This document shows, one piece after another, positions 1 to 50,132 of a stretch of DNA of 50,132 nt. The notes below the pieces were generated by a model that was given only the letters and a program-made list of their open reading frames with translations, was not told where the DNA came from and made no database searches. Made by a program: the position numbers and the translations under genes. Numbering within the stretch: position 1 is the first letter of the stretch; each line of letters opens with the position of its first letter. The DNA comes from an uncultured Gammaproteobacteria bacterium (GTDB lineage Bacteria > Pseudomonadota > Gammaproteobacteria > Pseudomonadales > Pseudohongiellaceae). Location of the stretch: positions 1 to 50,132 of the forward strand of contig CAXBLN010000001.1 in the NCBI GenBank assembly GCA_963976555.1, in the 5' to 3' direction.

Positions 1-1
1 A

Positions 2-766
2 TTGACCCATTTCGTAGTGGGCGGTGTCGGCAATAACAACCTATCCGGCGAGAATGACCCGGTGTGGGACTTGGGAACGGGTATAAGTTACAAATTGTCC
101 GATAATTGGACGTGGCGCACGGCTGTTCGTACTTATCTCAATGCCAACCGTGATCACGAAGACAACGATTTTGGCATAGACACGGCGCTGGTCTACCGTT
201 TCGGTGGCAACAAGTCTCGCCCCGCAGCGCCAGCGGCAAGACCCGCAGCCGCTGCTGCCCCAGCGCGTGCTCCGGCTGCTCCAGCCGCTGCCGCACCCGA
301 TGCGGATAGAGATGGCGTACCCGACAGCCGCGACAACTGCCCGGATACACCTAGAAACTATGCTGTAGACGCAGACGGTTGCCCAATCCCTGTTGAGGAA
401 GTGGCTAGAGTCGAGTTGGAAGTACTATTTGAGTTCGACCGCTCCGAAGTCAGACCCCAATACTACTCCGAGATTCAGGAAGTAAGCGATTTCATGGTGC
501 AGTATCCAGACGTGATTATCGAGCTGGAAGGTCACACTGACAGCCGCGGTGAAGACCAGTACAACATGGGGCTTTCCGAGCGCCGCGCGCAGGCTGTTCG
601 TGAGGTGCTCATCGATCGCTACAACATACAGGCTAGCCGAATATCGGCGCGTGGATTCGGTGAGTCTCAGCCGAGAGCTACGAACGATACAGACGCCGGT
701 CGTGCTCAGAACCGTCGTGTGATGACAGTGATCATCAAGACGCTTCAGAATTACCGTCCTCGCTAA
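2..766 (+). CDS. OmpA-family outer-membrane / peptidoglycan-associated protein, 5'-truncated by the window edge
   Basis: The ORF is open at the window start. It has an Ala/Pro-rich linker (AAPAARPAAAAAPARAPAAPAAAAP) and thrombospondin type-3-like repeats (DADRDGVPDSRDNCPDTP, DADGCP). The C-terminus is an OmpA-like domain (LEGHTDSRGEDQYNMGLSERRAQAV ... NRRVMTVI). Confidence 0.85.
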   Translation: MTHFVVGGVGNNNLSGENDPVWDLGTGISYKLSDNWTWRTAVRTYLNANRDHEDNDFGIDTALVYRFGGNKSRPAAPAARPAAAAAPARAPAAPAAAAPDADRDGVPDSRDNCPDTPRNYAVDADGCPIPVEEVARVELEVLFEFDRSEVRPQYYSEIQEVSDFMVQYPDVIIELEGHTDSRGEDQYNMGLSERRAQAVREVLIDRYNIQASRISARGFGESQPRATNDTDAGRAQNRRVMTVIIKTLQNYRPR

Positions 767-785
767 TTAGTAAAGCGTACTACCA

Positions 786-818
786 CCCCGCACTGCACTC
801 GCTGCAGCGCGGGGTTTT
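786..818 (+). terminator. Rho-independent terminator after the OmpA-family gene
   Basis: GC-rich hairpin ccccgcactgca / tgcagcgcgggg followed by TTTT, about 20 nt after the stop codon. Confidence 0.6.
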
Positions 819-842
819 CATTTCACAATCCCACGAAACTTG

Positions 843-1406
843 ATGCCCTTGCAATCAAAAGCAGCCTCTAGTTCAGCACTCGGTAATCTGCCGCTCGCTA
901 TGGCAGACATATCGGGTAGCTCCCTGGATTGGCACAAACTTGGATCGCGAAGTATCCAGCCGAGCGTAGCTTGGAAGCAGTGGCTGTTCGATTCTGGCTC
1001 GCTTACGCAATTGTTGATTGAGAAAAGTCACAGCAATTTTCGCGTCGAAGTTGTCTCCCAGCAATGGATCACCCTACCCTCAGCAGCGGTTCGCTCTGGT
1101 TTTGGCCCTTTGTCTGCTTCCCACAATTTCTGGTCACGAAAAGTCGTGCTCGTGGGCAACGACAAGCCCTGGGTATTGGCGCACACGCTGATTCCCAAAT
1201 ACAGTTTAGATAGCCCATTGGCAAGTGTCTTGGAGCTTAACGAGAAGCCCCTGGGGGAGTACTTATTCAGCCACCCCGATCTTATCCGCAGTGGCATGGA
1301 TATTACTTGCTTTGGGAGTAATTCTTGGGGAAGGCGCAGCCTTTTCTACCTCTTCGAGAAGCCTATTATGGTTGCCGAATTTTTTCTGCCCTCTATCCTC
1401 GACTAA
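843..1406 (+). CDS. ubiC: Chorismate pyruvate-lyase (UbiC family)
   Basis: Size is about 187 aa. Family-like motifs are [33 protein letters not shown] and [11 protein letters not shown]. The track ORF starts at TTG 840, but ATG 843 is the more likely start. Confidence 0.6.
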
Positions 1407-1552
1407 GCGCAGCAAACGATTCGACTTTTCCCCAAAGCAATCTATACTTAATTTTAGTAGTCTCGTCGTACCTACAGGCCTCAAGTTGGCGCGAGACACT
1501 GGCACACAGGATGTGGTCGCCAGTTTATGCAACGATAGGAAGGAGCCTCCCC

Positions 1553-2452
1553 ATGAATGATGAGAAGCTGGCACCCAGCCGGACTGATTCCGACACTCCA
1601 ACAGATGCAGCTTGCGCTCCAGACGTAACTCGGCTCTACCTTAAAGAGATTGGTCATGCGCCCTTACTTACAGCGGAAGAAGAGGTTCGCTATGCTCGGC
1701 GCGCATTAAAAGGCGATAGTGCGAGCAGACGTCGGATGATTGAAAGTAATCTGCGCTTGGTGGTGAAAATCTCGAGGCGCTATTTGAATCGCGGGCTCTC
1801 GCTTTTAGATCTTATCGAAGAGGGCAATCTGGGTCTTATACACGCTGTGGAGAAGTTCGATCCTGAGAAAGGCTTTCGGTTCTCAACCTATGCAACGTGG
1901 TGGATTCGGCAGAATATCGAACGCGGTCTGATGAACCAGACTCGAACCATCCGCCTGCCCGTACATGTTGTAAAGCAATTAAATAGCTATCAGCGAATCC
2001 AACGAGACTTCGTAAGAGAGACGGGTCGAGAGGCGGGGAGCCGCGAGATTGCGGAGTCTACCGGTAGCTCTCGCCTGGAAATAGAACGGCTGATGATCCT
2101 GAATGAGAGTCTCAGTTCTGTAGATGCGCCTGTTGCAGCGGACTCAGACACGGCAGTAGTGGAAATGCTCAGCGCAGAATCTAAACAGAATCCTCGAAGC
2201 TATTGTCAAACCTCGCAGATGCATGAGCGTTTGGAAAACTGGCTGCAACAACTCTCCGAAAAGCAACGCGATATCATCTGCAGGCGCTTTGGTCTTCGCG
2301 GTTACGATACAGACACTCTGGAAAATGTGGGTGTCGAGGTCGGCCTTACCCGGGAAAGAGTTAGGCAGATACAGATCGAAGCACTGAATAAACTGAAACT
2401 ATTAATCCGCAAGGAAGGGCTAAACCTCGAGCTGATAGCGGAGGCTGTCTAG
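1553..2452 (+). CDS. rpoS: RNA polymerase sigma factor, RpoS-like (group 2 sigma-70)
   Basis: Region 1.2-2.4 motifs: [81 protein letters not shown]. Region 4 helix-turn-helix: [26 protein letters not shown] 1553 is preceded by AGGAGC at 1541. The longer track ORF (from 1325) overlaps ubiC and is rejected. Confidence 0.85.
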
Positions 2453-2565
2453 TACTGAGCTGCGGACATGGGTACTTGAACCGGCAGCGAGGCTACCGTA
2501 TCCTCTTGCCCCGACAAAGCGTATCGTATCTGGTATAGCTCGAAGCGGCGGAATAGGAATCTACA

Positions 2566-3771
2566 GTGTTTAATAGAACTAGCGAAGGTGCGCTCAAGGG
2601 CAAGTTAGTTATCGATCTGTCTAGAGTGTTGGGTGGACCATACTGCACACAGATGCTCGGCGATCACGGCGCAGAGATTATTAAAATAGAACCTCCTCGA
2701 GGGGATGAGACTCGAGATTGGGGGCCTCCCTTTCACGATGAAGACTCCGCCTACTATTTGGGTGTCAACCGCAACAAGCGTTCCATGGGTTTGGATCTTT
2801 CGAAACCCGATGGTCAGCAGGTATTGCTGCGACTGCTGGAAAAGGCAGATGTTCTCATCGAAAACTACAAGCCAGGGACCATGGAGAAATGGGGTCTCGG
2901 ATATGAGGAGGTCCTGAGAGAAAAGTTCCCCAGGCTGATTCACTGCCGAGTCAGTGGGTTTGGAAGTGATGGGCCTTGGGGAGGGTTCCCCGGATATGAC
3001 GCGATTATCCAAGCCATGGCAGGCTGGTTCAGTGTAAATGGAGAGGCGGGCAGCAATCCGACAAGGCTGGGACTTGCGATGGTGGATATGGGCACCGGCC
3101 TTTATTCGGCAGTCGCGATTCTCATGGCTATGGCTGAAAGAGAAAGGTCACAGAAGGGACAATACCTTGATATGACCCTATACGACTGTGCAGTTTCGTT
3201 GATGCACCCACATATTCCCAACTATCTGTACTCTGGAAAGATTCCTGTTGCGACCGGGAATGCGCACCCCAATATAAGTCCCTACGATACATTCCGCACG
3301 AAGACTGTGGATATCTTCGTCGGAGCGGGAAATAACCGTGCCTATGGGAAAATGTGCGTCGAATTGGGAAGAGAAGAGCTAATTACAGATCCTAGGTTCC
3401 TGAACAATATCGACCGTGTGAATAACAGAGATGATCTGAAGGCAGAGATAGAATCCAGCCTGATGAAGATTGATGGCAGCGAAATAGCTGATCGACTTGC
3501 CAACGCCGGTCTTGCTGCGGGCGCGATTCACGATACCGCGCAGGTAGTAGATCATGCCCACACCAGGCACCGGGAAATGATTATCGAAGACGACTGGTAC
3601 AAGATGACAGGCACACCGATTAAACTGTCTCGCACGCCGGGTTCGGTGCGGCATAAACCTCCTAAATTCGGTGAGCACACCTGGCAGATCCTACGTGAAT
3701 TCGAATTCTCAGGTGGGGAAATACAAGAGCTTCTGGCCGCAGATACAATTCTCGAAAAGCGACAGAACTAA
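2566..3771 (+). CDS. Family III CoA-transferase (CaiB/BaiF-type)
   Basis: 401 aa. The N-terminus is typical of the family (LKGKLVIDLSRVLGGPYCTQMLGDHGAEIIKIEPPRGDETR). Also present: ADVLIENYKPGTMEKWGLGYE and GNAHPNISPYDTF. GTG start with AGGAA upstream. Confidence 0.8.
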   Translation: MFNRTSEGALKGKLVIDLSRVLGGPYCTQMLGDHGAEIIKIEPPRGDETRDWGPPFHDEDSAYYLGVNRNKRSMGLDLSKPDGQQVLLRLLEKADVLIENYKPGTMEKWGLGYEEVLREKFPRLIHCRVSGFGSDGPWGGFPGYDAIIQAMAGWFSVNGEAGSNPTRLGLAMVDMGTGLYSAVAILMAMAERERSQKGQYLDMTLYDCAVSLMHPHIPNYLYSGKIPVATGNAHPNISPYDTFRTKTVDIFVGAGNNRAYGKMCVELGREELITDPRFLNNIDRVNNRDDLKAEIESSLMKIDGSEIADRLANAGLAAGAIHDTAQVVDHAHTRHREMIIEDDWYKMTGTPIKLSRTPGSVRHKPPKFGEHTWQILREFEFSGGEIQELLAADTILEKRQN

Positions 3772-3819
3772 CTCCAGAGCCCGTTTCTCGGTGCCTCTCT
3801 CATTAAAACCCCTGAAAAA

Positions 3820-3848
3820 TCAGTCGGATACATCCGGCTGATTTCTTT
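3820..3848 (+). terminator. Rho-independent terminator after the CoA-transferase gene
   Basis: Hairpin tcagtcgg-atacat-ccggctga (8 bp, one G-U pair) followed by tttctttgtt. Confidence 0.55.
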
Positions 3849-3867
3849 GTTGCATGTTGCTGATATG

Positions 3868-3889
3868 GTGTTATAGTTATGTATAACAC
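3868..3889. promoter_or_regulatory. Perfect inverted repeat GTGTTATA-N6-TATAACAC; candidate autoregulatory operator of the downstream GntR/YtrA-type repressor
   Basis: 8-bp arms read directly from the sequence. It ends 22 nt upstream of GTG 3912. GntR-family dimers bind palindromes of this kind in their own promoters. Confidence 0.6.
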
Positions 3890-3911
3890 TATATGGGCAG
3901 GAGCCTGCTAA

Positions 3912-4271
3912 GTGGAAATCAATTGGAACAATAAAGAGCCTATTTATCTGCAACTTAGAGACAGGTTGGTGGAGCTCATAATGGATGGCGTCCTCGTTGA
4001 GGGCGATGCCTTGCCATCGGTTCGCCAGATTTCCAGTGAGCAACGAATCAACCCAATCACTGTATCGAAAGCGATGCAAATTTTGGTCGACGAAGAGTTG
4101 GTCGAGAAAAAACGGGGGCTAGGAATGTATGTCTTACCAGGAGCGAAGCAAAAACTATCAACCGCAGAAAGAAGAAAGTTTCTTGAGCAGGAATGGCCGC
4201 AGATTGCTGAAAGAATTGAGAGGCTGGGCCTGGAAATTAATGATCTCCTTGGCGGCGAGAAGAATCGATAG
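3912..4271 (+). CDS. GntR-family transcriptional regulator, YtrA subfamily (short C-terminal domain)
   Basis: 119 aa. Winged-helix motif PIYLQLRDRLVELIMDGVLVEGDALPSVRQISSEQRINPITVSKAMQILVDEELVEKKRGLGMYV. It is followed by an ABC ATPase and permease, as in ytrA-type operons. Confidence 0.85.
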   Translation: MEINWNNKEPIYLQLRDRLVELIMDGVLVEGDALPSVRQISSEQRINPITVSKAMQILVDEELVEKKRGLGMYVLPGAKQKLSTAERRKFLEQEWPQIAERIERLGLEINDLLGGEKNR

Positions 4272-4296
4272 AAATCGAGAACTTTGGGGATAGAGC

Positions 4297-5157
4297 ATGA
4301 GTAATATCGTCGAAGCCAAATCGCTTCGTAAAAAATACGGCAGCTTTGTTGCTTTGGATGGAGTAGATCTGTCTATACCTAGCGGAGCCATCAGTGGCCT
4401 TATAGGCCCGAACGGGGCAGGGAAGACGACAACTCTAAAGGCGTTGACCGGGCTCTGCGATGTGGACGGCGAGCTCAGCGTTGCCGGCCGCGACCCTCGG
4501 AAAGCTCGACACAAGTTGATGGAAGACGTCTGCTTCATCGCCGACGTCGGCATTCTGCCGAAGTGGTTAAAGGTTTCCCATGTCATCGACTATGTAGAAG
4601 CCGTACATCCGAGATTCGATCGCCGCAAGGCAGAAAAATTTCTTAGTACGACAGATATTCCGAGCAATAAGCGCATCAAAGACCTATCGAAGGGGATGGT
4701 GACACAGCTTCATCTGGCCCTGGTAATGTCGATAGACGTCCAGCTGTTAGTCCTCGATGAGCCGACCCTGGGATTGGATATCATCTATAGGAAGGAGTTC
4801 TATGATCGGCTGCTCAACGATTATTATAATGGGAATCAAACAATCATTATCAGCACGCACCAGGTGGAAGAAATAGAGGCGCTGCTCTCACATCTCGTGT
4901 TCATTAATAAAGGTAAAATTGTACTCGACACCCTGATGACGGATATTGCCGAGGTCTTTTCCGAAGTTCTGGTCGGCCCGGACAAATTGTCACAGGCCGA
5001 CGCACTCGGGCCAATTTATGTTCGCAATTTGCTGGGCAAGAAATCTTACACGTTCGAATCGATCCCTAAGGCGCAACTGGAGTCGCTCGGTGAGGTTCAT
5101 ACGCCAAGCGTTGCCGATCTCTTCGTTGCCAAGTTGAAGGAAGAAAAAAATGGATAA
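4297..5157 (+). CDS. ABC transporter ATP-binding protein
   Basis: Walker A GPNGAGKTT, signature-like LSKGMVTQL, Walker B LLVLDEPTLGLD, H-loop ISTHQVEE. Confidence 0.9.
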   Translation: MSNIVEAKSLRKKYGSFVALDGVDLSIPSGAISGLIGPNGAGKTTTLKALTGLCDVDGELSVAGRDPRKARHKLMEDVCFIADVGILPKWLKVSHVIDYVEAVHPRFDRRKAEKFLSTTDIPSNKRIKDLSKGMVTQLHLALVMSIDVQLLVLDEPTLGLDIIYRKEFYDRLLNDYYNGNQTIIISTHQVEEIEALLSHLVFINKGKIVLDTLMTDIAEVFSEVLVGPDKLSQADALGPIYVRNLLGKKSYTFESIPKAQLESLGEVHTPSVADLFVAKLKEEKNG

Positions 5158-6004
5158 GTTCGCGATCTATCAGTTCTATGGGCTGCTGAGGCGAGAGGTG
5201 TTGGAACATAGAAACTTATTCGTAGGTGCACCTGCCGTTGTCGCGCTACTCATTCTGGTGGCCACGACCTGGGTGGCTACACGTATAGATCCAGATCGAT
5301 TGGCCGAAGGTCTTCGTTATCTCTCGGTGTTGTTCGATGGTCTGTCACCGTTCGATATGGCGCCGTTTTTCATGGTGGCGGCCGCCCCGTTTTTCATTAC
5401 GCTCGCCATCTGCACCGTGATCTATCTAATCAATGCTCTGTACCAGGATCGTAAAGAGATGAGTGTCCTTTTCTGGCAGTCTATGCCAGTTTCGAATCTG
5501 CAGACAGTTGTAGCGAAGCTCGTCGCTATTACTGTCGTTGCACCTATCTTCTACGTATCGATTATTTTCGCAATGTACTTGATTGCGATGGTCTGGTTGA
5601 CCGTATTGGGGATAAGTTACGATGTGGACTTGGTTGGAATCGGTTGGATGTTTCTCGCGGCGTTGGTGAGTCTGGTTCTTATTTACATTTCCGTTGTCGT
5701 CACGTCACTTTGGCTATTGCCTACTATGGGCTGGCTGCTTCTTTTTTCAGCTTTCGCGAGGAAGACACCTTTGTTATGGGCGGGCGGAGTATTTATCTTG
5801 GTTGGCTTTCTTGAGGATTTTATTTTTGGTACACAATATTTGGCGAATTGGGTGGAGTCGCGCACTGCCGACCCGAATCAATATCTCATCGTGGAGTTCT
5901 CAAGCGTCTTTGAGAGAGTGTTTAATTACGATACGCTGTTTGGAATACTGGTCGGTTCAATCCTGATTGCCGGGGCGGTATTCATGCGTCGTTTCATTGA
6001 TTGA
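5150..6004 (+). CDS. ABC-2-type / YtrC-like integral membrane permease
   Basis: 284 aa with multiple hydrophobic helices. It overlaps the ATPase stop by 8 nt, suggesting translational coupling. Confidence 0.65.
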   Translation: MDKFAIYQFYGLLRREVLEHRNLFVGAPAVVALLILVATTWVATRIDPDRLAEGLRYLSVLFDGLSPFDMAPFFMVAAAPFFITLAICTVIYLINALYQDRKEMSVLFWQSMPVSNLQTVVAKLVAITVVAPIFYVSIIFAMYLIAMVWLTVLGISYDVDLVGIGWMFLAALVSLVLIYISVVVTSLWLLPTMGWLLLFSAFARKTPLLWAGGVFILVGFLEDFIFGTQYLANWVESRTADPNQYLIVEFSSVFERVFNYDTLFGILVGSILIAGAVFMRRFID

Positions 6005-6022
6005 GAATCGAAAGGGAAACCG

Positions 6023-6244
6023 ATGAAGAATCTAATACTTCGAAATCGCTACACCGTGTTGCTTACTACTTTGATTGTCTATGTTGTAGTGCTGGTTGCG
6101 GAGGGCGCGATTACCGGCCGTGAGCCGCAAAGCGTCAAGTTTGAGAATCCATATTTCGACCTGAATCTGAATAACTTCGAAGAATTCCGGGAGCGCAGAA
6201 ATGGGAGTAACAGAGCCAGACGAGAAGATGGTGGCGATGTGTAG
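6023..6244 (+). CDS. Small hypothetical membrane-anchored protein
   Basis: 73 aa with one N-terminal TM helix (VLLTTLIVYVVVLVAEGAI). It starts 18 nt after the permease gene, and GGGAAAC lies before the ATG. Confidence 0.4.
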   Translation: MKNLILRNRYTVLLTTLIVYVVVLVAEGAITGREPQSVKFENPYFDLNLNNFEEFRERRNGSNRARREDGGDV

Positions 6245-6260
6245 ACTGCACATCGCTCTA

Positions 6261-6289
6261 TTGACAGCGTGAAGCGAATCCAATAAAGT
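6261..6289 (+). promoter_or_regulatory. Near-consensus sigma-70 promoter (TTGACA-17 nt-TAAAGT)
   Basis: Perfect -35 hexamer at 6261-6266, a 17-nt spacer, and a -10 hexamer at 6284-6289 matching TATAAT at 4 of 6 positions, including T1, A2 and T6. Confidence 0.5.
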
Positions 6290-6323
6290 CCCCGCCTGTA
6301 GAATACCGAGCGAAAGACTAACG

Positions 6324-6446
6324 ATGTACGAAACGAATTTCCAGCAGTCAGTTAAACCTCAGGCAGCAGCGGCAGTACGCACAGCGGCCCGACGCGCCGC
6401 GCGCGCGACATATTTATCCCTGCCGGAGAGCCTTGGTTTTATCTAG
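6324..6446 (+). CDS. Candidate 40-aa small protein (MYETNFQQSVKPQAAAAVRTAARRAARATYLSLPESLGFI), or the body of a small RNA
   Basis: Hand translation. It lies between the promoter at 6261 and the strong terminator at 6466-6504. The SD (GAAAG) is weak. It falls below the ORF-track length cut-off. Confidence 0.25.
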   Translation: MYETNFQQSVKPQAAAAVRTAARRAARATYLSLPESLGFI

Positions 6447-6465
6447 TTAACAAAAACAGATTCTG

Positions 6466-6504
6466 AAAACCCCTAAGCGCCTCTGGCCTTAGGGGTTTTT
6501 TTTT
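6466..6504 (+). terminator. Strong rho-independent terminator
   Basis: Stem cccctaag / cttagggg with an extended inner stem, followed by 9 T. It is preceded by an A-run, so it is potentially bidirectional. Confidence 0.85.
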
Positions 6505-6551
6505 GGCGTTCGTTTAGCGTGTGTGCAGTTTGGAAATAGAGGAGAAAGAGC

Positions 6552-7316
6552 GTGAATGTGAGGGAGATAGAGGAGGCTGTCAGAGTCGCCTGGCCGGCGC
6601 TTGAGGAAGAAGAATTGCCTGTCGGAGTGCTTAGATACGCGAACGGAATAGAGCGCCGTACTAATGCATTGAGTCTGCATCCGGACGCCGATCTGGTGCC
6701 GGTGGAGTACATAGAAGCGGCCGAAAAATATTTCAGGGAAAGGAGTGTTGCGCCGGTGATAAGAATAGTGCGTTCAGACGGCAGTTCGTTACCGACGCTT
6801 GAGAATATAGACAACGCGCTCGCTCATAGAGGATATGAGAAGCAGTCGCCGACCCAAACTATGCTGCTTGATCTGACGGGAATTGTTGGCTGTAAAACTA
6901 TGGTAAAGGCGAATCACTTGGCCGAGCTCAGCACCTGGTTAAGTGCATGGTATGAGATAACGGGAAAACCGTTAGAGGGCATCGCTGTGCATAGAGAAAT
7001 TCTAGAAAAGTTGGAGTTACATAATGTGCGATTTCTCAGTCTTGCAATCGATGGAATTCCTCTCAGTACGGGCATGGCTGTTCTGTCTGAAAGAGCAGTA
7101 GGAATATTTGGAATTGCCAGCGCGGCCTCTCATAGGCAGCAGGGACACGCATCTGCAGTCCTAGCTTCGCTGTTGCACTGGGCATTGATGCGAGGAGCGA
7201 GATTCGCGTATCTGCAGGTGGCAGAGTCGAATCAGGCAGCAATTAATTTGTATCGAAAGTTGGGTTTTACGAGAGTTTACTCCCACTGGTACCGGGTTGG
7301 TACACAAATAGTATAG
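6552..7316 (+). CDS. GNAT-family N-acetyltransferase
   Basis: The C-terminal acetyl-CoA motif A region is HRQQGHASAVLASLLHWALMRGARFAYLQVAESNQAAINLYRKLGFTRVY. GTG start with GAGGAG 7 nt upstream. Confidence 0.75.
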   Translation: MNVREIEEAVRVAWPALEEEELPVGVLRYANGIERRTNALSLHPDADLVPVEYIEAAEKYFRERSVAPVIRIVRSDGSSLPTLENIDNALAHRGYEKQSPTQTMLLDLTGIVGCKTMVKANHLAELSTWLSAWYEITGKPLEGIAVHREILEKLELHNVRFLSLAIDGIPLSTGMAVLSERAVGIFGIASAASHRQQGHASAVLASLLHWALMRGARFAYLQVAESNQAAINLYRKLGFTRVYSHWYRVGTQIV

Positions 7317-7332
7317 AGATGAGAGCGCTGAT

Positions 7333-8535
7333 ATGAACACAATAGAGATAGAAGATCGTCTGGGCATTACCTTCTGCAATCGACAATCAGTAGCGATAGA
7401 ACGTGGCGAGGGCTGTGTCGTTTGGGATGAAGACGGCAAGGAATATTTGGACTTCACGTCGGGTTGGGGAGTGACCTGCCTGGGACATTCGCATCCAGTT
7501 ATAACAGGCGCCATATTCGAACAGGCACAGAAAATTATTCAGAATCCAAACTCGGGCTTTACTTATTCACCTTCGCGTTCAAGATTACTGGAGACGCTTA
7601 GCGACATATTGCCGATAAGCCCGGCCAAAATATATTTCGCAAACAGTGGTGCCGAGGCTAATGATGCTGCAATAAAGCTTGCGCGTAAAATTACAGGAAA
7701 ATCCAGGATCGTTTCAACGCTAGCGTCGTTTCACGGACGCACCTTCAATACACTCTCGGTCTCTGGAGGCATAAATAATGCTAAGCAGTTCTTACCCAGC
7801 TTAGAGGGAAATGGTTTCGCTCCCTTCGGGGATTTCGATGCCTTAGAGTCAGCTGTAGACTCGAATACTGCGGCCGTCATTCTTGAGCCAATACAGGGTG
7901 AGGGCGGTGTGCGTATTCCCCCCGCTGACTATCTCCACCGTGCCGCAGCCCTCTGCAAGAAAAGAGGTGTGCTGCTTATTATCGACGAAATACAAACCGG
8001 GTTTTGCAGGACTGGCAAGTTCTTCGCGATAGAGCATAGCAGTCAAGGCCTCGTTCCGGATATTCTCACTATGGGCAAGGGTATCGCAGGAGGATTCCCG
8101 TTCGCGGCCTTTGCCGTCTCCGAGAGTGTGGACCGACAGTTGAGCAAGGGTGACCATGGCGGAACCTTCTGTGGCAACCCGCTTGCTTGTGCTGTAGCAA
8201 CGGCAGTCGTTGACTACCTGCTCCGTGAGAACATGGCGGACAGAGCTGCCGTGTCGGGGAAGCTCCTGTTAGCAGGTCTTGAGCGCATGGGGCTAAAATA
8301 TCCCAGTTTGGTCGGCTCTATACGGGGCAGCGGGCTGCTGTGTGCCTTCGAATTGCAATCGGATGAGCAAGTGAGGCAGGTAAGCGAAGCCGCGCTTGCA
8401 ATCGGCTTATTGGTCACGCCGACAAGGAACGGTATCGTACGTTTAATCCCGCCGCTGATTGTGAGCGAAGCCGAGATACTCCAAGGCTTAGATTTACTAG
8501 ACCGAGCGCTGGCATCTGTTGTTCCCAGGCATTGA
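7333..8535 (+). CDS. Class III PLP-dependent aminotransferase (acetylornithine/ornithine/GABA aminotransferase-like)
   Basis: Motifs: GWGVTCLGHSHP, SGAEANDAAIKLAR, LLIIDEIQTGFCRTGKFFA, and the PLP-Lys region LTMGKGIAGGFP. Confidence 0.85.
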   Translation: MNTIEIEDRLGITFCNRQSVAIERGEGCVVWDEDGKEYLDFTSGWGVTCLGHSHPVITGAIFEQAQKIIQNPNSGFTYSPSRSRLLETLSDILPISPAKIYFANSGAEANDAAIKLARKITGKSRIVSTLASFHGRTFNTLSVSGGINNAKQFLPSLEGNGFAPFGDFDALESAVDSNTAAVILEPIQGEGGVRIPPADYLHRAAALCKKRGVLLIIDEIQTGFCRTGKFFAIEHSSQGLVPDILTMGKGIAGGFPFAAFAVSESVDRQLSKGDHGGTFCGNPLACAVATAVVDYLLRENMADRAAVSGKLLLAGLERMGLKYPSLVGSIRGSGLLCAFELQSDEQVRQVSEAALAIGLLVTPTRNGIVRLIPPLIVSEAEILQGLDLLDRALASVVPRH

Positions 8536-8586
8536 GTAAAGTAGACTGATTAGCTTAGGTATCAACAGGTAAGAAGAGATTCCAAC

Positions 8587-9609
8587 ATGACTAAGAATAC
8601 ACAGGTGTTTCTAGCTCAGAGGCCTCAGGGCGAGCCAAGTGATGAGTGTTTTGGGTTTCGCGAAGTAGACATTCCTGAGTTAACGGAGAATCAGGTATTG
8701 ATCCGCGTCTGCTGGCTCTCACTGGACCCCTATATGCGAGGTCGCATGAACGACATGAAATCCTATGCTGCTCCGCTGCAGATCGGAGATGTCATTACAG
8801 GAGAATCTGCGGGTATCGTCATTAAGTCTACCTCTCCCGAATTCGCGGAAGGAGATACAGTCGCGGCGCATATGGGCTGGCAATCTCACATCGTAACGGA
8901 TGCGAGTGACCCGCGCCTAATGAGAGTTGATCTCAATAATGGCAGTCTGTCGGCACATCTGGGGGTTGTGGGTATGCCGGGAAGAACTGCCTACTTTGGG
9001 CTGACCGAAATTGGCAAGCCACAGCCTGGCGAGACACTCGTTGTTGCAGCGGCTTCCGGTGCTGTTGGCTCGGCAGTGGGGCAGATAGCCAAGATAAAAG
9101 GCCTGCGAGTGGTGGGTATCGCCGGGGGGGCGGAGAAATGTCGCTACGTTAAGGAAGAATTGAAGTTCGATGCCTGTATCGACTATAAGGCGGGCAATCT
9201 AGCCGCGCAACTTGCCGAGGCTTGTCCCGATGGCGTCGATATCTATTTCGAGAATGTCGGTGGAGACGTAACGAAGGCGGTTGCACCCTTGCTGAACGTA
9301 GGTGCGAGGGTGCCAGTTTGCGGCTACATCTCAAACTACAACGATGAAGATATGACGAAATCCGAAACGCCGATGCACATTCTCAAGGCGCTAGATCCGG
9401 TGCCGGAGCATCGATTCTTTGTCGTTACCGAATGGAATGATAGATGGGTTGAAGCCACCAGACTACTCGGAAGCTGGGTTCAGGATGGCCGTTTAAAATA
9501 CAGAGAAAGTGTCGGAGTAGGGTTGGACAATGCGCCTGAATATTTCCGTGGTATGTTAAAGGGTAAGAATTTTGGTAAGCAGCTGATTAAAGTGGCGGAC
9601 GAGGGATAG
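8587..9609 (+). CDS. NADP-dependent oxidoreductase, MDR superfamily (alkenal/one reductase, YncB/CurA/PTGR1-like)
   Basis: 340 aa. Motifs: LSLDPYMRGRM, GMPGRTAYFGL, nucleotide-binding AAASGAVGSAVGQIAKIKG, and C-terminal NFGKQLIKV. Confidence 0.8.
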   Translation: MTKNTQVFLAQRPQGEPSDECFGFREVDIPELTENQVLIRVCWLSLDPYMRGRMNDMKSYAAPLQIGDVITGESAGIVIKSTSPEFAEGDTVAAHMGWQSHIVTDASDPRLMRVDLNNGSLSAHLGVVGMPGRTAYFGLTEIGKPQPGETLVVAAASGAVGSAVGQIAKIKGLRVVGIAGGAEKCRYVKEELKFDACIDYKAGNLAAQLAEACPDGVDIYFENVGGDVTKAVAPLLNVGARVPVCGYISNYNDEDMTKSETPMHILKALDPVPEHRFFVVTEWNDRWVEATRLLGSWVQDGRLKYRESVGVGLDNAPEYFRGMLKGKNFGKQLIKVADEG

Positions 9610-10439
9610 TGTCGCCGCAAGACTTAAACACCTACCTGTCAGGCTCGCTATTCTCACTCGAAGGGAAAACTGCACTTGTTACTGGAGGCAGTTCTGGTCT
9701 TGGCTTAATCATGGCGAAGGGTCTCCTCTGCAATGGTGTCCGAGTTGTTATCGCCTCGCGCAGTCAAGAAAAATGCGACATGGCGCTTGCGGAGCTGTCT
9801 AAGTATGGCGACTGTGCTGCGCTTGCGGCAGATGTAACTAATAGCTCAGACCGGAATAAATTGTTGAGCTTCACTGAGGGTAAGTTGGGCAGCCTCTCGA
9901 TACTCATCAACAATGCCGGTGCTAACTGGGGAGCCAAGCTTGAAGACTATCCAGATGACGGCTTCGCGAAGGTCGTCGACACGAACCTGTCCGCGGTATT
10001 TTCCTTAACTCGAGACGCGACGCCGCTATTATCGATTTCCGCAAAGAGAGACGATCCCTCCCGCATAATTAATATTGGCTCAATGGATGGGATTCATGTG
10101 CCCATCGTCCAGCGTGTTCCCACGTTTGCCTATTCGGCTAGCAAGGCTGCACTGCATCACCTCACCCGGAGTTTAGCCGTAGAGTTGGGGCCAAAGAATA
10201 TTACAGTCAATGCGATAGCACCTGGGTTCTTCGAGTCAAAGATGACTGACTATGTGTTTGAACACTATAAAGAAGACATCGAAGATGATTGTCCGCTGGG
10301 CCGAGTAGGCAGACCTGAAGAGATGGTGGGCATCGTAACTTATCTTGCGTCCCGGGCCGGTGCCTATACGAATGGCACGGTAATTCCTGTTGATGGTGGT
10401 ACAAATATTTCGAAGGGTAAACGGGACTGGATGGATTAA
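9609..10439 (+). CDS. SDR-family oxidoreductase
   Basis: Motifs: TGGSSGLG, NNAG, and catalytic YSASKAAL. The GTG start overlaps the previous stop codon. Confidence 0.85.
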   Translation: MSPQDLNTYLSGSLFSLEGKTALVTGGSSGLGLIMAKGLLCNGVRVVIASRSQEKCDMALAELSKYGDCAALAADVTNSSDRNKLLSFTEGKLGSLSILINNAGANWGAKLEDYPDDGFAKVVDTNLSAVFSLTRDATPLLSISAKRDDPSRIINIGSMDGIHVPIVQRVPTFAYSASKAALHHLTRSLAVELGPKNITVNAIAPGFFESKMTDYVFEHYKEDIEDDCPLGRVGRPEEMVGIVTYLASRAGAYTNGTVIPVDGGTNISKGKRDWMD

Positions 10440-10510
10440 TATCTTGGGTGTTCCCTGGGTATGCAGCAAGAGAATCGGGCGCTAAGCCAATCGAATGAAA
10501 GGGAGAGTGT

Positions 10511-11275
10511 ATGAGTTTATTTAGCCTAGAAGGCAAAGTGGCAATTATCACCGGATCGACCAAGGGTATCGGTCTGGCAATAGCGACTCGCATGGCCGAA
10601 CATGGCGCGAAAGTCGTTATATCGAGCCGCAACCAGGATGCCTGCGATGAAGTAGCAGCAGGAATTCGTGAGCAGGGAGGCGAGGCTATCGCCATAGCCT
10701 GTAATATAAATTACAAAGAGCAGCTGCAGGAATTAGTCAGCAAGACCGAACAGCAGCTTGGGAACGTCAATGTGCTGGTATGCAACGCGGCTCTTAACCC
10801 CTATTTCGGTCCTTCTCAGGACATTCCAGACGAAGCCTTCGACAAAGTTATGCATGCTAATATTGGCAGCGTTCACCGACTCTGCCAACAGGTACTTCCA
10901 GGCATGGCTGAGACCGGTGGTGGCGCAGTTATAATCGTATCTTCTATCGGTGGCTTGAAGGGCACCGATGCCTTGGGCGCCTATGCTATATCGAAGGCCG
11001 CGGATATGCAGATTGCCAGGAATTTGGCAGTAGAGTGGGGGCCGAAGAATATCCGAGTGAACTGCATCGCTCCGGGCTTGGTAAAGACGGATTTTGCCAA
11101 GGCTCTCTGGGAGAACCCCGAAATATACAAGGCAACGGTTGCCAAGTATCCGCTTCGTAGGATAGGTGAGCCCGATGAAATTGCGGGTGCGGCGATATTT
11201 CTCGCATCCAGTGCAGGTAGCTTTACGACGGGCCAAACGATCGTGATCGACGGTGGTGGCACAATAGCTAGCTGA
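10511..11275 (+). CDS. SDR-family oxidoreductase
   Basis: Motifs: TGSTKGIGLA, NAAL, YAISKAA, IAPGLVKT. Confidence 0.9.
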   Translation: MSLFSLEGKVAIITGSTKGIGLAIATRMAEHGAKVVISSRNQDACDEVAAGIREQGGEAIAIACNINYKEQLQELVSKTEQQLGNVNVLVCNAALNPYFGPSQDIPDEAFDKVMHANIGSVHRLCQQVLPGMAETGGGAVIIVSSIGGLKGTDALGAYAISKAADMQIARNLAVEWGPKNIRVNCIAPGLVKTDFAKALWENPEIYKATVAKYPLRRIGEPDEIAGAAIFLASSAGSFTTGQTIVIDGGGTIAS

Positions 11276-11317
11276 TCTAGTAAAAATGTTTAAATTGAAT
11301 TTAGGGGAAGAATAGAA

Positions 11318-12535
11318 ATGATGGACTTAGGATTATCAGAAGAACTCGTCGAAGTACGCGAAAAGATTCGCACTTTTGTTGAAGAGAAAGTAGAGCCTGT
11401 TGAGGTCGAGTACCACGATGAGGTTAGCGTAGGTGATAGATGGACACAGACGCCACGTCAGGTAGAGATTCTAGAAAGCCTGAAAGCTGAGGCGCGCAGG
11501 CTAGGCATGTGGAACTTCTTCCTGCCTGAGAGTCAGGGTGGGGCGGGTATATCGAATCTACACTACGCGCATCTTGCGGAAATCATGGGACGAAGCAGGC
11601 TTGCTTCGGAGGCATTCAACTGCAGTGCACCTGATACTGGCAATATGGAAGTTTTGGAGCGTTACGGTTCTGCAGAACAGAAGAAAGAATGGCTTGAGCC
11701 GCTGCTCGCGGGTGAGATTCGATCGGCATTCGCCATGACGGAGCCAGGTGTTGCCTCTTCCGATGCCACGAACATAGCCACGAGTGCCGTGATGGACGGC
11801 GATGAGTGGGTTATTAGCGGAGAAAAATTCTACATCTCTGGTGCGGGAGACGCGCGCTGCAAGATCATGATTGTCATGGTTGTTACCGACCCGGATGCTC
11901 CTAAGCACACCCGCCAGTCGCAGATTCTCGTGCCCATGGACACAGAGGGTGTTGAAGTCATAAGGCCTATGCATGTATTTGGTCGCGACGATGCTCCCCA
12001 TGGCCATATGCACATAAAATTTCACAACGTACGGGTTCCCCAAAGCAATATCATATTAGGCCGAGGCCGTGGTTTTGAAATCTCTCAGGGCCGTCTCGGA
12101 CCTGGACGAATCCATCACTGTATGCGTTCCATTGGTGCCGCAGAGAAGGCATTGGATCTAATGTGCCAGCGATCAGTGAGTAGAGAGGCATTCGGTAAGC
12201 CGCTAGCTGAACTGGGTGGCAATTACGACATTATTGCCGATAGTCGTATAGAAATAGAGATGTGTAGACTGCTAACCTATAAGGCCGCATGGCTGATGGA
12301 TACCATTGGCAATAAAGCAGCCCGAGATGCGATCTCTCAGATTAAAGTTGCGGTGCCAAATATGGCACTGCGTGTAATCGATCGTGCTATACAGATGCAT
12401 GGGGCGGCCGGAGTTTCGCAGGACTTCCCACTTGCGGCACTGTGGACGAGTCAGCGCACATTGCGACTGGCAGACGGTCCAGACGAAGTGCATCGCCGCG
12501 TTATTGCAAGAAAGGAGCTCGCGAAGTACAACTAG
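11318..12535 (+). CDS. Acyl-CoA dehydrogenase family protein (ACAD10/11-, FadE2-like)
   Basis: 405 aa. Motifs: [25 protein letters not shown], and C-terminal [34 protein letters not shown]. Confidence 0.85.
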
Positions 12536-12588
12536 TCTTTCGATTGGCAAGTTTCTAGACTGGCAAGCCTAAGCAAAGTGTTAGGAAA

Positions 12589-12612
12589 GGGGAAGCCTGG
12601 CTTCCCTTTTTT
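12589..12612 (+). terminator. Rho-independent terminator after the acyl-CoA dehydrogenase gene
   Basis: Hairpin gggaag-cctgg-cttccc followed by TTTTTT. Confidence 0.65.
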
Positions 12613-12671
12613 GGTGGTGCTTGGCTTGCAGAACGGAGACTCCATGTCAGCATTTTCACCCCTGGACTTTC

Positions 12672-13517
12672 ATGAAAGAAGCAATGCCGAGCAGCGCCAT
12701 GCCCGTTAATATAGTTGTGGCACATCCTCTGGAGGCCAAGGCCTTGATTCCCATGTTCGGGTTGCAGCCTACACAGAATACCTCCGGCTACGTGCAATAT
12801 AATTGTGCAAATGGTCTGCAGCTCATAGTCTCTGGCGTCGGTAGATCGGCCGTATCGGCTGCGGTGAAGTTCCTGGCAAAGCAGCAGGCCAATGAGGATA
12901 ACCAGGTCAGAGGCTGGGTGAATATTGGAATCGCTGGGCACAGAAATGCGGCTCTTGGCAGTGGCTGGCTGGCGAATAGGATCACTGATCGGGCCGCAGG
13001 CACTAGGGCCTACCCGCCACAACTTATCGATGGAATCGCTGCCTGCAGCGTAGTCACTGTGGATGAGCCGGAGCTGGTGTATCCTGAGGATGCTGTCTAT
13101 GAGATGGAGGCTTCTGCGTTCTATGGCGAAGCGAGCAGGCATTCGACAGCGGAATTGGTGCAACTATTTAAAGTTGTATCCGATAACCTGCAAAACCCGA
13201 TCAGCGATCTGGACTTGAAGAGGGTGCCGATGTGGATAGCGCAGCAAGAGGAGCAGATCGTCTCGCTCGTTCAGAGACTGAGCGAACTGGTTAATCTGCA
13301 CAATGCCAGCCATGCTATGCCGACTGCCTATCACGACCTCTGTAGCCAGTTACACTTGACCGTAAGTCAGAAATTGCAGCTGAAAAGGCTCTGTCAGCGC
13401 TACAAGGCGCTGGGGCGCGAAGCTGAGCTAGGTGGCTTCGTTGCAACTGCGGTGGGCAGTAAGAAACTAATTGCCACACTTGTAGCTCAAATTGACGAGC
13501 CAATGAATACACAGTGA
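12672..13517 (+). CDS. Nucleoside phosphorylase-superfamily protein (MTA/SAH-nucleosidase-like N-domain) with an unassigned helical C-terminal extension
   Basis: PNP_UDP_1-like order of motifs: VNIVVAHPLEAKAL, IVSGVGRSAVSAA, VNIGIAGH, YEMEASAFY. The start is uncertain. The track ORF begins at TTG 12621 just 3' of the terminator, and in-frame ATGs lie at 12672, 12684 and 12699. Confidence 0.5.
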   Translation: MKEAMPSSAMPVNIVVAHPLEAKALIPMFGLQPTQNTSGYVQYNCANGLQLIVSGVGRSAVSAAVKFLAKQQANEDNQVRGWVNIGIAGHRNAALGSGWLANRITDRAAGTRAYPPQLIDGIAACSVVTVDEPELVYPEDAVYEMEASAFYGEASRHSTAELVQLFKVVSDNLQNPISDLDLKRVPMWIAQQEEQIVSLVQRLSELVNLHNASHAMPTAYHDLCSQLHLTVSQKLQLKRLCQRYKALGREAELGGFVATAVGSKKLIATLVAQIDEPMNTQ

Positions 13518-13527
13518 TCTGAGTTTT

Positions 13528-14514
13528 ATGTTTTCGACCATCTACATTGAAGAAGAAGTATTGGAATTGCCGCGAGTAAAGGAATTGCTTGCCAGATATT
13601 CCCATATACCTCAGGTTATATGTGAGCGCTACGGTGAGGTGTTTAATCGCAAGTCACAAAATTTTCGTCTTCAGAAAAAGTCACCGGCACTGATTTTGGC
13701 GAAAAAATACGGAAACAAAGTGCTATCTGCACCGCAGGGCTATGGTTACAACGACAGCAAAAGCTACTATTTTTCGCATATGCTGAACTGCGTTTATGAT
13801 TGCCGCTATTGCTTTCTGCAAGGTATGTACAGCTCTGCAAATTATGTCCTGTTCGTTAACTTCGAGGACTTCGAGGCCGCCCTCGCTGACAAGATAGCTG
13901 AGAATGATGGCGGTGGTGTCTATTACAGCGGCTATGATTGCGACAGTCTGGCACTGGAACCGGTCAGTAATTTCTGTAAAAAATTCGTACCGCTTTTCGT
14001 AAACTATCCCCATGCGGAACTGGAGATTCGAACGAAGAGCACCCAGGTTCGTTGCCTGCTTGAGCAAGATGTAGTCTCTAATTGCGTCATTGCCATGAGC
14101 TTCACTACAAGCGAGGCAGCCTCTCGCTGGGAGCATAAGGTGCCGTCCGTAGAGAAGAGGATTGAGGCATTACACAAGCTGCAACTAGCCGGGTGGAGGG
14201 TGGCGATTCGTTTCGAGCCGCTCATTCTGGGTAGTGATGGGATTGCAGCTTATGAGGCTCTATTCGATCAGCTATTCTCGAGGCTCGATGTTGACAAGAT
14301 TCATTCCGTGAGCAGTGGTTTATTTAGAATGCCCGTCGACTTTCATAAGCGCATAGTCAAGCTCTACCCAGACGAGGAATTATTTGCACGAGCTACCGAG
14401 ATCGACGAGGGTATGATCTCCTTGAAGAACGATGATGAAGCCGCGCAGTTGGCAGCAATCGAGACGCTTCTGTTTAAATCTATTTCGCCCCAGCAGTACT
14501 ATCGCTGTGCATAG
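13528..14514 (+). CDS. SPL-family (spore photoproduct lyase-like) radical SAM protein
   Basis: Radical SAM cluster motif CVYDCRYC (CX3CX2C) within YFSHMLNCVYDCRYCFLQGMY. The size (328 aa) and overall layout fit SplB-like proteins from non-sporulating bacteria. Confidence 0.7.
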   Translation: MFSTIYIEEEVLELPRVKELLARYSHIPQVICERYGEVFNRKSQNFRLQKKSPALILAKKYGNKVLSAPQGYGYNDSKSYYFSHMLNCVYDCRYCFLQGMYSSANYVLFVNFEDFEAALADKIAENDGGGVYYSGYDCDSLALEPVSNFCKKFVPLFVNYPHAELEIRTKSTQVRCLLEQDVVSNCVIAMSFTTSEAASRWEHKVPSVEKRIEALHKLQLAGWRVAIRFEPLILGSDGIAAYEALFDQLFSRLDVDKIHSVSSGLFRMPVDFHKRIVKLYPDEELFARATEIDEGMISLKNDDEAAQLAAIETLLFKSISPQQYYRCA

Positions 14515-14539
14515 CCTTGCAGCACTATGGAGTTAATAC

Positions 14540-15265
14540 GTGAATAGCTCAAACGAAAAACAACTGGTGGTCATCACGGGGGCCTCTTCGGGTATTGGGC
14601 GAGCAATAGCGAAGGGTGCAATTGACGCGGGATATCAAGTTCTAGGGATAGCTAAGAATCCCGATAAGGCGCAATTGGACCATCCTGACTTTAGCAGTCA
14701 TAGCATTGATCTGGCGGATCTAGACGCGCTCCCCGAAAGGCTGGCGGAATTGATCGCGGGGATCGATTTGCCGGTGAAGGCGTTGATCAACAATGCGGGC
14801 ATCGGCCGGATGGGGTTCCTGGAACAGCTCTCTATTAATGACATCCGACTGTTACTGGATACCAACCTGACGAGTCAGATCCTATTGACTAAGGCGTTCC
14901 TGCCGATGCTGAAAAAGCAGGGGGAGGGCGATATCCTTTTCATGGGCTCGGAAGCGGCGCTGCGGGGGGCGAGACAGGGCAGCATCTATTGTGCGAGCAA
15001 ATTTGCTATCCGTGGTTTTTCTCAGGCGCTGCGCGAAGAATGCGGAAAGTCGGGAGTCCGGGTAACTCTCATTAATCCAGGCGCTGTGCGCACGCCCTTC
15101 TTTGAGAAATTGCAATTTGAGCCAGACCTCGCCCCAGAGCATGCAATCGAGCCGGACGATATAGCGATTGCCGCGATGATGGTGTTGGCTTCACGGCAGG
15201 GAACGGTATTTGATGAGATCACTCTTTCTCCACGAAACCAGGTTTGGAGGAAAAAGGATGCCTAG
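14540..15265 (+). CDS. SDR-family oxidoreductase
   Basis: Motifs: TGASSGIGRA, NNAG, YCASKFA. GTG start with GGAG upstream, 25 nt after the radical SAM gene. Confidence 0.85.
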   Translation: MNSSNEKQLVVITGASSGIGRAIAKGAIDAGYQVLGIAKNPDKAQLDHPDFSSHSIDLADLDALPERLAELIAGIDLPVKALINNAGIGRMGFLEQLSINDIRLLLDTNLTSQILLTKAFLPMLKKQGEGDILFMGSEAALRGARQGSIYCASKFAIRGFSQALREECGKSGVRVTLINPGAVRTPFFEKLQFEPDLAPEHAIEPDDIAIAAMMVLASRQGTVFDEITLSPRNQVWRKKDA

Positions 15266-15306
15266 CGCAAACAGAACCGCGAGCGAAACTGCGGCGTCTG
15301 CGACAA

Positions 15307-15336
15307 TTTGACGCGGAGAGCTTAAATCGCCTATTC
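15307..15336 (+). promoter_or_regulatory. Possible sigma-70 promoter for copCD (TTGACG-18 nt-TATTCT)
   Basis: Hexamers read from the sequence, about 60 nt upstream of the copC ATG. There is no experimental support. Confidence 0.3.
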
Positions 15337-15393
15337 TGTTGAGACCTGCGATAATCATCTGATCTGCTTCATTTTTCTTTAACAGAGGTTCCT

Positions 15394-15831
15394 ATGAAAC
15401 TTTCACATAATTCACTTAAGGTAGCATCACGCCTTGCGGCTGCAGCGTTTACATTCCTAATTTCTACTGCTGCTTTTGCGCACACTGCATTGAGCGAAGC
15501 AGCGCCAGGTAATGGGGCGATAGTGAGAGAAGCCCCGGGGCATATCAATCTAACCTTCAATGGACCTGTGAAGCTCGTGAAATTGGAGCTGATGGGTGTC
15601 GGTCATGAGATGCCGACAAACTTCAAGACTAATAGCGAGGCGAAAGCTGCCTTTATGATTGAGACGCCGGGTATGCATCCTGGTGCCTTCACGGTGAACT
15701 GGGCTGTTATAGGTGCCGATGGCCACACTGTAGCAGATAGCTACAGCTTTACTGTCGATCCGAGTGCCACAGACGCACAAGTGCACGCTGCTGCTGCCGG
15801 CGGTCACGGGCACGCGGGCGACGATCACTAG
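15394..15831 (+). CDS. copC: Copper-binding periplasmic protein CopC, with a His-rich C-terminal tail
   Basis: Signal peptide ends AFA|H, so the mature N-terminus is His. CopC-fold pattern: HTALSEAAPGNGAIV ... INLTFNGPVKLVKLEL ... GAFTVNWAVIGADGHTVADSYSFTV. The tail is HAAAAGGHGHAGDDH. Confidence 0.85.
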   Translation: MKLSHNSLKVASRLAAAAFTFLISTAAFAHTALSEAAPGNGAIVREAPGHINLTFNGPVKLVKLELMGVGHEMPTNFKTNSEAKAAFMIETPGMHPGAFTVNWAVIGADGHTVADSYSFTVDPSATDAQVHAAAAGGHGHAGDDH

Positions 15832-15850
15832 TCTTTAAACAGGCATATCG

Positions 15851-16774
15851 ATGTTAACACTCCCTGACAACTGGGAGCTTGCAAGTCTACTAGCCAAACT
15901 GCTTTTTTACATAGGCGCCTTCAGCATCGCTGGAGGTAGCCTCTGTGCCTGGCGCTACTCTAATGCAAATAAAGCGGCGCTACGTTCTAACTTCTCCTAC
16001 ATGTTTTTCGGTACCGTCATCGGGTTTCACGGGGCTCTCCTGGGATTTCTTGTGCAGGTCGGCCTGATAAGCGACAGCGGTATTGTAGGTATGTTCGATT
16101 GGGGGATGATATCGATACTACTCGATACCGCTCAAGGAGATGTCGCATTGCTGCGCATGCTGGCGTTCATGCTTGCTGGGGTTTCCAGTCTGTTTCTAAT
16201 AAAGCGCTTGCCGCACTATGATCTCAGCCTCGTGAATCCCCTGACGCGACTGCTGTTTACCTTACAGGTCACTGCTCTGCTCGGCCTCGCCTATTCTCAA
16301 ACTGTGGTCGGACACGTGTCTGTGTTGAGCCCGGTTGCGCGAGCATCCATAGTCCTGCACTTCATCGCTTTTTCGCTCTGGATTGGGTGTTGCTATCCGT
16401 TTTTGCAGCTAAGCAGGAGTCTGGATCTGGAGGTCTTACAAGACTCTCTCAAGCGTTTCGGCAACAACGCAATCGTGATACTTCTTGTGCTCTTCGTAGC
16501 GGGTGGTTTAATGCTACTCGAACTGCTGGGATCGCCGCTGGAGTTGCTCAATTCGGCCTACGGTCAGGCCCTGTCGGCAAAGCTTATATTGGTGTTGGCA
16601 ATACTTGGAGTTGCTGCCATGAATAAGCTGGCTATCGTGCCGAGATTGGTCAGTAGCGGCAGTGCTGCCAGGTTGCAGACTTCACTACGTTATGAAATTG
16701 CTTTGGCTATGGCGATTCTGGTGGTGACGGCGTATTTTTCCACAATAGTAGGCCCAGCTTCTCACCAGATGTAG
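15851..16774 (+). CDS. copD: CopD-family copper resistance/transport membrane protein
   Basis: 307 aa with about 8 TM helices, immediately downstream of copC. Confidence 0.75.
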   Translation: MLTLPDNWELASLLAKLLFYIGAFSIAGGSLCAWRYSNANKAALRSNFSYMFFGTVIGFHGALLGFLVQVGLISDSGIVGMFDWGMISILLDTAQGDVALLRMLAFMLAGVSSLFLIKRLPHYDLSLVNPLTRLLFTLQVTALLGLAYSQTVVGHVSVLSPVARASIVLHFIAFSLWIGCCYPFLQLSRSLDLEVLQDSLKRFGNNAIVILLVLFVAGGLMLLELLGSPLELLNSAYGQALSAKLILVLAILGVAAMNKLAIVPRLVSSGSAARLQTSLRYEIALAMAILVVTAYFSTIVGPASHQM

Positions 16775-16806
16775 CGCTTACTCGCTGCACATTAGATAGC
16801 CGGGGG

Positions 16807-17805
16807 CTAACTAAGGTTGAGCTCGTTTGAGGAATTGGCTTCGGCTGGATTTCTGTCTTCTATCAATCTGCTCGTCTCCAGAGTATTAAGATTTAGCATG
16901 ACCAGTTCGGCAGTCTCATTCATTGGGGAATAGGCTGCATTGCTAGCCATGAACGGCTGCACTGCAAATAGTAGATTGTTTCCAATCGGCGACCAGGCAA
17001 GGTTGAATAGATGCTGATTGCTGTAGTAAACGGGAACGGGCTCGATGGCCGTGCCTAGGCCACCCAGGAAGATAGTTGAGCCGCTTGTGTCGTATTGGAT
17101 GAACGCGTATTGCTTATCATCAAGCGACACCACGGGCGTTGCGATGGCCTGGATAATAGGGTCACTCTCCATGCTGCTAAACCGCAATTCGCCTCCAAGA
17201 TAGTCGTGCTCTGTGTCGAGCACCTCATCACTCAGAAAGATGGCTTCGCTGTCGCGCTCGAACATAGGCATGCCTTTGACTGAAATCCAGCTCGCAACGA
17301 CAAGGCACAGACAGGCAGCAGATAGTGCTGCGCCGAATCTAAACGAAGGCAGCGTGAATAATGAGGTTTCGCGCGGTCGATGGCGGTCGACAGAAACGGC
17401 CGTATTTTCTGTCGCGAATTCTACTCGAGGGATAAGCCGGTAGCCTCGTTTAGGAATGGTCTCGATATAGTTGCTAACGCTAGAATCTCCAGCCTGTAGC
17501 TGTTTACGTAGCTCGGAGATCGCCCTCGTGAGTGAGTTTTCGTTGACGATGACTCGTGGCCACAATTCTTGCACCAGCTCATCACGTGTGAGGACTCGAT
17601 CCTCGTTGGCAGCCAGGTAGCAGAGTAACTTAATAAGCCGCGGTTCGAGTTGTCGCTCCTCTTTGTCGCTTTTCGACTTGAGTCGATTCAGTTCTGGCAC
17701 AATATACCAGTCCCCTAGCGAAAATGGACGGGACATGGCAGGGCTCTTTCCGTGAGTTTCTGCCCCGGTAGGCTGTTCGATGTATTCTGCGCTCTTAATA
17801 GACAT
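16807..17805 (-). CDS. ToxR/CadC-like membrane-bound winged-helix transcriptional activator with a periplasmic domain
   Basis: N-terminal OmpR/PhoB-type DNA-binding domain: LEPRLIKLLCYLAANEDRVLTRDELVQELWPRVIVNENSLTRAISELRKQL ... IETIPKRGYRLI. One TM helix (FGAALSAACLCLVVASWI) is followed by a periplasmic region of about 165 aa. Confidence 0.75.
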   Translation of the reverse strand: MSIKSAEYIEQPTGAETHGKSPAMSRPFSLGDWYIVPELNRLKSKSDKEERQLEPRLIKLLCYLAANEDRVLTRDELVQELWPRVIVNENSLTRAISELRKQLQAGDSSVSNYIETIPKRGYRLIPRVEFATENTAVSVDRHRPRETSLFTLPSFRFGAALSAACLCLVVASWISVKGMPMFERDSEAIFLSDEVLDTEHDYLGGELRFSSMESDPIIQAIATPVVSLDDKQYAFIQYDTSGSTIFLGGLGTAIEPVPVYYSNQHLFNLAWSPIGNNLLFAVQPFMASNAAYSPMNETAELVMLNLNTLETSRLIEDRNPAEANSSNELNLS

Positions 17806-17969
17806 GAGTTTTCCGCTATTGTCTTCAATTCGAAACGATTAGAGGGTGCCCAGTTTCTCTCTGATTCCAGTCTCTGGCCTGTCTTCTAACACTGTATTCT
17901 AGAGTAATAAGACCGCTCAAACCGCGATTTTCTCCCTCTGCATGTTTTCTGGACATTATATTCACCGCA

Positions 17970-18053
17970 ATTTCAGGTTATTCGTCGCTTCTCAGCCTAG
18001 ATTTCAGTCATCAAGGCCTGAACTCAATAATTTCGCGGGTCAGATTCAGTCAT
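17970..18053. promoter_or_regulatory. Direct repeats of ATTTCAG-type motifs in the divergent regulator/degQ promoter region
   Basis: Copies: aATTTCAGg at 17970, agATTTCAGTCAT at 17999-18011, aATTTCG at 18029, agATTCAGTCAT at 18042-18053. Winged-helix activators typically bind direct repeats. Confidence 0.3.
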
Positions 18054-18077
18054 AGGGTCAATTTAGGAGAATTCAAG

Positions 18078-19496
18078 ATGAACTGTGGAATATCAGTAAA
18101 ATTCAGCAAGATGCTAGTCCTCTCTGCATTTGTGCTGCTCGCGGCGCAGGCGCAGGCAATTAGTACGGCAGCCCTGAAGCAGGGGATACCCTCTTTAGCG
18201 CCAATGTTGGAGCAGGTGACTCCAGCGGTCGTCAGTATTCGTGTCACGAAAACATTGCATGACGATGGCCGTTATTTCTCTAACGGCCGAGAGCTACCTG
18301 AGGAGGCTCGACGCTTCTTCGAGCAGTTGCCGGGAACAGAGAATGGGCAGCGATCCAGGCCCTCCATAAGTGGTGCAGGCTCGGGAGTTATCGTAGATGC
18401 AGCAGAGGGTTTGATAATTACAAATCACCATGTAGTCGGTGATGCGTCCATGATTTCCGTGCACCTGAGTGATGACAGAATCCTGGATGCCAAGTTATTG
18501 GGTAGCGACCCAGGTACCGATATAGCTTTGCTGCAAGTAGAGGCTGAAGGTCTCACGGGAATCGGCTTCGCAGAGATCGGCACAGTCGCGGTGGGAGACT
18601 ACGTCGTGGCGATAGGCAATCCATTCGGAATTGGCCAAACGGTTACCTCCGGTATCGTCAGTGCGCTGGGACGTGCGGGTATCAATAATGACAACTACGA
18701 GGACTTCATCCAGACCGATGCGGCTATCAATCAGGGTAATTCCGGCGGCGCCTTAGTCGACATGGAGGGTAATCTTATTGGCATCAACACCGCGATCATC
18801 AGTGGTGGTGGAGGTAGTAACGGTATCGGCTTTGCTGTGCCGACAGATATGGTGGCAACTGTGTTGGAGCACCTGAAACGAGATGGTCAAGTGCGGCGTG
18901 GCTTACTCGGTGTATCTATTGCAGACGCAACGCCAGATATCGTTGCCGCATTGAATATGGATGTCGAGTACGGGGCTGTCGTTACCAGTGTGCTGCCCGA
19001 CAGTGCGGCCCAGAAAGCCGGTGTTCAATTATCGGACGTAATCGTGGAGATTGATGGCAAACCCGTGCGCGGCAGTCGTGATCTCCGCAATACGGTGGGC
19101 CTAATGTTGCAGGACCAGGAGGTGGAACTGGTGCTCTACCGGAATGGCGAGCGAGAGACTCTCTCTGCCAGGATCGGCGGAGCTACAGGCCTGGCCGTAG
19201 CGGGAGAACCTGCTGCCGCGAGAAGCGTGTTTCGCGGGGCTAGCATTGCGACAGTTAGCAAAGACAATCCTTATAGTAAACAAGGTGTTGAGATCATTTC
19301 TTTAAGTGAAAACGGAGAAGCTTGGACTGCAGGTTTACGAAACTCAGATGTCATCGTGGAAGTGAATCGACAGCCTACGCCTAACCTACAGGCCTTCAAT
19401 GCAATGACATCTAGAGATGCAGGCGATTCGAGTGACAGAGTCTTGGCTCTGACGGTGATTCGAGAAGGACGCAAGCTATTACTATTCCTTCCCTGA
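18078..19496 (+). CDS. degQ: Periplasmic serine endoprotease, DegP/DegQ (HtrA) family with two PDZ domains
   Basis: Signal peptide present. Catalytic motifs: TNHHVV, DIALLQV, GNSGGALVDMEGNLIGINTAI. Two PDZ-like regions follow. Strong SD (AGGAGA). Confidence 0.9.
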   Translation: MNCGISVKFSKMLVLSAFVLLAAQAQAISTAALKQGIPSLAPMLEQVTPAVVSIRVTKTLHDDGRYFSNGRELPEEARRFFEQLPGTENGQRSRPSISGAGSGVIVDAAEGLIITNHHVVGDASMISVHLSDDRILDAKLLGSDPGTDIALLQVEAEGLTGIGFAEIGTVAVGDYVVAIGNPFGIGQTVTSGIVSALGRAGINNDNYEDFIQTDAAINQGNSGGALVDMEGNLIGINTAIISGGGGSNGIGFAVPTDMVATVLEHLKRDGQVRRGLLGVSIADATPDIVAALNMDVEYGAVVTSVLPDSAAQKAGVQLSDVIVEIDGKPVRGSRDLRNTVGLMLQDQEVELVLYRNGERETLSARIGGATGLAVAGEPAAARSVFRGASIATVSKDNPYSKQGVEIISLSENGEAWTAGLRNSDVIVEVNRQPTPNLQAFNAMTSRDAGDSSDRVLALTVIREGRKLLLFLP

Positions 19497-19564
19497 GCTC
19501 AGCATCAGGTTTTAACTAGAGGACTCGATAGAACCCATTTAAATTAATAAGTGCCCCCGCTTGG

Positions 19565-19596
19565 CCGACTTAATGAGAGTTAAGTCGGTTTTTTTT
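19565..19596 (+). terminator. Rho-independent terminator after degQ
   Basis: Stem ccgacttaa / ttaagtcgg (9 bp), 6-nt loop, then 8 T. Confidence 0.8.
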
Positions 19597-19770
19597 ATCT
19601 GCAGTAACTACAGTATCCGCAACCGGCAAGAGGACTAAACTCTTGGTTTCATGCCGGTGGCAACACGGTTAAGATAGGCAGCTATAGGATCGCCACGTTC
19701 ATCGAAATACTTAGACTGAGAAAAAACAGAGAAATAGATAAGTTACATACTGACGATTCCCCTGACCGAC

Positions 19771-20934
19771 ATGGACATAACTATTAATCCTCGAAGACTG
19801 ACAATTCCGGTTCTTTACCTGAGCTTCCTGCTCGTCGCTGGGTCGACGCTTGCCGACAATCAAGCGCTGCCGACGAACTACAATTATGATCTGTCGGAGT
19901 TTGTAGGCTGGATGGAGGCGGCAACCCGAGAGAAGCGTATCCCGGGCGTCGCACTCGCTGTAGTTTCCCGCGAAGGAATTATGCACATGCAGACTTGGGG
20001 TGTGAAGAGCATCGATACACGGGAGGGAGTGAACACAGACTCGATTTTCAGAATTGCCTCTATGTCAAAAACCTTTGCAGGAACTTCGGCAGCTTTATTA
20101 GTTGATCAGAACTTTCAAACCTGGGACACGAAATTAACCGAACTATTTCCTTCAATGCGTCTGGGCTCTCGCAATTCATCGAGCAACATAACGCTCCGGC
20201 ATGTAGTGAGCCATTCGACGGGATTGATGCCCCATTCTTATTCGAACATGCTCGATGATGGAGTGTCCTACGATAAGATTAAAACCAGCTTTGCAAAGAT
20301 CCCGACAGTTTGTTCACCGGGTGAATGTTATGGCTATCAGAATGTAGTCTTCTCACTCATAGCTGATGTTGTCGAAGAGAGTACAGGGGAGAGCTACGAG
20401 AAGTACATTGCTGAGCAGATTTTCAGACCATTGGGGATGGTGACGGCTTCGGTAGGCATGGAAGCCTTCCTGGAAAGCGATGAAGCCACTGAGCCACATC
20501 GAAGTGCGCGAGGCTCATGGCGAACAACCTCTACCAACCCCGCCTACTACACCGTGGCACCGGCATCGGGAATCAACGCGAGTATTTTCGATATGAGTAT
20601 GTGGGTTCGCGCGAATCTTGGTGCGTTTCCAGAAGTGTTGTCTCCCGATTTTCTGTCGCAATTACATGAACCGATTATAGCGACACCTCGTGGAAACTAT
20701 TTCAATCGTTGGTCGGGTCTGGAGAAAGCCTACTACGCGACAGGATGGAGGGTGTTCGATTACAAGGGACAGCGTGTAATTCATCATGGCGGTGGAGTGC
20801 GGGGATATCGATCGGAGATGGCATTTCTACCCGAGGCGAACATAGGCATGGTGTTATTATTTAATGCTGAATCTAACTTGGCCAATGACATTGTGCCTGC
20901 GTTCCTCGATAATCTGATCGATACCACAGATTAA
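19771..20934 (+). CDS. Serine hydrolase, class C beta-lactamase/esterase (PBP-like) family, exported
   Basis: Signal peptide present. SxxK motif in FRIASMSKTF. Also LRHVVSHSTGL, and a YxN-like YSN. Confidence 0.8.
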   Translation: MDITINPRRLTIPVLYLSFLLVAGSTLADNQALPTNYNYDLSEFVGWMEAATREKRIPGVALAVVSREGIMHMQTWGVKSIDTREGVNTDSIFRIASMSKTFAGTSAALLVDQNFQTWDTKLTELFPSMRLGSRNSSSNITLRHVVSHSTGLMPHSYSNMLDDGVSYDKIKTSFAKIPTVCSPGECYGYQNVVFSLIADVVEESTGESYEKYIAEQIFRPLGMVTASVGMEAFLESDEATEPHRSARGSWRTTSTNPAYYTVAPASGINASIFDMSMWVRANLGAFPEVLSPDFLSQLHEPIIATPRGNYFNRWSGLEKAYYATGWRVFDYKGQRVIHHGGGVRGYRSEMAFLPEANIGMVLLFNAESNLANDIVPAFLDNLIDTTD

Positions 20935-20983
20935 TAGCAACGGCCTTGCCGCAACAAACTCGATAAACTTATAGGTAAAACTC

Positions 20984-21721
20984 ATGAGCTCAGTGATAGA
21001 CTTGCTGAAGTCCCACCGCAGTATTCGAAAATTTACATCTCAAGCGATAGAGCCGGAATTGTTTTCCGATCTTCTCGTCGCCGGTCAGGCAGCTGCAACG
21101 TCCAGTTTTTTGCAGGGCGCAACAGTGGTGCGAATAAAAAACGCTGCCACCCGCAGTGCGATCGCGACGCTCGCCGGCGGTCAGAGTTATGTGGAGTCTG
21201 CGGCGGAGTTTATGATCTTTTGTGCCGACCTGAAGCGACCGGGAAACTATTGCGCCGAGTATGAGAAATCTTTCGAGGGTGACTACACGGAGCATTTTAT
21301 TATCGCTACGGTCGATGTTGCTCTAATGGCTCAAAGCATGGTGGCGGCCGCTGAGTCTGTAGGCCTCGGCATTTGCTATATCGGGGGAATAAGGAACGAT
21401 CCTGCGCAAGTAGCCGAATTGCTAAAACTGCCCAGGGGAGTCTATCCAGTATTCGGCCTATGTCTCGGTTATCCTGATCAAGATCCTGAGGTCAAGCCTA
21501 GGCTACCTCTTTCGGTGATACTGAAAGAAGAAGTCTACAATGAAGAAGGCGACAGGGAAGCAATATCAGACTACGACGAGAATATTCGCGAATACTACCG
21601 CACGCGAACCGGAGGCGGGCATGGCATAAGTTGGACGGAGCAGGTGTCCACTCTCCTGTCGGAGAAGGCCCGACCGCATATGAAACAGTTTCTTGCCGAT
21701 CAGGGTTTTATGTTTCGCTAG
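20984..21721 (+). CDS. nfsA: Oxygen-insensitive NADPH nitroreductase (NfsA family)
   Basis: 245 aa. The N-terminus LLKSHRSIRKFTSQ and GICYIGGIRN are typical of NfsA/Frp. Confidence 0.8.
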   Translation: MSSVIDLLKSHRSIRKFTSQAIEPELFSDLLVAGQAAATSSFLQGATVVRIKNAATRSAIATLAGGQSYVESAAEFMIFCADLKRPGNYCAEYEKSFEGDYTEHFIIATVDVALMAQSMVAAAESVGLGICYIGGIRNDPAQVAELLKLPRGVYPVFGLCLGYPDQDPEVKPRLPLSVILKEEVYNEEGDREAISDYDENIREYYRTRTGGGHGISWTEQVSTLLSEKARPHMKQFLADQGFMFR

Positions 21722-21764
21722 CGTTCAGCGAACGCATGCAGGGAGAATAAAAACCGAACGAAGA

Positions 21765-22313
21765 TCAGTTGGGTCTTTGATAGCGGTAAGAACCGGTAGA
21801 GGGAAGAACCTCAACCGCATCACTTACTATAGACGCGATCGTTTCGGATGGGGGGATTGCACCGGGGCCAAAAGAGAATTTGAATTCTCCGTTTACCAAG
21901 CCTCTTCGATCATCTGTAACAGACCAGCGCGCGGTATAGTAATCTGACTTGGGTAGTTCCCCAGGGATAGGCAGGACGAAATTGTGATTCATGCGCGAGG
22001 GGTCATATTGGAAATTGATGCTAATCCATTCGTCTTCTGCTGTGTAGAGAGCGAGTTTTAGTAGCCGTACATCTACCCTAAAGCTCATAGTAATCATCTG
22101 CGGTGGCTCAGTTAAGACGGCGTCATCCTGAGGAAAGGTCACACCGGGCGTCAGAATGCCGTGACTATGCTGCGCAATCGATAGATTAGGCGAGAGCAAG
22201 CCGAGCAATATGACGACTGCCAGTAAGCCTGTTCTTCGATGAAGCGTATCAATGTTCAACAAGTGTCTTGCCTCGCATGGAATTATCCAAGACTTGAATT
22301 TTAGCAAAAACAT
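21765..22313 (-). CDS. Exported CopC-like domain protein (divergent)
   Basis: Signal peptide ends SIAQ|HSHG. The beta-sandwich pattern parallels CopC: PQDDAVLTEPPQMITMSFRVDVRLLKLAL ... DYYTARWSVTDDRRGLVNGEFKFSFGP. It is a paralog of 23319..23933. Confidence 0.55.
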   Translation of the reverse strand: MFLLKFKSWIIPCEARHLLNIDTLHRRTGLLAVVILLGLLSPNLSIAQHSHGILTPGVTFPQDDAVLTEPPQMITMSFRVDVRLLKLALYTAEDEWISINFQYDPSRMNHNFVLPIPGELPKSDYYTARWSVTDDRRGLVNGEFKFSFGPGAIPPSETIASIVSDAVEVLPSTGSYRYQRPN

Positions 22314-22363
22314 CCCTTGCTCTCTATTAGATCATTTAGAATAAGCCATTATTTACCCGACCT

Positions 22364-23161
22364 TCAGCCAAAATAGACCATGCACTGCCTGGTGAGTGCC
22401 ATCAAACGGCCTGATTCATCATAGATCCTGCCGGACTGCTGCGTGTAGCCATCTGCGGCAGCATCCACTTCAAATTCCAAATAGAACCACTCGCCTGTTG
22501 CAGATTCCGGTTCCTCAATGAATTCCAGAGACCAGGTCAAGGAACTCGCGGGTACCGGTGGTTTATCGAAATATGACAGTAAAACCGGTGGTGGGATGTC
22601 TGCTATCGCTACCAGTTGCTCGATAGGGAAGCGCGACACATCCTGTTTATGTCGCACCCACATTCTCAGGAAGGGCTTGTATTCACCTGAGAACGGCATG
22701 CCGCCCTCCATCCAGTAGCCATCGAAATATTGCAGAAAATGCGGAAGACGATTCGCGCGCTCGCTAAAAGCTAGACCCTCGCTTCGCTCAGGCAGCGTCT
22801 TCAATGGCTGTGGGGGAGGGTTGTATGTAGTGCGAGAATTTCCAAACGCGGCCATGGCTTGCAGCCCTAACTGACCTTGCGAGCTTACGCTGGCACTGCA
22901 CTGTGTCACATTCTTTCCCTGGCGCAGTGTCTGGGCGTTAACCGTGACCTCACCGGGGGCGATAGGCGCTATGAAGGAGACCATAAGAGAGCGAATTTTC
23001 TGCGGCTGCTGCAACTGTTTGCGCATCGCGGTCACGGCGAAGGCTGCTGATAGGCCACCAAAAGCAGATCTACCCTGGGACCAATTTTCACCGAATCTTG
23101 TATTGTTCGAATCACTGCTTTCCAGCTCGTCTAGGATGTCCTGTAAATTCGTATCCTGCAT
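22364..23161 (-). CDS. Acyl-CoA thioesterase (TesB-like double hotdog family)
   Basis: 265 aa. The N-terminal SQGRSAFGGLSAAFAVTAMRK region and overall size fit the 4HBT_3-type thioesterases. Confidence 0.55.
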   Translation of the reverse strand: MQDTNLQDILDELESSDSNNTRFGENWSQGRSAFGGLSAAFAVTAMRKQLQQPQKIRSLMVSFIAPIAPGEVTVNAQTLRQGKNVTQCSASVSSQGQLGLQAMAAFGNSRTTYNPPPQPLKTLPERSEGLAFSERANRLPHFLQYFDGYWMEGGMPFSGEYKPFLRMWVRHKQDVSRFPIEQLVAIADIPPPVLLSYFDKPPVPASSLTWSLEFIEEPESATGEWFYLEFEVDAAADGYTQQSGRIYDESGRLMALTRQCMVYFG

Positions 23162-23318
23162 TGTTAGTCTATTCTCAGCTGAGTTAGCGCCTGATTTAGC
23201 GCATATTTTTACCGTCGTGTTTCCTAAATTTGGTCGGCGATGATATTCTTGAGGCTTGGTTAGATACTGCCGTAGTGTTGTATTTTACAGTTAGTGGCGG
23301 GACGAAAACGGAAAAGAA

Positions 23319-23933
23319 TTGAAATCCTACGCATTCAACAAAATAGCAATTGCGCTCCTCGGTTTTGGACTATGGCAGCCGACTATCGGTCAGACGCCCC
23401 AGGGAGATCTGTACCATCAAGATGAAGATGTTACAGGAATAAGCCTCGAAACAGAAACTTCACCGGCCGACGATAGCGTACTCAGTGACGCCCCGCTTCT
23501 CTTGGCGTTCCCCTATGGTGTACGTTTGGTTAAGTTGACGCTTCGTAATGAGCTTCGCGACTGGGTAGACATTAGTTTTCGCTATGACCCGAAATTGCAA
23601 GAAAGCTTTCGCTGGGAAATACCGCCTCTCAATGCCGCTACGTATTACACTGCTGACTGGGCAATTCTTGCAGCGAATAACCGCCTTGTTAGGGGCAGTT
23701 TTAGCTTTTCATTCGGGCCAGATGCCGAGGTCCCCTCAGTGACAAAGGCGGCTGAACAACTATTAATTGATTCTAGAATCAGCGGCGACCCAAATACCCG
23801 CTTCGTGACGCCGCCGCGAACCAACATCATAATCAACCAAGATCAGCGTACATACGACCCGCCTTTCACGATCAAGCTCGATGACCAGGGGCGAGTCCAA
23901 CAGTCTCAGGATTCTCCAGACTCACCCCGCTAA
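23319..23933 (+). CDS. Exported CopC-like domain protein (divergent) with a Pro/Gln-rich C-terminal extension
   Basis: TTG start and signal-like N-terminus. Pattern: SPADDSVLSDAPLLLAFPYGVRLVKLTL ... TYYTADWAILAANNRLVRGSFSFSFGP. It is a paralog of 21765..22313. Confidence 0.5.
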   Translation: MKSYAFNKIAIALLGFGLWQPTIGQTPQGDLYHQDEDVTGISLETETSPADDSVLSDAPLLLAFPYGVRLVKLTLRNELRDWVDISFRYDPKLQESFRWEIPPLNAATYYTADWAILAANNRLVRGSFSFSFGPDAEVPSVTKAAEQLLIDSRISGDPNTRFVTPPRTNIIINQDQRTYDPPFTIKLDDQGRVQQSQDSPDSPR

Positions 23934-23939
23934 TTCCAA

Positions 23940-24887
23940 CTAGCGACCCACGTTCACCGTGATGCGTTGGTCATGGAATAGACCGCCATCGTCACCCCGT
24001 GCCCAGAGAACGTATTCACCGGGCTCAGAAAATGTCGCTCTCACCTCGTAGATACCGTCTTCGGGGATAGGAGGTGGGGTCCACAGAGCTCCCCAGGGTG
24101 AATTTGCAGATGTTCGTGTATCTTCCCACGGCTTGACCTGAGCCGGCTCGAAACTTACCTCGCCGGGTCCACGGTATTTATTCCAGGATAGGAATAGTCC
24201 GTTGGTCTTACCGACTGTAGTTCTGCGGGGTGGGCGCATCATGCGATCGCTAACCGAGGTTTCTGTACTCGCAGCGGTGGTGCGGCGTGGTTTGGGTAGT
24301 CCGTCGTCAGCTACATGTGTCCGTATAACGATTTCTTCTCCTACTTTAGCGTTTCTTACAATGCTGCCGTTTACCGTGTCGCCTTGTACGGTTACGACAG
24401 GCGGAACGTTCGCGCGAGACTCGGGGCTGCTCGTTCCTGCTCCCAATGAGCCAGTCTCCGAGGCGATGACCATATTATCTATGAGATAGTCCGTCGTTAG
24501 GGTGCCGTAAGCACGGTTAGTTTCACCGTTGTGGGTGATTGTCCATGTCAGCTCTCTGTCGCCCCAATCTGATGGCACGACAACCTCAAACGTAAACCGA
24601 TTTCGTCTCGGCAGGAAGTGGGTAGGCTGGCCGCGATCGGCGTCGCCGGGAGAGAAGAAATTGTTCTCGCCTACATCGATATCCGGCTGTTCTTCCCAAT
24701 TCTCGTTCATGTAACCGAAGACGAGGGTGAAGGTTCCGTCGTCATTGGCGTGCCAGCCTTCATAGCCGGGCTCAATTTCTGCTCCAGAGCGATAGCTGAG
24801 TTGGGCTGATACGGAGGTAGCACTCAATATAGAGACTAGCAATATCCCCGACAGCCAGATTGATCTCTTGCTCGAATGTCTATTCAT
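23940..24887 (-). CDS. Secreted protein of unknown function, tandem paralog A
   Basis: Signal peptide present. It shares identical runs with 25075..26007: NNFFSPGDADRGQPTHFLPRRNRFTFEVVVPSDWG, DNMVIASETGSLGAGTSSPESRAN, KPWEDTRTSANSPWGALW. The C-terminus looks like an Ig/PKD-like beta-sandwich (EDGIYEVRATFSEPGEYVLWARGDDGG). Confidence 0.8.
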   Translation of the reverse strand: MNRHSSKRSIWLSGILLVSILSATSVSAQLSYRSGAEIEPGYEGWHANDDGTFTLVFGYMNENWEEQPDIDVGENNFFSPGDADRGQPTHFLPRRNRFTFEVVVPSDWGDRELTWTITHNGETNRAYGTLTTDYLIDNMVIASETGSLGAGTSSPESRANVPPVVTVQGDTVNGSIVRNAKVGEEIVIRTHVADDGLPKPRRTTAASTETSVSDRMMRPPRRTTVGKTNGLFLSWNKYRGPGEVSFEPAQVKPWEDTRTSANSPWGALWTPPPIPEDGIYEVRATFSEPGEYVLWARGDDGGLFHDQRITVNVGR

Positions 24888-24982
24888 CTTATTCTCCCTT
24901 TAGAATTACTTTTATTTTTTTAATTGCTCTAATATTAGCTCAAAGACCCGATAGGCGATTGGAGTGATTCCGGCATGCTCAG

Positions 24983-25023
24983 TCGACAATAAATCAAATT
25001 TAGAATGTATTGAATATTGTCGA
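24983..25023. promoter_or_regulatory. Inverted repeat TCGACAATA-N23-TATTGTCGA, with a third GACAATA copy at 25030, upstream of paralog A
   Basis: 9-bp arms read from the sequence. It sits 96-136 nt upstream of start codon 24887, between the terminator of paralog B and an AT-rich promoter-like stretch. Confidence 0.3.
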
Positions 25024-25035
25024 ATTTTGGACAAT

Positions 25036-25062
25036 AAAAAGGGGCGAAAATCGCCCCTTTTT
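25036..25062 (-). terminator. Rho-independent (bidirectional-looking) terminator after tandem paralog B
   Basis: Stem ggggcga / tcgcccc with a 3-nt loop, flanked by AAAAA and TTTTT. It lies 13 nt beyond the stop of 25075..26007. Confidence 0.8.
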
Positions 25063-25074
25063 GCCATGCGTCAG

Positions 25075-26007
25075 CTACTCACTAACATTCACTGTGATGT
25101 AGCCATCGTGGTACAGCCCGCCATCATCCGCGCGACCCCACAGTATGTATGTTCCAGGCTCGTCAAAAGTCGCGGTGACTTCATATAGCCCGTCCTCTGG
25201 TGGCTCGGGTGGAAGCCATAGCGCTCCCCAAGGGGAGTTTGCCGAAGTTCTTGTGTCTTCCCAAGGCTTAGGCATGGGTGGATCGAATGTCACATTGCCA
25301 GGCCCACGGTACTTGTTCCAGGAGAGGAACAGACCATTTACTTTGCCAACAGTGATGCGCGAAGGAGGGCGCATCATGCGGTTCCTGAGATCATCCTCGT
25401 CGATCGTGCTTTCGCGTCGTGCCTTAGGCAGACCGTCGTCCATAACCTGGGTAACAAAGTTCAGCTCTTCGCCTACCTTAACTGTGCGAATATCATCGCC
25501 TTGAATGGTCACGACAGGAGGGATGTTCGCACGAGATTCAGGACTACTGGTGCCAGCACCGAGTGAGCCCGTTTCAGATGCGATAACCATATTGTCAACG
25601 AGATAGTCTGCCTTCAGCGTTGCGTAGGCCTTTCGTTCTACTCCGTTTACATTCAGTGTCCATACGAGTTCACGTTCACCCCAATCGGAGGGAACGACGA
25701 CTTCGAATGTGAAGCGATTTCTGCGTGGCAGGAAGTGAGTAGGTTGGCCTCGGTCGGCATCCCCCGGAGAGAAAAAATTATTATCTCCTACCTCAACATC
25801 AGGTTGCTCCGTCCAATTCTCATTCATGTAGCCAAACATGAAGCTGAAAGTGCCATCCGCATTCGGACGCCAGCCTTCGTAGGCAGGTTCAACGTGTTGA
25901 CCATACTGATAGGTGTCGGCGGAGGCCGCGCTTGAAACGACTAGTAAAAATACAACAATCAGCAGAGAGTTAGCTCTGCTGATTGCCTCACTGGTTAGCT
26001 TGATCAT
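25075..26007 (-). CDS. Secreted protein of unknown function, tandem paralog B
   Basis: Signal peptide present. It is colinear with 23940..24887 along its entire length and starts 19 nt after the upstream haem/copper-protein gene. Confidence 0.8.
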   Translation of the reverse strand: MIKLTSEAISRANSLLIVVFLLVVSSAASADTYQYGQHVEPAYEGWRPNADGTFSFMFGYMNENWTEQPDVEVGDNNFFSPGDADRGQPTHFLPRRNRFTFEVVVPSDWGERELVWTLNVNGVERKAYATLKADYLVDNMVIASETGSLGAGTSSPESRANIPPVVTIQGDDIRTVKVGEELNFVTQVMDDGLPKARRESTIDEDDLRNRMMRPPSRITVGKVNGLFLSWNKYRGPGNVTFDPPMPKPWEDTRTSANSPWGALWLPPEPPEDGLYEVTATFDEPGTYILWGRADDGGLYHDGYITVNVSE

Positions 26008-26026
26008 CTTGCTACTACAACCTCGA

Positions 26027-27466
26027 TTAGTTACCGGCTACGTCGTTTGCTTCTTCGCTATCAGACTCAGCGATTGGTGCGACCAGCGGTGCCAAACAAA
26101 GCGGGCATCCAATGACGTGGTCATTTGGACCTAAGTCCAGTGCCTGACGTCGATCTTCCATTGCCTCGAAAAACTGATCATCGGTTAGAGTCACCCGAAT
26201 GCCCAGATCGATGAACATATTCGTTACTGAGCGGTTACCAGAACCCTGCCAGTTGCGTGGATCAGGAACATTAGGGTTTGTCTCCGTGTTGTTCATGTAG
26301 CCAACGATGTGCAGGATAGTACCCTTTGGCAACAAGGGAGCTGCATTCTCTGCGTAAGGATAGCCGCGCACCCAGTTGTGATCGTAGCCAACGCAGGATA
26401 GGGTTTCCACTGTGTAGCCCCAGATTGCTTCAAGACACATACGCTCGCCTGGTGCGTGCAGATGGGGCTCAAATGTCACGACTTTGGTGTGCTGATTTAG
26501 CACGGTATAAGCGTGAAGTTCCTGGTCCTTCTCGTTTCCAGTAATACTAATATCTACGCCGTTACCGAGGCCGATGAAGGCATTCTGATACTTAGGCTTG
26601 TAGTCCTTGTCGTGGAAACGGAAACCCACTTCGAGGTGGCCAGTCGTATCGCGACCATTGGAGTGCAGATGCACCGAGTCGGATACTATCGAAGAGCCTG
26701 CCTTTAACAAGCGACCAGCATCTTCGTCGAAGATGTCTGCATTTCTGCCTACTTCGTGAACAGGCCACGGAATAGAGATGCCAGGACCGCGCTCACCATT
26801 TTCGTCAAGGATAGCTGTGCCCCAGATCATATGATGGAAGATATACGCGCCACCTACCGTGTCACGACCTGTGCCTGCTTGATTGTCGACATCGTTAACT
26901 TCGACTACTTCGACTGACTTCACATAGCGATCTTCTTCCAGACCCGTAGGTATGTAATCAATCTCACCCCACCAGTCAGGCGTGCCTGCCAGCTTCGTAA
27001 CATCATTCATTACAACGACCAAATCCGGCTCGCCAGCCTTCCACTTCAGGCTGTCGTCGAATACCAATGGAGTAGGGGCGTCGGCCATGTCGCCTTTAGG
27101 TGTGCCGCTGCGTGCCCAAGTGGAGATGAGAGCTAATTCCTCGTCGCTCAGAGAAGGGTCATCTTTATACTCTTGGATACCAATGTTTTTCTCCATGTAC
27201 CAGGGAGGCATAGCGCCTGCGCGGTCACGTAGAGCCGTCTTGTACTCGATCAAACCTGCGAATGGAGCAACTTGGTCATAGGTCACCAGGGGCATGGGAC
27301 CAGCGCCACCTGCTCGATGGCAATTCTGACAGCTGCGCTGCAAAATTGGTTCAATGTCCTTGTGGAATGTGACTTCGCTGGATTGTGCCAGCGTAATTCC
27401 AGGCATGGACATTGCTGCTGCTATGGCCATACCGCCTAACAGTGATTTAGCGGAAATAATTCGCAT
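26027..27466 (-). CDS. Exported c-type-haem (CxxCH) protein with PHM/DBH-like copper-monooxygenase histidine motifs
   Basis: Signal peptide present, and CQNCH lies within FHKDIEPILQRSCQNCHRAGGAGPMPL. Then come FHHM, HLH, PHLHAPGERM and GYM, in the order and approximate spacing of the CuH/CuM ligands of copper type II ascorbate-dependent monooxygenases. Strong SD (GAGGAG). Confidence 0.55.
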   Translation of the reverse strand: MRIISAKSLLGGMAIAAAMSMPGITLAQSSEVTFHKDIEPILQRSCQNCHRAGGAGPMPLVTYDQVAPFAGLIEYKTALRDRAGAMPPWYMEKNIGIQEYKDDPSLSDEELALISTWARSGTPKGDMADAPTPLVFDDSLKWKAGEPDLVVVMNDVTKLAGTPDWWGEIDYIPTGLEEDRYVKSVEVVEVNDVDNQAGTGRDTVGGAYIFHHMIWGTAILDENGERGPGISIPWPVHEVGRNADIFDEDAGRLLKAGSSIVSDSVHLHSNGRDTTGHLEVGFRFHDKDYKPKYQNAFIGLGNGVDISITGNEKDQELHAYTVLNQHTKVVTFEPHLHAPGERMCLEAIWGYTVETLSCVGYDHNWVRGYPYAENAAPLLPKGTILHIVGYMNNTETNPNVPDPRNWQGSGNRSVTNMFIDLGIRVTLTDDQFFEAMEDRRQALDLGPNDHVIGCPLCLAPLVAPIAESDSEEANDVAGN

Positions 27467-27555
27467 ATGTTGCTACTCCTCATAGCTTGTTTAATCGTAA
27501 TTCTTTGGGGCTGAATAAGAATACATGTTGATCCGTAATAACCCGGAACAATAGC

Positions 27556-27572
27556 ACTATTCGACGAATAGT
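27556..27572. promoter_or_regulatory. Perfect palindrome ACTATTCG-A-CGAATAGT upstream of the haem/copper-protein gene
   Basis: 17-nt palindrome read from the sequence, 90-106 nt upstream of start codon 27466. Confidence 0.35.
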
Positions 27573-27665
27573 TGAATGTCTGGAGGTGCGATATGCGTCC
27601 ATTAATCAGTAACTGTAATCTTCGAATGCGCTGTTTATCGCTCAATCTGTCGAAAAGCTTCGAAA

Positions 27666-28478
27666 TTAGTCCGCTTTCCCTGCTGTGCCGGCCTTGCTGG
27701 GGCTCAGGCCCTGCTGCCCTTTGAGTAGAGCCCAGAGGTTGCTGCTGGCGAGCAAACTTGCGAATAAGACTAATAAAGCGAAGCTAAACCATTGAAGTGC
27801 ATAGGATAAATTCTGGTTCACATCCGCATTTACGGCGGGCCAGTGGCGTACGAGCACGCCAGGCTGATCTTCTGTGAGGCGCACCTCGAAGGGAAACAAC
27901 GGCTCACCGAGGATTTCGGTTAATACATCGAATTCTACAGTTCGTATCCGCAGCGGCCACACCGAAGGGTCGATCTGGCTCTCGAAAACTCGGGCGTTTG
28001 CAGCAGGCACGAATATCTGTGCAGTTATTTCAACAGGCCCCGAAACCGGTCGTAGCACTGGTGGTGTATCGGGTGGCAGGATGCCAGTAGTCCAGCCTCT
28101 GTTCACCAGTACCAACTGATTATTGCTCTCGAGCCGGAAGGGCGTTACGACGCCATAGCCGATCATCCCTTGAAAGAATTCAGCCACTAACAGGATGGTT
28201 CGTTCATTGACGAATTCTCCGCGCAGCGCGACGTGTAGATTCGCTATGTCCGGATTTGCGCTGTGTAAATGTCCACTGGGTATATCTTCTATCGATTGAG
28301 CATTCAAACTGGATTCAAGCAGCAAGGCTTCTTGCGCATCAACCTTTTCGGCGGCTCGCTCGAGTTGCCAGAGCCCCAGCCTGGCGAAGGCGGCCACGGT
28401 CATAAAAACACAGACGGCGAATAGCCAGTTAATGCGAATATGGAAAATCCCGATTGAGTGTTTGGAGCGAAGTTGCAT
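27666..28478 (-). CDS. SURF1-family protein (cytochrome oxidase biogenesis factor-like)
   Basis: N- and C-terminal TM helices are present. Family motifs: RLGLWQLERAAEK, LVLVNRGWT, NLSYALQWFSFALLV. Confidence 0.8.
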   Translation of the reverse strand: MQLRSKHSIGIFHIRINWLFAVCVFMTVAAFARLGLWQLERAAEKVDAQEALLLESSLNAQSIEDIPSGHLHSANPDIANLHVALRGEFVNERTILLVAEFFQGMIGYGVVTPFRLESNNQLVLVNRGWTTGILPPDTPPVLRPVSGPVEITAQIFVPAANARVFESQIDPSVWPLRIRTVEFDVLTEILGEPLFPFEVRLTEDQPGVLVRHWPAVNADVNQNLSYALQWFSFALLVLFASLLASSNLWALLKGQQGLSPSKAGTAGKAD

Positions 28479-28628
28479 TTCAAGCCATTTTGAAGTGAAT
28501 GTTTAGCTAGTGAGAGAGCGTTGCTGCTGGTTTAACTATTGCCGAGCAATCGTCGATCTATTGAGCGCAGGAAGCCTAATTCAGATCGAGTGCAAATTCA
28601 ATCAAGACATGTTTTTTCGGCGTCAGAC

Positions 28629-29135
28629 TTAGCACCACAGACACCAATGATAGGGAGGTCTGTAGTAGGTAATAAGCCGGCCACATATAATGACTGCGCA
28701 CCAACATCCGAGAGAAATAATCGCCATGATCTTTGCACGACTGACTATAGGTGCGGCGGCGTCTGCAGAGTTGACATATCTGGCGGTGGTTGCGTAGAAG
28801 AACATCATGTTGATGCCCGCTATTAGCATAAAGAAGAGTTTTGACTGCACGGCTGGATTATAGAGATATTGATCGGGGGCGCTGCTGAGAAACATGGTGC
28901 CAGTCACAACATTTAGCAAATAGCCACAAATGCCGAAGGGTACTAGCTTGTGTAGCTCCCTCAGTGATACTTCTTTGCTAAATCCCATCATCCTCAGGTC
29001 AAACAGGCCGACTGTACCAATCAGTAGGCACAGTCCGAAGAAGTGAAGAGATTCGATTATGGGCCAACCCCATGGTGTATTCATGAAGGAGTAGATGCCT
29101 GTTGCTTGCGAAAAACTGAGTAAGAATTCAATCAT
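28629..29135 (-). CDS. Small 4-TM membrane protein of unknown function (paralog of 29142..29585), C-terminal HWCLWC
   Basis: 168 aa. It shares a colinear pattern with the upstream gene: ESLH ... LRMMGF ... NPAVQSKL ... GRLITY versus SLTLH ... LRLVGF ... NPVFYLKI ... GRFLAY. Confidence 0.6.
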   Translation of the reverse strand: MIEFLLSFSQATGIYSFMNTPWGWPIIESLHFFGLCLLIGTVGLFDLRMMGFSKEVSLRELHKLVPFGICGYLLNVVTGTMFLSSAPDQYLYNPAVQSKLFFMLIAGINMMFFYATTARYVNSADAAAPIVSRAKIMAIISLGCWCAVIICGRLITYYRPPYHWCLWC

Positions 29136-29141
29136 GGTGGC

Positions 29142-29585
29142 TCAATAGAAACGAGAGGCAAGCAGTGTAGAGTGGGTATAAGCGAGAAATCGGCCAGCGC
29201 TAAGCGCGACTATCCAGAGGAGCAAAGACAGATATGCGAGTCGAACAGATTGGGCGTCAATTGCCTGCTCGGACGGTTTGGAGAAAGTTCTTTGGAAGCG
29301 CCTGCTTATCAGCAGGCCTATGGTTAGTGCACAGATCTTCAGATAGAACACCGGATTGCTAAGTGCCTTCGCTGGATAAGCTAACAGCAGGGCAGTGCCG
29401 GAGACGAATATCAGCGCGGCGCAATACCAATGCAGGGTGTAGAAACGAGTCAATGCGTGGATATCGAGTCGAGGAGCAAAGCCGACTAGTCTGAGCGCGA
29501 TCGCTATGTTGATTCCCACGACAAAGCCCATCGACAGTGAATGCAGAGTCAGCGAACTAAAGAACGCAGGCCCGGACTCACGCAT
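29142..29585 (-). CDS. Small 4-TM membrane protein of unknown function (paralog of 28629..29135)
   Basis: 147 aa and hydrophobic. Its stop lies 6 nt before the next gene's start. Confidence 0.6.
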   Translation of the reverse strand: MRESGPAFFSSLTLHSLSMGFVVGINIAIALRLVGFAPRLDIHALTRFYTLHWYCAALIFVSGTALLLAYPAKALSNPVFYLKICALTIGLLISRRFQRTFSKPSEQAIDAQSVRLAYLSLLLWIVALSAGRFLAYTHSTLLASRFY

Positions 29586-29947
29586 CCAAATGCTGAGGGC
29601 GGTTTCTTCCAGTCTTGCTAGTGTTTGCAGTTTTCGTTACTCGCAATCAACTGTGGATATTTAAGCGGCGAGCCTGGCTTTCGTAGAGAAGTGGGTCGAT
29701 AGAATTTTTCTATCAGCCAGGCAGACTCTCATGGCCGGTCTAGAGTCCGCTTTGTGCATTGTCTGCAATGCCACGATAGCCGCCGTTGGCTGAAATACTT
29801 GATTTGCGCCAGGCAGGGCTTGTAGCCTGATATTTAGCTGGGCGCGGCGCCGCTGTCAACAGCTAACTTCTCTGCGGGAGTCATTTTGAATTTGGCTGCC
29901 GCCTTGAAAGTGATATGGTACTTAAAACAAGAATAATGGAGGTTGAT

Positions 29948-30781
29948 ATGGTTATGCATCAGAAAGGAACGGGGCGATTAACCTCGGTTTCCGCGTTATT
30001 GGCGGTATCGCTATTTATATTATTTAGTGGCGGCGTTGCAGGGGCCGAGTCTGATTTCGTGCCGAGAACAGCTGACGGTCGCCCTGACTTCAATGGTGTC
30101 TGGCAGGCAATTGGCAGTGCGCACTGGGATGTTGAGCCCCATGCGGCAGACTTCGGCCCCCTCGTTGAGCTAGGCGCGATAGGCGCGATTCCCGCAGGAC
30201 TGGGCATAGTACAGGGCGGGGAGATTCCCTATACGCCTCAGGCTCGAGCGATTCAGCAGCAGAATAAGGCGGATTGGCTGGCATTGGATCCCGTTGTTAA
30301 GTGCTATATGCCGGGTGTTCCGCGAGCCAATTATCTACCTTTTCCCTTCCAGATCATTCAGTCTCCTGAGCATGTAGTGATGGCCTACGAATTTGCGAGC
30401 GCAAGCCGCATCGTCTACATGGACCGACCTGACTTCGAGGCGCCAATATTTAGCTGGATGGGGCATTCTCGCGGTCGTTTCGAAGGCGATAGTCTGGTTA
30501 TAGATGTCACGGATCAGGTGCCAGACACGTGGCTAGATCATGCAGGTAATCACCACAGTGATGCGTTGAGGGTAACCGAGCGCTATACCCATCTGGGGCC
30601 GAACGCGCTGATGTACGAAGCGACGCTCGAAGATCCTAATGTTTATACAGCACCCTGGACACTGAAATTTCCGCTTTACCGGCGGCTGGATGAGAACATG
30701 CAGTTGTTGGAATTCAAATGCGTGGAATTTACCGAGGAACTCATCTACGGCCACCTAGTCAAGGAACCTCAGGAGCAGTAA
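29948..30781 (+). CDS. Secreted protein of unknown function
   Basis: Signal peptide LTSVSALLAVSLFILFSGGVAGA. GGAGG lies 5 nt before ATG 29948, whereas the track ORF starts at 29915. I recognise no motif. Confidence 0.65.
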   Translation: MVMHQKGTGRLTSVSALLAVSLFILFSGGVAGAESDFVPRTADGRPDFNGVWQAIGSAHWDVEPHAADFGPLVELGAIGAIPAGLGIVQGGEIPYTPQARAIQQQNKADWLALDPVVKCYMPGVPRANYLPFPFQIIQSPEHVVMAYEFASASRIVYMDRPDFEAPIFSWMGHSRGRFEGDSLVIDVTDQVPDTWLDHAGNHHSDALRVTERYTHLGPNALMYEATLEDPNVYTAPWTLKFPLYRRLDENMQLLEFKCVEFTEELIYGHLVKEPQEQ

Positions 30782-30812
30782 GCCTAAGTTGCAGTTTTTT
30801 CTTCGCATTGAG

Positions 30813-30834
30813 ACCCGCCTCGCAGCGGGTTTTT
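30813..30834 (+). terminator. Rho-independent terminator
   Basis: Stem acccgc / gcgggt, 6-nt loop, then TTTT, about 30 nt after the stop. Confidence 0.65.
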
Positions 30835-30891
30835 GACTTCAATTAAAATCCTGTAGGGATCTGGAAATTAGAGTCGTAAGATGGAATTAAC

Positions 30892-32121
30892 ATGAACGAG
30901 TTCTTCGATCTAAGTACTGTGACTTGGAGCCTGATTGGCTTCATGGTCCTGCTTATTGCTTATTTTCATGGCCCCAGCTATTCGGCGCAGACGGTTCGCA
31001 ATGCGCCGGCCATACTTACAAGTTTCGGCATATTCGGCACATTCCTTGGCATCGCTTTCGGTTTGATGCGGTTCGACAGCGCAGATATCGAGGCGAGTGT
31101 TCCACTTATGATCGATGGTCTCGGCGTTGCCGTTTGGTCTTCGATTGTTGGGATACTTGGCGCTTTAAGTATCAGGCTGCGAAATACTCTGATCTCGATA
31201 AGGCGCAGTATCGACGGCGAAGAGAAGCCAGCAACTGTCGCCGATCTTAATCGTTCTATCGAAGCACTCAACGTTAACCTTGAGCAACTGAGGGGGGAGA
31301 GCAAGGCCGACAGTCTTGCCCTTCTGAATTCGAATCGCGATTATCAACAAAAAATGGTTGCTGCAAATACCGACGCACTGACCAGTGCGCTCGCTACAGT
31401 GATGACTGAGTTCAATAGCCGTATCGAGGTTCAATACGGGGAAAACTTTCAGAAGTTTAACGAATCTCTCGGTCACCTTTTGAGCTGGCAGCAGAACTAT
31501 ACGAATCAGTTGGACGATATGTTGCGTGCCCAGAAGGCAAGTATCGAAGTAATAAGTCATGCCAGCCAATCCTATGAGCAGATGATCGTCCATTCGCAGA
31601 ACTTCAACAAAGTGGCCGAGTCCCTGGGTAATCTGCTTGGTGGTCTGGAGCAGCAGACTTCGAATCTGGAAGGTTATCTGTCGGGCTTGTCCGGACTGGT
31701 CGGTCAGGCATCGGAGGGATTGCCCGCGCTTGGCGACTATGTAAGTGAACTGACTCTAAAGCTGAGCGCTAGTATTGAGCAGAACAATGAAAGCCTCACG
31801 CAAGTGCTTGCGACGGCGGCGCGAGATATATCGGAGACGGTGGAGCAGGTTACGCAGAGTCTGGCCAACTCGGTGAATCAGGCGCATTCCGGCTTGGCCG
31901 AGCATGTCGAGGCTATGACCGATAAGACCGAGAAACAGATGCAATTGCTGGATCAGTCCATGGAAAAGGAACTTACGGCCGCCCTGCAGACATTTGGCTA
32001 TCAGCTGACAGCGCTGTCGGAGAAGTTCGTTAACGACTATGTGCCTCTTACTGACAGGCTGCGTGAATTGCTGCTTATGGCCGAGCAGCAGTCGGGCAAG
32101 CGTGCACAAACCTCCAAGTAG
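30892..32121 (+). CDS. MotA/ExbB/TolQ-type proton-channel protein with a long C-terminal coiled-coil tail (ZorA-like architecture)
   Basis: Three N-terminal TM helices: WSLIGFMVLLIAYF, ILTSFGIFGTFLGIAFGL, GLGVAVWSSIVGILGALSI. They are followed by about 300 aa of Q/E/L/S/N-rich helical sequence. Confidence 0.65.
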   Translation: MNEFFDLSTVTWSLIGFMVLLIAYFHGPSYSAQTVRNAPAILTSFGIFGTFLGIAFGLMRFDSADIEASVPLMIDGLGVAVWSSIVGILGALSIRLRNTLISIRRSIDGEEKPATVADLNRSIEALNVNLEQLRGESKADSLALLNSNRDYQQKMVAANTDALTSALATVMTEFNSRIEVQYGENFQKFNESLGHLLSWQQNYTNQLDDMLRAQKASIEVISHASQSYEQMIVHSQNFNKVAESLGNLLGGLEQQTSNLEGYLSGLSGLVGQASEGLPALGDYVSELTLKLSASIEQNNESLTQVLATAARDISETVEQVTQSLANSVNQAHSGLAEHVEAMTDKTEKQMQLLDQSMEKELTAALQTFGYQLTALSEKFVNDYVPLTDRLRELLLMAEQQSGKRAQTSK

Positions 32122-32127
32122 AAAAAT

Positions 32128-32841
32128 ATGCTGGAAGCAAAACTCGAACAAGAAATAGAGCAAGAATCGGAAGAGCATTGGATAGCGGTTAGCGATTTGA
32201 TGAGTGGCCTGATGATGCTCTTCCTGCTGATTGCTGTGATGTATCTGGTTATAGTCGAGCGCAAGAACGATGAGATCGAACGGGTTGTCGTTCTCTATGA
32301 AGATCTTCGAGAAGAGCTGTACACCGATCTGCTCGCCGAGTTCGTCGACGACCTGCCGCTTTGGGGAGCGGAGCTCGGGGAAGACCTAAAGTTTCGCTTT
32401 ACGAATACCAACTTACTTTTTGAAGAAGGGCAGTCTGACCTGAAGCTGGAATTCTCAAACATCCTTAGCGACTTTTTCCCACGCTATGTGGCAATACTCA
32501 CGTCTAAAGAATATCGCGACGATATACTCGAGCTTCGCATCGAAGGGCATACCTCCAGTTCTTGGTCATTCGCCGCCGACAGCGACGATGCCTATATGAG
32601 AAACATGGCGCTCTCGCAAGAACGTACGCGCACGACACTGGGCTTTCTCTTCGATCTGGAAGATGTGGCGCACGAGAAGACCTGGCTTAGAGAGCGTATG
32701 ACAGCGAATGGGCTGTCTTCCTCTCAGCTCATTCTGCGAGACGATGGGCTCGAGGATGAAGAACGCTCGCGTCGAGTTGAGTTCGTGGTTGTGACCGATG
32801 CCGAGACGCGTCTGTCGACTATTCTGGAAGAGATTCGCTAA
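32128..32841 (+). CDS. MotB/OmpA-type stator partner (ZorB-like architecture)
   Basis: Acidic N-terminus. A single TM helix carries an embedded Asp (WIAVSDLMSGLMMLFLLIAVMYL). The C-terminus is an OmpA-like peptidoglycan-binding domain (LRIEGHTSS ... NMALSQERTRTTL ... RRVEFVVV). There is a 6-nt gap after the upstream gene. Confidence 0.7.
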   Translation: MLEAKLEQEIEQESEEHWIAVSDLMSGLMMLFLLIAVMYLVIVERKNDEIERVVVLYEDLREELYTDLLAEFVDDLPLWGAELGEDLKFRFTNTNLLFEEGQSDLKLEFSNILSDFFPRYVAILTSKEYRDDILELRIEGHTSSSWSFAADSDDAYMRNMALSQERTRTTLGFLFDLEDVAHEKTWLRERMTANGLSSSQLILRDDGLEDEERSRRVEFVVVTDAETRLSTILEEIR

Positions 32842-32845
32842 GCCT

Positions 32846-41269: not shown

Positions 41270-42697
41270 ATGAAGCAGTCAATTGGAAGATATCGCATAC
41301 GGCATTACCCGCTCTGGCTCTCCAGAAGAGCGCTGGTCAGCTTTTTTCAGATGCTGAGTGCCTCGCTGCTGTTGTCTCAGCCCGGTCTTGCTCAAGACAG
41401 CGAGCCCGACAGTTTCTTGCTCGATAACGTGCGGGTCATCGTCGGTGATGGGACCGTTCAGGAGCAGGCCGCAATCCTTGTCGAGCAGGGGCGAATTAGC
41501 TTCGTCGGTTCACGCTCAGACATAGAACTCGATACAGCTGTCGCCACAATCGACTTGAATGGCAAGACTGTGATGCCTGCAATGATAGATAGTCATGCCC
41601 ATCTCGGCTATGAGGGACACGGAAGTTGGGGAGCTGAGAACTACAATGCTGCTAACCTGATCGATCATTTGCAGCGCTATGCCTATTACGGCTTCTCGGC
41701 CGTGTTCTCAGCAGGTAGTGATCCCGATGACCTGGCGCGGGAGGTGCAGCAGGCGCAGCGTTTAGGTGACTTTAGCGGTGCCCGCTTCCTGTTTGCCGCA
41801 GGGATGGCTCCTCCGGGTCAGGGCCCGAACGATCAGTTCCTTTCCCATGCGCTCGAAGTGGAGCGCAGGACGGGGCAAGCTATATTGTATGGCGTGGCTA
41901 GCGCAGAGCAGGCAGTGGAAGCCGTGCGCAGGATCGCTGCCAAGGATATTCCCGTTATAAAAATTTGGGTGGATGATCGTGGTGGCAGCCAGGATAAACT
42001 GGAGCCGCGAGTGTATCGCGCGATAGCAAGAGAAGCCGCCGCACAGGGTATTGAGGTCTATGCTCATCAGCAATACGCCACAGATATGCCCAGTCTATTA
42101 GATGCTGGGGTCACTGGGTTTCTGCACGGCAGAATCGGCTCCGATCTGGATCGCAGCATAGCCTCACAGCTGGCTACAGCGAACGCCTTTGTCGTGCCTA
42201 ATATGGGTTTGGGCGAGCTGAGGCGTGAAGCCATTGGAGCGGATCCGTTTCTTCGCGAGTCGCTACCCGACTCAGTCGCGGCTCGCCTACTTGAAAGTGA
42301 GCAGAGGTTCTTAATGCCCAATCGAGCTCCGGCGCGGGAGGCGGAGCTGCGGGCGAGCTTTGCCCATCTCCTTGCAGCAGACGTTGACATAATATTGGGC
42401 ACGGATGCGGGAGCCGTGCCTGACCATTACTTCGGCTATGCCGGTCATCGGGAGTTAGAAATTTTCGTTCGTCTCGGAATGACAGCAATGCAGGCAATAG
42501 TGGCCGCTACCAGCAAACCAGCGCTGCGACTTGGCCTAGATGATCTCGGTCTTTTGAAAAGTGGCTACAGCGCAGATATTGTGGTGCTGGATGACAATCC
42601 CCTAGTCGATATACGCAATACGCGCACGATCTCCTCTGTCTACCTGAAGGGGGAGTTGCTGGATCGGGCAGCCTTGGCTGCTGGCTTTGGCAATTAA
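41270..42697 (+). CDS. Exported metal-dependent amidohydrolase family protein
   Basis: Signal-like N-terminus. HxH motif in MPAMIDSHAHLGYEG. Also FLHGR, and the C-terminal LGTDAGA Asp. Confidence 0.75.
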   Translation: MKQSIGRYRIRHYPLWLSRRALVSFFQMLSASLLLSQPGLAQDSEPDSFLLDNVRVIVGDGTVQEQAAILVEQGRISFVGSRSDIELDTAVATIDLNGKTVMPAMIDSHAHLGYEGHGSWGAENYNAANLIDHLQRYAYYGFSAVFSAGSDPDDLAREVQQAQRLGDFSGARFLFAAGMAPPGQGPNDQFLSHALEVERRTGQAILYGVASAEQAVEAVRRIAAKDIPVIKIWVDDRGGSQDKLEPRVYRAIAREAAAQGIEVYAHQQYATDMPSLLDAGVTGFLHGRIGSDLDRSIASQLATANAFVVPNMGLGELRREAIGADPFLRESLPDSVAARLLESEQRFLMPNRAPAREAELRASFAHLLAADVDIILGTDAGAVPDHYFGYAGHRELEIFVRLGMTAMQAIVAATSKPALRLGLDDLGLLKSGYSADIVVLDDNPLVDIRNTRTISSVYLKGELLDRAALAAGFGN

Positions 42698-42855
42698 TTC
42701 TGCGCCAATTCGTAAATTGGATTCCCAGCCACTCTTCAATAGGAGAAGGCTAAGATCCTACTGAATAGCATTCAGGTCTTGCTTAGCATCTATCGGTCGC
42801 GATTTCTTTAGTTTAGCTCGAGATCGATAGTGCTACGGGACTCTGAAAGCTAGGA

Positions 42856-43413
42856 TTAGAGTATGTGAAACACGAATTCTTCATCGTCGCTTCTCTTCTC
42901 TGCGATCTTCGAATGTAGTTCGTCCCTCTTGGCGCCTAACCATTGTTCTCTGTTTTCTGCAGGATCCTTTCCAGCGGCTTGGAGGCGCTTGTCTTCCTCT
43001 TCTCTGAAACGGCAGAAATCGCCGTAGGCTGAGATTTCGGAACGGAGTTCGCGAATGATGATCTCGACAAACATCGCATCATCGAGAAAGCCGATTCCCG
43101 GGATGTGGTCTGGAATGAGGTCGATGGGGTCGGCGAAATAGGCCATGGCGCTAATGATCCTGTCGCGGTCTGAGTCGCTGAGATTCCATTCCGAGTCCCT
43201 CATCATCTCGAGCAGTGTCTTCAATTGGAGCAGCCGATCCGCGATGAAGTCGGGCAGGTCTGAATTCATGGCTACTTCGACTATCTTGTAGGCGGCCTTC
43301 TCGATATCTGTCTTGCTCTGTTGATCGGATGAAGCGGATCTGGCCTTTACGACGATGGTTTTAAACCTTTCCAGATCCCTGTCGCTGAGAGTAAATGTAA
43401 TGTCGAGAGGCAT
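42856..43413 (-). CDS. DUF1232 (YkvA)-like domain protein, paralog 2
   Basis: Motif DLIPDHIPGIGFLDDAM. It is colinear with 34836..35402. SD AGGAAAA. Confidence 0.75.
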   Translation of the reverse strand: MPLDITFTLSDRDLERFKTIVVKARSASSDQQSKTDIEKAAYKIVEVAMNSDLPDFIADRLLQLKTLLEMMRDSEWNLSDSDRDRIISAMAYFADPIDLIPDHIPGIGFLDDAMFVEIIIRELRSEISAYGDFCRFREEEDKRLQAAGKDPAENREQWLGAKRDELHSKIAEKRSDDEEFVFHIL

Positions 43414-43435
43414 ATAGTTTTCCTATTGTGATTGT

Positions 43436-44791
43436 TCAGTCTGCTTTAATAACATGATATTCAGTCTGTCTGGGTTGAATATACGCGAATTCTGTTCCAT
43501 CATAAAACCCGTCTTCCTCCAATTTAATTGAGAGCGGAGCACTACTCCATTCAGGTACTTCCACCTGCGCTGTCAATTCAATGGAATAGGCGGTATTGGC
43601 GTGCATTAGGTAGTCGCCTGAGCCAGGCACTCCTTCCTGCTTGTCCCACATTCCGATTGTTGTGCCAGCAGCATGACCGTGCAGGCCAATCGGGTGAGTG
43701 TAAATAATAGGGCCAATACCCGCTTCTATCGCTTGTTCCCTTGTGCGGCGCAGGATTTCATTTCCGCTACGACCTACTTGAAAATTATTCGTCAGGATGT
43801 CCTGCAGCTGATTTCCCTTCTTCAGAGCCTGAACGAGATAAGTTGGCACCGTGGCTTCATTGTCCTTCAGTATATAGGCGTTCTGCTGAGTGTCTGTCTG
43901 TAAGTTTAGATAACTAATACCGAAGTCGATGTGAATCATGTCTCCTTTATGAAAAGTATCTTGAAGAGCAGGGTCATCACCGACAGTGACCTGGTTGGCA
44001 TCCGAGCGAATCAAATCGATGCCAGTATGAAACCAGGTGTCGAGGCCAAGGTCATTTACACGTTGTCGATACCACCAGGTAAGATCTTCTATTGTAGTCT
44101 TTCCCGGAATTACTACCTCGGCAGTAAAGCCCTCTGCGATGACCGCATGGGCGATGCTCATGACATCTTTGTAGACTTCAATCTCAGGCGCTATTCGAGT
44201 TTCCAGCCAACCCACGGCAAGGTTTTCTGCCGAAACGATTCTACTCTTGAGAGCCGCTGGCAGAGCATTGCTAAAGTCTCTGTGCTCTGAATAGGTTAGG
44301 CCGTCGGCCAATGCATAGTTGTCTGAGAAATTTAACGCGATGTTGGCTGGGTTGAACTCGCTCAATATTTGAGCGATTCGTTGATATTGGTCGGGTTGCT
44401 GCTCTGGATCCCATGCCGCAGGAAATATGTCGCCGACAGCGTAGCGGGCAATAGCCATACGCTCCACGCCTCGCGAATCACCGTGATCGATGAAGAGCAA
44501 AACTGTTCGCCGGCGCGCATTCAGCCAGGTTGCTGGCAGCATCGTCTTTAAAACAGGGTCTTCGTTATACTCTCTGGCGATGATGACCCATGCATCTATG
44601 TTTTCTCTACGCATGAGTTCGGGTACCACGGTATCGAGCCGTTCTCGCAGGATCTTGTCTTCGACCTGAGCCTGTTCGCGCAAGCTAAGAATCTTCTCGC
44701 TTAATTCGTCAGCGAGCAGGGTGCTCGCAGTGATGCTTAGATAAATTAGGATTAGGGCTCGTATTACGGTGCTGCAATTAAGGCTTTTCAT
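43436..44791 (-). CDS. Exported M24-family metallopeptidase (Xaa-Pro peptidase-like)
   Basis: Pita-bread metal-ligand pattern: GDMIHIDFGISYLNLQTDTQQ, HPIGLHGHAAG, YSIELT, KLEED. The signal peptide begins at the internal Met (MKSLNCSTVIRALILIYLSITASTLLA), so 44791 is preferred over the track start 44845. Confidence 0.7.
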   Translation of the reverse strand: MKSLNCSTVIRALILIYLSITASTLLADELSEKILSLREQAQVEDKILRERLDTVVPELMRRENIDAWVIIAREYNEDPVLKTMLPATWLNARRRTVLLFIDHGDSRGVERMAIARYAVGDIFPAAWDPEQQPDQYQRIAQILSEFNPANIALNFSDNYALADGLTYSEHRDFSNALPAALKSRIVSAENLAVGWLETRIAPEIEVYKDVMSIAHAVIAEGFTAEVVIPGKTTIEDLTWWYRQRVNDLGLDTWFHTGIDLIRSDANQVTVGDDPALQDTFHKGDMIHIDFGISYLNLQTDTQQNAYILKDNEATVPTYLVQALKKGNQLQDILTNNFQVGRSGNEILRRTREQAIEAGIGPIIYTHPIGLHGHAAGTTIGMWDKQEGVPGSGDYLMHANTAYSIELTAQVEVPEWSSAPLSIKLEEDGFYDGTEFAYIQPRQTEYHVIKAD

Positions 44792-44963
44792 GATTACTCT
44801 GATTCGGTTGTTGACTGCATAGGAGCGTATCACCATTTGTCGCATGCTTTAATAGTTTCCCGCTAACTATCGGGGTCTTTGTGCTATAGACAGGCAGCAA
44901 GCGAAGCGATCGCGCTGCAGGGCATTTGGAACTGAGGAAACACTGCCTGGGTGCTTTGTACTG

Positions 44964-45770
44964 TCACATTGCGATTCTAAATATCGCTGTATGCGTAACC
45001 TCGAGAGCTAGCTCTTCCTCTACGATCATTGCGATATTAAGTCTTATAAACTGATGACCATTTCGTTCCCATTTGTCGGTGGGAACGGATCGAATGATGA
45101 TGTTCTGTCCGCATCGAATCGCTTTTCCGATCCGCAGGTGGCTGCCCGTATGAATCCAGGCAGGCAAGACGAACATCCGCTTTAGCGCCTTGTTGCAGGC
45201 ATCCAACAGATAATAGGGATGAATATAGGCGCCGGGCCCCTGATAGAACTCGCTGCGATCACGCTGCGCCTGAACACGCTGTCGATTGTCCTCCTCGCGA
45301 GGAGTCCAGAGATAATCTGGAGCCGCCTCCATGAGTTGAATCGTATCCCAGTGTATTTCGCCTCTGACAAACTCCGCTGCTTCGTTGGCCGCTTTATAGG
45401 GCACTTTCTTTAGCGGCGTGTCCGGGCGCAGCAGTGTTTCCAGCTCAGCTAACAAGTCGCCCCGTTGGTTGTAAGCGCTGCTGGAATATTTTTCGCAATC
45501 GACTTCAGCATTGTGAGAAGCAGTCTTAATTAGTAGCTGATCGTTATGGTAGGCGGGGCTTCGAAAATTAACACGGTACTCGACGCACTCCAGACCGATA
45601 GTCCCAATCTCATGAATCAGAGGCTGGGATAGATAGCCAAACACGTTTGCGCCACTGACCAGCGCGCCAGTGAATCCGTATTTGGTCGCGATCGAATCGC
45701 TGTGGATCCTGTTCTCTGACGATTCGGCATCGTTTAGGGCCAGCACTGTCATGTCTGCTATTACTGCCAT
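44964..45770 (-). CDS. MaoC-like / hotdog-fold protein
   Basis: Hydratase-like motif ENRIHSDSIATKYGFTGALVSG. The start is uncertain: the track ORF starts at 45815, and the internal ATG 45770 has a better SD. Confidence 0.5.
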   Translation of the reverse strand: MAVIADMTVLALNDAESSENRIHSDSIATKYGFTGALVSGANVFGYLSQPLIHEIGTIGLECVEYRVNFRSPAYHNDQLLIKTASHNAEVDCEKYSSSAYNQRGDLLAELETLLRPDTPLKKVPYKAANEAAEFVRGEIHWDTIQLMEAAPDYLWTPREEDNRQRVQAQRDRSEFYQGPGAYIHPYYLLDACNKALKRMFVLPAWIHTGSHLRIGKAIRCGQNIIIRSVPTDKWERNGHQFIRLNIAMIVEEELALEVTHTAIFRIAM

Positions 45771-45989
45771 AATCGCCTTTTCTCTGTAGGCTCTGCCTTC
45801 AAGGCTAACAAGCATAAACTTTGCTTAGGACTTTTCCTACGAACACTGAGTGTTCAGGCCCTGAGTAAGTCATAATTTACCGAATAACACATCAAAATAC
45901 GTGCTTGCTGGGTATCAGAGGATATACTCCTACTGATTATTCCTGTGCGTCAACGTATTGTAGTATGTCAAGAAAAGGGTAGATGGGGC

Positions 45990-46418
45990 ATGGCAAGTGA
46001 TTCAGTTAGTCATCAGTTTCGGAAACTGTTAATAATCGATGACAACAAAGAGATAACAGATATCATCGAAGAAGTCGCTAAAGTCGCCGGCTACGATGTG
46101 ATTGCTGTTAACGATTTCAGGCAAGTGAAAAAAGTCTATCGGGAATTTCTTCCAGATCTTATCTTTTTGGATTTGGATTTGGGGCTAGATAGCGACATGG
46201 ATATGTCGGAGAAGGGCTACGATGGCCTGGCCGTTTTCAACTTTCTATCCGATAGTGGAAGCCGATCTATGATTGTTCTTATTAGTGGCATGGACAAAGA
46301 GAAAATCAAGACGACGAAGGATATCGGGAAAGAAATGAAGCTTAATGTCGTCGGAAGTTTCTCCAAGCCATTTTCCATAGATCGCATAGATCAGCTGCTA
46401 CTTAAATTAAAGCGCTGA
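45990..46418 (+). CDS. Stand-alone response-regulator receiver domain (CheY-like)
   Basis: Motifs: LLIIDDN, phospho-acceptor context LIFLDLDLG, LISGMD, and conserved Lys in FSKP. There is no output domain. ATG 45990 is preferred over GTG 45945. Confidence 0.75.
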   Translation: MASDSVSHQFRKLLIIDDNKEITDIIEEVAKVAGYDVIAVNDFRQVKKVYREFLPDLIFLDLDLGLDSDMDMSEKGYDGLAVFNFLSDSGSRSMIVLISGMDKEKIKTTKDIGKEMKLNVVGSFSKPFSIDRIDQLLLKLKR

Positions 46419-46443
46419 CAGAAAGCGCTTAGCTGGGACAGTC

Positions 46444-48645
46444 CTAGTTGAGAATGTCGACCAAGCCTAGCTTCCAGGACACTTGATTCTTCAGTTCTTC
46501 TGAGCGCAGCTTTCGCAGGTAATAGTTGAGTTGTGGTGTGCGCATGCGAAGTCGGTCCAGACGCCGCGCATCGAATAGGATCAGAGTGCAACCTTCCTTC
46601 GAAATGATCGGGCCGCTATTCGATTCGCCAAAGGGCCGAGCCCCGTAATCATCGTCGCGAAACATGCTCTTGCCATTTAGTGAGGCCTGACCACCCGCTA
46701 GCAGGCACCAAGTGTATTCAGACAGTTCGAAACTATCGCCTTCGAATAACACTTTCGATTCAGCAATCTGGCACAACTTTTCCAATACTGTAGAAGTCAT
46801 ATTAGAAAACTGTGGCTGGCGCGCTATGGCGGGCCGCAGCGACCACTGCTGAAGTAACTTCTCCTGAAAACCTTCGGCTACTATAAATGATTTAAATGTT
46901 TCCTCAGAGAACACACACAGAGTCACGGGAGTTTTTGCTATGACGCTGGCATTTCGAGTCCCGCTGCCTGTAATGACGGCCATCTCGCCGAGTACGTCTC
47001 CAGCTTGAAGCTCGGCATCTTTTATTAGTCGTAAGCCGTCGTGTCTAACTACGTCACAGTAACCGGTCAAAATCAAATAGACGTAGCCCCGAGTAGACGC
47101 ATCCTGTACCAGAATTACATCGTCTGTGTTGTAGCGACGAATCTCTTCTTCCGCTAACAGGCTGCGCATCCATCTATTTGGAAAGGGACGGCCTAACCAT
47201 TCTGTCAGATAGTGATTTATCTGCGACGTATAGATGGCAGAATCCCCCTCCAGAATCGTGTAGCGTTTGCCTGAGGTCGCTAGTGAGAAAGTTGTATTAA
47301 ACTCGTTTGCTAATTCTTCAACGTGGACGAACACGACTCTATCAGAAGAGGATTTAATCGCATCTGCCGGGTCTCCGTGAATCGCTCCCGCGCCGCCGTC
47401 AGCGACGAGCAGAGCGAATCTATCGGAATACAATCGTTCTAAATTACTGGTAGTGCTTTCTCGAATTAGCCCGCGTTTCGTCATGGTTCTAATGGCGCTC
47501 ATCGAATGATTGTCAGCTACCACACAAATTTTTCGCTCTATGCCCTTGTTGACAGTAGAGAAGGTTGCGCCAATTGTTGGGATGCTATGGACAGTAACGT
47601 GTGGCTCAATTGTCAGTCCGAAGTAATTGTGTCGCTCGCCGGGTCTAACTTCAACCAGGTTGAAATGTTCACAAACTGCGCCCAGGTTCCAGCCGATACC
47701 GCAGGCTATTTTCTCCATAGCCATATTAAAGATTTCACGCGTCGTAATTAGATCAACACGATGCGGCATAAGCATCAATGGAAAGAGCGACGAATGATCG
47801 TCGTGTAAGTGAGTCAGAAAGACTGCGGCAACTTGATTCTTGGAAATCCCCCTGGCAAAAAGATGTTGGTCGAGGAAAGGAATGGCATCTATGAGCAGGT
47901 ATTCACCGTTGTAGCAAAACGCCAGCCCCGTACATGGCTCAGTGGGAGTAAACCCGGAGGCGCCACCTAACACTTCGATGCCCATCTTAACCAAGCCGCC
48001 CGGCACATAATCCGGTTCGACTTTATAAGGTGGGTGGATGGTTTGGTCTTCGTTCAGGTCGATCCGTGACGCGCCAGCTCCATAGCCAATATCGAATACA
48101 TCGGATTCGACGTGAGTAATGGTGTGATCGCCGACTTTCGCCCAGCCATCATTGAAGGGTACGATATTGAAGAATCCTTCGATTGGGATAATTTCGCCGT
48201 ATTTGTCTTTGAGAGCGAGTTCTTCACTAGCGGCGAGCCATTCATCTGCGAGTGCCTGATCAGTCTGCCAACCGTCTAACTCGTCTCGAGTCGGGCCAAA
48301 TAGTGTGATCCGCAATAGGCGCAGAGCGTGGCTGATATCGTCTTTCTCGCCGACCAGGTTGAGCTTTCTGCCTTGCTCCAGGCCTTTGCTTACAAACAGG
48401 AAGAAATAGAGAGGGAACTCGAGACTGTTGGTGAGTGAGCCACTCTTCTCCTTGACGTCAGGCAGCACTAGGGTGTCGAAATTAGTGATCCCATGCAGCA
48501 ACAGGCCCTTGAGTACTTCCGGGGGTTGACCGACTAATATTGTGCCGGCCTCATCCTCATAGAGGCGGCTGCCCATCGAGGGCTGAATCAGTGTGCTATT
48601 GCCTGTATAGGCACTTGCGGGAATATTGGGGTTTTGATTAGCCAT
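46444..48645 (-). CDS. Multidomain protein: unassigned N-domain + metallo-beta-lactamase fold + two cyclic-nucleotide-binding-like domains
   Basis: MBL motif FLTHLHDDHS (HxHxDH). The cNMP phosphate-binding-cassette-like segment is GDVLGEMAVITGSGTRNASVIA. A second, degenerate cNMP-like region follows. Confidence 0.7.
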   Translation of the reverse strand: MANQNPNIPASAYTGNSTLIQPSMGSRLYEDEAGTILVGQPPEVLKGLLLHGITNFDTLVLPDVKEKSGSLTNSLEFPLYFFLFVSKGLEQGRKLNLVGEKDDISHALRLLRITLFGPTRDELDGWQTDQALADEWLAASEELALKDKYGEIIPIEGFFNIVPFNDGWAKVGDHTITHVESDVFDIGYGAGASRIDLNEDQTIHPPYKVEPDYVPGGLVKMGIEVLGGASGFTPTEPCTGLAFCYNGEYLLIDAIPFLDQHLFARGISKNQVAAVFLTHLHDDHSSLFPLMLMPHRVDLITTREIFNMAMEKIACGIGWNLGAVCEHFNLVEVRPGERHNYFGLTIEPHVTVHSIPTIGATFSTVNKGIERKICVVADNHSMSAIRTMTKRGLIRESTTSNLERLYSDRFALLVADGGAGAIHGDPADAIKSSSDRVVFVHVEELANEFNTTFSLATSGKRYTILEGDSAIYTSQINHYLTEWLGRPFPNRWMRSLLAEEEIRRYNTDDVILVQDASTRGYVYLILTGYCDVVRHDGLRLIKDAELQAGDVLGEMAVITGSGTRNASVIAKTPVTLCVFSEETFKSFIVAEGFQEKLLQQWSLRPAIARQPQFSNMTSTVLEKLCQIAESKVLFEGDSFELSEYTWCLLAGGQASLNGKSMFRDDDYGARPFGESNSGPIISKEGCTLILFDARRLDRLRMRTPQLNYYLRKLRSEELKNQVSWKLGLVDILN

Positions 48646-48784
48646 TAGTTGATTCTGTTTATTATTTCACTAGGAAGGATGTAGGCCATATGAGGAGCTA
48701 GACTACAATCTGCACCGGTTGAGGGGAAGAAAAACTTGGTGAGAAAGCGTGATTTAGTGGGCAAAACTAGTACCTAGTTACTGA

Positions 48785-49369
48785 TTACTGATCGGTTTCA
48801 TTTCTACCCATGTTGTAGAACTCACTATTTGGCTTGATATCGGCCATATTGGCTAATCGATTAGATAACGCGAAGAGCGCTGCTATCGAGCCAATGTCCC
48901 AAATTTCCTCGTCGCTGAATCCCGTTTCGCGTAGGCTTTTAAAATCGGCGTCACGAATCTCATGGGCTGCTTGCGATACCTTTACGGCGAAATCCAACAT
49001 TAGCCGCTGTTTTTCCGATATATCCGCGTTTCGATAATTGCTAGCGATTTGATCGGAAATCAGCGGGTTCTTTTCTCTGATTCGCAAGATCGCCCCGTGT
49101 GCTACTACGCAATAGGTACATTGGTTAATGCCAGACGTAGCCACTACGATCATTTCCCGCTCTGCCTTACTGAGGCCTTCGGATTTTTCCATTAGGGCAT
49201 CGTGGTAGCTGAAGAAAGCTCTGAACTCATCCGGCCTGTGGGCTAGTGCCAAAAAGATGTTTGGCACAAAGCCTGCTTTTTCCTGAACCGCAAGGATGCG
49301 CTTGCGGATATCTTCAGGGAGGTCATCGAGTTCAGGCAGGTGGAATCGGCTGATTGATGAATTAGTCAT
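48785..49369 (-). CDS. Carboxymuconolactone decarboxylase / AhpD-like peroxidase-related protein
   Basis: Motif INQCTYCVVAHG (CxxC..H). 194 aa. Confidence 0.75.
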   Translation of the reverse strand: MTNSSISRFHLPELDDLPEDIRKRILAVQEKAGFVPNIFLALAHRPDEFRAFFSYHDALMEKSEGLSKAEREMIVVATSGINQCTYCVVAHGAILRIREKNPLISDQIASNYRNADISEKQRLMLDFAVKVSQAAHEIRDADFKSLRETGFSDEEIWDIGSIAALFALSNRLANMADIKPNSEFYNMGRNETDQ

Positions 49370-49454
49370 TGCTTGTATTGCTCAAGGTTTAGTAGGCAGT
49401 ATGCTACAGCAACAATATCCTGTTCCCGCTCATTTAAAAAGTGAGGTGTAAGCG

Positions 49455-49486
49455 GAAAATATCCGAGCTGCACATTGCAGCTCGGA
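49455..49486 (-). terminator. Hairpin terminator after the Hsp20-like gene
   Basis: Perfect 11-bp stem tccgagctgca / tgcagctcgga with a 3-nt loop. On the minus strand it is followed by ATATTTTCC. Confidence 0.6.
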
Positions 49487-49500
49487 AGGGGGGTTGCAAG

Positions 49501-50115
49501 TTAGCTACTCTTTTTTGGCAGGACTATTTCGATGCCTGCATCAGTCTGCCTTGTGATCATGCCAAACTCATCGACTGGTTTAGGCAGGTCGAGGGTCTTT
49601 GCGAACTGGCGCTGACTAAAAGCGGATGCAGAAAAATTATTCTGCGATCGCTGCGATTTTTCAATGAGCACCCCAGATATAGAAACCGAGTTGTCCTCAA
49701 TATTGGTGTTGAGCTCAAGTTCCTGATTAGGGTTCACCGGTATCATGATGAGATAGTCCTTTTCTGTCTCGTCCACAGCGATGTCTGGCACATTGACTGA
49801 TAGCCGCGTGCTACCGAGTGTGTTTAACGGAAATGGATTTAACTGCGGCAGTGGTGTCATCCCAAATCCAGAGAAAATTGAATCGACATAGTCCTGTAAC
49901 TGCATGCTACTGGCAAATGGGGAGCGGCTTGCGAATGGAAAATGCGCTGCCCGGACTGCGTCCTTCTGCTCTAGCTGGGCAAGTAATCGTTGTTCGATGG
50001 CCGTCGCGGGCTCTGTTTCTTCGGGTAGCGCCTGCGCCAGTCTGCCATTTGCCTGCCACAGTAGAAAAGTTTGTCCTGCAAAACCAATCAAGCAGAAAAA
50101 GCCGAGAGCCAGCAA
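49501..50115 (-). CDS. Membrane-anchored Hsp20/alpha-crystallin-domain protein (possibly 5'-incomplete)
   Basis: The ACD pattern is VPDIAVDETEKDYLIMIPV ... VSISGVLIEKS ... FAKTLDLPKPVDEFGMITRQTDAGIEIVLPKK. There is an N-terminal TM helix. The reading frame stays open to the window end, so the real start may lie beyond 50132 (the track start is TTG). Confidence 0.6.
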   Translation of the reverse strand: MLALGFFCLIGFAGQTFLLWQANGRLAQALPEETEPATAIEQRLLAQLEQKDAVRAAHFPFASRSPFASSMQLQDYVDSIFSGFGMTPLPQLNPFPLNTLGSTRLSVNVPDIAVDETEKDYLIMIPVNPNQELELNTNIEDNSVSISGVLIEKSQRSQNNFSASAFSQRQFAKTLDLPKPVDEFGMITRQTDAGIEIVLPKKSS

Positions 50116-50132
50116 CAGCCTGTTTTTGGTTT

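Follow-up and report, generated by a model that had tools for sequence, protein, structure and literature searches.

A gene on the reverse strand of a 50,132-nucleotide stretch of DNA from an uncultured Pseudohongiellaceae bacterium (contig CAXBLN010000001.1, hereafter the window) encodes a 479-aa secreted protein, in which a c-type cytochrome domain is fused to a core related to peptidylglycine alpha-hydroxylating monooxygenase (PHM) and dopamine beta-hydroxylase (DBH). Three independent lines of evidence (i.e., a sequence profile, the fold of a structural model, and the conservation of the ligand positions) link this core to PHM and DBH, and the protein probably belongs to the "non-coupled binuclear" copper monooxygenases of the PHM/DBH class, as a periplasmic member wired through haem. 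A second secreted protein is encoded next to it, and the pairing recurs in distant genomes. In a full-text literature search of incomplete coverage, we found no published account of a bacterial cytochrome c-fused PHM/DBH-like protein, and a comparative metalloproteome review lists PHM and DBH as eukaryote-only cuproproteins (PMC7435645).

A cytochrome c domain fused to a PHM/DBH-like core

The ORF, its signal peptide, and the lone CQNCH motif (residues 46-50) of the original prediction were all present when the sequence was checked directly (Table 1). Read by eye, the N-terminus MRIISAKSLLGGMAIAAAMSMPGITLA, followed by Q, resembles a Sec signal and contains no twin-arginine motif; a Sec-type signal peptide would be compatible with maturation by the Ccm system. 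The locus is present in one marine metagenome DNA run, and no RNA runs containing it were found. A promoter and terminator scan of positions 23300-29900 gave sites no commoner than in shuffled sequence.

Table 1. Coordinates in the window of the 479-aa protein gene, its predicted domains and ligand positions, and neighboring genes.
Feature	Position	Strand	Basis
Cytochrome c / PHM-DBH-like two-copper protein gene, 479 aa, secreted	26027..27466	-	ORF with ATG start; homologous family; PHM/DBH fold and profile matches
Signal peptide, residues 1-27, Sec type, ending in TLA before Q	27386..27466	-	Reading of the sequence by eye
Class-I-like c-type cytochrome domain, residues ~31-125, three helices, SDEELALISTWARSG helix at end	27092..27376	-	Weak HMM matches, local similarity, modelled helices
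CQNCH haem-c attachment motif (C46, C49, H50)	27317..27331	-	Invariant in 28-representative and 120-homologue alignments
M86 in invariant MPPW motif, putative sixth haem ligand	27209..27211	-	Invariant in both alignments
PHM-like N-terminal beta-sandwich (CuH domain), residues ~145-290	26597..27034	-	DBH profile alignment, invariance, Foldseek
Putative CuH ligand positions H211, H212	26831-26836	-	Alignment to DBH VHH; invariant
Putative CuH ligand position H266	26669-26671	-	Alignment to DBH EVHYH; invariant
PHM-like C-terminal beta-sandwich (CuM domain), residues ~291-445	26132..26596	-	Alignments to DBH QLHTH, PHM YRVHTH and GGTSSDEM
Putative CuM ligand positions H335, H337	26456-26464	-	DBH/PHM alignment; invariant in 120 sequences
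Putative CuM ligand position M417	26216-26218	-	PHM alignment; invariant in 120 sequences
Partner gene A, encoding a secreted protein (310 aa) of no known family, 19 nt downstream of the enzyme gene	25075..26007	-	Homologues directly adjoin the enzyme gene both in distant genomes and at most of the 81 related loci
Partner gene B, encoding a paralogue of partner A (315 aa, 68% identity), 187 nt beyond gene A	23940..24887	-	BLASTP 5e-158
Divergent CopC-like secreted protein, 204 aa, candidate copper carrier	23319..23933	+	Sub-threshold Pfam CopC match (8.6e-4)
Second CopC-like secreted protein, 182 aa	21765..22313	-	Pfam CopC 3.6e-7; syntenic in orthologous loci
copC-copD	15493-16774		Same window
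SURF1 homologue, 199 nt upstream of the enzyme gene	27666..28478	-	Pfam 8.4e-30

The haem domain is recognized weakly by family models. Pfam Cytochrome_CBB3 matches the query below threshold (6e-4; 20.5 bits, cut-off 27) and, again weakly overall, 16 of 28 diverse relatives, the best at 4.1e-9. Locally, the domain resembles PDB 4rlr and the haem domain of hydrazine synthase alpha, and helices are predicted at residues 34-45, 63-79, and 108-119 in the AlphaFold2 model described below. Together with the invariance of CxxCH and M86, these matches support a haem-c domain, with M86 as its putative distal ligand.

For the remainder of the protein, the original prediction had read histidine and methionine motifs in the order and approximate spacing of the CuH and CuM sites of PHM and DBH. 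These motifs are in place (FHHM at 210-213, HLH at 266-268, PHLHAPGERM at 334-343, and GYM at 389-391), and so are the spacings (54 residues from H212 to H266, 67 from H268 to H335, and 54 from H337 to M391). Domain 1 has the CuH-type pattern of adjacent HH with a third His about 55-65 residues on, and domain 2, with M417 as the methionine (see below), the CuM-type pattern of HxH with a Met about 70-80 residues on. When a profile of 28 homologues was compared to the PDB, the best match was human DBH (4zel, E 1.5e-4), with the family motifs vHH, HlH, and pHmH aligned to VHH, HYH (in EVHYH), and LHTH (in QLHTH) of DBH, respectively.

Single-sequence and curated searches do not recognize this kinship. 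The Pfam models Cu2_monooxygen and Cu2_monoox_C gave no match to the query at E values up to 0.1, and NCBIfam gave no copper-monooxygenase match to it. Among the 28 relatives there were weak Pfam matches in 7 (Cu2_monoox_C) and 1 (Cu2_monooxygen). The best-scoring relative reached 22.9 bits against the Cu2_monoox_C cut-off of 23; no Pfam or NCBIfam model for this enzyme class reached its curated threshold on the query or on any relative tested. Likewise, phmmer with the single protein against the PDB returned no PHM match and aligned only the neighborhood of the haem motif (hydrazine synthase alpha, 4rlr).

The fold provides the second line of evidence. An AlphaFold2 model built on 120 homologues has a pLDDT of 76.5 and a pTM of 0.71 (a single-sequence run, at pLDDT 31, was uninformative), with low confidence around M417 (block pLDDT 49-58) and for some of the haem domain. 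Foldseek ranks 1-31 for this model are exclusively PHM or DBH, at probability 1.00, with E values from 1.6e-8 and about 300 aligned columns. PHM chains reach a target-normalised TM of 0.51-0.61 and DBH chains, which are longer, 0.31-0.35; identity to PHM/DBH in these structural alignments is 9-14%. The resemblance to PHM and DBH that had been read from motifs alone is thus upheld by both profile and fold.

Conservation of the putative metal ligands

Among the 120 homologues, which are 37-95% identical to the query, 52 of the 479 positions (11%) are invariant, and these include C46, C49, H50, M86, H211, H212, H266, H335, H337, and M417. In 28 representatives reaching down to 26% identity, the same ten residues are invariant except for H337 and M417, each of which is kept in at least 90%. 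Ligand conservation therefore holds in homologues down to 26-40% identity. One part of the original prediction was revised, namely the assignment of the CuM methionine to the GYM motif. M391 is kept in just 28 of 83 aligned representatives, whereas M417 is invariant in the 120 homologues and aligns with the CuM methionine of PHM. A profile of the C-terminal domain alone is co-linear with PHM YRVHTH and GGTSSDEM and places M417 on the CuM methionine, its motif TNMF matching PHM SDEM; this match is non-significant (E ~1.2) and served to pair up residues rather than to argue for homology. On these alignments we take M417 to be the CuM methionine of the 479-aa protein.

The conservation bears on two alternative explanations. 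One is a chance histidine pattern in an unrelated secreted cytochrome, for which the missing Pfam copper-monooxygenase match to the query is the one point in favor; the DBH profile match, the PHM/DBH fold, and the invariant ligands refute it independently, and we give it practically no weight. The other is that catalysis has been lost, leaving a binding module of the PHM/PNGase-F fold joined to a cytochrome c domain, e.g., with a sensory or structural role in the periplasm. Identity to the PHM/DBH enzymes is indeed very low, no curated HMM scores above threshold, and at least one member of the family, P0132, has lost both the methionine and the second histidine of the CuM site. Against this, the metal ligands are all invariant in 120 sequences in which 11% of positions are invariant overall, which indicates selection on the metal sites, and loss of catalysis is accordingly very improbable.

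A conserved partner protein and the gene neighborhood

The original prediction placed the gene at the head of an operon with a secreted protein across a 19-nt gap, and the partner turned out to be strongly co-conserved across loci. Of 81 testable loci, at least 64 have it directly next to the enzyme gene, and in all five loci examined outside the Pseudohongiellaceae set (420-480-aa class) it is adjacent in either gene order. Its homologues range from Pseudohongiellaceae to distant contigs, of which the closest named relatives are Acidobacteria, and those flanking the enzyme gene in distant genomes are 35% identical (1e-49). The duplication into partners A and B is also present in the closest relatives (L007, L008, L009, and L011). 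The partner protein has no Pfam family and no conserved Cys or His metal motif, and its C-terminal end is weakly PKD/Ig-like, with marginal PDB sequence and profile matches over the last 50 residues only.

A SURF1 gene upstream had also been pointed out as an orphan. It is present, and it is an orphan within 50 kb, as no cytochrome oxidase subunit gene occurs anywhere in the window; its linkage to the enzyme gene is confined to the orthologous Pseudohongiellaceae locus. There it lies upstream in most loci in which the enzyme is at least 82% identical, and it never occurs beside paralogous or distant cassettes. We therefore rejected SURF1 as a member of the module, and it probably stands outside it. 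The known role of SURF1 relates to the haem a of cytochrome oxidase rather than to haem c.

Copper-handling genes are numerous at the locus: copC-copD, both CopC-like genes, and two DUF6644 genes that weakly resemble CopD. By frequency, the CopC-like cluster ranks third among the neighbors (28 loci, paralogous cassettes included). One alternative reading is a role in copper homeostasis, in which the copper sites and the haem would bind, oxidize, or pass on periplasmic copper together with the CopC-like, CopD, and DUF6644 proteins, and no organic substrate would be involved. Such a role could explain why CopC-like genes recur beside paralogous cassettes, but CopC neighbors would be expected equally for the metallation of a cuproenzyme. 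Moreover, cassettes in distant genomes have no copper genes nearby, and the several divergent paralogous cassettes per genome fit substrate diversification better. At one distant locus, two TonB-dependent receptor genes enclose the enzyme-partner pair, and an amidohydrolase gene follows just after the pair, a context that fits action on an imported substrate. We regard a homeostatic role as distinctly unlikely.

In one distant genome, the gene directly upstream on the same strand encodes a PQQ dehydrogenase that carries a cytochrome c domain of its own. Fused cytochrome c domains often take electrons out of periplasmic dehydrogenases, as in quinohaemoprotein dehydrogenases, where the fused haem c is the electron exit to the respiratory chain. 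By analogy, the flow of electrons could be opposite to that in a monooxygenase: the copper core would oxidize a periplasmic substrate or Cu(I), and the haem c would pass the electrons to the respiratory chain, making the protein an oxidase or dehydrogenase. The substrate-binding residues of PHM are not retained either. In rat PHM, R240, N316, and Y318 hold the C-terminal carboxylate and the backbone of the peptide; the aligned positions are E333, I419, and L421 in the query. Across representatives, for the most part, the first of these is E or Q, the second varies, and the third is L or W. Because the carboxylate-binding residues are missing, the substrate is unlikely to be a glycine-extended peptide, and the chemistry could also differ. 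On the other side, none of the 120 sequences departs from the full ligand sets of CuH (His3) and CuM (His2Met), and to our knowledge this arrangement occurs only in O2-activating monooxygenases. No dehydrogenase with a PHM/DBH fold is known, and the top Foldseek matches are only PHM and DBH. Reversed flow is thus an unlikely reading.

Proposed mechanism and relation to known systems

In the preferred reading as a haem-wired monooxygenase, Sec would export the protein to the periplasm, where the Ccm system would fix one haem c on C46 and C49, with H50 as the proximal and M86 as the distal axial ligand. Two copper ions would be inserted in the periplasm, possibly by the adjacent CopC-like proteins, CuH being held by H211, H212, and H266 in the first beta-sandwich and CuM by H335, H337, and M417 in the second. 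In PHM and DBH, the two mononuclear coppers are solvent-separated, lie about 11 A apart, and face an interdomain cleft. A periplasmic respiratory carrier would then deliver single electrons to the fused haem, from which they would pass to CuH and on to CuM, and CuM would activate O2 to hydroxylate a C-H bond of a periplasmic substrate other than a glycine-extended peptide. The secreted neighbor of about 300 aa would be an obligatory partner, most likely a subunit shaping substrate binding. Domain architecture, fold, conserved ligands, and co-conservation with the partner are what the analysis shows; that haem and copper are bound, which way electrons flow, that the chemistry is that of a monooxygenase, and what the partner does are inferred.

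Eukaryotic PHM and DBH take electrons from ascorbate, which is regenerated through cytochrome b561. Here, ascorbate is presumably not the donor, because the cytochrome is fused to the core and the location is periplasmic; the fused haem would replace it and do its job. Precedents for parts of this arrangement exist. In three-domain copper nitrite reductases (e.g., that of Ralstonia pickettii), which are periplasmic, a fused cytochrome c feeds the electron-transfer copper. They provide a precedent for a periplasmic copper enzyme with its own c-type haem donor, but have a cupredoxin fold with type 1 and type 2 copper, reduce nitrite, and share no homology with the present protein. Similarly, the cytochrome domain of cellobiose dehydrogenase feeds lytic polysaccharide monooxygenases, and this pair, like the cytochrome b561/ascorbate/PHM-DBH chain, is a haem-to-copper-monooxygenase electron relay; both differ in consisting of separate proteins with b-type haem, in being eukaryotic, and in having unrelated folds.

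With PHM, the catalytic core of PAM (PDB 1phm, 1opm, and 1sdw), the query shares two consecutive beta-sandwich domains, the ligand order HH...H for CuH and HxH...M for CuM, and the context of the methionine, G-x-[ST]-x-[DN]-[ED]-M here and GGTSSDEM in PHM. It differs in being bacterial and, by prediction, periplasmic, in its low identity (9-12%), in the cytochrome domain fused at its N-terminus, in the absence of a PAL domain and the presence of a conserved partner protein, and in having a single conserved Cys pair (C344/C358). With DBH and tyramine beta-hydroxylase (4zel), it shares the fold of the catalytic core, and all three histidine motifs align; however, it is prokaryotic, has no DOMON or dimerization domain, carries the cytochrome c domain at the N-terminal position, and presumably uses a donor other than ascorbate.

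Searches at the 50%-identity level gave 378 clusters with E below 1e-30, alongside thousands of metagenomic sequences, and the family is large and widespread. It is abundant in marine Pseudohongiellaceae, and it also occurs in proteins that their sources label as Acidobacteria, Kiritimatiellia, and Bacteroidota. Two relatives, P0218 and P0251, have a homologous PHM-like core (25-37% identity) but carry an extra N-terminal peroxiredoxin/thioredoxin-like (AhpC/TSA) domain, in a module that is sometimes repeated, and one such locus that was examined has no adjacent partner gene. In P0218, a cytochrome c domain was detected between the AhpC/TSA domain and the core; P0251 gave no cytochrome HMM match.

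In animals, the two-copper, oxygen-activating core of PHM and DBH makes noradrenaline and amidated hormones, and how it moves electrons over the long range from CuH to CuM and activates O2 is still under debate. With a bacterial counterpart, electron delivery to CuH and CuM could be timed from an internal one-electron donor that is visible by spectroscopy; it would also provide an ascorbate-independent answer to the same chemistry and a C-H hydroxylation enzyme class amenable to bacterial expression. The partner adds a second unannotated family tied to the first. More tentatively, these proteins may represent an unrecognized, large, and widespread group of two-component periplasmic copper monooxygenases in bacteria, wired by haem to the respiratory chain without ascorbate and with a partner that chooses the substrate. 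In marine heterotrophs such as Pseudohongiella, the multiplication of paralogues would then serve the hydroxylation of different imported organic compounds. If this is true, the group would also be the prokaryotic source of the "eukaryote-only" PHM/DBH enzymes. Since the family is large, abundant in marine Pseudohongiellaceae, and taxonomically broad, its substrate could be relevant to how dissolved organic matter is turned over.

Fold and copper ligands of the secreted enzyme

The original prediction had described a secreted fusion of a single c-type haem motif to a motif pattern resembling the copper sites (CuH and CuM) of peptidylglycine alpha-hydroxylating monooxygenase (PHM) and dopamine beta-hydroxylase (DBH). 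The ORF, its signal peptide and all the motifs are present as claimed, followed at the expected gap by the gene for a second secreted protein, here referred to as partner A (see table). The Pfam models Cu2_monooxygen and Cu2_monoox_C had been proposed as a check, and here the curated HMM libraries give no support: Pfam returns a sub-threshold Cytochrome_CBB3 alone (20.5 bits, cut-off 27), and NCBIfam and a single-sequence PDB search match only in the neighbourhood of the haem motif.

The enzyme family is very large, with 6606 proteins at E ≤1e-3 among 8000 candidates scored (90% clustering level), and 378 of 1.84 billion 50%-identity representatives score below E 1e-30. A profile of 28 diverse full-length representatives (26–72% identical to the query) has human DBH as its best PDB match (4zel; E 1.5e-4, ~200 profile positions), the family's vHH, HlH and pHmH pairing with VHH, HYH and LHTH respectively. 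Scanned singly, seven of these 28 proteins match Pfam Cu2_monoox_C and one matches Cu2_monooxygen, all below the curated cut-off (best 22.9 bits vs. 23). A profile limited to the C-domain matches PHM marginally (E ~1.2) but co-linearly, pairing fqpHmH with YRVHTH and GersvdeM with GGTSSDEM, the ligands of which we take to be H242/H244 and M314 in rat PHM numbering.

Modelling from the single sequence gave no usable structure (pLDDT 31). The AlphaFold model based on 120 aligned homologues (37–95% identical to the query) reached pLDDT 76.5 and pTM 0.71 (pLDDT 49–58 around M417), and has three helices at the N-terminus, then two beta-sandwich domains. A structural match to the PHM/DBH fold, named beforehand as a test, was found with this model: Foldseek ranks 1–31 against the PDB are all PHM or DBH (probability 1.00, E 1.6e-8 to 1.8e-5, ~300 aligned columns, 9–14% identity), with TM-scores of 0.51–0.61 normalised on PHM chains and 0.31–0.35 on the longer DBH chains. 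Matches of lower rank are unrelated jelly-roll proteins, with E at least about three orders of magnitude worse.

The putative ligand histidines are conserved in homologues, as had been expected. In the alignment of 120 sequences, 52 of 479 positions are invariant, among them H211, H212, H266, H335, H337 and M417, as well as C46, C49, H50 and M86; in that of the 28 diverse homologues, H337 and M417 are retained in at least 90% and the other eight are invariant. With the profile, fold and conservation results in view, we regard a chance arrangement of the motifs as having a negligible probability. The methionine of GYM (M391), originally proposed for CuM, was rejected, since it is retained in 28 of 83 aligned representatives of a noisier, fragment-rich set, in which M417 is found in 62 of 77. 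Because of this better conservation and the co-linear pairing with the methionine of GGTSSDEM, the CuM methionine is predicted to be M417, in the motif R-S-V-T-N-M-F.

R240, N316 and Y318 of PHM, which we take from PHM–substrate structures to hold the peptidyl-glycine substrate, pair in the marginal C-domain alignment with unrelated residues, namely E333 (mostly E or Q in the family), I419 (variable) and L421 (L or W) respectively, and the name peptidylglycine monooxygenase is therefore unfit. The enzyme also has neither the DOMON nor the dimerisation domain of DBH. With all the metal ligands invariant across the 120 sequences, a non-catalytic module seems highly improbable.

Positions of the features in the window and at other fetched loci (residue numbers refer to the 479-aa enzyme)
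Feature	Position	Strand	Details
Enzyme ORF	26027-27466	-	ATG start, 479 aa
Sec-type signal peptide	residues 1-27		MRIISAKSLLGGMAIAAAMSMPGITLA, cleaved before Q; recognised by eye in translation
CQNCH (single)	residues 46-50		direct indexing of translation
FHHM	residues 210-213		direct indexing of translation
HLH	residues 266-268		direct indexing of translation
PHLHAPGERM	residues 334-343		direct indexing of translation
GYM	residues 389-391		direct indexing of translation
Partner A	25075-26007	-	310 aa, own signal peptide; starts 19 nt past enzyme stop codon
Partner B	23940-24887	-	68% identical to partner A, 187 nt beyond it
SURF1 homologue	27666-28478		Pfam 8.4e-30; 199 nt upstream of enzyme
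DUF6644 pair	28629-29585	-	two tandem small membrane proteins, weakly DUF2214/CopD-like, directly upstream of SURF1
Secreted protein	29915-30781	+	288 aa
CopC-like proteins	21765-22313; 23319-23933	-; +	divergent, secreted, 41% identical, flanking acyl-CoA thioesterase
copC-copD	15493-16774	+	canonical pair (1e-17; 8.9e-17)
CadC/ToxR-like membrane regulator	16807-17805	opposite to copC-copD	after copC-copD
Zorya system, type II	30892-33487	+	complete; PADLOC ZorA2 3e-89, ZorB2 4.5e-87, ZorE HNH nuclease 5.4e-32
CofGH	38748-41183	-	bifunctional FO (deazaflavin chromophore) synthase, 811 aa; NCBIfam 1127 bits, cut-off 1018
Spore-photoproduct-lyase-family gene	13528-14514		
Second cassette, locus L054	9462-12049		
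Second cassette, locus L067	9339-11602		
Second cassette, locus L083	8716-10977		
Two cassettes, locus L088	5015-7272; 9230-11649		one with partner upstream instead of downstream
AhpC/TSA locus L089	4171-13926		contig JBPNMT010000094.1

Haem domain and partner protein

In the haem domain (residues ~31–125), CxxCH is invariant, as is M86 of the motif MPPW, and this methionine is the evident candidate sixth ligand of the haem. Among the 28 diverse relatives, this domain matches Cytochrome_CBB3 in 16 (best 4.1e-9) and Haem_bd in five. Hydrazine synthase alpha, in the haem domain at its C-terminus, and PDB 4rlr both show likeness to the local sequence of the enzyme's haem domain, F-x-K-D-I-x-P-I-L-x-x-x-C-x-x-C-H ... 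L-S-x-x-E-x-x-x-I-x-x-W. Two longer relatives (P0218 and P0251) carry an extra AhpC/TSA domain in front; a cytochrome c match lies between this domain and the copper core in P0218, and the HMM scan gave no cytochrome match in P0251. At locus L089, a 1251-aa protein comprises AhpC/TSA, cytochrome c and PHM-like parts, with the module present twice. Two more genes with an AhpC/TSA domain adjoin it, a PHM-like module being present in one of them as well, and the locus yielded no partner gene.

Partner A belongs to no Pfam family and is as widespread as the enzyme. Among the 81 enzyme genes from fetched loci with sufficient downstream sequence, 64 are followed directly by a partner gene on the same strand (strict ORF-based count; gaps of -47 to +163 nt); of the other 17, four or more are artefacts of the ORF filter, since tblastn detects the partner there. 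In five contigs whose enzyme is 38–40% identical to the query and has closest named relatives labelled Vicinamibacterales and Terriglobia, the enzyme gene directly abuts one for a partner homologue (281–319 aa, 34–37% identity, E 1e-43 to 1e-51), and one of these contigs holds two enzyme-partner cassettes, one in reversed gene order. The proposed operon partner is thus widely co-conserved. Its duplication as partner B is common to the closest relatives (L007, L008, L009 and L011) and absent from most others. Asp, Asn, Trp and Gly recur among the conserved positions of the partner, which retains no Cys or His metal motif, and its last 50 residues are weakly PKD/Ig-like; from its sequence, we read it as a putative non-redox subunit.

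Paralogues and genomic surroundings

The best 80 genome loci (66–94% identity) all come from Pseudohongiella, Pseudohongiellaceae or Pseudomonadales MAGs or close relatives, the same MAG often supplying two or three. The window is accordingly assigned to a marine member of this group, and its stretch is present in one run of a marine metagenome. The module has expanded into paralogues, in some cases as two divergent cassettes in tandem (L054, L067 and L083); at these loci and at L088, the second cassette is strongly divergent (25–54% identity) and lies within a few kb of the first. At one distant locus, the order is TonB-dependent receptor, enzyme, partner, amidohydrolase and TonB-dependent receptor, a single case that hints at an imported compound as substrate.

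The SURF1 gene had been called an orphan, which holds at the 50-kb scale, as a Pfam scan of every ORF of at least 150 aa not nested in a longer ORF found no cytochrome oxidase subunit in the window. SURF1, the DUF6644 pair, the acyl-CoA thioesterase and the 288-aa secreted protein are found only at the orthologous locus (enzyme at least 82% identical), where the pair and the secreted protein are syntenic; SURF1 is therefore a lineage-specific neighbour, and was rejected as part of the module. At L042, the DUF6644 pair directly precedes the enzyme gene without an intervening SURF1. The 288-aa protein matches no family of Pfam, NCBIfam or PADLOC; some paralogous cassettes (L057, L062, L063, L069 and L085) have homologues 25–33% identical to it nearby.

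CopC-like genes rank third in frequency among the neighbours (28 loci) and also stand beside paralogous cassettes, in keeping with a supply of copper to a cuproenzyme in the periplasm. The same neighbours could accompany a role of the enzyme itself in copper homeostasis, a reading that we consider quite unlikely. Among other features of the window, the place of the Zorya anti-phage genes is empty in an 83%-identical relative, in which peptidase M20 abuts SURF1, and the system therefore looks like a variable defence islet beside the copper locus. The window of this gammaproteobacterium also encodes CofGH.

Proposed mechanism and place among PHM/DBH relatives

The analysis shows the architecture, fold and ligand sets of the enzyme and its linkage to the partner. 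How the metal sites are occupied, which way electrons flow, what chemistry follows and what the partner does are inferred, in a scheme that, taken as a whole, we hold to be moderately probable. The enzyme would be exported by Sec, receive its haem in a Ccm-dependent manner and be loaded with copper in the periplasm. A periplasmic carrier would then donate one electron to the fused haem, from which it would pass to CuH (H211, H212 and H266) and on to CuM (H335, H337 and M417), where O2 would be activated and a substrate C-H bond hydroxylated, the partner helping to hold the substrate. The same fused haem could serve instead as the electron exit of an oxidase or dehydrogenase, which appears unlikely for a core with the fold and ligands of monooxygenases.

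This core has the structure and ligands of the PHM/DBH class, stays below the curated HMM thresholds and is without the PHM substrate residues; the enzyme fits best as a new, remote bacterial branch of the class, one with a different electron-input device. Some bacterial sequences are already assigned to the PHM/PNGase F fold by superfamily-level databases, and Pfam shows architectures of the AhpC/TSA-Cu2_monoox type, so the bare existence of bacterial relatives is not new. A full-text literature search of incomplete coverage found no description of a bacterial cytochrome c-fused PHM/DBH-like protein, and in a metalloproteome review PHM and DBM are listed solely for eukaryotes (PMC7435645). 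The new elements are the conserved fusion to cytochrome c, a partner that is obligatory, the expansion into paralogues and the complete conservation of the ligands.
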